Source: Syntrophales bacterium
Lineage (GTDB): Bacteria; Desulfobacterota; Syntrophia; Syntrophales; PHBD01
DNA length: 64,000 bases
Reading direction: 5' to 3'
Assembly (NCBI GenBank): GCA_963668175.1
Contig: OY764159.1
Coordinates: forward strand, 928,001 to 992,000
Translations under genes and position numbers: made by a program
Notes under the pieces: generated by a model
Told to the model about the DNA's origin: nothing
Database searches by the model: none
The model's input: only the letters and a program-made list of their open reading frames with translations
Part shown: piece after piece, positions 1 through 64,000 of the stretch
Numbering within the stretch: position 1 is the first letter of the stretch
How the letters are laid out: each line of letters opens with the position of its first letter

Positions 1-441
1 CATTTTACTGTGCTGTCCGGGCGGTCGCCGTTTTCCGTAGTACGGATTCTCCAGGATCAGGGAGCCGATGCCCCTTTTCGCAAGCGGCAAGGCCAGGGCC
101 TTTCTTCTTCTCTCGAAGCCCTCGTCTCCCGTGGCGGCGAGGTGGAGGCAAACGGGAGGTCGGCCGTTCCCGTCGATCGGAAGGATCATCTCCACGTAAG
201 CGGTGCCGCTTTCCGGCGGAAATCCTCTCGCTTCGAAGGGACTTGCGAACCGGCCCTGCCTGATCCTTATGCCGTCAGCCCTTTCTTCTCTATCCCACGA
301 GATCGAAATCTTCGCCTGTGCCCGTTCCTGAAGCCAGTCGGGGCTTAGCGCCTTGAGAAAACCCATATCCCCCCAGCCTTGCCGGAAAAAGAGGGGCCGG
401 TTCGAGTAACGGGCATACAATCTGTCAAGAAGGCTGCTCAT
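1..441 (-). CDS. ABHD18/DUF2048-family alpha/beta hydrolase, N-terminal part (runs off the window)
   Basis: Not in the ORF track; translated by hand from ATG 441: MSSLLDRLYARYSNRPLFFRQGWGD...PVCLHLAATGDEGFERRRKALALPLAKRGIGSLILENPYYGKRRPPGQ. This matches the ABHD18 motifs F..GWG, VC.HLAGTGD and ENPYYG.RKP as I recall them. Confidence 0.8.
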   Translation of the reverse strand, partial: MSSLLDRLYARYSNRPLFFRQGWGDMGFLKALSPDWLQERAQAKISISWDREERADGIRIRQGRFASPFEARGFPPESGTAYVEMILPIDGNGRPPVCLHLAATGDEGFERRRKALALPLAKRGIGSLILENPYYGKRRPPGQHSKM

Positions 442-657
442 GTTTTCATCCGTCGCCGGCGGCATTTCTCTATTGAAGATGGGTGAGCGGTTGTTGAATG
501 AGGGTATCCTCGGGAGGCCCGGAGATTGCCTGGGGTTGCCCGTTCTACCTGCATCGCAGCCTTAATGATAGGGCGAACGAACATCCCGCCCTGCATTTGG
601 CCGCCGACACACTGGGCATGACGGGACGGGTCGCAAGGGGGTCGGAGTAAAGGCTCG

Positions 658-1902
658 TTAAAACACCGACTCGCCGATGATGTGCCAGCCTGTCGGTCCG
701 TTTTTGAGATAGAAGAGCTTGTTGGAATCGCTGTCGAAGTTGTTGGAGCGGTATTTCTGGACAAAACGTACGACGGCGATCTGTCCGTTCTGTTCCGGCG
801 GCAGGAGGATGGCCAGGTCTTCCATCTTGACGCGGATGAATTTCTTGCTGCTGTTGACCTTTTCCTTTTGGCGCCGGAAGGCCTCGTAACCCATGCCTTC
901 GCTGCTTATAAACTCCTTGGCGAAATAGCCGATATATTTTTTCGTGTTGCCGCTTTCCCAGGCTTGACGCCATCCTTCAAGGAATTTCATGATCTCCATG
1001 GAGGTCCGGTTCTGCTCGCCGATAGACGCAAGATTGAGTTTGCCGACGACCGTGATCGGCGTGCCGGAAGGCTTCAGCCATCCCGCGAGCTCTTTTAAGT
1101 CTTCGTTGCTGACGACAATGCAGCCCTTGGTGTTCTGCAGGTCTTCCTGACCGATATTCTTTCCGTTACTGTGACCGTGCAGCCAGATGCCCGTGCCGTT
1201 CTTCCTGTCCTTGCGGTCGAGAAAATTCGGATAGTTGAGGACGAAGGCGCCATACCCGTATTTCTCCGGCAGGCTGCTGCCCGGGGTGAATCTCATGAAG
1301 AAGTATGTCCCTTTCGGAGTGGCGAGGTCGCCGGCTTCTTTCTTGTCATTGTGGTTGGCGCCGACGATACAGGGATAACTTTTGACGAGGTTGAATTTCC
1401 CGCCGGTGAAACGGAAGAGATGAAGGGTCTTGTTCTCTTTTTCGCATATCAGGAGATATTCGCCGGTCGTGGCCAGAAGAAAAGGCTGCGGCGTTTTGTC
1501 GGGTGCGATGACGAGGGGAACGGCTTGCGGCATCGGTGTTGCCTGTGCGGTCGTAGCGGCCGGGGTCGCTGTTGCCGGAGAAGTTGCGGCAGCAACGGGT
1601 TGGGTGGTTGCGGCCTTCGGCTGTTCCTGGACGGCTACGGCCGCTTTCGCGCCTGGCGGCGGCGGGAGGTAGGCGGCCATCCTTTTCTGCGCATCGGACA
1701 GATGGGCATAGGCCTTTTGCACGTCCTTCTGGCCCAGCGCATCCTGGACCTGGCCGATCCGGGCATGGGTGTCGGCCACGAGCTTTGCCAGCGCCCGGTT
1801 GGCGGCCCCCTCTTTATAGTACAAATAGGTCAGAACGCCGTTGGAGGCGATGAGCGCCATAAAGACGACAAACCTGACTATTCGGAATGGTTTTGAGGTC
1901 AT
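658..1902 (-). CDS. L,D-transpeptidase/carboxypeptidase (YkuD fold) with N-terminal membrane anchor and C-terminal NTF2-like domain (Csd6/Pgp2-like)
   Basis: GDLATPKG, LNYPN, GIWLHG...TKGCI (His/Cys dyad); C-terminal W.QAWE...F.QKYRS...K.FYL...W.I..E domain; Pro/Ala/Thr-rich linker. Confidence 0.85.
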   Translation of the reverse strand: MTSKPFRIVRFVVFMALIASNGVLTYLYYKEGAANRALAKLVADTHARIGQVQDALGQKDVQKAYAHLSDAQKRMAAYLPPPPGAKAAVAVQEQPKAATTQPVAAATSPATATPAATTAQATPMPQAVPLVIAPDKTPQPFLLATTGEYLLICEKENKTLHLFRFTGGKFNLVKSYPCIVGANHNDKKEAGDLATPKGTYFFMRFTPGSSLPEKYGYGAFVLNYPNFLDRKDRKNGTGIWLHGHSNGKNIGQEDLQNTKGCIVVSNEDLKELAGWLKPSGTPITVVGKLNLASIGEQNRTSMEIMKFLEGWRQAWESGNTKKYIGYFAKEFISSEGMGYEAFRRQKEKVNSSKKFIRVKMEDLAILLPPEQNGQIAVVRFVQKYRSNNFDSDSNKLFYLKNGPTGWHIIGESVF

Positions 1903-1923
1903 GGTCCGGTCTCGCCTTTACGT

Positions 1924-3090
1924 CTAAGCAAATTCCTTTTCAATCCGTAACATAGCCTCCTTGAGCCTGTCGTCGGGGACCGTAAGGGATATGCGGATGA
2001 ATCCTTCGCCGTATATGCCGTAAGCCGTGCCTGCCGCGACGACGACGGCTGTTTTATCGAAAAGGCGGTTAGTGAACTCGATGGAGGTCATTCCCGCGGG
2101 TACAGGCATCCAGAGATAAAATGTCCCTTTGGGGGGCGTAAAGTCGACGCCGATTTTCTTCATGGTCGCGAGAACCAGCTGCCGCCTGCGGGCGTAGATA
2201 TCAAGCATGCGGCCGATGCTTTCTCCCTCTTTGCTCAGGGCATGGATGCCGGCGAACTGAATCGGATTGAAGATGCCGGAATCGGTATTCTCCTTCACCT
2301 TGCTGATGGCGGCGATCAGGTCGGGATTGCCTACGGCCATGCCGATTCTCCAACCGCACATATTAAAAGGCTTGGAAAGGGAGTTGAGCTCGACGCCCAC
2401 ATCCTTGGCACCCTCGGCCATCATGAAACTCAAGCGTTCCTGGCCGTCGAAAAGGATTTCGCTATAGGGGTTGTCATAGCAGACGGCGATGTCATACTGC
2501 TTGGCGAAGGCCACGAGCTTTTGCAGAAAATCCCTGGTGGCGCAGGCGCCGGTCGGATTGTTCGGGTAATTGAGGAAAATGGCGGTGGCTTTATTCGCGA
2601 TATCCGAGGGGATATCTTCAAAAACGGGCAAGTAGCCGTTTTGCGAGAGAATCGGGACGTTGTAAGGTTCGCCGCCGCCCATCAGGATGCTGGCCCTGTA
2701 GGCCGGATAACCCGGGTCCGTCATCAGGACTGTATCTCCCGGATTCACCCGCGCGAGGATGAAGTGATGACAGCCTTCCTTGGATCCGATGAGGGCCAGA
2801 ATTTCGCTGTCGGGGTTCAAATCCACGCCGTAACGGTTTCGATACCAGTCGGCTACGGTCTTGCGAAAGGCCTGCATACCCTTTTCCTCATCTATGGGGT
2901 AGCGGTGGTTTTGAGGGTCGAAGGCCGTCCGCACCAGTTCGTCGATAATGGGTTTGGGGGTTTCTTCGACAGGATCGCCGATCGCCAGGCTGATCACGTC
3001 CACTCCGTCCGCCTTGGCTTTGCTTATTTTTTTCCGGAGCTCCATGAATAGGTATGGGGGGATCTTTGTCAAGCGCTCAGCGGTCTTCAA
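1924..3090 (-). CDS. dapL: LL-diaminopimelate aminotransferase
   Basis: Class I PLP aminotransferase: IPPYLF, GSKEG, NYPNNPTG, SLSKPFNMCGWRIG; adjacent to dapF; TTG start with AGGAG RBS. Confidence 0.85.
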   Translation of the reverse strand: MKTAERLTKIPPYLFMELRKKISKAKADGVDVISLAIGDPVEETPKPIIDELVRTAFDPQNHRYPIDEEKGMQAFRKTVADWYRNRYGVDLNPDSEILALIGSKEGCHHFILARVNPGDTVLMTDPGYPAYRASILMGGGEPYNVPILSQNGYLPVFEDIPSDIANKATAIFLNYPNNPTGACATRDFLQKLVAFAKQYDIAVCYDNPYSEILFDGQERLSFMMAEGAKDVGVELNSLSKPFNMCGWRIGMAVGNPDLIAAISKVKENTDSGIFNPIQFAGIHALSKEGESIGRMLDIYARRRQLVLATMKKIGVDFTPPKGTFYLWMPVPAGMTSIEFTNRLFDKTAVVVAAGTAYGIYGEGFIRISLTVPDDRLKEAMLRIEKEFA

Positions 3091-3130
3091 ATAACGTCTC
3101 CTTTCCCTTGATGATGCATCAGAATAAGAA

Positions 3131-3949
3131 TTACAGGTAAGCTTCTTCCCAGAGGGCTCCCTGATAAACTACTTTGACCTTTCCTTCAAGATAAATTTTT
3201 TCATATCTTCCGCCGGTTTTGGAAAAATGGATCTTCAGGGTTTCCCCGCTTTTGACCTGGACGCTGACGGGAGACTCCACAAACCCCAGGGATGCGGAAA
3301 CGAGCGCCGATGCCACGGCGCCTGTGCCGCAGGCCAGGGTTTCGTCTTCGACGCCCCGCTCGTAGGTCCGGACGGCCAGGGTGCGGCCGTCTATGATTTT
3401 CGCAAAATTGGCGTTCGTACCGGCGGGCCGATACCGCTCATGATAACGAATATTCCGGCCGATGGACACGATATCCATCGATTCTATGTTTTCGGCCAAA
3501 TGGACGACATGGGGGACGCCGGTGTTGATGCTGGAAACGACGAATGACCGGCCGTCGACGTCAATCGGATAATCGAGTGCCAGGGAATGCGAGTCCGTCA
3601 GGCGCAACTTGACGACATCGCCGTCCACTTCGGCGTCGATGATTCCCGCCAGAGTCTCAAAGGACATCGTGCTTTTGGCGATGCCTTTGAGATAGGCATA
3701 CCGGGCAGCGCAACGGCCCCCGTTGCCGCACATGTCCACTTCGCTGCCGTCGGCGTTGAAGAAACGCCACCGAAAGTCCACCTTGTCCGACGTTTCGATA
3801 AGGATGAGACCGTCCGCTCCCACGGAGACCCGCCGTTTGCAGACGGCCGTGACGAAATCGACGACGTTGCCCACCGCAAGAGATTGATCCCGATTGTCGA
3901 TGAGGATGAAATCGTTGCCGCTCCCGCTCATTTTGAAGAATTCGATCAT
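3131..3949 (-). CDS. dapF: Diaminopimelate epimerase
   Basis: KMSGSGNDF, NADGSEVDMCGNGGRC, NTGVPH, ERGVEDETLACGTG. Confidence 0.97.
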   Translation of the reverse strand: MIEFFKMSGSGNDFILIDNRDQSLAVGNVVDFVTAVCKRRVSVGADGLILIETSDKVDFRWRFFNADGSEVDMCGNGGRCAARYAYLKGIAKSTMSFETLAGIIDAEVDGDVVKLRLTDSHSLALDYPIDVDGRSFVVSSINTGVPHVVHLAENIESMDIVSIGRNIRYHERYRPAGTNANFAKIIDGRTLAVRTYERGVEDETLACGTGAVASALVSASLGFVESPVSVQVKSGETLKIHFSKTGGRYEKIYLEGKVKVVYQGALWEEAYL

Positions 3950-4024
3950 GCCGTCTTGCCTTTCAACTCCCGTCCGGACGTGCGGTGTTTCCGTCCTTGT
4001 TCTTGCGTTTTAAGTATGGATGCT

Positions 4025-7000
4025 TCAGCCTCTTCGCCTCTCCAGGTTCTCCTTGATCTGGCGGGCGATGACCTCTACCTGGTCGCCCAGAAGAACCTTC
4101 AGCGGTATATCCGCAAGATAGCTGTCTTTCCAGGGGAGATTGTACTCGTTGATGAGATTCCTGATGTCGTTGTAACGATGTCCGAGGACGGCCCGTTTCG
4201 TTTCCATGGGCAGCGTTTCGTTAAAGGTTACATGGATGAGGAGCAGGCTCCTGACGCCGATTCCTTCTCCCAGCATGGGGATGATCACGATGGAGGCACC
4301 GTCGTATTTGCCCTGTCCTATGTATATATTCGCCGTCCGCGCGATCGTCTTCTTCGTGCCCATGAGGATGTTCGAGCCTTCGGCGCGGGACGTCATCTCT
4401 GCGGCGATGCCATGCCTTGTCCTGATGGAGATGGTGGAATTCTCTCCCGGCGACCCGTCCGCCTCCAGATTGTTGATATCGTAGAGGGTATACCCGTTGA
4501 CCGCCGCGATGGCGGGCTGTATGCGGATAATGGCCGGTATGTTCTTGCTGATCATGGACTTGGCGGTGAAACCGAGCGTCCGGAGGAGATCGAAGGCCAC
4601 ACCCCTGAGTTGTTCTTCCTTGCGGCTGGTTCCCACCGTAACCGTCTTGGCCTGGTGACGGATGGCGTCGACCGGCCGTGAAAGCTCGTCGATCAAATGC
4701 CCCAGGGAGATATCCAGGAAGACGATCGGGGAAGGCATCTCCTCCTTGACTTTGAAGTCGTGCCAGAAGTCTTCCAGGGGCAGTTTGCCGATGCTGTACT
4801 TCAATAGCAGAACGAGGTCCGATAGGGCTTTCACGGAAGTGAAGACGAACCCGCCATCGTTTCGGCGTTCGTAGAACCGGTCGGTGAAATCCATGACGAG
4901 CCGCCGCAGGTACGTATCGTTGACTTTTTCGTACAGGTTGAAATTGTGCCTGGCCTGTTCCAGCATCCGTTGGTTCAGGTTGCCTCTGAATTCCCGGAGG
5001 AAAGAGGCGTCATCGTCGATATGACAGGCGGCGTAGTAACCCCAGAGATGGCCGGCAAGGGTGTTCAGGATCACAGGCGCCGGGTGTCCCCCGCGGCGTA
5101 TGCCGATGACGCTGTCGGCGATCTGGTTGAAGCGGCTGTCGCCCTCGTCCGCAAAGACGACGACGCCGGCCTTATGGGCCTTGAAAATGGCCACATCCTT
5201 GATGATATCGCCGATTACGGCTTCCGGGCTGCCGGCGGCGCAGACGATAATGAGCGGCTCGGCGGAGAGATCGATGTGTTTCTTGTTTTCGATGATGTCC
5301 GACGAGATGGTCTTGTAACACAACTCGCTCAGTTTGATCCTTATTTCATCGGCGGCGGCCTTGTTCGGACCGCTGCCGACGATGGCCCAGTATCGTTTCT
5401 TTTTGGAGAGACCCTGTACGGAGTCGCAAATTTTGTCTCTTTGTGCAAGCACGGAGAGCATCGCCGACGGGATATGTTCGAGGTTGAGAAGTTCGTCGGC
5501 GATGGCGTTGTCGGACATCGTTCCCAGCATCTTGGCAAGACTCAGAGCCAATATATGGCCGGCGACGATTTGGGAGTAAAACGCCTTTGTCGACGCCACC
5601 GACATTTCGATATCCCGGCCGTCGCTCGTGTAAAAGACGCCGTCTGATTTGGACGTAATATCAGACTGCCGGCGATTAACGATGGAGATAACCATGGCTC
5701 CGCGCTCGGACGCCATCGCCACGGCCCGGTTGGTGTCGGTCGTCGTTCCGGACTGGGTGATGGGAATAACGAGCATATCCTTAAGGTCTTCTTCCAGACA
5801 GAAACCGCTCATTTCGGAGGCTATCCTCGCTTCGACCTTGATACGCGAATTTTTCAGATATCGTTCAAAGGCGTCCGCCACGGCGCTGCCGGCAACAGCG
5901 GCGGTCCCGTGCCCGATGACGGCGATGCGCTGAATCGCTTTGTCCTTGATGGCCCTGGTAATCTTTTCGGGGAATATATCTGAGCCGAGGTTGAAGGAAA
6001 CGGCGTGGCCGCCGCCTTCCCTTTCCGTAATGCGGTATTTGCCCCGGAGGGTCTTCCTGACGGACAAGGTGGATTCGTTGATCTCCTTCATGAAGAAGTG
6101 GCTGTAGTCGCCGCGGTCGATATCGCGGGTCGTGATTTCGGCCTTCTGAATATCCTTCTGTCCAATGGCGATAGGGGTACCGTCGTAGAAGAAGGCGCGG
6201 ATTCCGGAAGTGCCCCCTTCCGAGTCCTGCTCAAGAACGAATATCTGTCCCGCCGTGCCTCCGTCATCGGCCGCAGAGGTCTTTTCGCCGTCCATCTTGA
6301 GAAAGTGGGGCGTCCCCTCCACCAACCCGTATAATTCCGAAGAAAAGATATACCGGTCGGGAGCCATGCCGACGTAGATCGTCTGTCCGCTGCCCCTCAG
6401 GGCCAGGAAAGCCTTTCCCGGTTCCATGTCGCTGATCATGGCGATGGCGTGTGATCCCTCGAAATCCCGGACCGCCAGCCGGAACGCCTCGGCGAGGTCA
6501 TGGCCGGCCGTCAGGTGTTTTTCTATCTGAAGAGGGATGATTTTCGTATCGGTCGTCACGTCCGACGCGATGAGGTCCCCTCCGTCTGCTTCAAGTTTCT
6601 CCTTGAGGCTGAGATAATTGTCGATGTCGCCGTTCAGGACGACGCTGATGGAACGGGCCATGGGCCGCTCCGCATCACGCAGGGTGTAATTGTTGACGGG
6701 ATGGCAGTTTTCTTCCGTGATGGAGCCGACGGAGGCCCAACGGGTGTGGGCGAAGGTGGTTAGATGGACGGCCTCCTGGCCGACAAAGGCTTTGAATACC
6801 TGATCGTTTTCAATGGTGCTGCGCAGAGACCGGACATTCTGTCCCAACTCGCCGATAATGGAGAAGGTTTTGTACGTGAATGTAAGGGCGGCTCCGTCGG
6901 GATGACCGGAGGACGTTCCGTTTCCATTCCCGTCTGTCGAAAGGTGAATCTTACCATTGAAGAGGTCGCCGCTTTGCGATCTCTTGAGAAAATCGTCGTA

Positions 7001-7768
7001 TTGGCCGTTCTGTTTCAGCTTCTCCAGAACCGAGTCGATGTCACGGCTTTTTTTGACACTGAACAGGATCTGAATCCCTGCCGAATCGCGGCCGCGGACT
7101 TCCAGCCGGTCGATACAGTTGAGCAGGAAGTTGATATCGCGGTATTTCGCGAGCGAGGCCGGGGTCAGGTCCGACGGGGACTTGGCGCCCGCCAGTTTTA
7201 AAATCCGTTCCTGATTGTTGAGAATATCCTTCTCAAGGGCCCAGGCGATGTCCTTAAGCCTGACGAGCCGGCTGTTGATCATTTCCAGGTCCCCGGTGGA
7301 GAAGTGGCCGGCGCCTTCTTCCAGCTTCTTTTCCTCTTCCGCGTAGAACGCCGCCATTTGTTTTTGGGCGGCCCAGAGAAGGCCGGTTTGCGCGGTGTTG
7401 AAAAACAGGGCGTCGAAATTTTCGTTCCTTTTCAGCAATTCCAGCGATTTCTCTACGGGTTCCAGGCATCGGTCGCCGTCCAGATAATCGATCGGAGAAA
7501 TCCCTTGAGACAAAAGCGCCTGCATCCCCTTGGCCTTCATTTGAGCAAAGGAACGGGCCAGCACATCGCTCGCATCGAACGAAGCGGTCTGTATGGGCCG
7601 CTTTACGGCCATGATGCCCGCGAGTCCGCAATGAAGCCGGGCCTGGTAGCAGGGAAAGAGAATGATGCTCCCTGCCGGGGCATTACAGGGATCGATGCCG
7701 ATATAAATTCTCCAGGTGAGGTTGGATCGGAAAAAATCAGCCCCGTTTTTCAAGAATCGTCTGATCAA
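4025..7768 (-). CDS. glmS: Giant glutamine--fructose-6-phosphate amidotransferase (GlmS-like; class II GATase plus two SIS domains with insertions and extensions)
   Basis: CGLAG, LEVRGRDSAG, HTRWASVG, NGDIDN, QSGTTTDT, SVASTKAF, IKLSE, AKTVTV; 1247 aa, about twice a canonical GlmS. Confidence 0.8.
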   Translation of the reverse strand: MIRRFLKNGADFFRSNLTWRIYIGIDPCNAPAGSIILFPCYQARLHCGLAGIMAVKRPIQTASFDASDVLARSFAQMKAKGMQALLSQGISPIDYLDGDRCLEPVEKSLELLKRNENFDALFFNTAQTGLLWAAQKQMAAFYAEEEKKLEEGAGHFSTGDLEMINSRLVRLKDIAWALEKDILNNQERILKLAGAKSPSDLTPASLAKYRDINFLLNCIDRLEVRGRDSAGIQILFSVKKSRDIDSVLEKLKQNGQYDDFLKRSQSGDLFNGKIHLSTDGNGNGTSSGHPDGAALTFTYKTFSIIGELGQNVRSLRSTIENDQVFKAFVGQEAVHLTTFAHTRWASVGSITEENCHPVNNYTLRDAERPMARSISVVLNGDIDNYLSLKEKLEADGGDLIASDVTTDTKIIPLQIEKHLTAGHDLAEAFRLAVRDFEGSHAIAMISDMEPGKAFLALRGSGQTIYVGMAPDRYIFSSELYGLVEGTPHFLKMDGEKTSAADDGGTAGQIFVLEQDSEGGTSGIRAFFYDGTPIAIGQKDIQKAEITTRDIDRGDYSHFFMKEINESTLSVRKTLRGKYRITEREGGGHAVSFNLGSDIFPEKITRAIKDKAIQRIAVIGHGTAAVAGSAVADAFERYLKNSRIKVEARIASEMSGFCLEEDLKDMLVIPITQSGTTTDTNRAVAMASERGAMVISIVNRRQSDITSKSDGVFYTSDGRDIEMSVASTKAFYSQIVAGHILALSLAKMLGTMSDNAIADELLNLEHIPSAMLSVLAQRDKICDSVQGLSKKKRYWAIVGSGPNKAAADEIRIKLSELCYKTISSDIIENKKHIDLSAEPLIIVCAAGSPEAVIGDIIKDVAIFKAHKAGVVVFADEGDSRFNQIADSVIGIRRGGHPAPVILNTLAGHLWGYYAACHIDDDASFLREFRGNLNQRMLEQARHNFNLYEKVNDTYLRRLVMDFTDRFYERRNDGGFVFTSVKALSDLVLLLKYSIGKLPLEDFWHDFKVKEEMPSPIVFLDISLGHLIDELSRPVDAIRHQAKTVTVGTSRKEEQLRGVAFDLLRTLGFTAKSMISKNIPAIIRIQPAIAAVNGYTLYDINNLEADGSPGENSTISIRTRHGIAAEMTSRAEGSNILMGTKKTIARTANIYIGQGKYDGASIVIIPMLGEGIGVRSLLLIHVTFNETLPMETKRAVLGHRYNDIRNLINEYNLPWKDSYLADIPLKVLLGDQVEVIARQIKENLERRRG

Positions 7769-7937
7769 TGGCTGCTTCCTTTCGTTGCTGAAAATGCAGT
7801 GATTGGTTATATCCTCCGCTACCCCGCCCCGGAGGTCTCTTTATCATATTCCCGCCGAACCGTTCCAGTCGTTTTATCCTCTCGGGATTTCAACGTTGAA
7901 TTATACGGAGCGACGCAGAATCAGTAAAGTGAAAGTA

Positions 7938-9206
7938 TTATGATTTGCAGGAGGGGATCTGTTCCAGCACCCGGACCGTCGTCCGATCGACGACCTGACG
8001 AAGCCATTCGGTGCCGGTGGAAACGCCTCTGTTACTTAACCCTTGAATCGTTTCGATGTAGTTTGCATCTCCCTTTTCCAGTTCGGTTTCAACATAATGC
8101 AGAAAGTCGTCGCGTTCTTTGAGACCCCAATCGGCTTCGCGGCCGTCCGTCAGGCAGCGTTCCACGACCGGCCAGTTGGCAAGAAATTCTCTCTGCCGGG
8201 TGAGGATTGTTGCCCGGTCCCCCGCAGGCAGCTTTCTTTCGGCAAGCCCGATGGAAGCATCCATCTTTTCCGAAAACTCACGGAATCGTTTCAATCTTTC
8301 CTTCAAAGCAAGATCGAGTTTATCCATCGCCCCTGCAAAGAGCTCATCGCCGTGTTCCCGTCCCTTGAAGAAGGGACGGCGGACATGGAGATACCACTGT
8401 TTGAGGGCCAGCAGGTTTGCGATATAGATGATGTTGTTTCGGACTTTGCGGCCTATGTCCCGGTACAGCCCGGGAGTGAATGCCTCCGCCGAATATGCCC
8501 CGGCATTTTCAGCAATCACAACACCGCCCTGCGGATAATCCTTGCGGCAGATGGTGCCGGCCGCCGTGACTGAACCGTAGCCGATCCTTACCGGCCCCGC
8601 CAGTCCTCCCTGGCCCCCCAGGAAGATGGGATTCTGATTGAGCATGACGCCTGCGGGGACGTCGCCGAGCAGGGACGGTGTTGCCTTGTCCTGGTTGGGT
8701 GTGTAATTGAAATGGATATAGGAACTGCCGACTTCGCTGTGGTTTTTGCGGTTTGTGCCGCCGGCCATGAAGCAGTCGCAGAAATTGATGAGGCTGCCCA
8801 GTGTGACGAAGGGAAAGAGGATCGTCTGCTTCAATCCCACCGTGTGGGCCGTATTTGCTTCTTCTTCCAGGATGCATCCTTCCCGGATCTGCGCTCCGCT
8901 GCCGGCGGCGGCATGGTCGAGAAACACGGACGATTTGCAGAATCCCCCGTGCAGCTTGACATCCGCTCCCAACTGGCAGTCATCCAGAGTGACGGGGGCT
9001 TCATAGCCCAACCTTGCGCCGCGTCCTATCAGCGTGGAGCCGCCGTAAATCCGGCTTCCGCCATAGATCCAGACGCCGTCGCCGGAAATTCTGTCCAAAG
9101 ATACTTCCTCGCCGATATCCACGGAGAAAGGATTTGGTATCCGTACCCCTTTTTCCATGAGCTTGACGATATGACGCGGTATCGGTGAAGGTCGGGTTTC
9201 TGTCAT
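7938..9206 (-). CDS. GlmU-like left-handed beta-helix acetyltransferase (no N-terminal uridylyltransferase domain) with helical C-terminal domain
   Basis: Begins LMEKGVRIPNPFSVDIG, like the start of the GlmU LbH domain; hexapeptide repeats; immediately upstream of the glmS-like gene. Confidence 0.7.
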   Translation of the reverse strand: MTETRPSPIPRHIVKLMEKGVRIPNPFSVDIGEEVSLDRISGDGVWIYGGSRIYGGSTLIGRGARLGYEAPVTLDDCQLGADVKLHGGFCKSSVFLDHAAAGSGAQIREGCILEEEANTAHTVGLKQTILFPFVTLGSLINFCDCFMAGGTNRKNHSEVGSSYIHFNYTPNQDKATPSLLGDVPAGVMLNQNPIFLGGQGGLAGPVRIGYGSVTAAGTICRKDYPQGGVVIAENAGAYSAEAFTPGLYRDIGRKVRNNIIYIANLLALKQWYLHVRRPFFKGREHGDELFAGAMDKLDLALKERLKRFREFSEKMDASIGLAERKLPAGDRATILTRQREFLANWPVVERCLTDGREADWGLKERDDFLHYVETELEKGDANYIETIQGLSNRGVSTGTEWLRQVVDRTTVRVLEQIPSCKS

Positions 9207-9274
9207 TCTCTTATCCTGAATGACCGCCTGCGGCGGGTACGGGAAAAGCGGCTTGGGGGATGATGCCTTGTTGG

Positions 9275-9571
9275 TTAATCGTCTAGGCCGTCCATGCCGT
9301 ACTTGACCAGTTTCTTTTGGAAGGTGTTTCTGTTGATGCCGAGATAATGGGCTGCCTTGGTTTTGACATGGTCGGACCGTTTCATGGCAATTTTAAACAG
9401 ACTCTTTTCCACCATCGACACGATATCTTCGTGCAATCTGCTTTTACCGTTGCCGGTAGAGCAGAGAATGGTGGCCAGGTCTTCAATATTTTTTTCGATC
9501 TTTCCTTCAATCGTTTCCGACGCTGCCGGCTGTTTCTTATCGGCGACGGCTTTTTCTTTTTGTGTGTTCAT
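9275..9571 (-). CDS. Fis-family helix-turn-helix protein
   Basis: VEKSLFKIAMKRSDHVKTKAAHYLGINRNTFQKKL (HTH_8); likely start ATG 9571. Confidence 0.85.
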   Translation of the reverse strand: MNTQKEKAVADKKQPAASETIEGKIEKNIEDLATILCSTGNGKSRLHEDIVSMVEKSLFKIAMKRSDHVKTKAAHYLGINRNTFQKKLVKYGMDGLDD

Positions 9572-9696
9572 GGGCAAGAGATCCTCAGTGTAAGTAGTCG
9601 TATATGATGTTGCGTTATTTGCCGATCTTCGATTTCCATTTTGCCGGGAACCGCCGCTTGCCGCAAGGAGCCCCACTACGGAGCCTTCGCGCTTGT

Positions 9697-10215
9697 TTAT
9701 AGCGGTACGATCTTCATGACGATGATTCCCGAAAGCACAACAGCCGCAAACCAGGCGGCAATGATATCTGATAAATTGACCGTGGGATTTTCCATCTGCG
9801 CCCGGACCTCATTATCCACTTTCTCCCGGTCCAGATGGAGATCAAGATGCCGGATCAGATCCGGATAATCCTGGTAGGCATTGGACAACACATGGAATCC
9901 CTTGGTCGTTGTCAGGAGAAAATATATTTTTCTCCGCATAGAGAGTGTGCCGATGTGCGTTATCTCATGCCACAGAAAGCTTTTCTCCCGCAGAAATTTC
10001 TTGATCCTGATCTCCTCTTCTCCGGCGGTTACGCGACGGGACATGGCCTCAAAAAAGATCAAGGCCGAAGGAATGAAAAATGCCGTGAGAACCAATCTCT
10101 CTGTCGGGACTCCTTTGTATAGCACAGACAGTAAAAGCAGGACCAGCAGGAGGATGACGGCCAATCCCAATGGGATCAAGAAGGCTTTTCTAATGCGGAA
10201 AATGTGCTGGGTCAT
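9697..10215 (-). CDS. Membrane protein, possibly with a bacterial PH-like domain
   Basis: Two N-terminal TM segments, IRIKKFLREKSFLWHEI beta-rich region, C-terminal TM. Confidence 0.6.
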   Translation of the reverse strand: MTQHIFRIRKAFLIPLGLAVILLLVLLLLSVLYKGVPTERLVLTAFFIPSALIFFEAMSRRVTAGEEEIRIKKFLREKSFLWHEITHIGTLSMRRKIYFLLTTTKGFHVLSNAYQDYPDLIRHLDLHLDREKVDNEVRAQMENPTVNLSDIIAAWFAAVVLSGIIVMKIVPL

Positions 10216-10259
10216 GGGTTTCTGTATATCCTTTCAAACAAGCAAGAACCGTAACGGCG

Positions 10260-10745
10260 TTATGTATCTTTTCTGATGAAAGGACCGCTCTTGCCGCCTA
10301 TTTTCGAGAGGAGCTTGATATCGCTCAGAATCATTCCCTTGTCGGCGGATTTGCACATGTCGTAGACAGTCAATGCCGCCGTGCTCACCGCGGTCAGGGC
10401 CTCCATTTCCACGCCTGTTCTTCCCAGGGACCGGACCGTTGCCTCGATTTGTACCACACCCTGATCGACATCGACCGACAAACGCAGATCGATATCGGTC
10501 AATTCCAGGGGATGGCAGAGAGGGATCAACTCCGGCGTTTTCTTGGCCGCCATAATGCCCGCAATACGGGCCGTGTGAAGAACATCCCCCTTTGGCAGTC
10601 CCTGCCGGGCTATCAAGGCTGCGGTCTCCCTGCTCATGAGTACCTTGCCGCTGGCCGTGGCCTCGCGGACAGTCGCTTCTTTCGACGTGACATCGACCAT
10701 TCTTGCGCGGCCTTGATCATCAAGGTGGGATAATTGAGATATCAT
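10260..10745 (-). CDS. moaC: Cyclic pyranopterin monophosphate synthase
   Basis: ARMVDV, KGDVL, LIPLCHP, GVEMEALT, YDMCK, GGKSG. Confidence 0.97.
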   Translation of the reverse strand: MISQLSHLDDQGRARMVDVTSKEATVREATASGKVLMSRETAALIARQGLPKGDVLHTARIAGIMAAKKTPELIPLCHPLELTDIDLRLSVDVDQGVVQIEATVRSLGRTGVEMEALTAVSTAALTVYDMCKSADKGMILSDIKLLSKIGGKSGPFIRKDT

Positions 10746-10803
10746 AAGAATTCTACAATGATTTTGTCAGAAATTGGTGAAGCTGCCGGATAAATAGGCG
10801 AAG

Positions 10804-10832
10804 AACTTAACATAGCTCATAACCGCCGTCAA
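10804..10832 (-). promoter_or_regulatory. Putative sigma70 promoter for moaC
   Basis: TTGACG-N17-TAAGTT with extended TGn on the minus strand. Confidence 0.5.
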
Positions 10833-11034
10833 GGACGTTCACGGGATTTTTTTATTGCGCGGGATCAACCTTTGCAAGGGACGGCCGAAGAAAATGATTT
10901 TCTAAAGAGGAATTGATTCTCTTCACGTTCCCGCCCCAATAAAAACAGTATGATTTGTCTAGAAAGATCCGACATTACTTTCTTAACTTTAGGTCATAGC
11001 TTTTTCTTATCATTTAGCTTCTATTCAATCCTTA

Positions 11035-11063
11035 TTGATTACAGCCGATGTCAACTATAGAAT
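11035..11063 (+). promoter_or_regulatory. Putative sigma70 promoter for the RND operon
   Basis: TTGATT-N17-TAGAAT. Confidence 0.5.
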
Positions 11064-11237
11064 AGAGCGGCGTAATAAGCATGTTATTCAGGTAGCTTAC
11101 GTCGCTTGTTCTCTCCTTTCGGGAGTTACTGACGACAACGCGCAGTAAGTTATGATGCGGTCCTGTTTATCCGCAGACTTCACAGGCGAGAACGGAGGAT
11201 CGAAAAGTAAGGCCTTGTTACAAAGAGAGGACGAGAA

Positions 11238-12452
11238 ATGAAACAGACGGAGGCCCAGTCATTTCTCCGTGGGTATATCATCCCCCTGGCTTGCGCCCTC
11301 TTCTTGGCGCCAATGCTCATCTTGGCCTGCCATGAAGAAAAACGGTCCATGCCTCAGCCAGAGGTTTATGTCTCCCAGATTATTGTGAGGGATGTTCCAA
11401 TTATCAACGAATGGGTCGGTTCTACTGATGGGCTGATCAACGCCACAATCCGTGCCCAGGTGACGGGATATCTGATTACCCAGGATTACAAGGAAGGTGA
11501 TTTTGTTAAGAAAGGGGACACCCTTTTCCGAATTGATCCTCGTCCTTTTCGCGACGCGTTGGATCAGGCCAGAGGAACGCTTGCCCAACTCATGGCCCAA
11601 CATGAGAACACCACGGCCAATCTGGCACGGGTCAAGACACTGGCGGCGGAAAATGCGCTCAGTAAAAAAGATCTTGATGATGCAACCGGTGCGGAACGCT
11701 CCGCAGGGGCTGCAGTCGTCGCTGCAAAAGCTGCAGTGGAAAAAGCCGGACTGGATCTGGAATTCACACGCATCGTTTCCCCGATCAACGGCATTGCCGG
11801 CATAGCCAGGGCTCAGGTAGGCGATTTGGTGGGGCCATCGCAGGGAACGGAATTGACGACCGTATCGACGATCGATCCGATCAAGGTCTACTATACCATC
11901 AATGAACAGGCCTACATCAGTTTCATGAAGCCTTTCCCTTCCCGGACCGAAGGCCTGGAGGCGGCTAAAAAACTGGATATAACGCTGATCTTAGCCGACG
12001 GTACCGTGTATCCGTATAAGGGAACTTTCTATGCCATCGACCGGCAGGTCGATGTCAGGACGGGGACTCTGCGGGTAGCGGCGACATTTACCAATGCTCG
12101 CTCCCTCCTCCGTCCCGGGCAGTTTGTCCGCGTCCGGGTTCAGCGGGGCATGCAGAAAGGCGCTCTTCTCGTTCCTCAGCGGGCTGTGACGGAGTTCCAA
12201 GGTGGTTACCAGGTGGCAGTCGTAGGTTCCGACAACCGGGTGTCGGTGAGACAGGTGACGCCAGGTGAACGTCTGGATAACCTCTGGATCATCGAGAAGG
12301 GGCTTAAGCCTGACGAGATGATCATCGTCGACGGCACAGGGAAAGTTAGAGACGGGATGCTTGTGATACCCAAACCATTTGCCCCGCCGACAACTGCTGA
12401 CACATCCATCGCTCCGAAGACGCAAGACCGGCTCCGCGCCGGCGTAAAGTGA
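11238..12452 (+). CDS. RND efflux periplasmic adaptor (MFP), lipoprotein-like
   Basis: ILAC lipobox-like; IRAQVTG, EGDFVKKGDTLFRIDP, SPING, LRPGQF; GAGGA RBS. Confidence 0.93.
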   Translation: MKQTEAQSFLRGYIIPLACALFLAPMLILACHEEKRSMPQPEVYVSQIIVRDVPIINEWVGSTDGLINATIRAQVTGYLITQDYKEGDFVKKGDTLFRIDPRPFRDALDQARGTLAQLMAQHENTTANLARVKTLAAENALSKKDLDDATGAERSAGAAVVAAKAAVEKAGLDLEFTRIVSPINGIAGIARAQVGDLVGPSQGTELTTVSTIDPIKVYYTINEQAYISFMKPFPSRTEGLEAAKKLDITLILADGTVYPYKGTFYAIDRQVDVRTGTLRVAATFTNARSLLRPGQFVRVRVQRGMQKGALLVPQRAVTEFQGGYQVAVVGSDNRVSVRQVTPGERLDNLWIIEKGLKPDEMIIVDGTGKVRDGMLVIPKPFAPPTTADTSIAPKTQDRLRAGVK

Positions 12453-12456
12453 AGCC

Positions 12457-15400
12457 ATGTACCGGTTCTTCATCAGACGCCCTATCGTAGCTATCGTCAT
12501 AGCGATCGTCACCGTGATCATCGGTCTCGTTTCCATGGTAGGATTGCCGGTGGCTCAATATCCCAACATCGTTCCTCCCGAGGTCCTTATCCAGGCCACA
12601 TACGTGGGCGCTGATGCACTGACTATCGAGGCTTCTGTGGCCACCCCCATCGAGCAGCAGATGAGCGGCGTGGATAACATGAACTATATGTTCTCCCTGA
12701 ATCCCAATAACGGGTTGATGCGGATGACCGTGAACTTCGACGTCAACACTGATCCGAACACGGATCAGGTGCTTACCCAGTTGCGCGAGTCCCAGGCGGA
12801 GAGGCAGCTTCCTAATGACGTACGGAATTACGGCGTGACCGTCCAGAAGGCATTGTCCGCCCCTCTCATGCTTATCTCTTTGAACTCGCCCGGAGGGACC
12901 TATGACGCCACTTTCCTGGCCAATTACGCCTACATCAATATCGTCGATCAACTAAGCCGCGTGAAAGGAATTGCGACCATTGCCGTTTTCGGTGCCGGCC
13001 AGTATGCTATGCGCTGCTGGGTACGGCCCGATGTGCTCGCCAAACTCAACATCACTATTCCCGAAATTGTTGACGCCATAGAGAAACAGAATACCGTGAA
13101 CCCGGCCGGGCAGGTTGGCGGCGAACCGCTCCCCCCGGGACAGGAATTCACCTATGCTATTCGAGCCCAAGGCAGGCTGGTAACAGAAGAACAATTCGGT
13201 CAGATCGTCATCAGGGCCAATCCAGGCGGTTCCTTGGTCAGGCTGAAAGATGTGGCTCGCCTGGAACTGGGTTCCCAAGACTACAATATCGCAGGGCGCT
13301 TCAATGGCAAGCCGTCGGCTATTCTCGCTCTGTATCAACTCCCCGGAACAAACGCCCTGGAAGCGGTCAACAGAGTCAATAAGGTCATGACGCGGCTCTA
13401 TTCCTCGTTTCCACCCGATCTTGATTACGGGATTGCTCTCGACACCACGCGATCCGTGACGGCCGGGCTCCGAGAGATCGTCCTGACCCTGGGCATCGCA
13501 ATGGTTCTCGTGATTCTGGTGGTATTCGTCTTCCTGCAGGGATGGCGGGCGACGCTCATACCCATCGTCGCGGTACCGGTATCGCTGATCGGCACATTCG
13601 CCTTTTTCCCCATCCTGGGTTTTTCGATTAATCCGATCGCTCTCATGGGTATGGTCGTCGCCATCGGCCTTGTCGTAGATGATGCTATAGTGGTCGTCGA
13701 AGCGGTCCAGCGCCATATTGAGGAGGGATTGGCGCCCAGAGAAGCCTCTATCAGGGCCATGAACGACGTTTCCGGGCCGGTTGTGGCGATCGGTCTGGTT
13801 CTGGCATCGGTGTTTCTTCCCACCGTATTCATCCCCGGGATCACCGGCCGTCTCTATACCCAGTTTGCCGTGACGATAGCCATTTCGGTCCTCCTTTCCG
13901 CATTCAACGCCTTGACGCTGAGTCCCGCCCTTTGTTCAATTCTCCTCAAGCCGAAAGAAGAAATACATCGCGGCCTGCTCGGCCGGTTTTACCTCAGCTT
14001 CAATCAGGCCTTCAATTGGACGAGAGAAGGGTATCTTGCCATTTCCCTTGCCGTGATTCGCAAGACAACGATCGGTTTCATGATTCTGGCAGTAATGACC
14101 GCCGGAGTTTATATACTTGGGAAACGGTTGCCCGCCGGTTTTCTGCCGGAAGAGGACCAGGGCTATGTCTACGCGGTCATCCAGCTTCCCAATGCCGCCT
14201 CGCTTCAGCGGACCTCGGAAGCGTGCCGGCAGGCCGAACGTCTCATAATGAATATCCCGGGAGTAGAACATTGTACCACTGTAGTCGGTTTCAACTTGAT
14301 GAGCTTTGTCCGCAACACATACAGTGGTTTCTTCTTTATACGGCTGAAAGAATGGGATGTCCGGAAAAGGCCGGAGGAGAAGGCTGCGGGTGTTATTGCG
14401 CGCCTCAATCGAGACCTGGGAAGGCTCCCAGAGGGTACGGCCTTTGCGTTTTCCCCACCGGCTATACAAGGGATCGGTACTGCTGGAGGGGTTACCTTTA
14501 TACTCGAGGACCGGACGGGCAATGATATTGCGTTCCTGGCCGAAAACACAGGGATTTTCCTCGCCGCGGCACGTAAACGCCCCGAACTGGCTCGGGTGAC
14601 GACGACCTTACTGACCGACGTGCCCCAATACTTTGTGGACGTAGATCGCGATAAGGTCTTGAGCCAGGGGGTAGATCTAGCACAGGTATACGGCACCCTC
14701 CAGGTGTTCATGGGTGGGCAGTTCGTTAACTTCTTCAACCGGTTCGGCAGGGAATGGCAGGTATATGTGGAAGCAGAGGGCGACTTCCGGACGGATACAA
14801 ACCACCTTGGTCAGTTTTATGTCCGGAATGCCAATGGTGATATGGTGCCGTTGGCAGCGGTAACGAGGGTCGAAAGACGGATTGGACCTGAGTTTACTAT
14901 GCGATACAACCTGTTCAGATCGGCCCAGATCAATGCCATAGCTGCACCAGGTTATAGCTCCATCCAGGCGATGGAGGCCATGGAAGAAGTATTTGCCCAG
15001 ACGATGCCGGCCGGAATGGGATTCGATTATCTTGGTATGTCTTTCCAAGAACAGAAAGCCCGGCAAGGAGTACCTCCTGCGGCTGTCTTTGGCTTATCGT
15101 TATTGTTTGTGTTTTTGATCCTGGCCGCATTGTATGAGAGCTGGTCGCTTCCGTTCAGCGTCCTTCTCAGCACGCCCATCGCAGTCTTCGGCTCATTCAT
15201 GGCCGTTTCGTTGCGAGGCATGCCGTTCAATATCTACACACAGATCGGTCTTATCGTCCTGATAGGCTTGGCCGCAAAGAATGCAATCCTGATCGTCGAA
15301 TTCGCCAAGAACGAATACGAAAGTGGGAAGCCTTTACAGGAGGCGGCGCTCGCCGGCGCCCGTCTGAGGCTTCGTCCCATCCTGATGACTTCATTCGCCT

Positions 15401-15642
15401 TCATTCTTGGCTGCCTGCCCCTGGCTACGGCGAGCGGGGCTGGCGCGATGGCCCGGGAAGTCATGGGGACCGGTGTTATCGGAGGAATGCTTGCAGCCAC
15501 TGGAATTGCCATTTTTTTCATTCCGATGATGTTTTTTGTGGTCAGCAGGTGGAATGAAAGCTGGCGCAATGTCGGAAACCGGAAAGATAACCCCTCGACG
15601 AACCCGCCTTCGGGCGGCTCGACTGAAAAAGGGGGGACATAA
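12457..15642 (+). CDS. RND efflux permease, HAE1/AcrB family
   Basis: FFIRRPI, AQYP.I.PP, IGLVVDDAIVVVE, KNAILIVEFA, RLRPILMTS. Confidence 0.96.
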   Translation: MYRFFIRRPIVAIVIAIVTVIIGLVSMVGLPVAQYPNIVPPEVLIQATYVGADALTIEASVATPIEQQMSGVDNMNYMFSLNPNNGLMRMTVNFDVNTDPNTDQVLTQLRESQAERQLPNDVRNYGVTVQKALSAPLMLISLNSPGGTYDATFLANYAYINIVDQLSRVKGIATIAVFGAGQYAMRCWVRPDVLAKLNITIPEIVDAIEKQNTVNPAGQVGGEPLPPGQEFTYAIRAQGRLVTEEQFGQIVIRANPGGSLVRLKDVARLELGSQDYNIAGRFNGKPSAILALYQLPGTNALEAVNRVNKVMTRLYSSFPPDLDYGIALDTTRSVTAGLREIVLTLGIAMVLVILVVFVFLQGWRATLIPIVAVPVSLIGTFAFFPILGFSINPIALMGMVVAIGLVVDDAIVVVEAVQRHIEEGLAPREASIRAMNDVSGPVVAIGLVLASVFLPTVFIPGITGRLYTQFAVTIAISVLLSAFNALTLSPALCSILLKPKEEIHRGLLGRFYLSFNQAFNWTREGYLAISLAVIRKTTIGFMILAVMTAGVYILGKRLPAGFLPEEDQGYVYAVIQLPNAASLQRTSEACRQAERLIMNIPGVEHCTTVVGFNLMSFVRNTYSGFFFIRLKEWDVRKRPEEKAAGVIARLNRDLGRLPEGTAFAFSPPAIQGIGTAGGVTFILEDRTGNDIAFLAENTGIFLAAARKRPELARVTTTLLTDVPQYFVDVDRDKVLSQGVDLAQVYGTLQVFMGGQFVNFFNRFGREWQVYVEAEGDFRTDTNHLGQFYVRNANGDMVPLAAVTRVERRIGPEFTMRYNLFRSAQINAIAAPGYSSIQAMEAMEEVFAQTMPAGMGFDYLGMSFQEQKARQGVPPAAVFGLSLLFVFLILAALYESWSLPFSVLLSTPIAVFGSFMAVSLRGMPFNIYTQIGLIVLIGLAAKNAILIVEFAKNEYESGKPLQEAALAGARLRLRPILMTSFAFILGCLPLATASGAGAMAREVMGTGVIGGMLAATGIAIFFIPMMFFVVSRWNESWRNVGNRKDNPSTNPPSGGSTEKGGT

Positions 15643-17057
15643 TGAGAAAAACCGTGACGCTGATCCTTCTTGTTCTCGTTTTGGGCGGATGCGTGGTCGG
15701 TCCCGATTACAAACGTCCGCCGGTGGAAACGCCCGAAAAATGGCGGTTCGCCGAGGCACAGACAAAGGACCTCGTCGATACAGCCTGGTGGGAACAGTTT
15801 CATGACCCAGTTCTCGATGGGCTGATCGCCACCGCTCTGTTGAAGAATAAGGACGTTAGGATCGCCACGGCCCGTTTGGAGGAGTATCGGGGAAGATATG
15901 GGCTTGTGAGGGCCGCATTCTTCCCTCAAGCTGGTGCCGCTGCCAGTGCGGGACGTCAACGTTCTACGGAGATAGGTGTGATTCCGCTGACCGCCGCTGT
16001 GGACAATCCGGTGGATCTATACCATACTTCGATGTTCGCCAGTTGGGAGATCGATGTGTGGGGAAAGCTGCGGCGCGGGTCGGAAGCGGCAAGGGCCGAT
16101 TTGTTGAGTAGCGAAGAAAGCAGGAGGGCCGTCATCCTCTCATTGGTCGCCTCTGTCGCCAGTGCCTATGTCAATCTACGCAGTCTTGACCGGCAATTGG
16201 AGATTGCGAATGAAACGGCTCGGGCACGCGCCGAATCCTTTCGGATATTCTCTCTTCGCTACCAAGAGGGCTTTGTCTCCGAACTTGAACTCAGCCAGGC
16301 CAAATCGCTTTATGAAAGCGCTCTGGCCACAGTACGCATCTATGCCAAGTCTATTGCCCTGCAGGAGAACGGGATGAGCATACTATTGGGCCTAAACCCG
16401 GGTGTCGTCGAACGAGGAAAGACGATAAGCCAACTGGGGCTGCCTGCAGTACCGGCTGGCCTCCCGTCGGACCTTCTGGTGAGGCGGCCTGACATCCGAC
16501 AGGCCGAGCAGGATCTTGTCTCGGCCAATGCCCAAATCGGCGTCGCCCGCGCCCGGTATTTCCCCTCTATTACGCTCACCGGGATATTCGGCTGGGAGAG
16601 CACAAGCCTCTCGCAGCTTTTCACGGGTCCAGCACGGAACTGGAGCTGGGCCGCCTCCGCGACGCAGCCGCTCTTTACCGGCGGTTCCATTACTGAACAA
16701 GTCAAGATATCAGAAGCCGTTCGCGATGAAGCCATCCTTCAATATCAGAAGGTGATCCAGAATGCATTCCGAGATGTCGAGGATTCTTTGGCGAATCAGC
16801 GGCAGATACGCGAGCAGCTTGCTGCCCAGGCGCGGCAAGTGGAATCATTGCGGACCTATGCCCGGGTTGCCCGACTCCGCTATGATAATGGCTATACGAG
16901 TTACATAGAAGTGCTGGATGCCGAGCGGAGCCTCTTCGATGCGGACCTCGCCTATTCGCAATCCCAGGGAGATCTATTCCAGGCCTATATCAACCTTTAC
17001 AAGGCAATGGCAGGTGGCTGGGTTATCACCGCGGAGAAGATGACAAACGCGCCGTAA
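15642..17057 (+). CDS. Outer-membrane efflux lipoprotein (NodT/OprM family)
   Basis: LGGC lipobox with VGPDYKRP, WWEQF.DP.L, PSDLL.RRPDI, LYKAMAGGW. Confidence 0.95.
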   Translation: MRKTVTLILLVLVLGGCVVGPDYKRPPVETPEKWRFAEAQTKDLVDTAWWEQFHDPVLDGLIATALLKNKDVRIATARLEEYRGRYGLVRAAFFPQAGAAASAGRQRSTEIGVIPLTAAVDNPVDLYHTSMFASWEIDVWGKLRRGSEAARADLLSSEESRRAVILSLVASVASAYVNLRSLDRQLEIANETARARAESFRIFSLRYQEGFVSELELSQAKSLYESALATVRIYAKSIALQENGMSILLGLNPGVVERGKTISQLGLPAVPAGLPSDLLVRRPDIRQAEQDLVSANAQIGVARARYFPSITLTGIFGWESTSLSQLFTGPARNWSWAASATQPLFTGGSITEQVKISEAVRDEAILQYQKVIQNAFRDVEDSLANQRQIREQLAAQARQVESLRTYARVARLRYDNGYTSYIEVLDAERSLFDADLAYSQSQGDLFQAYINLYKAMAGGWVITAEKMTNAP

Positions 17058-17313
17058 TGAGAAATATCCTTCTTAACGTCTATCGCCACTCATTCCCTTC
17101 CTGTTTGGCTCGGCAGGATGCTATCCTTGCAACGGCTGTCACTGTTGGCTGAACCCCTTCCTCGACACAATGACCCCGCAGGATTCACTTTGGCGCTGCA
17201 CAATCATTCGCGGTCGGCGAACCTGAAAAAAGACTTGCATATCGATGCCTTTTTCTGCCATATCTCTCTATCCCTTTGAAATCTACTGCGTTTGGGTACT
17301 GAAAGGAATCATT

Positions 17314-18840
17314 GTGATCGTCAAGGTCATCAGCAGCGCCGTCGTCGGCATCGATTCGCACCGAGTGGACGTTGAAGTCTATGTCTCCGCCGGATTGCCC
17401 GTATTTTCCATCGTCGGGCTTCCCGATGTCGCCGTGCGGGAAAGCAAGGATCGGACGAAGGCAGCGATCAAGAATGCTGGCTACCGGTTTCCCCGCCACC
17501 ATGTTACGGTCAATCTGGCTCCCGCCGATATAAAGAAGGAAGGGACGGGGTTCGACCTGCCCATCGCCGTGGGAATCCTCGCCGCCGAAGACATTCTGCC
17601 GGGCGACCGGCTCGCAGACTACAGTTTTACGGGCGAGCTTTCCCTGGACGGTGGCATCAAGGGCGTACAGGGCGTTTTGCCGGCGGCTTTGCGGGCCAGG
17701 GAGGATGGGCTCAAGGGGATCGTTGTTCCCAGTGAGAATGCCGAAGAGGCGGCCATGATCGAGGGTATCGACGTCATTCCGGTTTCTTCGCTTCCGGAAA
17801 TCGTCGAATTCTTCAGCGGCCGGCTGACGATAGACCCTTACGAACTGGACACGGCCGCGATGTTCAGGAACGGCGCCCGCTACGAGACCGATTACCGGGA
17901 CATCCGCGGGCAGGAACTCGCCAAGAGGGCGCTGGAGATCGCAGCCGCCGGTGGGCATAATGTACTGATGATCGGTCCGCCCGGTTCCGGAAAGACCATG
18001 CTCGCCCGCCGCCTGCCGACCATCCTGCCTCCCTTGTCTTTCGAGGAAGCGATCGAAACGACGAAGATATTTTCCGTGGCGGGATTGCTCGACAAGAAGC
18101 ATGCGATCCTTGCGGCGAGATCCTTCCGTTCCCCCCATCATACGATATCCGATGCCGGGCTTATTGGAGGCGGGCAGGTTCCTCGGCCTGGAGAAATCAG
18201 CCTCGCTCACCACGGCGTTCTCTTTCTCGACGAGCTTCCCGAATTCAAAAAGAACGTCCTGGAGGCCCTCCGCCAGCCCCTGGAAGAAGGTGCGATCACC
18301 ATCACCAGGTCGTCCCAGACGGCGACTTATCCGGCGCGGTTCATCCTGGTGGCCGCGATGAATCCCTGCCCATGCGGTTATTACGGCAGCAAAAACAGGG
18401 AATGCCGCTGCAACATGAAGCAGATTCGCCAGTACCAGGCCAAGGTATCGGGGCCGCTCATGGACCGTATCGACATCCATATAGAGGTGCCGTCGGTGGC
18501 CTACCGCGACCTGGCGGGAAAAGAAGGGGGGGACGCGTCCGGGGCTATAGCCGAACGGATTATGAAAGCCCGGACGGTGCAGGCGGGCAGGTTCAACGGC
18601 GGCATCGCGATCAACGCCCGGATGTCCGACCAGGACATCAAGACCTTTTGCGCCGTGGACGAAGAATCGACAGCCCTGATTGAGATGGCTCTGACCAAGT
18701 TCGGACTCACCGCCCGGGCCTACACGAAGATTCTTAAAGTGGCCCGTACCATCGCCGATCTGGAAGGACACGATACGATTCGTGCCAGCCATGTCGCCGA
18801 GGCGCTGCAATACAGAACGCTTGATCGGAGCGTTATTTAG
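17314..18840 (+). CDS. comM: YifB/ComM Mg-chelatase-like AAA+ ATPase
   Basis: VGLPD.AVRE, NLAPAD.KKEG, GPPGSGKTM, GVLFLDELPEF, MNPCPCG; GTG start at 17314 after AAGGA. Confidence 0.93.
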   Translation: MIVKVISSAVVGIDSHRVDVEVYVSAGLPVFSIVGLPDVAVRESKDRTKAAIKNAGYRFPRHHVTVNLAPADIKKEGTGFDLPIAVGILAAEDILPGDRLADYSFTGELSLDGGIKGVQGVLPAALRAREDGLKGIVVPSENAEEAAMIEGIDVIPVSSLPEIVEFFSGRLTIDPYELDTAAMFRNGARYETDYRDIRGQELAKRALEIAAAGGHNVLMIGPPGSGKTMLARRLPTILPPLSFEEAIETTKIFSVAGLLDKKHAILAARSFRSPHHTISDAGLIGGGQVPRPGEISLAHHGVLFLDELPEFKKNVLEALRQPLEEGAITITRSSQTATYPARFILVAAMNPCPCGYYGSKNRECRCNMKQIRQYQAKVSGPLMDRIDIHIEVPSVAYRDLAGKEGGDASGAIAERIMKARTVQAGRFNGGIAINARMSDQDIKTFCAVDEESTALIEMALTKFGLTARAYTKILKVARTIADLEGHDTIRASHVAEALQYRTLDRSVI

Positions 18841-18884
18841 TGATAAGGACCATTCTGTTTCAACCTTAAGGAGGGGGAAAACGT

Positions 18885-19958
18885 ATGGATATCAAAATCG
18901 TGAAGGTGCCGGCAAAAAAGAGGAAGCCTAAACCGGCCGATGAATCCAAGTTGGGCTTCGGGCAGATCTTTACCGACCATATGTTCACCATGCAGTACTT
19001 CGAGGGAAAAGGGTGGTACGATCCGAAGATAGAACCCTATAAGGCCATAGCCCTCGATCCTGCGGCCATGTGCCTCCATTACGGGCAGCTGATTTTTGAA
19101 GGAATGAAGGCCTATTGGGGGAAGGATGGCAGCATTTTCCTGTTCCGCCCCATGGAAAACATCAGGCGCATGAATGCCTCGGCCAAGCGGCTCTGCATGC
19201 CCGAGCTGGACGAGAGCGGGTTTATGGATGCGCTGAAAAAACTGGTCCTGCTGGAAAAGGACTGGATACCCCGCGGCAGCGGGACATCCCTGTATATCCG
19301 TCCCACCATGATCGCCACGGAAACGGCGATCGGCGTTCATCCGTCCAATGCCTATCTTTTCTATATCATCGTAGGACCGGTGGGAGCCTATTATCCGGAA
19401 GGTTTCAGCCCGACCAAAATTTACGTGATCGAAGATTATGTCCGTGCGGCCCCCGGAGGTATCGGGTTCTGCAAGGCGGCGGCCAACTATGCCGCCAGTC
19501 TCCTGGCCAGCCAATATGCCATCAAGCAGGGCTATACGCAGGTCTTATGGCTTGACGCTGTCGAAAGGAAATATGTCGAAGAGGTGGGGACCAGCAACAT
19601 CTTCTTCGTCATCAAGGACGAGTTGATTACACCCCCGTTGTCGGGAAGTATCCTCCCCGGCGTCACGAGGGATTCCGTCATCAGGCTGGCGAAAAGCTGG
19701 GGCGTCAAGGTTTCGGAAAGGGCGCTGTCCATGGACGAGATCGTATCGGCGGCTGAGAACGGAACCATGCAGGAGGCCTTCGCCTCGGGTACCGCCGCGA
19801 TCGTGTCTCCTATCGGCAAGATTGCCTTTCGCGGCAAAGAGTATGTCTTTCAGGATGGCGGCGTAGGCAGACTGACCAGGCAACTGTATGACGAAATCCT
19901 GCAGATTCAATATGGAGAGAAGGACGATCCCTTCGGATGGCGCGTAAAAATATCATGA
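18885..19958 (+). CDS. ilvE: Branched-chain amino acid aminotransferase
   Basis: FTDHMF, LHYGQ.IFEG.KAY, LYIRP, K.AANYA, ILPGVTRDS, GTAA. Confidence 0.95.
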   Translation: MDIKIVKVPAKKRKPKPADESKLGFGQIFTDHMFTMQYFEGKGWYDPKIEPYKAIALDPAAMCLHYGQLIFEGMKAYWGKDGSIFLFRPMENIRRMNASAKRLCMPELDESGFMDALKKLVLLEKDWIPRGSGTSLYIRPTMIATETAIGVHPSNAYLFYIIVGPVGAYYPEGFSPTKIYVIEDYVRAAPGGIGFCKAAANYAASLLASQYAIKQGYTQVLWLDAVERKYVEEVGTSNIFFVIKDELITPPLSGSILPGVTRDSVIRLAKSWGVKVSERALSMDEIVSAAENGTMQEAFASGTAAIVSPIGKIAFRGKEYVFQDGGVGRLTRQLYDEILQIQYGEKDDPFGWRVKIS

Positions 19959-20008
19959 GGTCCTTCTATTCGGTGTGATATTCGCCTCATGACGACCACT
20001 TATAAGAG

Positions 20009-20054
20009 CCATCCACAAGGATGTGGATAGGCCTGTTGGTAAAGCTGTTGATGG
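20009..20054. promoter_or_regulatory. Cluster of DnaA-box-like 9-mers
   Basis: ccATCCACA-N4-TGTGGATAg-N3-TGTtGgTAA-N3-TGTtGATgg in the ilvE-lolA gap. Confidence 0.5.
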
Positions 20055-20203
20055 GTTGCATAAGGTTCGAATTGCTGCAATTTTATACCTCATTGCCCAA
20101 GGTATAGGCAGGAGTTAAAGTGAGCGATATCGAATAGATAGATTAAATATCCGGATATCGGTTACTTTCATATCCGCCATAAATAAGGATTGGCTTTTTT
20201 ACA

Positions 20204-20923
20204 ATGAAACATAACAGCCGAGAGAAAAAAATAAGGCGGGTTGCAGGTCCGTTCTGTTTTAAGGCCGCCTTGTTTTCAATGATTGCGCTCTTCCTGGGAT
20301 CGCTGTGCCCGGCTTTGCCGGCCGGTGCGGCCGCCCCGGACCTGGAGGCGCTCATCCGGGATATGCAGGCGAATTATGAGAAGACGGCGGATCTGAAGGC
20401 CGTCTTCGTTCAGGAAGTGACGCTCAAGTCCATGAACAAGACGGATCGCGAAGAGGGTGTCGTTTATTTCAAGAAGCCGAAGAAGATGCTGTGGGATTAT
20501 GAAAAGCCGAAGACCAAGAAGCTGGTGATCAACGCCAAAAAATCCTGGCTGTATATGCCCGAAGACAAGACGGTCTATGTTCAGGATTCGTCAGGCGTCT
20601 TCAAATCGAAAATCGTCGTGCGGTTTCTGGCGGGCATCGGAAGCCTTAAAAGCGATTTTTCCATCAAGTACTCTCAGCCGTCCGTCGACGAACAGGGCAA
20701 CTATCAGCTGACCCTGACTCCGAAGTCGCCGGGGCTTGGCGTGGGTAAACTTTTGATGACCGTCGACAAGGACAGTTATCAGATTATCCAGTGCCGGTTT
20801 TCCGACGCTTACGGAAACGCCACCCGCATTCAGTTCCAAAACATTCAATTAAACGGCGGTATGCCTGACAAGATGTTCACATTCGTAACGCCTCCGGGCG
20901 TCGATACCGTCAAGATGCCCTGA
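20204..20923 (+). CDS. lolA: Outer-membrane lipoprotein carrier LolA family
   Basis: Signal peptide; A.F.Q, G.VYFKKP.KM.WDY..P, W.Y.PE, F.F..P.GV. Confidence 0.88.
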   Translation: MKHNSREKKIRRVAGPFCFKAALFSMIALFLGSLCPALPAGAAAPDLEALIRDMQANYEKTADLKAVFVQEVTLKSMNKTDREEGVVYFKKPKKMLWDYEKPKTKKLVINAKKSWLYMPEDKTVYVQDSSGVFKSKIVVRFLAGIGSLKSDFSIKYSQPSVDEQGNYQLTLTPKSPGLGVGKLLMTVDKDSYQIIQCRFSDAYGNATRIQFQNIQLNGGMPDKMFTFVTPPGVDTVKMP

Positions 20924-20945
20924 CAGACAGAGGCGTGACCGGCCG

Positions 20946-21248
20946 TTACTTTTCCGGAAGGACAATTTTTCTCTTTTCCGGATCTTCCTGTTGGCGATAG
21001 AAGATGGCTGTGTGTCCGATCGTACCGACCAGGGTGCACCCTGCCCGTTCGGCGAGGGAAGCGATGATCGCCTGTTTCGCCTCTTTGTCCTTGAATTCGT
21101 TGAACTTCACCTTGACGAGTTCGTGCCTGTCCAACTCTTCGTGAAAGGCCTTGACGAGGCTGTCGGTCAGCCCCTTCTGGCCGATAAGAACGGAGGGATG
21201 CAGATTATGGGCAAGCCCCCGGAGATATTTTTTCTGAAAGCCCTTCAT
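20946..21248 (-). CDS. yhbY: CRM-domain RNA-binding protein YhbY
   Basis: QKKYLRGLAHNLHP.V.IG..G, HELVKVK, IGH.AI.YR; start ATG 21248. Confidence 0.92.
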   Translation of the reverse strand: MKGFQKKYLRGLAHNLHPSVLIGQKGLTDSLVKAFHEELDRHELVKVKFNEFKDKEAKQAIIASLAERAGCTLVGTIGHTAIFYRQQEDPEKRKIVLPEK

Positions 21249-21271
21249 GTCGTATTCCTTTCCTGATTGCG

Positions 21272-23281
21272 TCAATCTTGCTCTCCGCTGAATTCCAGCA
21301 GAATAGCGTTCAACTCCCGAATCTGATCCCTTAGAGCCGCCGCTTTTTCGAACTCCAGATCGGCCGCCGCCTGTTTCATCTCGGCGGTGAGTCTGCGGAT
21401 GAGATCAGGCAGTTCTTCGGCGGATTCGTAGGGGACCTTCTCTTCCGAGACGACCGGGACCGTGAGATAATCGGCTTCGTAGATGCTGCCGAGGATGTCG
21501 CGGATATCCTTCTGGATCGTCTCTGGCGTGATATGGTTCTCTTCGTTGTAGCAGGACTGCAGCTTACGGCGCCGTTCCGTTTCCGTGACGCAGGCCTCGA
21601 TGGATTTCGTCATCTGGTCTGCGTACATCACGACCTGTCCCGAAACGTTTCTCGCGGCGCGGCCGCTCGTCTGGATGAGGGAGCGCTCGGAGCGGAGAAA
21701 TCCTTCTTTGTCGGCATCCAGTATGGCGACCAGCGACACTTCCGGGATGTCCAGGCCTTCCCGCAGCAGATTGACGCCGATCAGGACGTCGAAGACGCCG
21801 CGCCGGAGGTCCCTGATGATTTCGACGCGCTCCAGCGTCTGTACGTCCGAATGCAGATAACGCACCTTAATACCCAACTCCTGATAATAGGCTGTGAGAT
21901 TCTCCGCCATCCGCTTCGTCAGGGTCGTGACCAGGACGCGCTCCCCCTTCTCCTGCCGCTGGCGGATCGCATCGAGAAGGTCGTCGACCTGATGACGGGC
22001 CGGCTTGATCACGATTTCCGGATCCATCAACCCGGTGGGCCGGATGATCTGCTCTGCGATGCGGCCGGCCGCCTTGTCCAGCTCGAACTGCGCAGGTGTG
22101 GCCGAGACATAGATGCGCTGCTGGGGAAAGTCTTCGTACTCGTCGAACCGGAGCGGCCGGTTGTCGAGGGCGGAAGGCAGGCGGAAGCCGTGCCGCACGA
22201 GTGTCTCCTTCCGGGAACGGTCACCGCGGTACATCCCGATCAGTTGGGGGATCGTGGCATGGGATTCGTCGATGACGATCAGGGCATCCTTCGGCAGATA
22301 CTCCATCAGCGTCGGCGGCGGTTCGCCGGGCTGCCGGCCCGTCAGATGGCGCGAGTAGTTTTCGATACCCTGGCAATACCCCATCTCTTCCATCATCTCA
22401 ATATCGAACGATGTCCTCTGTTCCAGGCGCTGCGCCTCCAGCAGCATATTCCTGCCGCGCAATTCGGAGAGTCTTTCCCTCAGTTCATCACGGATATCGG
22501 TAACGGCGCGCCTCAGATTGTCTTCGGTGGTTACGTAATGGCTGCCCGGATAAACGGTCATGCTCGGAACCGTACGGATTTTCTTTCCCCGCAGGGGATC
22601 CACGATCGTCATCGACTCGATTGTATCCCCGAAGAACGCGATGCGGACCGCCATCTCCTCTTCGTAGGGAGGAAATATTTCGACGATGTCGCCGCGGGCG
22701 CGAAACGTCCCCCTGTGAAAATCGACATCGTTGCGTTCGTACTGGATTTCGACGAGCCGCTTCAGGAGGTCGTCACGGGAGATCTCCATGCCTTCCTCGA
22801 GGCGGATCGTCATGCCGTGGTAGGCCTCCGGCGAACCCAGGCCGTATATGCACGAAACGCTGGCGACAATGATGACGTCGCGGCGTTCGAACAGGGAGCG
22901 TGTCGCCGAGTGGCGCAATTTGTCGATTTCTTCGTTGATGGACGAATCTTTTTCGATATAGGTGTCGGTTGCCGGCAGGTAGGCCTCAGGCTGGTAGTAG
23001 TCGTAATAGCTGACAAAATATTCCACCGCGTTCTCCGGGAAGAGCGTCTTGAACTCCCCATAGAGCTGGGCCGCCAGGGTCTTGTTGTGGGCGATGACAA
23101 TCGCCGGCTTCTCCACGGCATGGATCAGGTTCGCGATGGTAAAGGTTTTGCCGGAGCCCGTCACGCCCAGGAGCACCTGATGGCCGTAGCCCTTTTCGAC
23201 GCCTTCCGTGAGCTTTGCGATGGCCTGCGGCTGATCGCCTTTAGGTTCGTAATCGGTAACGAGGTGGAACAGACCTGCCAT
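21272..23281 (-). CDS. uvrB: Excinuclease ABC subunit B
   Basis: [40 protein letters not shown]-terminal UVR domain. Confidence 0.98.
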
Positions 23282-23351
23282 GCATGTCCTTTCTTCAGCA
23301 CGGAAAATGAAAGCAGGATGAATCTTGGGGTTTTTGCAGATTGAACTTCGT

Positions 23352-24125
23352 TTAGTCCAGGATATTCGCCTTCATGAATGTCTTCTGCAGCGCATCCAGC
23401 GCATCGTATTTCGTCAAGTCGGACTGAATCGGCGTAATCGTGATCAAACCTTTTTTCAAAGCGTAGGCGTCGGAATCTTCATCTTCGCGATCGGCCAACT
23501 GGGTTTCGCCGGCAAGCCAGTAGTAAACGTTATCCCTTGGATCCATTCGCTTGTCGAAATTTTCGACCAGCCTTGCCTTGCCCTGTTTTACGACGGCTAT
23601 GCCCCTGATTTTATCGGGGGGAACAGCCGGTATGTTGACATTCAGGGCCAAAGGGCTCAACACGGGGTTCTTTGTAATGAAGAGGGCGATTTTCCGGGCG
23701 ATCCGGGCGGCAAAGGTGAAGTCCGCTTCCCGGTGGGTGTCGAGCGATACGGCCAGGGACGGCACGCCGAGAATAACGGCTTCCGTGGCGGCCGATACGG
23801 TTCCTGAATAGATGACATTGATGCCGACATTCGCCCCTCGGTTGATACCCGATACGACGAGATCGACGGAATTTTCCGTAAGCTCGTTGATTCCTATTTT
23901 GACGCAATCGGCGGGTGTGCCTGCGACCGAGTACCCGAAAAAATGTCCGTTCTTCCTGACGCGTTTGACCATGAGCGGCCGGGATATGGTAATGGCATGT
24001 CCTACGGCGCTCTGTTCGATTTCCGGAGCGACGACCAGACAGTCGGCTTCATGGCTTAGCTCGTCGTACAGGGCGCTCAATCCCCGGGCATGGACGCCGT
24101 CGTCGTTAGTGAGAAGAAAGTTCAT
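23352..24125 (-). CDS. surE: 5'/3'-nucleotidase SurE
   Basis: [29 protein letters not shown]. Confidence 0.97.
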
Positions 24126-25369
24126 TATTTTGCCTGAATGATCTGTCCATCCTTGATGGTTAACGTAAAGATGCTCTTGTCCGCGCTCCGGGAATCGGCG
24201 AACGTCGTCTTCCCCGTTGCACCGCGATAGCTCCTGAGGCTGGCGAGCCTTTCCCGGAAGGCTCGCCTCGAAGCGATCTTGTAATCGAGAACGATTCTTC
24301 GCGCGATTTGAGCAGCATCATAGGCCATGGCCTCGAGCGTTCCCGGATTCCTGCCGTATGCCGTGAAAAAAAGATCCGTAAATTCGATCGCCTCCCGAAC
24401 AAAACTATTGGTTGTGAAGCTGTCCATAAAGACGGCACCCTCCAGGGCGATGTCCGCTGCGGATTCGCCCAGCTCGTCTTTGGACTTTCCGCCCATGTCA
24501 GGATGATTCCATAAATTGGTTCCGAGAAGTTTGACGCCGCGCACGTTATAGAAAGCCAGTTGAGAGGCGATCATCTTAACCCTGCCGAACGCATCGGGAA
24601 TGAACAGGGCATCGAAATCAATGGCCGGCCGGTATTCCTCGTCATCCTCCTTCGCCTCCCGGGACGTCTTCTTGCTGCGTGCCGCCGTTTTCTGGGGAGG
24701 AGCGATGGCTTTAATCTCGTCGCCGAAATCCGTCTGGTCTGTCTTGTAGGACCGGGACCGCTTGATCGTCCCTTTGTGTTTGAGGACCTCCGCCCGAAAG
24801 AGGGCGGCCATTTCCCGCCCATAGTCGTCATGGGGATTAAGCATAGCGAAGTCTTTCATGCCGAGATCGAGCATACAGTATTCGACGAGGGCGCGGATTT
24901 GCTGCTGAGGTGTCAAGGCCAGTTGGAAAACGTTGTCCCCGATCTCCGTGATACCCTCTTTTTGCGACAGGATGATGATAGGCACGCCCAGCTTCTGGGC
25001 CTCCTCTACCGCCGCGGGTGCCTCTTCGGGCGATAACAATCCGACGATCGCGATAACTTTGTGCTCGCCGGCCAACCGCGAGACCGCGGCCTTCACTCCT
25101 GCCGCTTCACTGGCGGTGTCCTCAACGAATAGCTTAAAAGGACTGCTCGCTCCCGCGCCGAAGAGGTCTAGGGAAAGAATCATGGCCTCTGCGGCCCTGT
25201 TGCCGTTTACACTGTGTTTCCCTGTGAGAGGCAGCAGGCATCCGATGGCATACGGATCCGGATTCCCCTCTGCCGGGTTCGCGGTCTGCGCTCCGACGTC
25301 GGCTCCGAAAACGAGGCATGAGAGAAAAAAAAGAAACAGAATATATGACGATCTTCGGATAATGTTCAT
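24125..25369 (-). CDS. Periplasmic binding protein type I, LpoA/LppC-like (PBP-activator C-terminal domain)
   Basis: Signal peptide; IGCLLPLTG, FDALFIPD, QLAFY, LLGTNLW, AYDA, GATG...F. Confidence 0.7.
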   Translation of the reverse strand: MNIIRRSSYILFLFFLSCLVFGADVGAQTANPAEGNPDPYAIGCLLPLTGKHSVNGNRAAEAMILSLDLFGAGASSPFKLFVEDTASEAAGVKAAVSRLAGEHKVIAIVGLLSPEEAPAAVEEAQKLGVPIIILSQKEGITEIGDNVFQLALTPQQQIRALVEYCMLDLGMKDFAMLNPHDDYGREMAALFRAEVLKHKGTIKRSRSYKTDQTDFGDEIKAIAPPQKTAARSKKTSREAKEDDEEYRPAIDFDALFIPDAFGRVKMIASQLAFYNVRGVKLLGTNLWNHPDMGGKSKDELGESAADIALEGAVFMDSFTTNSFVREAIEFTDLFFTAYGRNPGTLEAMAYDAAQIARRIVLDYKIASRRAFRERLASLRSYRGATGKTTFADSRSADKSIFTLTIKDGQIIQAK

Positions 25370-25552
25370 TAAGCATCCGTCAAGACATGGGCATGGTTCG
25401 GTTGCCCGTTTTTCATCACTCCCGCCGTCCTATCGGCCGGCGGCCATGGCTGCGGCGATGTTCGCCTGTATCTTTATGCTTGCGGGGTCATGCAGTGTGA
25501 CCTGCCCTTCGACTACGTAACAGTATAACAAACAGAAGCGGTCTTCAATAAG

Positions 25553-25590
25553 AAAAAGCCCGGGAGTTTTCTCTGAGGAATCTCCCGGGC
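25553..25590 (-). terminator. Intrinsic terminator after dnaK
   Basis: gcccgggag...ctcccgggc hairpin followed by a T-run on the minus strand. Confidence 0.75.
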
Positions 25591-25620
25591 ATCATGTTTT
25601 CCTTATCTATATATCGGCGG

Positions 25621-27537
25621 TTATTTGACTTCTTCGAAGTCCGCATCGACGACATCGTCGTCCTTCTTAGCGGAGCCCTGCTGCCCGGCGTGGGCGCCGC
25701 CTTGAGGGCCATCCGCCCCGGGCTGACCCGTTGCCGTTTTGGCATACATGGCTTCGGCAAGCTTGTGCGACGCCGTCGTTAATTCATCCTGGGCCTTCTT
25801 GATGGCTTCCATGTCGTCGCCTTCAATCGCTTTCTTGACCCTGCCGATGGCCTCTTCGATCCGGCCTTTTTCGGCGGCGTCTATCTTATCCCCGAACTCC
25901 TTCACGTTCTTCTCGACGCTGTATACCAGGGCGTCTGCGTGATTCCTTGCTTCGATCAATTCCTTCTTCTTCTTGTCATCGTCCGAATGGGCTTCGGCCT
26001 CTTTGACGAACTTCTTGATCTCCTCCTCCGACAGACCGCTGGAGGCCGTGATCTTGATGCTCTGCTCCTTGCCCGTGCCCAGATCCTTGGCCGAGACGTG
26101 GACGATCCCGTTGGCGTCGATGTCGAACGTCACTTCGATCTGGGGAACGCCTCGCGGGGCCGGCGGAATGCCGACCAGTTCAAAGCGTCCCAGGGTCCTG
26201 TTGTCCCCGGCCATGGAGCGCTCGCCCTGAAGGACGTGGATGCTCACCGCCGGCTGGTTGTCCGCCGCAGTCGAGAATGTCTGGCTCTTCTTCGTCGGGA
26301 TCGTCGTGTTCTTCTCGATCAGTCTGGTCATGACGCCGCCCAGCGTCTCGATCCCGAGCGACAGTGGCGTAACGTCGAGGAGCAGGACGTCTTTTACGTC
26401 GCCTGCGAGAACGCCGCCCTGAATGGCCGCACCGACGGCCACGACTTCGTCGGGATTGACGCCCTTATGGGGTTCTCTGCCGAAAATCTCCTTCACTTTC
26501 TGCTGAACACGGGGCACCCGCGTCATGCCGCCGACAAGGATGACCTCGTCGATGTCCTTGGCGCCCAAACCGGCGTCCTTGAGGGCCGTTACGCACGGCG
26601 GCACCAGTTTTTCAATGAGGTCCTCCACCAGAGACTCCATCTTGGCCCTGGTCAGTTTGATATTCAGGTGCTTGGGCCCTGAGGCGTCGGCCGTGATGAA
26701 AGGCAGATTGATATCTGTCTCCATGGCCGTCGAAAGCTCCATCTTGGCCTTTTCCGCGCCTTCTTTCAGCCGCTGCAGCGCCATCTTGTCGTTTCTCAAA
26801 TCGATTCCCTGGTCTTTCTTGAATTCCGTGACCAGGTAATCGATCAGACGCTGGTCGAAGTCCTCGCCGCCCAGGTGGGTATCGCCGTTCGTCGCCTTGA
26901 CTTCAAAAACCCCGTCGCCGATTTCCAGAATCGAGATATCGAATGTGCCGCCGCCCAAGTCGAAGACGGCGATCTTTTCGTCCTTTTTCTTATCGAGGCC
27001 GTAGGCCAGGGCCGCCGCAGTCGGTTCGTTGATGATCCTGAGGACGTTGAGTCCCGAAATCCTGCCTGCATCCTTGGTGGCCTGCCTCTGCGAGTCGTTG
27101 AAATATGCGGGAACCGTGATGACGGCATCGTTAACCTTTTGCCCGAGAAAATCCTCGGCCGTCTGTTTCATTTTCACCAGGATCATGGAGGATATCTCCG
27201 CCGGGCTGTAGTCCCTGCCGCGCAGCGTCACCTGGGCATCTCCGTTTTTGGCTTCGGTGATTTTGTACGGCGTGATCGATTTGTCGTACTGCACTTCCTT
27301 GGAACTATATTTTCTGCCGATCATACGCTTGATGGCGTAAACCGTATTTTCAGAATTGGTAATGGCCTGCCTCTTGGCTATTTGACCGACGACCCTCTCT
27401 CCGCTTTCCGTGATGGCAATCATGGAAGGAGTCGTACGATTGCCCTCCTGATTCGCTATGACAACGGGATCGCCCCCTTCCATGATCGCAACACATGAAT
27501 TGGTTGTTCCCAAGTCAATCCCTATGATCTTTCCCAT
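25621..27537 (-). CDS. dnaK: Chaperone DnaK
   Basis: [33 protein letters not shown]. Confidence 0.99.
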
Positions 27538-27551
27538 CTCATCCTCCTTGC

Positions 27552-28175
27552 TTAGGCTTTAATCTCTATTCTTTTTCCAGATTCTTCCGCCTCTGGCTGT
27601 TTGTCTTGCCTGCTCCGCTTGCACACCGACACTTTGGCCGGCCTCAGGAGTCTGCCGTTCAGCAGATATCCCTTCTCGAACTCGCAGACGACCTTGTTGT
27701 CCTCATGCTGGTCGCTCTCCACTTTCATCATGGCTTCATGGACGTTCGGATCGAAATCCATGTCCCGGCAATCCACTTTCGTGACGCCGTACTTTTCCAG
27801 ATAACAGGCCAACTGGTTTTGTATAAGCTTCAATCCCTCCGTGAAGGCCTTGAAGTCGCTGGACGTCGCGGCATGTTCGATGGCCCTGTCCAGGCTGTCT
27901 ACCATCGGGAGGAGATCCCGCAGAAGGTTCTCGTTGCCGTACTTGATGGCCTCGCTCTTCTCCCTGACGGCCCTCTTTCTATAATTGTCCAGTTCCGCGG
28001 CTGCTCGAAGATACTTGTCGTAATGATCGGCAGCCTCTTTCTCCTTCGCCTTCAACTTATCCATGAGTTCGTCAACTGTTCCCCCCGGCCCTTCTTTGTG
28101 CATCGCTTCGTCGCTGAGCTTTTCCTGATCCGCCGGCGATCTTTCCGTCGGATCCTCTGTCGTTTTCCTAACCAT
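27552..28175 (-). CDS. grpE: Nucleotide exchange factor GrpE
   Basis: [33 protein letters not shown]. Confidence 0.97.
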
Positions 28176-28211
28176 TATTGCAGCAAAATCCCTTCTATGG
28201 CTTATTAGTCC

Positions 28212-28796
28212 CTACTTGCCGTCCGGTCTCTGGAACAGCTTGAAATCGATCATTTCGCAGATCACGTGGCCCACCGTGATATGGACTTCCTGGATACGCG
28301 GCGTATTGGTCGACGGCACAACAAGAGAATAATCCACAATCTTGGCCACGTCTCCGCCGTCCTTTCCCGTCAGGCCGATGGTCGTCATCTCCATCTTTTT
28401 CGCCATTTCCATGGCCTTGACAATGTTAGGCGACTTGCCGCTCGTACTCATTCCCCAGGCCACATCGCCCGGATGGCCGATCGCCCGTATCTGTTTGCTG
28501 AAAATTTCAGCATAGTCGTAATCGTTGGCGATACTTGTAATGACGGATGTATCGGTCGTCAAGGCAATCGCAGGGAGCGGCGGCCTTTCAATAACGAACC
28601 TGTTGACGAATTCCGCCGCCAGGTGTTGGGCATCCGCCGCGCTGCCGCCGTTCCCGAAAATCAGAATCTTGTTTCCGGCATTCAGGGCGTTGATAATGGC
28701 ATGAATGACTGTGATAATTCTCCCGAGATTTTCGTTGACGAAGGCGTCTTTAAGCCTCGCACTCTCTTTGAACGTCCTGACGATATGATCTTCCAT
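28212..28796 (-). CDS. gmhA: Phosphoheptose isomerase
   Basis: GNGGSAADAQH, NDY, FSKQ, STSG.S, RIQEVH; likely start ATG 28796. Confidence 0.95.
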   Translation of the reverse strand: MEDHIVRTFKESARLKDAFVNENLGRIITVIHAIINALNAGNKILIFGNGGSAADAQHLAAEFVNRFVIERPPLPAIALTTDTSVITSIANDYDYAEIFSKQIRAIGHPGDVAWGMSTSGKSPNIVKAMEMAKKMEMTTIGLTGKDGGDVAKIVDYSLVVPSTNTPRIQEVHITVGHVICEMIDFKLFQRPDGK

Positions 28797-28826
28797 CAAT
28801 GCCACACAATGTTCTAATTTTGCGAT

Positions 28827-28855
28827 AATATATTTATCGTACCCAGTCATGTCAA
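28827..28855 (-). promoter_or_regulatory. Putative sigma70 promoter for gmhA-grpE-dnaK
   Basis: TTGACA-N17-TATATT on the minus strand. Confidence 0.6.
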
Positions 28856-29006
28856 GGGCAGGTGGGCATTATAATTTTCCCAGACCGGGAACGTATTGAC
28901 GGATGGCGGTTTCCACTACCGGGACGGGCTGATGGAATGATTATGCCGGTGATAAAGAGTGAATACGCAGGCATTTTGAGGTTTTGCATGTGGATACATT
29001 CCGGAA

Positions 29007-31064
29007 CTAGATGAAAAATAATTCATTCCGGTTGCGATCCTTCAATTCCGCAAGCTTTCCCTTGTTCCAGTCGGAAATGCGGCTGTAATATTGCGTGATT
29101 CGGGCAACACCGTCGACGTCCTCCGATCCGCAATGCAGGCAGGCGTCCGTAAGGCCCCGGGATGTTTGGCCGCAATGGAAACATACGGTGAATTCCGGCG
29201 AGAAAGCGAGCTGCCGGCTTTTCGTGTCCCGGAAAGCCCCGACAACCAACGCGATGAGTTTTGCCGGAGATACGGAGCGGCTTCCCAGGGAGATGAGCGT
29301 AATGGGACCGTCGCCGATCAGGGGATGGAAGGAACCCTCCCTGGCGATGCGGGCGGGGGGATCGACAGCCGCCGCTACGTCCAGGTGGGTTGAATTGCTG
29401 TAAAAGATCTCTCCCCGGCCTACGTTTCCCCTTACGTGACGGCCTGCCTCCGGAGAAAAGTACTTCAGATCGAGCCTGGCAAAACGATGCGACGTCGTCT
29501 CCGCGTGGGATTGTCCCAGGACGAATCTCATCCCGTGCCTTTCGCTCAAATCCTCGGCTTTCCGGAGCATATGCTCGATCACTTTCAGCCCGAAAGCATG
29601 TGCTTCCTCGGATTGATGTAAGGGCTTTCCCGTCATGATTCCGGCAAGTTCGTTCAGCCCTACCATACCGAAAAGGGAGACCGTCCGTTCCATACGGAAA
29701 TAAGGGTGTCCGTCCTTGTCCATCGTCATGAGCGACAGGGGCCCCTGCCCGCCGTACGAGAGGAGTCTTTCGATGAAATCCTTTTTCTGTACGTGGGCCT
29801 TGGCGGCCAGATCCATGATGTCGTCGAGCAGATTGAAAACGCTGCCTTGCCCCCTCTTCTCGCGGTAACCGAGCCTGGGGAGGTTGATCGTCACGTTGTG
29901 CAGGACGAAGGATCGCTCGGTCCAAGGAGTAGAGCGTTCCGGGCTTGCCGGCCGCTTTTCCTCCCGGCGATTCTTGCCCGAAGCAGCCGAGTCGTCGCGG
30001 TCGAAGATAAAGCAGGTATTTCCTTTTTCGGCGGCTACGGTGCCTGTTTGTTCCAGGAAAGCCTCGTGGCCCTCCGACTCGAAGAATTTTCCGGAGATAT
30101 GGACGATAGGACGCGGGAAGACGAAAGGCCTGCCCGATCCGTCGCCTTCCAGGAACACCGAAAAGATGGCTTCTGCGAACTTCCGGGCCTCGGTTTGATA
30201 ATCTCCGTAAACAAGGCCGGTCAAAACGCCGCCGGGACCGACGGCGGGAGACCCGGTAAGACCGTCGGGGATATCCCAGTAAAGATGGATGTCGGTGAAC
30301 ATCGCCTGCCCGCCCCGCGACGCGGTCAACTGGGAAAATTCGTAAATCAGCAGTTGGGCGATCTGGCGGATGTCGCCGTCGGAGAGTCCTCTCAAGTAGG
30401 GTGCGAATGAAATATTGACGGCGTCCCAGGCGATTACTCCGGCGAAATGGGCCTGAAGAACGGCGCCGAACCGCACCATGTGGGCGATCAACACCTCGGC
30501 ATGCCTCGCAGGCTTCGCTCCGGTTAGGGAATGAGGCAGGTTCAAGCCGAACTTCTTCAAATATTCGAGCGACTGGAAGGCGCTGTACGGCCTGTCGATA
30601 TAGCCGAGGCCGTGGAGATGAAAATCGCCGGCCGTGTGTGCATCCCCGACGTCCTGGGAAAAGACGTCGCGGAGGGCGTATTCTTTCTTGATGCCTTCGG
30701 CGAGGATGAGGTTCGTCCCCTCCGGACCGTGGGGCACGTTGGCATTTTCGCGGTTGCGGTGAAGGATCAACTGCCTCGTATCGTAAAGGGGAAAACCCAG
30801 CCGGGCATGCATTTTACCGGCCTTATCCAGGCCCCGCTCGATAAGTCTCGCATCAACCAGTTCCCGGATGAGGGCCGTCGTCAGCGTGCCGATGCCGGAC
30901 GCCATGATCTGCTTTTCAACCTCCCGGCTGATGGCTTGGGCCGTTTCGACGTCGATGTCCGTCTCCCGCATGAGGGCATCGACAATACGCTGCCGATTCC
31001 ATCCTGCCAGCTCCTCGCCCGATGTCCGGACAAATAGGGTTATATCGGTCGTTTCTTCCACCAT
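29007..31064 (-). CDS. nrdD: Class III (anaerobic) ribonucleotide reductase NrdD paralogue, catalytic residues degenerate
   Basis: N-terminal ATP-cone, ENANVPH, SRGGQ, F.FP, NLPR, CxxC-CxxC Zn ribbon, WNKGK.AE.KDR tail; but RITQY instead of RITGY and both catalytic Cys missing. Confidence 0.85.
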   Translation of the reverse strand: MVEETTDITLFVRTSGEELAGWNRQRIVDALMRETDIDVETAQAISREVEKQIMASGIGTLTTALIRELVDARLIERGLDKAGKMHARLGFPLYDTRQLILHRNRENANVPHGPEGTNLILAEGIKKEYALRDVFSQDVGDAHTAGDFHLHGLGYIDRPYSAFQSLEYLKKFGLNLPHSLTGAKPARHAEVLIAHMVRFGAVLQAHFAGVIAWDAVNISFAPYLRGLSDGDIRQIAQLLIYEFSQLTASRGGQAMFTDIHLYWDIPDGLTGSPAVGPGGVLTGLVYGDYQTEARKFAEAIFSVFLEGDGSGRPFVFPRPIVHISGKFFESEGHEAFLEQTGTVAAEKGNTCFIFDRDDSAASGKNRREEKRPASPERSTPWTERSFVLHNVTINLPRLGYREKRGQGSVFNLLDDIMDLAAKAHVQKKDFIERLLSYGGQGPLSLMTMDKDGHPYFRMERTVSLFGMVGLNELAGIMTGKPLHQSEEAHAFGLKVIEHMLRKAEDLSERHGMRFVLGQSHAETTSHRFARLDLKYFSPEAGRHVRGNVGRGEIFYSNSTHLDVAAAVDPPARIAREGSFHPLIGDGPITLISLGSRSVSPAKLIALVVGAFRDTKSRQLAFSPEFTVCFHCGQTSRGLTDACLHCGSEDVDGVARITQYYSRISDWNKGKLAELKDRNRNELFFI

Positions 31065-31147
31065 CTCCCGTCCTTTGCTTCCCTCAATTGCGACATGCTT
31101 TATAATATAAGGACGAAAAGATCAAATAGGGAAAGGCATTTCCCTTC

Positions 31148-31176
31148 TTGACAGACCCCCATGGTTAACCTATATT
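31148..31176 (+). promoter_or_regulatory. Putative sigma70 promoter for the SPFH operon
   Basis: TTGACA-N17-TATATT. Confidence 0.6.
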
Positions 31177-31216
31177 GCCATACAATGTCATAACATTGGG
31201 AGGTTCAGGTGCAGGC

Positions 31217-32341
31217 ATGGGAATGAACAATACCGTATTTCTTGAGGTTATCGAGTGGTTTGATCAGACAGGGCAGGAAATGGTCCACCGGATTCCCGAA
31301 GAGGGGTCCGGGGAAATAAAATGGGGAGCCCAGTTAACCGTCCGGGAGAGCCAGGCGGCCGTCTTCTTTTATAACGGCAAGGCTTACGACGCCATCGGTC
31401 CCGGAAGGCATACCCTGAAAACCGCGAACATCCCCTTGATCACGAAAATCCTGAGCATCCCCTGGGGCATGACGAGTCCGCTCCGGGCGGAGGTCTATTT
31501 CACCAATATGAAGGTCTTTCCCAACCTCAAGTGGGGAACCAGGGACCCGGTCGCCTTCCGGGACAAGGAGCTCGGCGTCATACGTCTGCGGGCCTTTGGA
31601 ATATTCAATATCGCCATCGTCCAGCCCGTCCTTCTCATCAACAGCCTGGTCGGAACCCAGGGCGTTTTTAAGACCGCGGATATCGAAGAGTATTTGAACC
31701 GGGTCATCGTTTCCCGTTTCAACGACTTCATGGGGGAGCATGTCGATACGATCTTCAACCTCCCGTCCAAATACGAAGAGATGTCTGCGGGCCTCAAAGC
31801 GGCCCTCAAGGACGACCTGAGCCATTTCGGCCTGGCTTTGACGGACCTGTATATCAATTCCATTACGCCTCCCCCCGAAGTACAGAAAGCCATCGACGAC
31901 AAGAGCAAACTGGGCATGTTCGACGATCTCAATAAGTTGCTCAAAATGAAAGCGGCCATGGCCCTGGAGACCGCCGCCCAGGCGCAGAATACGGCCGGGG
32001 CGGGAGTGGGCATGGGCATGGGATTCATGATGCCCGCCATGTTTGCCGATGCCTTCCGGGCAGATCAGGCTCAGGCCCCGGGAACGCCGGCTCCCGTACA
32101 ATGCACGGAGTGCCGGCAGGAGATTCCGGCGGATGCCAGATTCTGTCCCTACTGCGGTCATCAGCAAGTCATCATTCAGAGGTGTGAGCATTGCGGCAAG
32201 AATCTGACCGCCAATGCCAAGTTCTGCCCTCGATGCGGGCAGGCAACCGATCGCAAGCCGGAAGCGAAGAAGTGTCCTCATTGCGGTACGGACAACCTTT
32301 TCAATTCGATATTCTGTAATCAGTGCGGTGAACGGATCTAA
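31217..32341 (+). CDS. SPFH/Band-7-like protein (YdjI-like) with C-terminal zinc ribbons
   Basis: QLTVRESQ.AVF, GPGRHTL.T.NIP, KWGT..P, LRAFG, GAGVGMGMG; six CxxC pairs at the C-terminus. Confidence 0.88.
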   Translation: MGMNNTVFLEVIEWFDQTGQEMVHRIPEEGSGEIKWGAQLTVRESQAAVFFYNGKAYDAIGPGRHTLKTANIPLITKILSIPWGMTSPLRAEVYFTNMKVFPNLKWGTRDPVAFRDKELGVIRLRAFGIFNIAIVQPVLLINSLVGTQGVFKTADIEEYLNRVIVSRFNDFMGEHVDTIFNLPSKYEEMSAGLKAALKDDLSHFGLALTDLYINSITPPPEVQKAIDDKSKLGMFDDLNKLLKMKAAMALETAAQAQNTAGAGVGMGMGFMMPAMFADAFRADQAQAPGTPAPVQCTECRQEIPADARFCPYCGHQQVIIQRCEHCGKNLTANAKFCPRCGQATDRKPEAKKCPHCGTDNLFNSIFCNQCGERI

Positions 32342-33548
32342 CTGGCAAGTCGAACATCAGTGCCCTCAATGCGGCGCCCCTGTTGTCCTGGACGAGACGT
32401 TCCGGATACTGTCCTGCCCCTACTGCCGGACGAGGCTCTACATCGAGCCCGGCGACCATTTCCGGCATTGCATTCCTTCACGCGTCTCCGCCGGAGAGAT
32501 GATCAACCTGCCGTACTGGCGGTGCAAGGGATCATGCTTCTCTTTCCGGGGCTTCGAAGCCAATCACCGTTTCCTCGATGCCAATCTGAGCGGCCTGGCC
32601 GTGCCGGGAGTCCCGGAATCGCTCGGGTTGAGGCCCCAGGCCTTGCGGATGAAATTCGTATCTCCAGAACTGCCGGGGCAGTTCCTGCCACCCCGGTTGA
32701 CGCTGCCGCAAATCATGGCCAGGATCACCGAAACCCACGTGCCGGGCGGTTCCTTTTATAGATTTATCGGCGAACTCACAAGCCTTGTCTATTCGCCCTT
32801 CTACCGGAAACAGAATGTCCTCTACGACGCCGTGACCGACAGGCCGGCCTTAAACATCTCGCCCTCCGCGGACGAATGGCTGAAAGAGACCGCGGGGGCA
32901 AACACCTGGCGAGTACGGTTCGTTTCGACCCTGTGTCCACAGTGCGGCTGGGATCTGGAAGGCGACAGGGACGCCCTCGTCCTGATTTGCCGTAACTGCA
33001 ACAGGGCCTGGCGATGCGAGGAAGGAGAGTTGAAAGAGCTGGCGTTCGCCGCCGTTGAGCATCCCCAGGCCGTTCTGTATCTGCCGTTCTGGCGACTTCG
33101 GGTCCGTATGGACGGTATCGATCTCGACAGTTATGCCGATCTGATCCGGGTTGCGAACCTGCCCAAGGCCGTTACACCCGCCTCCGAACGGAAACCCTTC
33201 TTCTATTGGCTGCCCGCATTCAAGGTGAATCCACAGCTGTACTTGCGAACAGCAAGACAGATGACCATCTATCAGCCGGAAGGGGACATGACCGCAACCT
33301 TTTCGGCCGGCCCTCGCCATCCGGTGAACCTTGCCGAGTCGGAAGCCCTGGAGGGAGTGGCGGTCGTTACGGCGGAAATCGCCACGGACAAACGCCGTCT
33401 CCTGCCGGTTCTGGCGAAAGCCAAAGCCGTGAAGGAGGACAGCCTTCTCATCTATCATCCTTTTGTCATGAAATATAACGAGCTCGTTCACGCATACACC
33501 GGGATGGCCATGGACCGGAACGCCCTGGCTTTCGGAGCTGCGCTTTAG
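32328..33548 (+). CDS. Hypothetical protein with two zinc-ribbon modules
   Basis: GTG start overlapping the SPFH stop; CPQCG..CPYC..LPYWR and CPQCG..CRNC..LPFWR. Confidence 0.75.
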   Translation: MNGSNWQVEHQCPQCGAPVVLDETFRILSCPYCRTRLYIEPGDHFRHCIPSRVSAGEMINLPYWRCKGSCFSFRGFEANHRFLDANLSGLAVPGVPESLGLRPQALRMKFVSPELPGQFLPPRLTLPQIMARITETHVPGGSFYRFIGELTSLVYSPFYRKQNVLYDAVTDRPALNISPSADEWLKETAGANTWRVRFVSTLCPQCGWDLEGDRDALVLICRNCNRAWRCEEGELKELAFAAVEHPQAVLYLPFWRLRVRMDGIDLDSYADLIRVANLPKAVTPASERKPFFYWLPAFKVNPQLYLRTARQMTIYQPEGDMTATFSAGPRHPVNLAESEALEGVAVVTAEIATDKRRLLPVLAKAKAVKEDSLLIYHPFVMKYNELVHAYTGMAMDRNALAFGAAL

Positions 33549-33703
33549 ACGGCGCCCTCTCGCGCAGAAATCGTCCCGGTTATATGCCCACGTGGAATAT
33601 TTGACCGTCCTCTCCGGCGCACTGAAAAAAGCATCGACAAACGCCTCAAAATAACCTATCCATCAATTACAGGACAGACATATTCCAGGGAGGTGTGTGC
33701 CGT

Positions 33704-34105
33704 ATGAAAAGGGACGGTCGGTCAAGCTGTTCGATCCGGGGTAAGTACTTTCTGGCGGTAGTAGTGTTCTTGGCATCAGTCCTTTTCGTCGCTCCCTCTG
33801 CAATAGCTGCCGGGAAAGACTCTGAGGAGCAGGTCGACGCATCGAATGCCTATGCCTTCTTCTGCGGGAAACGAGGCGATCTCACCGCGCCCCAATGCGC
33901 CGTTCTTTTTGGGGAATACTCGATGAAGGGTCATAAAGGCCACGTGTTCGTCTGCTCGGCGAACGACAAGGTCTTCGGGTGTGTATCCGGACTGTGCGAG
34001 GAACTGTCGACGTTTGTCAGCCGTATCGAAACAGATTATCCCATCAACAAATATACACAGTTGTGCGATCTTCTCTGCGGACCTTGCAAAACGGGCTGGA
34101 AGTGA
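33704..34105 (+). CDS. Small exported cysteine-rich hypothetical protein
   Basis: GGAGG RBS, signal peptide ending PSAIA, 8 Cys in the predicted mature part. Confidence 0.7.
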   Translation: MKRDGRSSCSIRGKYFLAVVVFLASVLFVAPSAIAAGKDSEEQVDASNAYAFFCGKRGDLTAPQCAVLFGEYSMKGHKGHVFVCSANDKVFGCVSGLCEELSTFVSRIETDYPINKYTQLCDLLCGPCKTGWK

Positions 34106-34248
34106 TGATTCGTTGTTCCCTTATTTTCGATACGCTGCCCGGCTGATTTCGCGGTCAGACAGGCGTTTGGGTCTCCAGGAATCGTTTCGTCAGGCGATCC
34201 CGGAGAGGCACCGGCCTGTCGTATCACACCAATGCGCTTCCGGAAGGC

Positions 34249-35187
34249 TCACTTGTCTTTCTTCTGATAATGCTGATAATGGACGGGGATTTTCGGGCTG
34301 TCGTAATCATCCTGCGACATTTTCAGCATCATCTCAACGGCGGCTATATCCAGCTTTATTCTGCGGATCTTTTCATCGTACTGGGGCAATTCCTTCTTCA
34401 TCCTGTTTCTTGCATCGAGGGGCATAAACGGTTTGTCACGAAGCTCTTTCTGAATTTCATCCCGTTTGGCCACGAAGACCGCCAGTTTATCCCTCAGGGT
34501 CTTGATCTTTTCCTCGTTGGTCAATTCCCCTTTAGGTACGGCGGCTTTCTGCTCCTCCGAAGCGCTTCTTGCCGTTTCACCGGGCTCGATGGGCTCCATC
34601 GTGGCGGCGGGCTGCTGGGGGGCGGCAGGAGTTGCCGGCGGTCTCGGTGTGCTTGGGGCAGACCTCATATCTGCAGTCCGAACATTGAGGACACGGTAGT
34701 CCTGCTCTTTTTTGGCGGCGGCATCGACAGTCTTGATACAGACATCGATGACGAAATCGCCTTTTATCGTGGAAAAAGGGATGACGATGCTGGGTGCCCG
34801 CAAGATGTGCATGACGGTATGACCCTTGCCGTAAACGACCGTAGGGATAGCTGCAAATACGGTCATGCCTTGCTTTTCCAGATAGGATCGAGCCACGCCT
34901 GAGACCATGTTGGTGATCTCTCCGGCGGCGTCGAAGACGTCTTTGTTGACGTCCGTAAAGACTTCGCCGAGCATGTTGCCGACGATACCGCAGATACAGG
35001 ATTCGGAAAAACTGATGGCCAGGGAGCCGATCGCATCTCCCGTGATGCCGATAATGGCAGAAACGTCGCCGGCCGCCGCATCGGTCGTTTTCAGATAAGG
35101 CTTGCCGGCTACGGGATCGAGAAAAGCCATGGTCTTAATGACTTCCAGTGTGCCATTTAAAAATGGATTAATAAATTTGACGTCCAT
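34249..35187 (-). CDS. cheX: CheX-family phosphatase with long C-terminal extension
   Basis: MDVKFINPF, GDVSAIIGITG, DAAGEITNM (ExxN), PTVV.G; then a Pro/Ala linker and charged coiled coil. Confidence 0.85.
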   Translation of the reverse strand: MDVKFINPFLNGTLEVIKTMAFLDPVAGKPYLKTTDAAAGDVSAIIGITGDAIGSLAISFSESCICGIVGNMLGEVFTDVNKDVFDAAGEITNMVSGVARSYLEKQGMTVFAAIPTVVYGKGHTVMHILRAPSIVIPFSTIKGDFVIDVCIKTVDAAAKKEQDYRVLNVRTADMRSAPSTPRPPATPAAPQQPAATMEPIEPGETARSASEEQKAAVPKGELTNEEKIKTLRDKLAVFVAKRDEIQKELRDKPFMPLDARNRMKKELPQYDEKIRRIKLDIAAVEMMLKMSQDDYDSPKIPVHYQHYQKKDK

Positions 35188-35431
35188 GCTCGATCCCTTT
35201 CGTTTTGAATTCCCCTCCCCCCTTTCTTGCTTTATCTTCTGCCAACTATACAATGAAAGAATTTGTCATGCAACCAAAATCATTTTAAAATCCGATATTC
35301 AAACGGATAAGGTATTTTCCTTTTTGAAGCCAGGCATGGTATATTCATATGAATAGTCATTCAGACATTCCGCAGAGCTCGTTCCATCGATTGCAGCCTG
35401 TTTAATGAAGATAGATTCAAGAAAGGAGTTA

Positions 35432-38416
35432 ATGATGAAATCTTTCCAATTATGTCCGGTACCTACGCTGGCCGCCGGAGCGGTTCTCCACGGTTTTGGC
35501 GTTATTCGTGTCGAGCAGATCCCGGATATAGGCGTTACGGCATACGAAATAGAGCATAAGATAACTGGGGCGAAAGTGCTTCATCTCCACAGCAACGATA
35601 CGGAAAACCTCTATGCCATCGGTTTTCGGACGCCGCCTTTCGATTCCACGGGCGTACCCCATATACTTGAACATTCCGTCCTGGCCGGATCGGAGCGATA
35701 CCCCTTAAAGGATGCCTTCAATGAGCTCTTGAAGGGGACCCTTCAGACCTTCATCAACGCCTTCACCTATCCCGACAAGACCCTATACCCCGTTGCCAGC
35801 CAGATCAAGGCCGATTTTTACAATCTTGCCCGCGTCTATACGGATCTGGTCCTTAGGCCGCGGCTGCTCAAGGAAACCTTCTTCCAGGAGGGACATCATC
35901 TTGAATTCACGAAGCCCGATGACGTTGAGAGCGACCTTACCGTATCGGGTGTCGTTTTCAATGAGATGAAGGGGGCCTATTCATCCCCCGATTCCCTGAT
36001 GTATAAAATAATCCAGGAAAATCTCTACCCGGATACGACCTATGCCTGCGACTCCGGGGGCAATCCCGACGATATCCCTTCTCTGACCTATGAACAGTTC
36101 GTGGCCTTTCATCACCGGTACTATTCCCCCTCCAACGCCCGGATATTTCTCTTCGGAGACATACCGACTGCGGACCATCTGGCCTTTCTCGAAGAGATGC
36201 TGGCGGGCTTTACCCGCGTGGAGGTGGACTCGCAGGTACTGGGCCAGCCACGCTGGCGGCAGCCTGCTGCTGTTCGGGGCTATTATCCCGTGGGGATGAA
36301 CGAAGAACTCGGGAAGAAGACGGCGGTCAATATCGCCTGGATGATGGCGGACAATACGGATTATGAAGCGGCAACCCTGCTGGCTATCGTTTCCGGCCTC
36401 CTTGTCGGCAATTCGGCAAGCCCTTTGCGCAAAGCCCTCATCGACTCGGGCCTCGGTGAAGACCTGTCTCCGGTGACGGGTATCGAGCCGGACCTGAGGC
36501 AAATCGCCTTTGCCGTGGGCCTGCGGGGTGCCGATGCGGAAGCCGCCTCCGCGATCGAATCGCTGGTTATGGGTACCCTGAAAAAGTTGGCGGAAGAGGG
36601 TTTTGACCGCGAATTAATCGAGGGCACTCTTCATCAGGTCGAATTTCATGGCAAGGAAATCGTTCGGAAAACGATGCCTTACGGGATTACTCTCATGTCC
36701 AGGGCCTATCATACCTGGCTCTACGACAGCGATCCCCTCGTGGGCCTTAATTTCCCGAAGATCATCGAGCGGGTCCGCGAACAGTGGAAGCAAAATCCCG
36801 CTCTTTTTCAGGACATCGTGAGGACGTGGTTTCTGGAGAACCCGCACCGGCTGCTGTCCGTTATGGAGCCGAGCAAGACCTATCAGAAGGAGCGCGAGGA
36901 CGCTTTCAGGAAAAAGATGGCCGATCTTCGGTCTTCGCTTTCCCGGGAGGAACTTGAAACGATCCGCGACCGGGCGGCTGCTCTCGTGAAGTACCAGTCG
37001 GAGCCCGACACGCCGGAAGCTGCGGCCAGCCTGCCGCGGCTGAAGACGGCCGATATTTCCCGTGAGGCGGATTACGTGCCCACCGAGATGAAATCGATTG
37101 ACGGCGTTCCCGTTCTGGCCCACGATATATTTACCAACGGCATCGCCTACCTGGATTTCGTTTTCGATGTCGCGGACGTGCCGGAGGAGTTACAGCCCTT
37201 CTTGCCCCTTCTGGGAAAACTCATGACCAATATGGGCGCGGCCGGTTTCAGCTATGAGGACATGGCCAAGCGGATTACCCTGAAAACCGGCGGCCTCAGT
37301 TTCAGCACATCCTGCGGGTTCGCGGCCGACGGCTCGGGAGGATGGCAGAAGATGATCGTGAGCGTTAAATCCCTTTACAGGAATCTCGGAGACACTGTCG
37401 GCATCATGACGGACGTGCTGACGAAGGCTGATTTCTCCAACGAAGCCCGCATGAAGGACCTGCTCGTGGAAAAGAAGAACCGTCTTCATGCCGCCGTCGT
37501 ACCTTCCGGCCATCTCTTCGCCAAAATGGTCGCAGGCGCCGGAATTTCGACCCCGGCCTACCGGGACGAGCAGTGGCACGGCCGGACCCAGCTTCGTTTC
37601 CTCACGGCGATGGTTTCATCCCTGGGTGAAGAAAAGGAAAACATCCTGGATAAAATAGGGTCCCTTTACAGGACGGTCATCGGCAGGAAACGCCTGATCA
37701 TCAATATGACAGCCGATCCGGAAGGAATGGCCGGACTCTCCGCCGCCCTGCCGATCCTGTTAAATGCGTTGCCCGAAGGGGGCAGCGGCAAAGCAGATTA
37801 TCCGTCCCTGTCTCCCGTCCGCGTCGGGATATCCGTTCCGGCGGAGGTGTCCTATGTGGCGGAAGTGATGAACGCCCCGACCTACAAGGACAGGCAGGCC
37901 CCCTATCTTCTGGTGTTGGCCAAGTACTTGTCCAACAATTTCCTGTATAAGCGCGTCCGTGTCCAGGGCGGGGCCTATGGGGGGATGTCCCTTTACGATC
38001 CCTTAAGCGGCCTCTTTTCCTTCCTCTCGTACCGCGACCCCCGCATTGCCGAAACGCTGCGCGTCTACGATGAAGCCAGGATCTTTCTCGACGGCGGGGC
38101 CATCAGCGCCGAAGAGATCGAGAAGGCCGTGATCGGGACGATAGGCTCTTTGGACAGGCCGATGGACCCGTACGGGCGGGGCCATATCGCGCTCATACGC
38201 CATCTTGCGGGATTGACGGATGCCTTTCGCCGGGGACTCAGAAAGAATATCCTGGATGCGACTTCCCGGGATATCCGGGAGGCGGCGTCATGCGTCCTGT
38301 CCCCGGGTGTTGCCGCCGGCAGGACGGCCCGGGCGGTCATCGCTTCGGAAGAGAATCTCCTCAAGGCCAATCGGGCACTGGAGGACAAGCTGAATATCGA
38401 GCCGCTGGCCGACTGA
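35432..38416 (+). CDS. M16C (insulinase/presequence protease PreP-like) zinc metallopeptidase
   Basis: STGVPHILEHSVL.GS (HxxEH), FINAFTYPD.T.YP, GVVFNEMKG, RVQGGAYGG, SYRDP. Confidence 0.95.
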   Translation: MMKSFQLCPVPTLAAGAVLHGFGVIRVEQIPDIGVTAYEIEHKITGAKVLHLHSNDTENLYAIGFRTPPFDSTGVPHILEHSVLAGSERYPLKDAFNELLKGTLQTFINAFTYPDKTLYPVASQIKADFYNLARVYTDLVLRPRLLKETFFQEGHHLEFTKPDDVESDLTVSGVVFNEMKGAYSSPDSLMYKIIQENLYPDTTYACDSGGNPDDIPSLTYEQFVAFHHRYYSPSNARIFLFGDIPTADHLAFLEEMLAGFTRVEVDSQVLGQPRWRQPAAVRGYYPVGMNEELGKKTAVNIAWMMADNTDYEAATLLAIVSGLLVGNSASPLRKALIDSGLGEDLSPVTGIEPDLRQIAFAVGLRGADAEAASAIESLVMGTLKKLAEEGFDRELIEGTLHQVEFHGKEIVRKTMPYGITLMSRAYHTWLYDSDPLVGLNFPKIIERVREQWKQNPALFQDIVRTWFLENPHRLLSVMEPSKTYQKEREDAFRKKMADLRSSLSREELETIRDRAAALVKYQSEPDTPEAAASLPRLKTADISREADYVPTEMKSIDGVPVLAHDIFTNGIAYLDFVFDVADVPEELQPFLPLLGKLMTNMGAAGFSYEDMAKRITLKTGGLSFSTSCGFAADGSGGWQKMIVSVKSLYRNLGDTVGIMTDVLTKADFSNEARMKDLLVEKKNRLHAAVVPSGHLFAKMVAGAGISTPAYRDEQWHGRTQLRFLTAMVSSLGEEKENILDKIGSLYRTVIGRKRLIINMTADPEGMAGLSAALPILLNALPEGGSGKADYPSLSPVRVGISVPAEVSYVAEVMNAPTYKDRQAPYLLVLAKYLSNNFLYKRVRVQGGAYGGMSLYDPLSGLFSFLSYRDPRIAETLRVYDEARIFLDGGAISAEEIEKAVIGTIGSLDRPMDPYGRGHIALIRHLAGLTDAFRRGLRKNILDATSRDIREAASCVLSPGVAAGRTARAVIASEENLLKANRALEDKLNIEPLAD

Positions 38417-38446
38417 CGATAAAGGGTACGGAAGAGAGGATGACGG

Positions 38447-40150
38447 TTATAAGGACTCCAGGCGACGCCTGCCCCGGTGCATGGGCAGGATAACGGCCAG
38501 GAGGCAGAGGGCGAACGCAGCGAAGAACGAGAAGATCGATCCGGCCCACTGCCAAAAGGAAAGTTGGCGGCCGCGGAGGCCCGACATGAAGATGGCATAA
38601 ACCGGTCCTGCTTCGAGAACGATGACCAGGCAGACGAAGACGGCGCAAAAAGCCATGAAGAGAAGTCCGCCGAAACTCGTGACGGACTGGCCGGGATTTT
38701 CCGACTGGAAGTCCGGATAGATCGCCCCCACGCCCACTCCCATTGCCACGATACCGGGAACGATACAGAAGATGGTTGCCGTGGAAAGGGCCATCATGAA
38801 GGGCGTCACGTCCAGGAGGATGTTCGTCACGACGATCAGGAGCTCCGCGAGGATGAGGAGCGGCACGAAATAGACGAAAAATTTGATCCACAGAAACGTC
38901 CCGACAGGCATGGGGGCGGCCTGAACGATCCAGAAGGCTTTTCCCTCGATGCTGACGGCAGGATAAACAAAACGCGCCGCGATGGCCGCCAGGACAAAGG
39001 AGGCCAGCCCCACGTTCAGAAAAGAAAAGAGATTCTGCAGATAGACCGTCTGGAGGGGAGACTTGTCCAGCGGAAGAACCGAAAAATTGAAAATGTAGAC
39101 GACGATCAGGGCAACGATCAGGAAGACTTGCGGCCACTGCGTCTGGTCCCGGAAGAAGGTCCTGATTTCCTTCACGGCGAAGGCCTTCGCCGGGCCGGGA
39201 AGGAAGTTGAACAGGGAAGTCCAGCCGAGGCGGCTGTTCAGGCGGACGGGAAACAGCCTTCCCGGCGTGGTCTGTGATTTTGAAAAACCGGAAAAATAGA
39301 GAGCACCGGCCGTCCATGAGGCAATAAAGATGAGGCTTGCCGCCAGGCTCCATGTCAGGGCGAGGTCCAGGGCGGCGCTCTTGGCGGCGCCGTAATAGCC
39401 GCTCAGGGTGGCGCGGATGCTGTCGATGATCCAGGTCGTGGGAAGCAGATCCGACCCGGGCGTTTCCAGTGTCCGGAAATAGAGTACGAGGGACGAGAAG
39501 GCATCGGGGTTGACCAGGCGTTCAGGCTGCATCAGGCGGAGGGCCAAAATCAGGACGAGAAACAGGATAAACCCGAAGAAGATGAAGACGGTCCGGATGC
39601 GGCCAGCGGGCAGGACGACCGCCGCAATCAGGACGACGATCGCGCTCAGGGCCGAGGCGATAAGGCATAGGGGCACCATGGCCAGGGCGACCGTCGCGTA
39701 GAACAAGAAACTCACATTATAGACGATGCCGTAAGCGATGAAGATCGGGAGGCTGTAAACAACGACCATCCAGGAGCTGTCGACAGTGCTTTCCAGCCAG
39801 CGGGAGAGGAATATTTCCTTCCGGGAGACGGGAAGGGCGTGGACGAGGTGAAGGTCGTGGCTGAGATAGAGCTTCGACAGGATGTTGATAACGCTGCTGA
39901 ACAGCATCAGGCTGAAGAACGTGATGACGACCATGGACAGAAGCTTGGCGGCGAGGATATCCCCGAATCCTTCGATGGTCTTGAAGTATGTAAGCATCCG
40001 GTAGAAAGCGATGAAGATGCCCGTCCAGAAAATCACGCCGACGGATCCGAAGAGCAGAAGCCGCATCTTTCGACCCTTGGCCCGGCGGGAAAGCTGTCCG
40101 TTCCTGAAGGACCATATGCGCGGTTTGATCAGCGTCCATACACCGTTCAT
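38447..40150 (-). CDS. ABC exporter permease (large multi-TM ABC-2-like)
   Basis: Many TM segments, KEIRTFFRD, S.EGKAFW; translationally coupled to the ABC ATPase. Confidence 0.82.
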   Translation of the reverse strand: MNGVWTLIKPRIWSFRNGQLSRRAKGRKMRLLLFGSVGVIFWTGIFIAFYRMLTYFKTIEGFGDILAAKLLSMVVITFFSLMLFSSVINILSKLYLSHDLHLVHALPVSRKEIFLSRWLESTVDSSWMVVVYSLPIFIAYGIVYNVSFLFYATVALAMVPLCLIASALSAIVVLIAAVVLPAGRIRTVFIFFGFILFLVLILALRLMQPERLVNPDAFSSLVLYFRTLETPGSDLLPTTWIIDSIRATLSGYYGAAKSAALDLALTWSLAASLIFIASWTAGALYFSGFSKSQTTPGRLFPVRLNSRLGWTSLFNFLPGPAKAFAVKEIRTFFRDQTQWPQVFLIVALIVVYIFNFSVLPLDKSPLQTVYLQNLFSFLNVGLASFVLAAIAARFVYPAVSIEGKAFWIVQAAPMPVGTFLWIKFFVYFVPLLILAELLIVVTNILLDVTPFMMALSTATIFCIVPGIVAMGVGVGAIYPDFQSENPGQSVTSFGGLLFMAFCAVFVCLVIVLEAGPVYAIFMSGLRGRQLSFWQWAGSIFSFFAAFALCLLAVILPMHRGRRRLESL

Positions 40151-40881
40151 ACCAGGGCGTCCTCTCTGGTGAGAATCAAAAACACCTCTTCGAGATCGGC
40201 GTCCCGGACCTGGGCGGCGCGGCCTAACTCGCCCGTGTTTCCCAGGGCGACGAGATTGCCCCGGTGGATGATCCCGATCCGGTCGCAGATGTCTTCGGCG
40301 ATCGACAGGGTGTGCGTCGACATGAAGACGGTCGTTCCCTCGTCGGCCAATCTGCGCAGCGTGGTCTTGACAAGCCTGATACCGGCCGGGTCCAGGCCCA
40401 CCATGGGTTCGTCCACGATCAGCACCCGGGGGTCGTGTAACAGCGCCGCCGCAATGATCAGCCGCTGCTTCATGCCGTGGGAGTACGCCTCGATCAGCTC
40501 CTGGGACCAGTCCCAGAGGGAAAAGGTTTCCAGGAGGTCCTTGGCCTTCGGGAAGAAACTGGACTCGTCCACGCCGTAAAGGGCGGCCGAAAACTTCATG
40601 AACTCCATGCCCGTGAGCTTTTCATAGAGATAGGGGCGGTCGGGGATGAAGCCGATTTCCTTCTTGGCTTTTACGGGTTCGTCGGCCAGGGAAATGCCGG
40701 CGACGGTGACGGAACCCTCCGTCGGGGAGAGAACGCCGCCGATGATGCGGATGGTTGTTGTCTTCCCTGCGCCGTTGGGGCCGATAAATCCGAATATCTC
40801 TCCCGCCTGTACGGTGAGGTTCAGTTTGTTGACCGCGGTGGTTTCGCCGTAGCGCTTGGTAAGATTATGAATTTCGATCAT
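40147..40881 (-). CDS. ABC transporter ATP-binding protein
   Basis: GPNGAGKTT, YSHGMKQ, VDEPMVGLDP, STH. Confidence 0.95.
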   Translation of the reverse strand: MIEIHNLTKRYGETTAVNKLNLTVQAGEIFGFIGPNGAGKTTTIRIIGGVLSPTEGSVTVAGISLADEPVKAKKEIGFIPDRPYLYEKLTGMEFMKFSAALYGVDESSFFPKAKDLLETFSLWDWSQELIEAYSHGMKQRLIIAAALLHDPRVLIVDEPMVGLDPAGIRLVKTTLRRLADEGTTVFMSTHTLSIAEDICDRIGIIHRGNLVALGNTGELGRAAQVRDADLEEVFLILTREDALV

Positions 40882-42376
40882 GCGTCTCCGTTCCTTGCGA
40901 CGTCTTGAGGATTTCCAGTTTCAGCTTGCCGATGACGCCCATCAAATCGAGCTGCCGTTCGGCGTCGCCCCGGATCAGGCGGATATGGGTCACATCGGCC
41001 GGCACCTGGTTCATGACGGCGTCGACGGTTATCCATTGCCCCGTATAGAGGACATTCCACGCGTGATAATAGAACCGTCCCTTCTGATAGACGATTCCCG
41101 CTTCGATCTGGGCGGGAATGCCCGCGGCCCTGGCCAGGGCGGCGACAAGGACGGCGTGTTCGTTGCAGTCCCCCACCCTGTTGACCAGCGTATCGAGGGC
41201 GTTGGGTATGGATAGGACGGGTCGCTTTTCAATATTCCTGTAGACCCAGTTCACGATCTTCTCCGCCTTGACCCTGGTTGTGTCGGTCGGTTTGACGATC
41301 TCTCTGGCCTTCTGGCGGATCATGTAGTCGCTTGCCTGGATGAAGGGCGTTGCCTTGATGAAATCGCCTCTGTTCCGGAGTATCTTGTTGACGCCGCCGG
41401 ACTCCTCCCTGACGACGGTCAGGATGCCGTTGCGGTAGGTTTGCCGGTCTCCTTCGAGGTCCAGGTTTCCCGCCGGTATGCCGTTCATTTTCACGACGAG
41501 CGTGTTCAGACGGGCCGTGTCCGCAATCGTAACGTTGGCCGGTATCGAGACCATTTCCGTCAGATCGGCGCTGGCTGAGCCTGATCGGGAGCTTAAGGCC
41601 TGCTCCCGGGCGACCCTTTCCATGCCGATCCCCATGATGCCTTCTTCCCTGACGACATCGCCGTTCCGGTCGATCCAGGCATACTGCCGCGCGCCCATGA
41701 AATCCATGGAGACCTTCCGGGCCCTGTAGCTTATGCCGCCCGCGACCACCGTTTCTTCGTCCATCATGGATACCGTCACCGGGCGCTGTCCCATGGATGT
41801 CGGATCGAAGGCATAAAGCGTCCTGCTCTGTCCGGGTTTAAGTCCCAGGCCCCAGGCCGTATCGAGGATGTTGTTCGCCAGTTGCGGCTTCTCCTTCAGG
41901 GGAATGTTCGCAGTCTTCTCTTCGCCCGCCGTCTTGTAATGGATATCCATGCTCCGGCCCTTGACCGAGCCCTGTAGGGAGAAACGAAAGAGATTTGACT
42001 GGAGGCTGAAGGAAAAGGATGACAGGGTCATGTCGGGATTGAGCTCGCTTTCCGTCCTGAAGCTCATCCCCTGGACGACGCCCATGGTATTGATGCGCAT
42101 GGATACCGATTCCTCCAGCCGGTACCCCAGGTCTGTGAGGGACATCCTGCGGTGCGCATGGCCTATCGTGTTTCCGTTCTGGATGATGGCCATCCATGTT
42201 TCCTTCGGGGACGATGCTTTGATCGGCGGTGATGCCGGAGCTGTGAATGGGGACGTGAAACTGCTGAAGAGGTTGAGGCGAAAGGCCAGAAGGACCAGAA
42301 AAACGAGGATGGATACCCCTCCCGCCAGCCAATGCCATTTATCTCTGGAAATGATCATAGGGTGCTTCAATACCAT
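40865..42376 (-). CDS. Membrane-anchored transglutaminase-like domain protein
   Basis: N-terminal TM; GDCNEH...RAAGIPA, YHAWN, W..VDA (Cys-His-Asp triad). Confidence 0.85.
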   Translation of the reverse strand: MVLKHPMIISRDKWHWLAGGVSILVFLVLLAFRLNLFSSFTSPFTAPASPPIKASSPKETWMAIIQNGNTIGHAHRRMSLTDLGYRLEESVSMRINTMGVVQGMSFRTESELNPDMTLSSFSFSLQSNLFRFSLQGSVKGRSMDIHYKTAGEEKTANIPLKEKPQLANNILDTAWGLGLKPGQSRTLYAFDPTSMGQRPVTVSMMDEETVVAGGISYRARKVSMDFMGARQYAWIDRNGDVVREEGIMGIGMERVAREQALSSRSGSASADLTEMVSIPANVTIADTARLNTLVVKMNGIPAGNLDLEGDRQTYRNGILTVVREESGGVNKILRNRGDFIKATPFIQASDYMIRQKAREIVKPTDTTRVKAEKIVNWVYRNIEKRPVLSIPNALDTLVNRVGDCNEHAVLVAALARAAGIPAQIEAGIVYQKGRFYYHAWNVLYTGQWITVDAVMNQVPADVTHIRLIRGDAERQLDLMGVIGKLKLEILKTSQGTETHDRNS

Positions 42377-42543
42377 TTCTCTTTCGGAAGAATTATAGGG
42401 AACAGACCGCCCCGTGTCAATAAAAACGCTGATTATCTTTGAAAATCCGACTTGTCAGGGGGGGCTTTTTTTGCTAACCTCAAATTATTCCGGTTACATC
42501 CGTCTCGCAGCCGGCTTGCCGGCGCCTCTATAAAAGGAAGAAA

Positions 42544-43536
42544 ATGGTTATGGAAGAAGGATCAGCAATTCAGAAAGCAAGGGAAGTCCTTAAAATCGAA
42601 GCAGAAAGCATCATCCAGCTTATCGATAAGGTCGATCAGAATTTTCATAAGGCGGTCGATATCATCTGTGCCTCAAAGGGCCGGGTAATTGTTTCGGGGA
42701 TCGGAAAATCCGGTCTCATCGGTAAAAAAATCGTGGCTACCCTGACCAGCACGGGGACCCAGGCCGTCTTCCTCCATCCCGTGGAAGGCATGCACGGGGA
42801 TCTCGGCCTCGTCACCCGGGAGGATGTCCTCATCGCCATTTCCAACAGCGGCGAAACCCCCGAATTGAATCTGCTCATCGAAAGCATCCGTACCATTGGA
42901 GCCTGTCTAATCGCCTTCACGGGGAATCCCCGATCGACTCTGGCCCAACTGAGTGATGTCGTGATCGATATCGGCGTCGAAAAGGAGGCCTGTCCTTTCG
43001 GCCTGGCCCCGACATCGAGCACGACGGCGGCCCTGGCCATGGGCGACGCCCTGGCCGTTGTCCTGATCGAGAAGAAGAGCTTCCGGGAGGAGGATTTCTA
43101 TAAGTTCCATCCGGGAGGAAACCTGGGATTGCGTCTGCGGGCGAAGGTCCGGGAGGTGACGGAGGGAGGAGAAAAAGTGCCGCGGGTTTTGCCCGGCGTT
43201 TCCTCCATTACGGCGATCACCGAAATGGACGGCAAAAACCTGGGTTTCGTGCTTGTCGCCGACCGGAGCGACCGGGTGCTCGGTATCCTGACCGACGGCG
43301 ATTTGCGTCGTCTGATCAGGAAGGGCCATAACTTCAACGAAAGCCGCATAGATGAGATCATGACGCCGTCGCCGAAGGTCATCGACGAGAATGCATCCGT
43401 GGCGGAAGCGATCGCGATCATGCAGAAATACGAAATCACGACACTGGTCGTTGTCAACGGCAACAAGGAACTTATAGGATACATCCATCTCCACGACCTG
43501 CTGGGAAGAGGAGGGAGTCTCAAAATATCCGTCTGA
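42544..43536 (+). CDS. kdsD: Arabinose-5-phosphate isomerase (KdsD/KpsF/GutQ; SIS plus CBS domains)
   Basis: GIGKSG, HGDLG, SNSGET, EACP.GLAPTSST, HPGG.LG, CBS pair. Confidence 0.93.
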   Translation: MVMEEGSAIQKAREVLKIEAESIIQLIDKVDQNFHKAVDIICASKGRVIVSGIGKSGLIGKKIVATLTSTGTQAVFLHPVEGMHGDLGLVTREDVLIAISNSGETPELNLLIESIRTIGACLIAFTGNPRSTLAQLSDVVIDIGVEKEACPFGLAPTSSTTAALAMGDALAVVLIEKKSFREEDFYKFHPGGNLGLRLRAKVREVTEGGEKVPRVLPGVSSITAITEMDGKNLGFVLVADRSDRVLGILTDGDLRRLIRKGHNFNESRIDEIMTPSPKVIDENASVAEAIAIMQKYEITTLVVVNGNKELIGYIHLHDLLGRGGSLKISV

Positions 43537-43575
43537 TATATCCATGATACACGTTACAGCCCAAGAAAGGAGCCC

Positions 43576-44541
43576 TTGACCCTTTTGATAACTTTCCAAT
43601 CACGGCGTTTTCCTGTAGACTGCAGCATCGCGGCTGCATATCGTCGGTGCCGCCTGGCGCTGGTCCTCATCATGCTTTTCATCTGCCCCGCCGCAGTCAC
43701 GGCCGCCGAATGGTCTCCCCTGGTCGGCCGGCTTACGGCGGACGGATTTGACAACCAAAGAATAAGCCGCCTCTTTGAGCGTCCGGAGGTGACTTTCGAG
43801 CCGGATTCCATGTCGAAGAAAATCGAGGCCCTCATCAAGAAGAAAGACCGGCGGTCTGCTGCATCCTGTCCGCGCTGCCGGGAGATCTATCAATCGTTTC
43901 TAAGGCCGGGCATCATCAACGAGGCCCGTGCTTATGCGAGAGAGAACAAGGACAGTCTCGACCGGATCGCTTCGAAATACTGCGTCCCCGGCGAGGTCGT
44001 GGTTGCCATTCTCGTCGTCGAAACGAGGCTCGGCAAGAACCTGGGCGACAAGAAGGCCTTCAACATCCTGGCCAGCATGGCCCTTGCCTCGAACCTGGAG
44101 ATGATCCGTCCTTACCTCGAACGCGATCTGATCACGGCGCGGACGGAGGATTTCGCCCGGAACCGATGCCGGCAAAAGTCCGATTGGGCCTATAACGAAC
44201 TCAAGGCGCTCATCCGGTATGCCGACACCAACGGCCTCGATCCCCTCGGCATCCCCGGCTCCATATACGGTGCCATCGGCCTGTGCCAGTTCATGCCTTC
44301 CAACACGACGATCTACGGCATTGATGCCGACGGCGACGGCCGCATCGATCTCTTCACCCCTCCTGACGCCTTGTTCAGCATCGGCAATTACCTCCACAAG
44401 AATGGATGGACCTGCCGGATCGGTAAGAATAAACAGTACAAGGCCATATTTGCCTATAATCACAGCCGCCTCTATACGGAAACGGTCCTGGCGGTGGCGA
44501 GCCGAATCCGCAGCGGCAGATCTGTTGCCATGGCCCGTTGA
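43576..44541 (+). CDS. Lytic murein transglycosylase, MltB family (start uncertain)
   Basis: VAIL.VET..G, GS.YGA.G..QFMPS, DADGDG.IDL, S.GNYL, YNHS..Y. Confidence 0.88.
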   Translation: MTLLITFQSRRFPVDCSIAAAYRRCRLALVLIMLFICPAAVTAAEWSPLVGRLTADGFDNQRISRLFERPEVTFEPDSMSKKIEALIKKKDRRSAASCPRCREIYQSFLRPGIINEARAYARENKDSLDRIASKYCVPGEVVVAILVVETRLGKNLGDKKAFNILASMALASNLEMIRPYLERDLITARTEDFARNRCRQKSDWAYNELKALIRYADTNGLDPLGIPGSIYGAIGLCQFMPSNTTIYGIDADGDGRIDLFTPPDALFSIGNYLHKNGWTCRIGKNKQYKAIFAYNHSRLYTETVLAVASRIRSGRSVAMAR

Positions 44542-44668
44542 ACCGGGTGCAGCGGCAAAGGCAATGATTATCCCCGGTAGGACACCGAGTTCCCTGTGCC
44601 GTTGCAGCCGGGGGAACGCATAAACCGGACAATCTGCAGAGAAAGTATTGGAAGGCGGGAAGGGGAAC

Positions 44669-45661
44669 ATGTCGTCAGACAGACCGGCCGGCGCTCCGCG
44701 GCCGAATGACCTTTTAGAGATCGTCCAGGAGAAGTATCGCAACATCTTCGATAATATCCAGGATGTCTATTACGAGATTGCCTTGGACGGCCGGATCCTG
44801 GAAGTATCGCCTTCGTGCCGTCAGATCTCCCGTTACAACCGGAACGATCTGATCGGACGGTCCATGTCCGACATTTATGCAGAGGCGGGGAAAAGGAACG
44901 CATTCCTCAAACAGATCCGCAAAAAGGGGAGCGTGAACGACTATGAAATCCTTCTCCGGGACAAGGACGGCACGCTCGTACCCTGCGCCATTTCAGCAAG
45001 ACTGACCAAATTCAAGACGGGCGTCTCTCCCCGGATCGTCGGTATCATGCGCGATATCTCGGAACGCAAGAGGGCGGAGGAAGACCTTCGTCACAGTCGC
45101 GACGAGCTGGAGCGCAGGGTGAAGGAAAGGACGGAGGACCTGGAAAAGACGAACGCCGCCCTCCGTGGGGAAATTGCCGAAAGGCGGCAGGTGGAAAAGG
45201 TCCTGAAGCGGAGAGAAAGAGAGCTTAAGGGAAAGTCCCTGCGCCTGGAGGAAACGAACGCCGCCCTCAAAGTGCTGCTCAAGCATCGGGAAGCGGATCG
45301 CGTGGAGCATGAGGAGTTGATCCTGACGAACGTCGGCGAACTGGTTCTCCCTTATCTGCAGAAGCTGAAGCGGATGCGGCTTACGGAAAAACAGGCGGCC
45401 TACATCCACGTCATCGAAACCAATCTGAACCAGATCGTTTCGCCCTTTCTCAAGAGGCTCACCTCGAAACATCTGAATCTTACTCCGCGGGAACTGCAGA
45501 TTGCCGATTTCATCAAAGGGGGGAAAACGACCAAGGATATCTCTGAACTGCTGGGCGTTTCCGTCAAGACCGTCGACTACCATCGCGACCATATTCGGGA
45601 CAAGCTCGGTTTGAAGCGACAGAAAGCCAACCTCCGTTCCTATCTCCTGTCCATGATGTAA
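44669..45661 (+). CDS. PAS-domain LuxR/GerE-type transcriptional regulator
   Basis: PAS ending RDISERK, coiled coil, LTPRELQIA..I..GKTTKDIS..L.VS.KTV..HR. Confidence 0.9.
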   Translation: MSSDRPAGAPRPNDLLEIVQEKYRNIFDNIQDVYYEIALDGRILEVSPSCRQISRYNRNDLIGRSMSDIYAEAGKRNAFLKQIRKKGSVNDYEILLRDKDGTLVPCAISARLTKFKTGVSPRIVGIMRDISERKRAEEDLRHSRDELERRVKERTEDLEKTNAALRGEIAERRQVEKVLKRRERELKGKSLRLEETNAALKVLLKHREADRVEHEELILTNVGELVLPYLQKLKRMRLTEKQAAYIHVIETNLNQIVSPFLKRLTSKHLNLTPRELQIADFIKGGKTTKDISELLGVSVKTVDYHRDHIRDKLGLKRQKANLRSYLLSMM

Positions 45662-45680
45662 TACGGGGTTTTCCCCAGTA
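45662..45680. promoter_or_regulatory. Palindromic putative operator upstream of the CoA-ligase operon
   Basis: TACGGGG-TTTT-CCCCAGTA imperfect inverted repeat. Confidence 0.45.
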
Positions 45681-45783
45681 ATATATCCGTATTGTACCAT
45701 AATTGAAATCCCGGCGCGGATCGTCTAACCTACGATCATCCCATAGCATCGTGAAAACGATGTCGATCATGTGAGGTGAGGCC

Positions 45784-47526
45784 ATGTACGAGAATAAACC
45801 CTGGCTGCGGTTTTACGGCCATGTTCCCGAAAACCTCGATTATCCCGGAGTGACGATGTACGAAGCCGTGATGAACACGGTGCGAAAATATCCTTCGGTC
45901 ATCGCCTACGACTTTCTGGGATACACCTCGACCTACGAACAGTTCGGCCGTGAAATCGATCGTTGCGCCGACGCCCTTGCACATCTTGGTTTGAAAAAAG
46001 GGGACCGGATCACGATTTCCATGCCGACATCCCCCCAGGGCATTATCTGCTTTTACGCCGCCAACAAGCTCGGGGCGGTGGCCAGCATGATCCATCCCCT
46101 CTCTCCCCCGAACGAGATTGCGTTCTATCTGAACGTCAGCAGGAGCCGCTTCGCCCTGACGCTCGATGCCTTTTACGGCAAGTTCGCGGAGGTCAAATCC
46201 AAAACGGGATTGCAGACCCTGATTCTCGCCCGTATACCCGATTATCTCGGATTGTTGAAGAGAATCGGCTTCAATCTGACCAAGGGACGGAAGATTCCTC
46301 CCGTCCCTCAGGACCCCATGGTCGTATGGTGGCGGGACCTTATGAAAGAGGGCTATCCTGCGGCGCCGAAGGCCGGGACCGGCACGGATGAGCTGGCCGT
46401 CATCCTCTACAGCGGCGGGACGACGGGAACGCCCAAGGGCATCATGCTTTCCAACAGAAACTTCATCAGCGAAGGCATGCAGGTCGCCGCTTGGGGAGGG
46501 ATGACCGACAAGGACGCCATTCTCGCGATCCTGCCGATATTTCATGGTTTCGGCCTCGGCGTCTGCGTGAATGCAGCATTCATGGGAGCGGCCAAGAGCA
46601 TCCTTGTTCCCCAGTTCAATCCGGAGATCGTCGCCGATCTCATCAAAAAGAAACGGCCGACGTTCATCGTGGGCGTTCCGACGCTTTTCGAGGCCCTCTG
46701 CCGCAATCCCGTCTTTCAGAACACGGACTTGAGCTGCCTGAAGGCCACGTTCTGCGGGGCGGACACTCTGCCCCGGACCGTCAAGGAGCGATTCGAGGGG
46801 ATCGTGAAGAGGCAGGGCGGCAATGTCCAACTCCTGGAGGGCTACGGTTTGACGGAGGCCGTAACGGCCATCATGGCGACGCCCATTGCGGAGTACAGGG
46901 AAGGAAGCGTCGGCATCCCCTTCCCCGATATGATGGTCAAGATCGTCCGCGTGGATACGACGGAAGAAGCGCCGCTCGGCGAAGAAGGCGAATTGTGCGT
47001 TCACGGTCCCGCCGTCATGATGGGCTATCTGGATCAGCCGGAGGAAACGGCTGCGACACTGAAACGGCACAGCGACGGGAAGATATGGCTCCATACGGGC
47101 GATATCGCCAGCATGGATAAGGACGGGTTCTTCTATTTCAAACTGCGCCTCAAGAGGATGATCAAGTCGTCCGGGATGAACGTTTATCCGGCCCAGGTGG
47201 AGGACGTTCTCTGCATGCATCCGGAGATTGCGCAGGCATGCGTGATCGGTGTGCCCGACGAGGCCCAGGTGGAACGCGTCAAGGGATTCGTCGTCCTGAA
47301 GGAAGGGGACAAGGGATGCGCGGAGATGGAAAAGGATATCATCGAGCACTGCAAGAAGCATTTGATCCTCTGGAGCTGCCCGCGGGAAATCGAGTTCCGG
47401 GAAGAGCTGCCGCTGACTCTCGTCGGAAAAGTGGCTTTCAACGTCCTTGAGGAGGAAGAGCTGGAGAAGCTGAAAGCGTGCGGCAAATATACAGGAACCA
47501 GGAAAAATAGGCCAAAGGAGGTCTGA
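45784..47526 (+). CDS. Acyl-CoA synthetase (long-chain fatty acid--CoA ligase family)
   Basis: YSGGTTGTPKG, EGYGLTE, WLHTGD, LPLT.VGK. Confidence 0.93.
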   Translation: MYENKPWLRFYGHVPENLDYPGVTMYEAVMNTVRKYPSVIAYDFLGYTSTYEQFGREIDRCADALAHLGLKKGDRITISMPTSPQGIICFYAANKLGAVASMIHPLSPPNEIAFYLNVSRSRFALTLDAFYGKFAEVKSKTGLQTLILARIPDYLGLLKRIGFNLTKGRKIPPVPQDPMVVWWRDLMKEGYPAAPKAGTGTDELAVILYSGGTTGTPKGIMLSNRNFISEGMQVAAWGGMTDKDAILAILPIFHGFGLGVCVNAAFMGAAKSILVPQFNPEIVADLIKKKRPTFIVGVPTLFEALCRNPVFQNTDLSCLKATFCGADTLPRTVKERFEGIVKRQGGNVQLLEGYGLTEAVTAIMATPIAEYREGSVGIPFPDMMVKIVRVDTTEEAPLGEEGELCVHGPAVMMGYLDQPEETAATLKRHSDGKIWLHTGDIASMDKDGFFYFKLRLKRMIKSSGMNVYPAQVEDVLCMHPEIAQACVIGVPDEAQVERVKGFVVLKEGDKGCAEMEKDIIEHCKKHLILWSCPREIEFREELPLTLVGKVAFNVLEEEELEKLKACGKYTGTRKNRPKEV

Positions 47527-48647
47527 TGAACCCATTCGGTCCGATCAACGACGTGATCAACGACCCGTTGAACTACGCCAGACGTTACAAAGAAAAGAGC
47601 GGAAACCCGATCGTCGGGTTCCTCTGTTCCTATACGCCGGAAGAGATTATCTTCGCCGCCGGTGCCCACCCTTTCCGTCTCTTTGCCTCCCAGGAGGCAA
47701 TACGTTTTGCCGACAGCCATTTACAGACCTATAGCTGTTCGCTCGTGAGAGGGGTTCTCGACGACGCCCTGGCCGGCCGGATCGATTTTCTCGACGGCGT
47801 CGTTTTTCCCCACACCTGCGATTCGATACAGCGCCTGTCCGATATCTGGCGTTTGAATATCCCCTTCGGCTTTCACCGGGATGTCGTTTTGCCGGTCAAA
47901 CTGAATACGGCGAGCGCCAGGCAGTATATGATCGACGTAATCAACAGGTTCAAATCGGATCTGGAAATCAGCCTCGGAAAGGAAATCACGGCCGATGCCC
48001 TGAAGGAGTCGATCGCCCTGTTTAACCAGATCAGGGCCGATCTCAGGAAGGTTTACACGATGAGGTCCGTACAGCCGGATATCCTCTCCGGCCGGGAACT
48101 CTCGGGCCTTATCAAGGCGTCGATGCTTATGGACAGGCGGCGCCTGGCGGAATCTTTATCGGATATCGTCCGCCTGCCATCGATGAAAAAAACGGATGGC
48201 AGCCTGCAGGGGCGGAAGCGCCTGATTCTCGCCGGCGGCTTGTGCAGCGATCCGGATGTCCACTCCGTTGTCGAGGACGCGGGCGGTGTGGCCGTCTGGG
48301 ACGATTTCTGCACGGGCTCCCGCTATATAGAAGGCGACGTCCCGGAAGACATGGAACCGACGGAAGCGATTGCCGAGAAGCTCATTAAGCGGGTTGTCTG
48401 CCCGGCAAAGCATGCCGACCTCCACGGCCGTGCGGACCATCTCATCAACGCGGCCAGGGAACGGAAGGCCGACGGCGTCGTATTCTTCCTCCTGAAATTC
48501 TGCGATCCCCATGCCTTCGATTATCCCTATCTCAAAAACCGCCTGGATGCCGAAGGCATCCCCAGCGCCCTTGTTGAAGTGGATGAACGCCCCGTTACGG
48601 AAGGCAGGATCAAGACCAGGCTCGAGGCCTTTTTGGAAATGATATAG
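47526..48647 (+). CDS. Benzoyl-CoA reductase/2-hydroxyacyl-CoA dehydratase family subunit (BzdN/BcrC-like)
   Basis: CSYTPEE, PHTCD, DDFCTGSR, KFCDPH. Confidence 0.85.
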   Translation: MNPFGPINDVINDPLNYARRYKEKSGNPIVGFLCSYTPEEIIFAAGAHPFRLFASQEAIRFADSHLQTYSCSLVRGVLDDALAGRIDFLDGVVFPHTCDSIQRLSDIWRLNIPFGFHRDVVLPVKLNTASARQYMIDVINRFKSDLEISLGKEITADALKESIALFNQIRADLRKVYTMRSVQPDILSGRELSGLIKASMLMDRRRLAESLSDIVRLPSMKKTDGSLQGRKRLILAGGLCSDPDVHSVVEDAGGVAVWDDFCTGSRYIEGDVPEDMEPTEAIAEKLIKRVVCPAKHADLHGRADHLINAARERKADGVVFFLLKFCDPHAFDYPYLKNRLDAEGIPSALVEVDERPVTEGRIKTRLEAFLEMI

Positions 48648-48686
48648 ACGGCGCCGCATGGCGGTCTTTGCAAACAGGAGACGACA

Positions 48687-49925
48687 ATGTCCGAAAAAGA
48701 GCAGGAAAAGGATAAGAGGAAGATCAAGTCCGTCAAGAAAATGAAGGACATCATGACGACTTACTACATCGAGGCGAAGACCGCGGACCAGACGGGGAAG
48801 AAAGTCGCCTGGATCACGAGCGGCGGACCGGTGGAACCCCTGATCGCCATGGATATCATCCCTGTTTATCCCGAGAACCACGGCGCCATGATCGGTGCGG
48901 CCAAGATGGGCGTCGATCTCTGCGAGAAGGCGGAAGGCCTGGGATATGCGAGCGACCTTTGCTCGTACGCTCGCTGCGATATCTCCTGCGCGACAGTGAA
49001 CGGCGGCCCCATCGGCGGCCTTCCCCGGCCGGACATGCTGATATGCTGCAACAACATCTGCGGAACGGTGCTGAAATGGTACGAAGTGCAGGCCCGTTAT
49101 TTCGATGTTCCGCTTTTTATCCTGGATACGCCCTTCTGCCACACCGGTTTTTCGCCGGAGGTTCGGAAGTACGTGCGCAGTCAGATCGACGAATATATCC
49201 TGTTTCTGGAAAAAGTCTGCAAACAGCGCTTCGATCACGACCGCATGAAGGAGGTCGGCAGGCTTTCCGTGAAGGGGCAGACTCTCTGGCAGGCCGTCCT
49301 GGACACGGCAACGGCCAAGCCCGCGCCGCTCAGCGCATTCGACGCCTTCTTCCACCTGGCTCTGATCGTGACCCTGAGGGGCACCCCGCAGGCCGTCGAT
49401 TATTATCAAGGCCTCCTGGAAGAGATGAACGAGCGGATCGCCGCCGGCATCGGCGTCGTCGAGAAAGAGGATCACCGGCTGCTCTGGGACAATCTGCCGA
49501 TATGGTACAGGACCAAATGGCTCTCCGAGAAGTTCGCGTCGTTCAATGCGTGTCTCGTGGCGGACACATACACCTCCGCCTGGTGCGGGTCCCTGAAGTA
49601 CATGGATGATGAGCGTTTCCTCGATTCAATGGCAGAGGGTTACACGAGGATTTACCTGAACATCGGTGTCGACGAGATGGCGAGAATCGTCATGGGCATG
49701 ATCGACAAGTACGGCGTGGACGGGATCGTCATGCACTCCAACAGAAGCTGCAAACCGTACTCCCTGGGACAATACGACATCCAGAAAATTGTGGAAAAGG
49801 AGAGAGGTATCCCTTCCCTCATGATCGAGGCGGACATGAACGACGAACGCTGTTTCTCCGAAAGCCAGGTCGATACGCGCATCGATTCGTTCATGGAAGT
49901 TATCCGCTCCCGGATGCGAGGATGA
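48687..49925 (+). CDS. Benzoyl-CoA reductase/2-hydroxyacyl-CoA dehydratase family subunit (BzdO/BcrB-like)
   Basis: YPENH, DLCSYAR, NNIC.TVLKWY, SNRSCK. Confidence 0.85.
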   Translation: MSEKEQEKDKRKIKSVKKMKDIMTTYYIEAKTADQTGKKVAWITSGGPVEPLIAMDIIPVYPENHGAMIGAAKMGVDLCEKAEGLGYASDLCSYARCDISCATVNGGPIGGLPRPDMLICCNNICGTVLKWYEVQARYFDVPLFILDTPFCHTGFSPEVRKYVRSQIDEYILFLEKVCKQRFDHDRMKEVGRLSVKGQTLWQAVLDTATAKPAPLSAFDAFFHLALIVTLRGTPQAVDYYQGLLEEMNERIAAGIGVVEKEDHRLLWDNLPIWYRTKWLSEKFASFNACLVADTYTSAWCGSLKYMDDERFLDSMAEGYTRIYLNIGVDEMARIVMGMIDKYGVDGIVMHSNRSCKPYSLGQYDIQKIVEKERGIPSLMIEADMNDERCFSESQVDTRIDSFMEVIRSRMRG

Positions 49926-49995
49926 TCGCTTTTTACAACCCCGGAGGACAAGAGAAGCGGGCATGGATGGATGCGTCCGCAGAAAAGGAATAGCT

Positions 49996-50796
49996 GTGTA
50001 TACGCTGGGTATCGATATCGGTTCGATAAGTACGAAGGCGGTTGTCCTGAACGAAACAGGATTGGTTCACACCAAGGTCGTGTTAACCGGTTATAATGCA
50101 GAAATGGCCGCCAGCAGGATATATACGGAAGTCCTTGCCGAAGCCGGATTGGCCCCGTCGTCGATCGGCCTGGTCGTGGCCACGGGGTACGGAAGAAAGA
50201 GCTGTTCCCAGGCCGGCAAGACCTATACCGAAATCATGTGTCACGCCGCAGGAGCCAGGTATCTCTGCCCGGATGTGAGGGGGATAATCGACATCGGCGG
50301 CCAGGACAGCAAGGCCATCCTCCTCGATGAAAGGGGGAAGGTCGCCAATTTTGTCATGAACGATAAATGTGCCGCCGGCACGGGTCGCTTTCTGGAAGTG
50401 ATGGCCAGGGCCCTGGAGGTCGATCTCGATGCCTTCGGCGCCTTATCCCTGCAATCCATGAATCCGTCCAAAATCAGCAGCCTCTGCACGGTATTCGCAG
50501 AATCCGAGGTCATCTCCCTCATCGCCAAGGGAGAAAACCGCGAAAATATTATAGCCGGCATTCATGAAGCGATCAGTTCCCGGGTATTGGCTATGGCCAG
50601 GCGCATAGGGCTGACCGGTCTGATCATGATGACGGGGGGGGTTGCCAAGAACATCGGTGTCGTCAGAGCCCTGGAAGCGGCCCTCGGGCAGGCTGTCGTC
50701 GTATCGGAGCATGCCCAGGTCAACGGGGCCATTGGTGCAGCCTGTCTGGCCATGACCCTGCTAAGGGGAGAAATGGGGAAAGATGACATTGCATAA
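49996..50796 (+). CDS. ASKHA ATPase activator (HgdC/BzdQ-type CoA-substrate enzyme activase)
   Basis: GIDIGS, TGYGR, DIGGQDSK, NDKCAAGTGRF, CTVFAESE; GTG start after AAGGA. Confidence 0.92.
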   Translation: MYTLGIDIGSISTKAVVLNETGLVHTKVVLTGYNAEMAASRIYTEVLAEAGLAPSSIGLVVATGYGRKSCSQAGKTYTEIMCHAAGARYLCPDVRGIIDIGGQDSKAILLDERGKVANFVMNDKCAAGTGRFLEVMARALEVDLDAFGALSLQSMNPSKISSLCTVFAESEVISLIAKGENRENIIAGIHEAISSRVLAMARRIGLTGLIMMTGGVAKNIGVVRALEAALGQAVVVSEHAQVNGAIGAACLAMTLLRGEMGKDDIA

Positions 50797-51202
50797 CCGC
50801 TGGGACGGAGATCACGTTTAACATTGAACCACATTCAGGCGTGAACGCAGGTCCCTGCGTCGTCATCAGAACGATAACAATATAAGAATCTGATATTAAA
50901 CGACATTCACATGATTGGTTTTTTTCGGCAGTTACTGATTAAGTAGGCTAAGTATGCTTTTTCATTCCATCGCAGATCGGCAGAAACGCAATTTATAGTC
51001 CGTCAAGCCTTGTGAAATGCCGAAATGGCGCATGTCCATTCCATTTCTGTAACAACCGCGACCGAAGTATCTCATTACCGGGTACAACCCTTTCGCTGCA
51101 ATAATTCGTAAACGCTTTTAGGTCCGATATTCAAAAATCTGAATTCATTCGCACAGCCGGGGAGATGGTCGCGGTACAAGACCATGTGCGACAAAGGAAA
51201 CG

Positions 51203-51367
51203 CTATTTTCTGGTAATCCGTGAAAGAAGATAGAGGGCGACTAAGAGACCCGCACCGACGAAAACGGCAAACAGGACACCGTATTGGGCGAGCTCGGACT
51301 GGCCGCCATACCAGGTCATGATTTGATCCCAATAACCATCGAAAAGATCTTTTATTTTTTCGAGCAT
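51203..51367 (-). CDS. Small (54 aa) single-pass membrane protein, absent from the ORF track
   Basis: GAGGAAG RBS then MLEKIKDLFDGYWDQIMTWYGGQSELAQYGVLFAVFVGAGLLVALYLLSRITRK*. Confidence 0.7.
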   Translation of the reverse strand: MLEKIKDLFDGYWDQIMTWYGGQSELAQYGVLFAVFVGAGLLVALYLLSRITRK

Positions 51368-51523
51368 GGTCTTCCTCATTCTCAGGTCAGTGAGTTATTT
51401 TTAAGATGATAACGAAAAAATATCAAGGATATTCTGAGAGGATTGGATAACAATGTGTAACGAGCGGCGATTTGGCTGCAGGCGGAAAAGATTTTCCGGA
51501 AAAATGGAGGGGAAACACGTACG

Positions 51524-51574
51524 TCAAAGTGGTCCGCAATTCCCGTTCTCTCCGTGAACTGCGGACCACTTTGA
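51524..51574. repeat. 15-bp perfect inverted repeat
   Basis: tcaaagtggtccgca-N21-tgcggaccactttga downstream of the RHH-PilZ gene. Confidence 0.8.
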
Positions 51575-51650
51575 TAGTTGATGCTACGTTGGTTTCGCTT
51601 TAAGGCATATACGTGAACCGCCTGTAGCGCGGCACGAACAGCTCCACGAA

Positions 51651-52145
51651 TTAGATGAGATACTGCTGTAGCGACCTGTAGCTCTTAAAATCGGAATCAA
51701 CAAAAGAAGCGCCTACATGACGGTCTTCATCGGCATCCTGGACGCAGCAAGGCTTGCATTTCATGCTGATTGGCCGCTTCTGTCCCGGTAAAGTGAAGAT
51801 GACATGAAACTCTTCTTCTTCCGTGTCATGCTGGAACTCAAGGACGGTTCCCTTGGGAACGGCGACCCGGATTCCCCCCAGAGAGATATCCATGATGGTC
51901 CCCGTCTGATATCCCCTGGCATCGGTACTTGATTCACCGACAAAGGCCGGCAGGGCAACCTTCTTTCTTGTGAACTTGCGGCGTTCCTGTTCGATGCTCT
52001 GCAGGGCTTTTCTTTCCCTGAGATTGTTGAACAAGATGGTCTCGATGACAGACGACAGGCTTTGTCTTTCCTCTTCGGCTATCTTTTCCAGAGAATTTCT
52101 GATGTCTGAATTTGTACGAAAACAGATAGTTATGTCCTTTTTCAT
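51651..52145 (-). CDS. Ribbon-helix-helix / PilZ fusion protein
   Basis: N-terminal ITICFRT strand plus two helices; ERRKFTR (RxxxR) and DISLGG (DxSxxG); start ATG 52145 after GGAGG. Confidence 0.8.
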   Translation of the reverse strand: MKKDITICFRTNSDIRNSLEKIAEEERQSLSSVIETILFNNLRERKALQSIEQERRKFTRKKVALPAFVGESSTDARGYQTGTIMDISLGGIRVAVPKGTVLEFQHDTEEEEFHVIFTLPGQKRPISMKCKPCCVQDADEDRHVGASFVDSDFKSYRSLQQYLI

Positions 52146-52244
52146 AATGTCGTTTTTCCTCCCCCCCAGATCGATTACACTTCTTGATATTTCCTTACCA
52201 TAAATCCACAAATGTAACAACGGCAAGGCACATGCCTTACTTTG

Positions 52245-52260
52245 TGTGATTTGTATCACA
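52245..52260. promoter_or_regulatory. CRP/FNR-family-type palindrome
   Basis: TGTGA-tttgta-TCACA, 100 bp upstream of the RHH-PilZ start. Confidence 0.55.
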
Positions 52261-52437
52261 ATTATAATGACACATCAAGCATTATTTGTATTTAAGTATA
52301 AGTTTATGTATTACAGGCGTATTCGCCGTGAAGAATGATGAGCGATTCGATGGTTGTGCATGAATAAACCCCTGTTTATTAAGGAGAATGCTTGGACAGG
52401 CCTCATCCGGGAATTTACGGGTAAGGTCATGCGCGGG

Positions 52438-52468
52438 AAAAAAAAGATCAACCCTGAGAGGGTTGATC
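52438..52468 (-). terminator. Intrinsic terminator of the tRNA-Val gene
   Basis: gatcaaccct/agggttgatc 10-bp stem followed by T8 on the minus strand. Confidence 0.88.
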
Positions 52469-52480
52469 CGGAATTTTCAA

Positions 52481-52555
52481 TGGTAGGCGGTACTGGGATT
52501 GAACCAGTGACTTCTACCGTGTGAAGGTAGCACTCTCCCGCTGAGTTAACCGCCC
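52481..52555 (-). tRNA. tRNA-Val (anticodon CAC)
   Basis: GGGCGGTTAACTCAGCGGGAGAGTGCTACCTTCACACGGTAGAAGTCACTGGTTCAATCCCAGTACCGCCTACCA; cloverleaf with encoded CCA. Confidence 0.97.
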
Positions 52556-52933
52556 GTTCGGCAAACCCTATATCTTAACCATAGGGGTTTTTCAAGTGAA
52601 AAAAAGGTAGGTATTATTGAGTCCGCAACGGCCAGGAAGAGATAAAATCCGGTTCCATTCCCGGGCGCACAGTGTTTACTTTCTCTATATCACGATGGTT
52701 CCGGCAATTTCCGTAAAATGAAGCATGAAGCGATTTGCTGAAAAAAATACATAATCCTGTACGACAGCCGCTGGATGCAAAAGGAAGCAAATAAATCTGG
52801 ACGCCTCTTTTTGCTTCTGATAGGCAACAAGGGCGTTAAGGCAGGCGATACGGGACCCGGCTGAAATAATGAAATATTTTAAAAAGCCGGCGGCGGTATT
52901 TCCCAAACTCATCGATTCCATCAATAGATATCA

Positions 52934-54898
52934 ATGCGACTATCCATGAAAGTTGTCTTACCAGCAAAGAAGAAGGTCATCATCGGTCTCATCTTGATCT
53001 TGGCCGTAGCCGCCATTTACGGAAAAGTCGCCGGTTACGGTTTTATCGATTTCGACGACAACATTTATATCACGAAGAATCCGATGATTCAGAGAGGTCT
53101 TACCGTTGACGGATTGTCCTGCGCCTTCACGGCATGCGCCTTCACTGAAAGCATTGCCCTCTGGCATCCCCTGACGTGGGTTTCATGGTTGATCGATTAC
53201 CGCTTGTACGGTCTGAATCCCGGCGGTTACCATGTTACGAATGTCCTCTTTCACATCGCCAATACCTTGCTCATCTTCCTCATCTTGAACCGGATGACCC
53301 GTGCTCCCTGGAGAAGCGCCCTGGTGTCCGCTCTGTTCGCTTTGCATCCCCTTCATGTCGAGTCGGTTGCCTGGGTGGCCGAAAGGAAGGATGTCCTGAG
53401 CACCTTCTTCGGGCTTCTGGCGACGGGCGCCTATATCGTGTACACGGAACGGCCCCGGGTCGCCGTCTATTTGCTCATCATACTGATGTTTGCCTGCAGC
53501 CTCATGGCGAAACCGATGCTGGTAACCTTGCCTTTCGTCTTTTTGCTGCTCGATTTTTGGCCGTTGGGGCGCTGGGCGTGGCCCCCGATTCCGGTGCTTA
53601 AAGACCTCACGCCGTCGTCCACAATGAAACGCGAGACGCCCGAAGGCAAGAAGACGCCACAAAGAGTCTCGTCGCGTGCTAGTGAAAAGAATGATATCGA
53701 AAAGTCTGAAAGCTCGTATTTTCTCAGGTGCTTCGTTGAGAAGATTCCGTTGATGCTGATAACGGCGATATTCAGCCTTGTAACTTATGTGATTCACAAA
53801 GCGCAAGGATCGGTCGATCAGATCATCCCCCTGGGCGAACGTCTGGGCAACGCCCTCGTTTCCTATGCAGCCTATATCGTCAAGATGATTGTACCTGTCC
53901 ATCTGGCGGTCTTCTATCCTTATCGCGACGACCTGACGCTTCTGCCCGTCATCGGTTCGGCGCTTATCTTGATTCTGATCACCACGGTCGTTCTTCTTTA
54001 CGTTCGCCGGATGCCGTATCTTTTTGTCGGCTGGTTCTTTTATCTTGGGACCATGGTGCCTGTCGTCGGGATCATCCAGGTGGGACAGCAGGCCATGGCG
54101 GACCGCTACACGTATGTACCCCTGATCGGTCTATTCATTATCATTGTCTGGGGTTTCTATGCGCTGGTATCAAAATGGCGCTGCGCGCAGGCGTTGTCGA
54201 TCGCGGCGGCCGTTGCCGCGATCGCGCCCATGATTCTGCTATCTTGGGTGCAAATCGGTTATTGGAAAAACAGTATCAGTCTTTTTCGCCATACCCTGGA
54301 AGTGACGAGGGACAATCATCTGGCCCATGCCTGCCTGGCTGTGGCCCTGCAGAAGGAAGGAAATTTAAAAGAGGCCCTTTTCCACTTTCAGGAAGCTGTG
54401 AGAATCAGGCCGACGGCTCTTTACCTTACGGACCTGGGCAGCCTTTACGGCATGGTAGGAAAGACGAATGAAGCCATCGCCTGTTTGCGTCAGGCCCTGC
54501 AAGAAAAGGAAAACCTCGAAAGGGCTCAATACAACCTCGGCATTTTGCTGGTGGCCCGCGGCGAGGACCAGGAGGCCCTCACCCATTTGCTGAGAACTCT
54601 GCAGCTTAACCCCCGTAAAGAGGGGACAAGATTGATGATCGGCAATATCATGATAAGACAGGGGAAATCCCGGGAAGCCGTCCGTTATTTTGAAGAAGAG
54701 GCCGACCTCGGTTCAAAGAACGCCCTATTGTATAACGACCTTGGTACCGTCTATTATCAACAGGGACAGCGCGAAAAGGGCTTGGCCTGTTACGACAGGG
54801 CCTTAGCGATTGATCCTGAAAACAAGCTTGTGAAAGATAACATGAAGTTGGCTCTCGCAAAATACGGCCGGCCAAACACCCGGGGATCGTGTCCGTGA
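52934..54898 (+). CDS. TMTC-like GT-C membrane protein with C-terminal TPRs
   Basis: FDDNIYI, HPLHVESVAW..ERKDVL, ADRYTY.P, W.NS..LF, multiple TPRs. Confidence 0.82.
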   Translation: MRLSMKVVLPAKKKVIIGLILILAVAAIYGKVAGYGFIDFDDNIYITKNPMIQRGLTVDGLSCAFTACAFTESIALWHPLTWVSWLIDYRLYGLNPGGYHVTNVLFHIANTLLIFLILNRMTRAPWRSALVSALFALHPLHVESVAWVAERKDVLSTFFGLLATGAYIVYTERPRVAVYLLIILMFACSLMAKPMLVTLPFVFLLLDFWPLGRWAWPPIPVLKDLTPSSTMKRETPEGKKTPQRVSSRASEKNDIEKSESSYFLRCFVEKIPLMLITAIFSLVTYVIHKAQGSVDQIIPLGERLGNALVSYAAYIVKMIVPVHLAVFYPYRDDLTLLPVIGSALILILITTVVLLYVRRMPYLFVGWFFYLGTMVPVVGIIQVGQQAMADRYTYVPLIGLFIIIVWGFYALVSKWRCAQALSIAAAVAAIAPMILLSWVQIGYWKNSISLFRHTLEVTRDNHLAHACLAVALQKEGNLKEALFHFQEAVRIRPTALYLTDLGSLYGMVGKTNEAIACLRQALQEKENLERAQYNLGILLVARGEDQEALTHLLRTLQLNPRKEGTRLMIGNIMIRQGKSREAVRYFEEEADLGSKNALLYNDLGTVYYQQGQREKGLACYDRALAIDPENKLVKDNMKLALAKYGRPNTRGSCP

Positions 54899-55073
54899 AT
54901 ATCGGTTCTGGTGTATCGAAGAAGCGGCCGATTGTTGCGCATGCCGTTATGCAGGATACTTGGGTCAAGGGAGGGCGTCCGACACGCCCATGAGTGCTGC
55001 GAAAAAGACTTTTCCGTAAGGGTGATTGATGATAGAAGGGCGTTGACGAATAAAGAATAGGGAAGGGATAAAG

Positions 55074-56135
55074 ATGGAGATCAAAAACCTGATGGTTACG
55101 GGCGGCTGCGGCTTTATCGGCAGTAATTTCATCCGGTATTTGCTGGGGAACAGCACTTTTACGGGCAGGATCATCAATGCCGACAAACTGACTTATGCAG
55201 GCAACCTGGAGAATCTGGCGGGGCTTTCCGAGGCCCATCCGGGAAGGCTCTTCTTCGCAAAAGAGGACATTTGCGACGGACAGAGGCTGCGGGACGTTTT
55301 TCGCCGCTATGAAGTCGATACAATTGTTCATTTTGCGGCCGAGTCGCATGTGGACCGTTCCATCAAGCGGCCGGATAGCTTCATCCAGACCAATATCATC
55401 GGAACGTTTAACCTGCTTGAGATTGCCAGGGAGCATGCCGACAGGTTCAACCTGTTCCATCACGTCAGCACCGATGAAGTCTACGGGAGCCTGACCAGGG
55501 AGGAAGGGGCTTTTACGGAAGAGACGCCCTACCGCCCCAACAGCCCCTATTCGGCCTCCAAGGCGTCGTCGGACCACCTGGTCCGTGCCTATCATGAAAC
55601 CTATGGACTGCCCACAACCATCTCCAACTGCTCGAACAATTACGGGCCCTACCAATTTCCGGAAAAACTGATACCGCTCATGATTCTCAACGGACTGGAA
55701 GGCAAGCCGTTGCCGGTTTACGGAGACGGCCGCAATGTCCGGGATTGGCTCTACGTGACCGACCACTGTGAAGCGATATGGAAGATCGTACAGTCCGGAA
55801 AGCGGGGCGGAACTTACAATATCGGCGGACAGGCCGAGATGGAGAACATCGTCATCGTCCGGATGATCTGCGATATCCTCGACGAAATCCGCCCAGGGGC
55901 CGACGGCAAATCGAGGAAGGATTTGATTACCTATGTCAAGGACAGGCCAGGTCACGACCTGAGATATGCGATAGATTTCGCCAAGATCAACCACGATCTC
56001 GGCTGGACTCCCAGCGAATCGTTCGATACGGGTTTGAGGAAGACCGTTCAATGGTATCTCGACCACATGGAATGGATTGACCGCATCCGCAGCGGCGAGT
56101 ATCAAAAGTGGATGAGCGAACAATACGGGGGCTGA
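55074..56135 (+). CDS. rfbB: dTDP-glucose 4,6-dehydratase
   Basis: [46 protein letters not shown]. Confidence 0.96.
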
Positions 56136-56181
56136 TAACGGCCCGTCAACAGTTCTTGATGAACAGCCAAAGGAGGGGAAA

Positions 56182-56973
56182 ATGGATCTAGGAATAAAAG
56201 ACAGGATAGCACTGGTCGCCGGGGGAAGCATGGGATTGGGCCTGGCCGTGGCCAAACGTATGGCGATGGAAGGGGCACGCGTGGCTATCTGCGCCCTGGA
56301 CGATCCCAGCCTGCCAGCGGCAAAGAAGGAAATCGAAGGAGCAACCGGCGCGGAGGTAATCGCCATCCCCGCAGACTTGACCGATATAGGGCAGGCCGGC
56401 CATTTTGTCCGCGCCGCCCGGGAACATTTCGGAACGGTCGATATCCTCGTCAACAATGCCGGAGGCCCGCCCTCCACGTCTTTTCTCGAAATCGACGACA
56501 AGCTGTGGGAATACGGCTTCCATTTGAATCTCATGTCAACCATCGCCATGACGCGAGAGGCCGTCCCCGTCATGAAGGAAAAGCGCTGGGGACGCATCAT
56601 CAACATGACGTCCATATCGGTCAAACAGCCCATTGACGGCCTGATTCTGTCCAATACCATTCGTGCCGGGGTCATCGGTTTGGCGAAAAGCCTGTCGAAT
56701 GAACTCGCGCCGTTCAACATTACCGTAAACAACGTATGTCCGGGCTATACTATGACGGAAAGGGTCCGGAGCCTGTCGGTTGCTGTTGCCGCCAAAGAAG
56801 GAAAAACGCCGGCCGACGTCGTCAAGAAATGGGAATCGGAGATCCCCATGAAACGACTGGGAACGCCGGAAGAATTTGCAGGACTGGTCGCTTTCCTCGC
56901 CTCCGATTTTGCGGGATACATCACCGGGGCGGCCATCCAGATCGACGGCGGATGGTATAAAGGAATCATGTAG
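56182..56973 (+). CDS. Short-chain dehydrogenase/reductase with atypical active site
   Basis: GGSMGLG, NNAGGPP, LSNTIR in place of YxxxK, PG...T.R, IDGG. Confidence 0.88.
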   Translation: MDLGIKDRIALVAGGSMGLGLAVAKRMAMEGARVAICALDDPSLPAAKKEIEGATGAEVIAIPADLTDIGQAGHFVRAAREHFGTVDILVNNAGGPPSTSFLEIDDKLWEYGFHLNLMSTIAMTREAVPVMKEKRWGRIINMTSISVKQPIDGLILSNTIRAGVIGLAKSLSNELAPFNITVNNVCPGYTMTERVRSLSVAVAAKEGKTPADVVKKWESEIPMKRLGTPEEFAGLVAFLASDFAGYITGAAIQIDGGWYKGIM

Positions 56974-56991
56974 TCTATTCTGGAATGGTTT

Positions 56992-58947
56992 ATGAAGGAG
57001 AAGCGGCGTAAAGGGCAAAAGCGAAACGACCATCAGGCCATCAGAAAAGATACGGTTCCTGTCGTCGCGCAAGAAAAGGCCATCGTTATCGGCGACCCGG
57101 CGGGCGGCAAAGAAGGCAACGAAAGCGGCGGCAGGTTGATTCGACGTTACGTATGGTTCGTTGCGGCCATCATTCTTGCCGGTATCCTGGTCTATTCCAA
57201 TTCGTTCGATTGTTCATTCCACTTCGACGATTCCAATATCTTCGTCAGCTCCGTTACAAGAGAGTCGGCCACTATCGGCGACTGGATGAAGCTTTTTTCC
57301 AGCCGCCCTCTGGGGATGGCGACCTTTGCCTTAAACTATCATTTTCATAAAATGAATGTTTGGGGCTATCATTTCGTCAACCTGGCGATCCATCTGGCCA
57401 ATGCGCTCCTCATCTTTTGGCTTTGCCTCCTGACGTTTTCCACGCCGGTCATGAAAGAGGCTGATGTAAGCCGTCACGAGGCGTGGATTGCCTTCTTCAC
57501 GGCGATGCTTTTCGTGTCCCACCCCCTGGCGACCCAGTCCGTCACCTATATCGCCCAGAGATTTGCATCTCTTGCAACGTTCTTCTATCTTCTGTCCGTG
57601 GCACTGTATGTTAAGGGCCGGCTCCGGACGGGGAGCGGCACTGCATCATGGCTCTTTTACGGGGGAACCGTCATATCGGCCGTGCTCGCGATGCTGACGA
57701 AAGAGATCGCTTTTACGCTTCCCTTTGCGCTTCTGCTCTATGAAGTCTGTTTTCTGAAGACCGATCCATGGAAATACGATGTTGACAGGGCAAAGGGATT
57801 GACGGTCAGCGCCCTGATCTTTATCATTTTTGTCGCATTATTCTTCCGTGTCTTTTCTTTCAGTATCTTTGACACGGTTCCGCCGCTTAAGGGATATAAT
57901 TATTCCATTTCGGCCAAGGAGTATCTCTTTACACAGTTTAACGTGATTGTAACGTATCTTCGCTTATTCGTTCTTCCCGTCAATCAGAATCTTGATTACG
58001 ATTATCCCGTCTCCCACAGCCTGTTCGACGGGTACACGTTCCCCTGCCTGCTTTTTCTGCTTGCGATTGCCGCACTGGGCGTCTGGGCGTTTAAACGCTG
58101 GCGCCTGATCGCCTTCGGTATTTTCTGGTTCTTCCTTACGATGTCGGTGGAATCAAGCATCGTCCCGGTATCGCAGAATGTGATCTTCGAGCATCGAACC
58201 TATCTGTCCGGTTTTGGTATTTTTCTCGCGGCAACATCCGTCCTCTTTTATTTAGCCCGGGACCGCTTTAAGCAGGTTGCTGTGGGTGTGCTGATTGTGC
58301 TCGTGTGCGCCGGATCGGTTTTGGCCTATCAGCGCAACCGGGTCTGGAAGGATGAGTATACCCTCTGGACGGATTGCGTTAAGAAATCACCGAACAAGGG
58401 AAAGACGGTGGCCGGCTTGGCCCAGGCCCTGTTCAGCAGGGGAGACGCCCATACCGCTCTGCAGTATTTTGACCGGTCGATCGCCTTGAGCCCTCATTAC
58501 GATTTGCTGTATTATAATCGCGGCAGCGTCAAGTATGCGTTGAAGGATTATCGGGGAGCGGCTGCCGATTATGACGCCGCCCTGAAGATCAATCCGTCTC
58601 ATATCCCATCCTATCACAACCGGGCTTATGCCAAAATTCAGATAGGCGACTACATGGGGGCAGCGTCGGACTTCGAAGCGGCGTTAAAAATCAATCCGGA
58701 TGTTGCTGAAACCTATATCAGCCTGGGAAACTTGAAAGCGCAGCATTTGAAAGACTATGAGGGGTCCATACAGTTGTTTACGAAGGCGATTGCCCTGGAG
58801 CCGGGGAATGTCTGGCCGTATTCCAACAGGGGATTCTCAAGGTTCATGATAAACGACCGCAGGGGGGCGTGCGAGGATTGGCGAATCGCTGCAGGAATGG
58901 GTTCGGAACCGGGCCGCAGGGCCTGGCATACGTATTGCCGGCAGTGA
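56992..58947 (+). CDS. TMTC-like GT-C membrane protein with C-terminal TPRs (tandem copy 1)
   Basis: HFDD, HPLATQSVTYI.QR, KE, EHRTYL, RNRVWKDEYTLW, TPRs. Confidence 0.82.
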   Translation: MKEKRRKGQKRNDHQAIRKDTVPVVAQEKAIVIGDPAGGKEGNESGGRLIRRYVWFVAAIILAGILVYSNSFDCSFHFDDSNIFVSSVTRESATIGDWMKLFSSRPLGMATFALNYHFHKMNVWGYHFVNLAIHLANALLIFWLCLLTFSTPVMKEADVSRHEAWIAFFTAMLFVSHPLATQSVTYIAQRFASLATFFYLLSVALYVKGRLRTGSGTASWLFYGGTVISAVLAMLTKEIAFTLPFALLLYEVCFLKTDPWKYDVDRAKGLTVSALIFIIFVALFFRVFSFSIFDTVPPLKGYNYSISAKEYLFTQFNVIVTYLRLFVLPVNQNLDYDYPVSHSLFDGYTFPCLLFLLAIAALGVWAFKRWRLIAFGIFWFFLTMSVESSIVPVSQNVIFEHRTYLSGFGIFLAATSVLFYLARDRFKQVAVGVLIVLVCAGSVLAYQRNRVWKDEYTLWTDCVKKSPNKGKTVAGLAQALFSRGDAHTALQYFDRSIALSPHYDLLYYNRGSVKYALKDYRGAAADYDAALKINPSHIPSYHNRAYAKIQIGDYMGAASDFEAALKINPDVAETYISLGNLKAQHLKDYEGSIQLFTKAIALEPGNVWPYSNRGFSRFMINDRRGACEDWRIAAGMGSEPGRRAWHTYCRQ

Positions 58948-59039
58948 AGACATCCTCGGGTGAATTGACACGGGACATCCGTTTATGTCAGTATCAGCGG
59001 GCCAAGGGGAAGGCTGAACAATAATCGGAAAGGCGGTTT

Positions 59040-60971
59040 ATGAAATCGAAGCAAGCCAAAAGAGATAAAAAGGTCAAAGCGGCGGAAATAAAAGATGGTG
59101 CGCCGCTGCAATCCATGGCGGCGGCAACGGAGCAAAAGAAGAAGGACGAGAGCGCCGGTCCGGGCAAGTATCGTCTTCATTTTTTTGTTGCAGCCATCGT
59201 GCTTACGGGCATTCTCATATATTCCAATTCGTTCGACTGCTCATTCCATTTCGACGATTCCAATGTCTTCCAGAATTCGGTCATTTACGAATCTGCGTCC
59301 ATCCATGACTGGATCAAGCTCTTTCCCGCCCGTCCCTTAGGCGTGTTGACCTTTGCCCTCAATTATCACTTCCATAAACAAAATGTATGGGGATACCACT
59401 TCGTCAACCTGTCAATTCATCTCGCGAATGCGCTGCTCGTTTTCTGGCTCTCCCTCCTGACGTTTGCCACGCCGGTCGTGAAAGACACTGCAGTCAACCG
59501 TCACCGGACGTGGATTGCCTTCTTTACGGCGATGCTCTTCGTGTCCCACCCGTTGGCGACGCAGTCGGTCACCTATATCGTCCAGCGGTTTGCATCGCTG
59601 GCGACGTTCTTTTATCTCTTGTCCGTGGCTCTGTATGTCCGCGGCCGAATCTGGAATGGAAAAAACGGTGTGCAATGGTTCTTTTACGGGGGGGCTGTCG
59701 TTTCGGCCGTGCTGTCGATGCTGACCAAGGAAATCGCCTTTACGCTGCCCTTTGCTCTTGTGCTTTATGAATACTGCTTTATGAAGACCGACACATGGAA
59801 ATTCGATTCCGGCAGGATGAAGGGATTGGCAGTCAGTGTTCTGGTCTTTATTATATTCGTTGCGATGTTTTTCCGGGCATATTCCTTTAAGGTATTCAAT
59901 GCGGTTCCGCCTGATCAGGGTTATTCCTATTCGATTTCCGCCAAGGAGTATCTCTTTACCCAGTTCAACGTTATCGTGACGTATCTCAGGCTCTTCGTTC
60001 TGCCGATTAACCAGACTGTGGATTACGATTATCCCGTCTCCCACAGCCTGTTTGATGGATATACTTTTTTTAGCCTGATGTTTTTGCTCGCCATTGCTGC
60101 GTTGGGAGCCTGGGCCTTCAAGCGATGGCGCCTCATCGCCTTCGGAATATTCTGGTTTTTTCTCTCTTTGGCGGTGGAGTCGAGCATCTTGCCTGTGTCG
60201 CAGAATGTCATCTTCGAACACCGGACCTATCTCCCCAGTTTCGGTTTCTTCTTAGCGGCAACGTCCGTCTTTTTTTATTTTACAAAGGACCACTATAAAA
60301 AATTCGTTGTGGGAGTGCTGATTGTCCTGGTGGGCGCCGGATCGGTCCTGGCCTATCAGCGCAACCGGATCTGGAAAAACGATGAGACGTTCTTTGTGGA
60401 CAACTACATGAAAGCCCCCAATAAGCCCCGTCCCATGAATTGGTATGGTAAAGTGCTGGTTGACAGGGGGGATCTCCGGGGCGCCGTGCGTCTCTATGAG
60501 CGAGCTATTCAGATCAACCCGGCGTACGATGTGTCCTATCATAACCTGGGGCGCACGAAGGCGGCACTGAACGATTATGCGGGAGCTATCGCCGACTACA
60601 CGATGGCTATCAAACTAAATCGGAAAGATGCCTCGGCTTATTACAATCGGGCCTATGCCCGGACGGAATTGAAGGACTATCAGGGGGCGATAGCCGACTA
60701 TGAAGCGGTCCTGAGAATCGATCCTTATGGGACGGATGCTTACTGCAACCTGGGGAACCTGAAAGCCGAGTTTATGAAAGACTATGCCGGCTCAATCCAG
60801 ATGTTCAACAAAGCCATAGAGATAGATAGAAAAAACGGAATGGCCTACGGCAACCGCGGCAATTCGAAATACATGCTCCGCGATATCCAGGGGGCCTGCA
60901 ACGATTGGAAGATTGCCGCCAGTCTGGGAATTTCCCGCGTTATGCCGGCTATTCAGTCCGTTTGCCGCTGA
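59040..60971 (+). CDS. TMTC-like GT-C membrane protein with C-terminal TPRs (tandem copy 2)
   Basis: Close paralogue of 56992-58947: HFDD, HPLATQSVTY, EHRTYLPS, RNRIWK, TPRs. Confidence 0.82.
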   Translation: MKSKQAKRDKKVKAAEIKDGAPLQSMAAATEQKKKDESAGPGKYRLHFFVAAIVLTGILIYSNSFDCSFHFDDSNVFQNSVIYESASIHDWIKLFPARPLGVLTFALNYHFHKQNVWGYHFVNLSIHLANALLVFWLSLLTFATPVVKDTAVNRHRTWIAFFTAMLFVSHPLATQSVTYIVQRFASLATFFYLLSVALYVRGRIWNGKNGVQWFFYGGAVVSAVLSMLTKEIAFTLPFALVLYEYCFMKTDTWKFDSGRMKGLAVSVLVFIIFVAMFFRAYSFKVFNAVPPDQGYSYSISAKEYLFTQFNVIVTYLRLFVLPINQTVDYDYPVSHSLFDGYTFFSLMFLLAIAALGAWAFKRWRLIAFGIFWFFLSLAVESSILPVSQNVIFEHRTYLPSFGFFLAATSVFFYFTKDHYKKFVVGVLIVLVGAGSVLAYQRNRIWKNDETFFVDNYMKAPNKPRPMNWYGKVLVDRGDLRGAVRLYERAIQINPAYDVSYHNLGRTKAALNDYAGAIADYTMAIKLNRKDASAYYNRAYARTELKDYQGAIADYEAVLRIDPYGTDAYCNLGNLKAEFMKDYAGSIQMFNKAIEIDRKNGMAYGNRGNSKYMLRDIQGACNDWKIAASLGISRVMPAIQSVCR

Positions 60972-60988
60972 GTCGATTTGAGACATAT

Positions 60989-63202
60989 TCATCGTGGCGA
61001 CATCGACGTTGTCATCGTGTTCCTATCGGGGGACGCCGCCCTCATCCTGTCTTCGACATACCGCATGGCCTGCAGCGCGGTAGCGTCCTGCGGCTGAATA
61101 ACGAGTACCTTCCGGAACTGGATCACGGCTTCGGCCGTTTTTCCCTGTATCAGGAGGGCGCTGCCCAACCGGTTCAGGGCATTGATATTGGCGGGATCGA
61201 TCTGTACAGTTTCCCGGAACTGCCGTATCCCCTCTTCGATCTGTCCCTGCGATACCAGGATGTTTCCCAGGTTCATGCGGGCGCTCACATTCCTCGGATT
61301 CAGGCGGAGGGCCTCCTGGAATTGGATAATGGCCTCGCGTATTTTTCCTTGGCTGCGTAAAGCGATCCCCAGGTTATTATAGGCGGCATCCGCATACTGC
61401 GGATTGAGTTCTATGGCTTTCTTATATTGACTGGTCGCATTGTCCGTCTTGCCTTGTTTGGTTTGAATATCGCCGAGGAGAAAAAAACTCTTCGGATTAT
61501 TCGGATCAATGGTCAGGGCTTTCTGAATGTGAGCCATGGCTTCTTCCGTCTTCCCCCGGGTATGCAGCAACGAAGCCATATCTGTATAGGATTCAACGAA
61601 ATGCGGATCGATCCGTATCGCCTCCCGAAATTGTTTTTCCGCTTCGTCAAACTTGCCTTGCAGCGCTAGCGTATTGCCCAAACCAACCCGCGCGCGTGCG
61701 TAATCAGGTTTCGACCTTACAGCTTCATCAAATTGGACCACGGAATCCCCGAGTCTTCCCTGGGCGGCATACAATACACCAAGTTGATTGTGGGCCAGGT
61801 AGTTGCGCGATGTCACGGAAACGGCATGTTCAAACAGGGTGGTGCTGTTCTTCCAGTATCCGATCTGTTTCCAGGTTACAACCGTGAGTGCAGTCGTAAC
61901 GGCGGCGGCAATCGAGAAAAGGATGACTTTGTGTTTCCGAATTTTTTGCCCAAGATCGCTTATCGCCCAAGTGACGATGATAAACAAACCTACAAGGGGT
62001 ATATACACGTGACGGTCCGCCATGGCTTGTTCACCTGCCTGAACTATGCCGATGACGGGAATGAGAGTCCCTAGATACCAGAACCACCCGGTCAGGAGGT
62101 AGGGTTTACTCTTTCGAAAGTAAAGGACGGCGGCCGTCAAAAGAAGGAGCAGAACCGCGGATGCCGCAACCCAGCCCGCAGGCAGCGGAGTGCGATACGG
62201 GTAGAAGACGGCGAGATTGATAGGCCACAACATGTTCCAAATGTAAGAGGCGTACGATAGGATCGCGTTTCCGAGGCGCTGTACCAAAGGAATTTCCGAA
62301 TTGATCCCTCCCAAGCTCTTATGAAAATAGAAGGTCATGAAGCTTGCGATCAGGGAAAGAATCATTAGAGGGATCTTTTCCCAAAACAGAGAAACCGTCG
62401 TAGGGGGTACGAAACGCCGGATATCGGCGGCCTGCTTGCTCGTCTGTCTGATTGGCTCAGGCTGCCGTCTTTTTTTCCCGGTTTCTTTAAACTCGGGTTT
62501 TCTTATAACCTTGGGTTCGGGTGACGGCATCGGAACAAGCGAGAAACGTCCCAACGGCCAGTAGTCGAGCAGCAGCAGGACAAACGGCAAGGTGACAATC
62601 ATGGATTTTGACATAAGCCCCAGAGAGAAAAAGACGATCATGGACAGGTATGTCGAAAAGGTGGGACGCCTAATATAATAAAGGTAGCCGGCAACCGTGA
62701 GGAGACCGAAAAACGTACTCAGGACGTCTCTTCGCTCCGTCGCCCAGGCGACGGATTCCACGTGGAGAGGGTGGACGGCGAACATAGCTGCGACGAAGGC
62801 GCTTCGCCAGGGTGCTCGTGTCGTATAATTAAGGATGAAAAAAAGAATCAACGTATTCAGAACATGCAACAGGAGATTCGTCAGATGATAACCCGCCGGG
62901 TTCAGTCCGTATAAACGATAATCCAGCATCAGGGAAAGCCAGGTTATCGGATGCCAGTGGGGTGCTTCTTTGTTAGCGGCGCAAAAGGTAAAAGTACAGG
63001 CCATACCCTTCAGAGTGAATCCGTTGCGAAGGGTTTGGCTGTCTGTAATATGGAACGGGTCGTCATAATTGACGAAATCATGATCCTTAACCTGCCAATA
63101 GGGAATTAAAATCAGGATGATGAGGATGGCGCTTATCAGAAGTATCTGGAGACGCTTATTTTGTGTCAATTGTTCGAGGACTTGCATTGTAGGAGTGGTC
63201 AT
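60989..63202 (-). CDS. TMTC-like GT-C membrane protein with long TPR array
   Basis: YDD, HPLHVESVAW..ERRDVL, ADRHVY.P, WKNS..LF; paralogue of 52934-54898. Confidence 0.82.
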   Translation of the reverse strand: MTTPTMQVLEQLTQNKRLQILLISAILIILILIPYWQVKDHDFVNYDDPFHITDSQTLRNGFTLKGMACTFTFCAANKEAPHWHPITWLSLMLDYRLYGLNPAGYHLTNLLLHVLNTLILFFILNYTTRAPWRSAFVAAMFAVHPLHVESVAWATERRDVLSTFFGLLTVAGYLYYIRRPTFSTYLSMIVFFSLGLMSKSMIVTLPFVLLLLDYWPLGRFSLVPMPSPEPKVIRKPEFKETGKKRRQPEPIRQTSKQAADIRRFVPPTTVSLFWEKIPLMILSLIASFMTFYFHKSLGGINSEIPLVQRLGNAILSYASYIWNMLWPINLAVFYPYRTPLPAGWVAASAVLLLLLTAAVLYFRKSKPYLLTGWFWYLGTLIPVIGIVQAGEQAMADRHVYIPLVGLFIIVTWAISDLGQKIRKHKVILFSIAAAVTTALTVVTWKQIGYWKNSTTLFEHAVSVTSRNYLAHNQLGVLYAAQGRLGDSVVQFDEAVRSKPDYARARVGLGNTLALQGKFDEAEKQFREAIRIDPHFVESYTDMASLLHTRGKTEEAMAHIQKALTIDPNNPKSFFLLGDIQTKQGKTDNATSQYKKAIELNPQYADAAYNNLGIALRSQGKIREAIIQFQEALRLNPRNVSARMNLGNILVSQGQIEEGIRQFRETVQIDPANINALNRLGSALLIQGKTAEAVIQFRKVLVIQPQDATALQAMRYVEDRMRAASPDRNTMTTSMSPR

Positions 63203-63241
63203 TCAGCGTTTCCTTGGGATGAATGCTGCAATATCAACTTT

Positions 63242-64000
63242 TTATTGTGCTTCCGTTGCCTGATCCTCCGCGAACGAGGAATCTTTAAAACCGATCCCTG
63301 CCTCGAGCCTCTCCAGCAATTCCATCAGGCTTGCCGGTTGAAGTGCCGAGATGGCCGTCGCCTGAAAGCGCCCACAAAGGGTTTTGAGAAGCACCCGGTC
63401 GGAGAACCGGTCCTGTTTGTTGAATACCCGGATGACGGGCTTATCCTCGACATGCAGTTCCTGTAAGATACTCTCCACAGCCGTGATGTGTTTCTCGAAA
63501 TCGGGATTGCTGACATCGATCACATGAAGGAGCATGTCCGCTTCCTGAAGTTCACCCAGGGTTGCCCGGAAGGCCGCAAACAGTTCCTTGGGCAGGTCTC
63601 TGATGAATCCGACTGTATCGGTAATGATCGCCTGGGTGTCTCGGGGGAAGCGCAGGCGGGCACTCTTGGGATCAAGGGTGGCGAAGAGCAGGTCCTCCGC
63701 GAAGACCTGACTTTTCGTCAGCGTATTTAAAAGCGTCGATTTGCCCGCATTGGTGTAGCCGACGATCGAAACGACGGGAAGTCTCCCGCGTTTCCGCTTC
63801 ATCCGGCGCTGTCCCCTGGCTTTTTCTATCTCCTTCATGTCCTTTTCAAGGCGGTGAATGCGTTCCCGGATTCGCCGCCGGTCGATTTCCAGCTTGGTCT
63901 CTCCCGGCCCGCGGCTGCCGATGCCGCCCGTCAGCCGCGACATGGCTGCTCCTTTACCGGTCAGCCTCGGCAGCAAGTATTTCAATTGTGCCAACTCTAC
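63242..64000 (-). CDS. hflX: GTPase HflX, C-terminal part (5' end outside the window)
   Basis: [33 protein letters not shown]. Confidence 0.96.

Follow-up and report, generated by a model that had tools for sequence, protein, structure and literature searches.

The locus considered here raises the question of what a bacterium may gain from keeping a gene for a class III ribonucleotide reductase (RNR), NrdD, that has lost its radical glycine. The gene product, termed pNrdD, is a Gly-less NrdD paralogue of 685 amino acids encoded in a 64,000-nucleotide stretch of a Syntrophales genome (contig OY764159.1; hereafter the window), where its open frame occupies 29007..31064 on the minus strand, the strand of all features described below. 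The preliminary description of this DNA had regarded the frame as a full-length, intact member of the NrdD family, and this view is well founded, as residues 106-678 match the Pfam NRDD family with 394 bits; the score against the NCBIfam equivalog TIGR02487 (324.9 bits) falls marginally below the cut-off of 326.35. The AlphaFold model (pLDDT 74.8) resembles class III RNR structures in Foldseek comparisons with a probability of 1.00 and TM values of 0.55-0.71, that is, it shows the 10-stranded barrel fold of NrdD, and a search of the ESM Atlas returned ordinary NrdD clusters only. Low-confidence stretches of the model comprise residues 1-21, the flap (87-130) and the loop around Gln658 (656-665), and pLDDT drops below 50 across residues 358-377 of the finger loop. 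Errors in the reads had also been considered as a source of the unusual residues. One sample is represented by four public runs, and the contigs assembled from them show zero differences from the window between 28900 and 31200; as the assembly itself was probably derived from this sample, the agreement provides no independent support. A look for RNA data among the public runs listed none that contain the sequence.

The departures from a working enzyme are located where the radical chemistry would take place. At the radical site pNrdD reads RITQY and does not match the motif R-[IV]-x-G-[YF]; by translation and alignment its Gln658 (codon CAA, 29091..29093) corresponds to the radical Gly of the P. 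copri NrdD (RITGY) and to the G580A position of the phage T4 NrdD. This position is occupied by Gln in 111, Arg in four, Leu in two and His in one of the 118 proteins of the non-Gly clade introduced below, and by Gly in 20 of 20 orthologues from outside the order. The catalytic cysteine of strand beta-A is likewise replaced, as Ser161 (codon AGC, 30582..30584), within RPYS instead of RPYC, aligns with the PYC cysteine of the T. maritima NrdD, of the canonical NrdD of the same genome, and of all 20 Gly-type orthologues. Within the clade this residue is Ser (99), Ala (9), Gly (5) or Asn (4), and the Cys is gone in 118/118. The finger loop that holds the thiyl-radical cysteine in active enzymes is degenerate in pNrdD (residues 356-384; 29913..29999) and contains zero cysteines, the only ones in the entire translation being C351 and the Zn-ribbon residues C628, C631, C642 and C645. 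No other segment of the clade varies as much, its entropy being 2.56 versus 0.5 in Gly-type proteins and its omega 0.34, and the loop Cys is absent from 35 of the 118 non-Gly proteins, pNrdD among them. Gly-type orthologues carry ECCR at win365/366 in 20/20 cases by alignment, a count that pattern searching alone gives as 19/20 because the pattern missed one locus (L102). In HxHD, a motif that binds triphosphate, the Asp is present in 20/20 Gly-type orthologues and lost in 116 of the 118 non-Gly proteins (Gly in 95, Asp kept in two), and in pNrdD the remnant reads HxHG (residues 149-152; 30609..30620).

An alignment of 17 Gly-type NrdDs has 93 conserved columns, of which 85 are unaltered in the clade; among the eight that differ are those of the radical Gly, the Cys of strand beta-A, the Cys/Arg of the finger loop and the Glu of the active site. 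Catalytic positions are thus the focus of loss, and the remainder of the protein is conserved. The replacement of the Gly, the RPYS in place of RPYC and the missing finger-loop Cys motif had all been noticed at the outset, and alignment upholds them as genuine losses and not as catalytic residues that were merely shifted. As judged from its sequence, pNrdD is almost certainly no working glycyl-radical ribonucleotide reductase.

One might suspect that such a protein is a product of ordinary decay. However, the radical Gly is missing in 118 of 121 proteins, namely the window protein and its 120 best database relatives, and a copy of the lineage (E <= 1e-100) occurs in 137 of 151 sampled Syntrophales genomes. 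The frames are open and full-length in well over a hundred genomes from 24 families of Syntrophales, and disrupted copies are rare, in-frame stops being seen in two genomes (one TAG in G135, two TGA in G432). All non-Gly proteins fall into one clade (SH-aLRT 100) that requires one change of state and is nested within the ordinary, Gly/Cys-intact NrdDs of the phylum; Syntrophales also have a few Gly-type sisters (the G061 copy, P0101, P0108 and P0118). Over 407 pairs, NG86 dN/dS ranges from 0.07 to 0.34, with 0.16 as the median. Two outcomes that the preliminary description had named as contrary to its view, relatives that are all Gly/Cys-intact and a dN/dS near 1, were therefore not what emerged. 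The loss of Gly in 118/121 proteins, the order-wide presence, the dN/dS of 0.16 and the focused catalytic losses together argue for a selected pseudoenzyme and against decay, as had been supposed. Informative fused forms were not found among the orthologues. Orthologue frames of 891-1203 amino acids were considered as fusions and rejected, since their upstream part is an Arg/Pro/Gly-rich read-through and a Met stands just before the conserved N-terminus.

What selection has retained is as informative as what has been lost. The N-terminal cone-like domain (residues 4-100; 30765..31055) is among the most constrained parts of the protein (omega 0.064), with a column entropy lower than in Gly-type orthologues, and its model shows a four-helix topology, although residues 1-21 are modelled with low confidence. 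The preliminary description had called this domain an ATP-cone; a conserved cone-like domain is indeed present, but its match to the Pfam ATP-cone (PF03477) reaches 20.3 bits, below the cut-off of 25.8. The cone hairpin reads VRTSGE, with VRTS standing where the canonical ATP-cone has VKKRDG, and the VRTS motif is found in the Gly-type parents as well, one Gly-type locus (L082) having an ATP-cone score equal to that of pNrdD. This low score, which the active parents already show, counts against a sensor reading.

Of all regions, the flap with its linker is the most constrained (omega 0.037). The NxN flap motif (N-R-E-N-A-N, residues 104-109; 30738..30755), which covers the substrate in active NrdD according to the part of PMC11226230 that was available, retains N109 in 118/118 and N107 in 92/118 non-Gly proteins. 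Taking the substrate-contact motifs of P. copri NrdD, given in the same part of that paper, as the reference, the contact residues N109, H149, H151, A521, E522 and Y659 are present in 118/118 non-Gly proteins, the two histidines belonging to the HxHG remnant; the (T/P)AE loop and YTNS also stay conserved in the clade. The profile alignments to P. copri NrdD did not span the specificity-site residues E290 and N298 or loop 2. The four Zn-ribbon cysteines (C628, C631, C642 and C645; 29130..29183) are invariant in 118/118 non-Gly and 20/20 Gly-type proteins, and the sequence of the Gly-loop domain around Gln658 is well conserved. Moreover, the clade has acquired residues of its own: N260H, K198R, K318R, A247T, Q246L, Y351C and G658Q are fixed in 105-118 of the 118 non-Gly proteins, at positions where 20/20 Gly-type orthologues have another residue.

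The relationship of pNrdD to functional reductases can be examined in the genomes that carry it. The genome of the window also encodes a canonical nrdD-nrdG pair, the presence of which the preliminary description had proposed to look for, together with a class II RNR and nrdR. The three hallmarks of a pseudoenzyme can be found here side by side, that is, the loss of essential residues, long-term purifying selection, and a working enzyme elsewhere in the genome. Both NrdD copies occur together in about 120 of the 151 Syntrophales genomes, and in three of 80 loci (L043, L052, L075) the canonical nrdD-nrdG lies about 2-4 kb from pNrdD in convergent orientation; the two proteins are about 29% identical. 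In other orders co-occurrence is almost absent: 117 and 59 genomes carry the one or the other NrdD type, and a single genome (G396) has both. In five genomes that are 94-100% complete, the NRDD family is represented by the Gln-type copy alone, and searches for an NrdG orthologue in these five found none (best E 1.5e-8). One metagenome-assembled genome (MAG), G126 (100% complete, 6% contamination), yielded no further RNR, whatever the class, which is probably a binning gap; this single observation would fit a still-active enzyme.

An activase gene is also lacking beside pNrdD. As had been pointed out, none adjoins the window gene, whose downstream neighbours are a gmhA-like SIS gene, grpE and dnaK. 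A same-strand nrdG was found downstream in none of the 79 loci other than L082 among the first 80, and nrdG gave zero matches in 12 further in-order loci (L086-L097), whereas it lies directly downstream in 20/20 Gly-type orthologues, which represent 20 further families within the phylum. The gmhA-like gene follows pNrdD in 60, grpE in 56 and dnaK in 53 of the 80 loci, many of the misses being contig ends. This order appears to be partly inherited, as two of the 20 Gly-type loci from beyond the order already have gmhA after nrdG. The interval between pNrdD and gmhA contains a near-consensus promoter (TTGACA-17-TATATT). HrcA was not found in the genome, a CIRCE element was not found in the window, and no co-located pathway genes were found around pNrdD. 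The gmhA-grpE-dnaK synteny offers no clear functional hint.

Several explanations other than nucleotide sensing can be offered for the persistence of pNrdD. That it is an ordinary decaying pseudogene whose frame happens to be open could be argued from the rare in-frame stops, yet the full-length frames in 24 families, the omega of 0.16 and the newly fixed residues reduce this scenario to a negligible probability. It is also very improbable that pNrdD is still a radical enzyme that places an alpha-carbon radical on a non-glycine residue in the manner of the aminoacyl radical enzymes. Such a mechanism would find a precedent in PFL-type enzymes, where stable radicals can reside on an Ala, Ser or Thr that replaces the Gly according to the available part of PMC11528403, and would be in keeping with the conserved loop around Gln658 and with the one MAG that shows no other RNR. 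Nevertheless, the same part of that paper describes aminoacyl radical enzymes as retaining their cognate activase and thiyl Cys, and the Gln, Arg, Leu and His of the pNrdD clade are not among the substitutions it gives; a same-strand activase adjoins pNrdD in none of the 79 loci and matches in none of the 12 further ones, some genomes are without any NrdG orthologue, the beta-A Cys is universally gone, and the loop Cys is gone in 35/118 proteins including pNrdD. The co-occurrence of both copies in most of the sampled genomes, the few convergent loci and the well conserved Gly-loop domain would in turn suit an accessory role in the active class III system, where pNrdD would either pair with canonical NrdD in a heterodimer or act on NrdG as its decoy or regulator. 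The preliminary description had entertained both a decoy and a heterodimer, and these are now disfavoured because five nearly complete or complete genomes keep pNrdD without a canonical NrdD or an NrdG orthologue; together with the low identity between the two NrdDs, this makes an accessory role improbable.

The conserved order pNrdD-gmhA-grpE-dnaK, in a genome without HrcA and a window without CIRCE, could instead suggest a structural or proteostasis-linked role that is unrelated to nucleotides. We regard this too as having a small chance of being correct, as the gene order is partly inherited, the promoter separates pNrdD from gmhA, and the retained residues are nucleotide-contact motifs. 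Finally, the barrel may have gained a new, non-radical catalytic activity, with the fixed replacements forming a new active or metal site for a nucleotide or another phosphorylated ligand. The fixation of these residues in 105-118/118 proteins represents a gain of constraint and not loss alone, and includes the gain of one His and one Cys. However, C351 opens strand beta-E at a distance of 14 residues from the former thiyl Cys, which it precedes, and so probably lies outside the pocket, and the absence of co-located pathway genes also speaks against this proposal, which is unlikely though worth bearing in mind.

We therefore consider pNrdD to be best described as a pseudoenzyme kept by selection, which probably binds nucleotides as a sensor or regulator and would have arisen from the ECCR-type nrdD-nrdG operon of the phylum, a reading that in its entirety stands at about an even chance. 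Of the functions proposed in the preliminary description, that of a nucleotide sensor or binder would be the best fit. In this scenario, the ancestor of the order would have possessed a second, MCCR-type canonical nrdD-nrdG, and because of its presence the old ECCR-type copy would have become redundant for catalysis and could then have lost its adjacent activase gene. One lineage would next have exchanged the radical Gly for Gln and the beta-A Cys for Ser, and lost the HxHD Asp, the active-site Glu and the constraint on the finger loop. Purifying selection would have retained the barrel, the Zn ribbon, the Gly-loop domain, the flap, the phosphate-binding loops and the cone-like domain, and N260H, K198R, K318R, A247T, Q246L and Y351C would have become fixed. 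Nucleotides may still be bound in the former substrate and/or allosteric sites, although the loss of the HxHD Asp in 116/118 proteins could mean that NTP binding is weaker or altered. The protein would then work without catalysis, be it as a sensor, a buffer or a regulatory subunit, and independently of NrdG and of active NrdD; a partner or output domain for it was not found. More tentatively, and at somewhat less than an even chance, one can envisage an ancient, order-wide pseudo-NrdD, converted from the resident anaerobic reductase and equipped with newly fixed residues of its own, that serves as a non-catalytic nucleotide sensor or regulatory subunit independent of NrdG and of the active RNRs, as part of a wider, so far undescribed recycling of dead class III RNRs as (d)NTP sensors in microbes.

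Searches of the literature on inactive homologues of NrdD, class III RNR and glycyl-radical enzymes, and on the Syntrophus aciditrophicus reductase, yielded no description of pNrdD. Proteins of this type are not mentioned in the available parts of PMC3543383, PMC4390871 and PMC9531940, nor in those of PMC9669993, 10.1101/2022.04.23.489257 and the 2026 GRE review PMC13450708; the supplements of these papers could list such sequences. In databases the relatives of pNrdD are annotated as anaerobic ribonucleoside-triphosphate reductase, and metabolic reconstructions of Syntrophales consequently credit these organisms with an enzyme that this protein almost certainly is not. Where pNrdD is the sole NRDD-family gene, an anaerobic dNTP supply would be wrongly inferred. 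The protein would also amount to a natural experiment that separates the parts of NrdD needed for nucleotide recognition from those needed for catalysis, as it keeps the allosteric and substrate-recognition scaffold and discards the Gly, Cys and Glu. Its ligand and its partner could reveal a new means of nucleotide-pool sensing in strict anaerobes.

How does pNrdD compare with systems already described? Like the aminoacyl radical enzymes, to follow the available part of PMC11528403, in which NrdD appears as an outgroup only, it is a homologue of glycyl-radical enzymes in which a residue other than Gly is conserved at the radical position. Those enzymes are of the PFL type, carry Ala, Ser or Thr, and have an activase and the thiyl Cys, whereas pNrdD has Gln, no activase and has lost its catalytic Cys. 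The solved NrdDs of P. copri (8p23, 8p2s), S. thermophilus (9d3x), T. maritima (4coi, 4u3e) and phage T4 (1h78) share the fold of pNrdD, with profile E-values of 4e-35 to 1e-19 and 16-20% identity, yet they have the cysteines needed for catalysis and the radical Gly (changed to Ala in the crystallized T4 protein), neither of which pNrdD has. Far closer are the active ECCR-type NrdDs of other families of the phylum (L098-L117), among which the pNrdD clade is nested and which are 54-58% identical over the full length and have in common with pNrdD the cone-like N-terminus, the NxN flap, HxH, (T/P)AE, YTNS, the Zn ribbon and the WNKGK tail. These have RITGY, RPYC, ISECCR, HxHD, the Glu of GE and a downstream nrdG (20/20), and pNrdD has none of these.

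Yeast Rnr4 and cytomegalovirus M45/UL45 are catalytically dead homologues of RNR subunits that have taken on other roles. They derive from class I subunits and belong to eukaryotes and viruses, and a class III or bacterial counterpart did not turn up in literature searches. Like Rnr4 and M45/UL45, pNrdD derives from an RNR and has been kept without reductase chemistry; it differs in being bacterial and of class III, and would thus be the bacterial class III counterpart of the few dead RNR subunits that are known.

The gene at 29007–31064 on the minus strand is an uninterrupted open reading frame of 685 codons encoding an NrdD paralogue (pNrdD) without the radical glycine. The Pfam NRDD model covers residues 106–678 end to end (394 bits); the ATP-cone match is weak (20.3 bits against a cut-off of 25.8), and the score for the NCBIfam NrdD equivalog falls narrowly below the threshold (324.9 vs 326.35). 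The C-terminal loop reads RITQY, and in the alignment Gln658 (codon CAA, 29091–29093, minus strand) occupies the column that holds the radical Gly in Prevotella copri NrdD and G580A in phage T4 NrdD. Ser161 (AGC, 30582–30584, minus strand) lies in an RPYS motif whose counterpart is PYC in T. maritima NrdD, in the genome's canonical NrdD and in all Gly-type orthologues. The finger-loop stretch (residues 356–384) is free of cysteine, and the four zinc-ribbon cysteines and the WNKGK tail are retained. The observation that led a preliminary description to propose a catalytically dead NrdD is thus confirmed, and the catalytic residues are not merely shifted: Gln658 and Ser161 align with the radical Gly and the PYC cysteine of known NrdDs. 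The substitutions were also checked against contigs assembled from four public sequencing runs of one sample, with zero differences across 28900–31200; the assembly itself probably derives from this sample, so the agreement speaks only against an assembly slip. The contigs of two runs (X3 and X4) split off a 133-base piece at 30444–30576, only a few bases away from the codon for Ser161, between two longer contigs; every base equals the window, and the break could reflect strain variation within the sample or a bubble in the assembly graph.

The Gly-less pNrdD is no isolated accident but one member of a family. The best 120 matches in a search space of 5.8 billion proteins are full length and 59–94% identical, and the radical glycine is absent from 118 of the 121 proteins that include the window's own, the site being Gln in 111, Arg in 4, Leu in 2 and His in 1. 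The beta-A Cys is likewise absent from all 118 non-Gly proteins, its place taken by Ser (99), Ala (9), Gly (5), Asn (4) or Arg (1), and some Cys persists in the loop region of 83 of them, with none in 35. In three of the best 120 (P0101, P0108 and P0118) the Gly is kept together with the beta-A Cys and a Cys in the loop. Relatives are encoded at 310 loci in GTDB species genomes, from which 80 were kept with record titles naming Syntrophales, Syntrophaceae, Syntrophus or unclassified 'Deltaproteobacteria' MAGs; the radical site is Gln in 61, Arg in 2, His in 1 and Gly in 1 (L082), the C-terminus lying beyond the contig in 15. Of 151 genomes sampled from the window's order, 146 match pNrdD at E ≤ 1e-10 and 137 (hand count from the table) at E ≤ 1e-100, with 24 families and 62 genera covered. 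Our literature searches for dead or Gly-less NrdDs turned up no published description.

The preliminary description had proposed a dN/dS near 1 as the sign of ordinary decay; Nei-Gojobori estimates for 62 coding sequences (the window and 61 loci, including the Gly-type L082) give a median of 0.16 and a range of 0.07–0.34 over 407 pairs with dS of 0.1–1.5. Regional omega, pooled over 97 pairs that exclude L082 and are not independent, is 0.064 in the N-terminal cone-like domain, 0.037 in the NxN flap and linker, 0.092 in the N-terminal half of the barrel, 0.21 in the Zn-ribbon and loop domain and 0.34 in the finger loop. Identity to the window genome's copy across the order is 46–68% for the dead copy (full-length matches listed) vs 76–85% for canonical NrdD, and the dead copy is therefore faster-evolving yet clearly constrained. 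In-frame stops are rare, being found in the copies of two genomes (G135 and G432).

In a quick-search LG+G4 tree of 61 rows the non-Gly proteins form one clade (28 rows, SH-aLRT 100), as they do in a quick-search LG+C20 PMSF tree of 41 rows (20 rows, support 100), with one change of state. The sister (support 98–100) is a small Gly-type group of the same order comprising P0101, P0108, P0118 and the G061 genome's copy, and both are nested among Gly-type proteins from other orders of the phylum. Of 301 genomes sampled across the phylum, 125 match pNrdD at E ≤ 1e-120, with 50–69% identity among the matches listed. Outside the order, one locus was read in each of 20 families (L098–L117), and all 20 have RITGY with nrdG directly downstream; motif searches recovered RPYC in all but L105 and ISECCRL, the finger-loop motif, in all but L102 (19 of 20 each), the alignment columns showing Cys at both sites in 20 of 20. 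As the preliminary description had thought worth checking, the window genome does carry a canonical nrdD-nrdG elsewhere: P0122, with SMCCRL, RVVGY and an adjoining radical-SAM gene, is a different NrdD type, about 29% identical to pNrdD and found in 66 of the 301 genomes. The two types are almost mutually exclusive outside the order (117 genomes with the pNrdD-related type, 59 with the second, both only in G396), and about 120 of the 151 genomes inside it carry both. The simplest history would be that the order's ancestor came to carry both types, that the resident ECCR-type copy was then left without its activase gene, and that the chemistry was later lost in one large lineage of that copy.

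Locus L092 (G061, contig C43) holds a Gly-type copy, with MITGYY and RPYC, at the gmhA-grpE-dnaK position without adjacent nrdG; searches of this genome, which is 96% complete, found neither an NrdG orthologue nor another NRDD gene nor any class I/II RNR. Either L092 is at an intermediate stage or the binning left a gap. A further group of NrdD-like proteins (P0141, P0145, P0150, P0166, P0144, P0159 and P0175/P0182/P0187), separate from the first and on a long branch, also lacks the radical Gly, with Glu, Asn or Asp at the site in tails aligned by eye, and some members end before the Zn ribbon and have about 150 additional N-terminal residues. Many Gly-type relatives (P0125–P0137 and others) are far longer, at 1030–1700 aa and 44–51% identity, and match the query in two or three separate stretches, which looks like putative intein insertions in active NrdDs.

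pNrdD is followed downstream on its own strand by a gmhA-type SIS gene (TIGR00441, 211.4 bits; cut-off 209.45), grpE and dnaK. This order recurs across the 80 loci (SIS next in 60, GrpE in 56, DnaK in 53, many misses falling at contig ends) and in 10 of 12 further loci within the order. The linkage is partly inherited and need not mean co-function, since outside the order gmhA already follows nrdG in two of the 20 Gly-type loci, and in the window a near-consensus promoter (TTGACA-17-TATATT, 28855–28827, minus strand) stands ahead of gmhA. This sigma-70-type promoter runs across the start codon listed first for the gmhA-like ORF (28212–28850, minus strand); as the NCBIfam match begins only at residue 19, translation probably starts at an ATG further downstream. 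Neither HrcA in the genome nor a CIRCE element in the window was found. Divergently upstream is an SPFH/Band-7 gene (31175–32341, plus strand) with C-terminal double zinc ribbons, present upstream of the dead copy in 38 of 80 loci, often about 1.6 kb apart, and followed in the window by a 444-aa ORF (32214–33548, plus strand) with weak Trm112-like and Zn-ribbon matches. The sole nucleotide-metabolism gene of the conserved neighbourhood is surE (5'/3'-nucleotidase family; 23352–24125, minus strand), which sits five genes downstream of pNrdD on its strand and recurs at 38 of the 80 loci. In one family of the order (L043, L052 and L075; also genomes G046, G118, G027, G005 and G063) the dead copy is convergent to the canonical nrdD-nrdG, some 2–4 kb away, and not beside gmhA-grpE-dnaK.

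Among the roles suggested for a dead NrdD are those of an NrdG decoy and of a heterodimer partner of active NrdD. Canonical NrdD is missing at E ≤ 1e-100 from 21 of 151 order genomes, and in five (G019, G039, G057, G126 and G141; 94–100% complete) the Gln-type copy is the sole NRDD-family match and no NrdG orthologue was found, the best match (E 1.5e-8) being generic radical-SAM likeness; this argues against either role as an obligate one. The window genome also has a class II RNR and nrdR, and four of the five have a class II match, those of G057 being fragments, one of which carries an in-frame TGA. Class II RNR occurs in 69 of 151 genomes, so the dead copy does not track that enzyme either. 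Some genomes pair the copy with canonical NrdD alone, some with class II alone and some with both; persistence in all three settings argues against an obligate role as decoy, heterodimer partner or accessory of class II RNR. In G126 (L090; 100% complete, 6% contamination) no PF02867 match was found and the Gln-type copy is the sole RNR-like gene found, likely a binning gap since class II RNR is present in others of its genus. With the activase and the cysteines missing, a radical on Gln of the AARE kind is unlikely.

The pseudoenzyme reading is supported by the absence of Gly from nearly all close homologues, the single clade, the presence of the lineage across the order, the low dN/dS, the concentration of losses at catalytic positions and the fixation of new residues. 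As to what such a protein does, chances seem about even that pNrdD is a putative non-catalytic nucleotide-binding sensor or regulatory subunit. The main rival, a new non-radical activity, would be built on residues newly fixed in the non-Gly clade (N260H, K198R, K318R and A247T in 118/118, Q246L in 115/118, Y351C in 105/118), where all 20 Gly-type orthologues have another residue; we consider it rather improbable. The AlphaFold2 model, from a 27-sequence alignment, has a mean pLDDT of 74.8 and a pTM of 0.76, with low confidence at 1–21, 87–130 (linker and flap), 358–377 (finger loop) and 656–665 (Gln loop), and its closest structures are all class III RNRs (TM 0.55–0.71). In 17 diverse Gly-type NrdDs, 93 alignment columns show conservation of 88% or more; the 118 non-Gly proteins have the same majority residue in 85 of these, and the 8 that differ take in the radical Gly and beta-A Cys, three finger-loop residues (Ser, Cys, Arg), the active-site Glu at 595, Y351 and two Lys. 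Taking the 20 nearest Gly-type orthologues as reference gives the same losses plus the HxHD Asp, a position that is Gly in 95, Ser in 14, Ala in 6 and Asp in 2 of the 118. In P. copri NrdD the NxN flap, HxHD, the loop ending at Glu581 and Tyr712 are described as substrate-contact or network elements (PMC11226230), and their counterparts N109, H149, H151, A521, E522 and Y659 are kept in 118 of 118 proteins and N107 in 92; the pattern of loss and retention fits a protein whose ligand-recognition and allosteric scaffold has been kept and which has gained constraints of its own.
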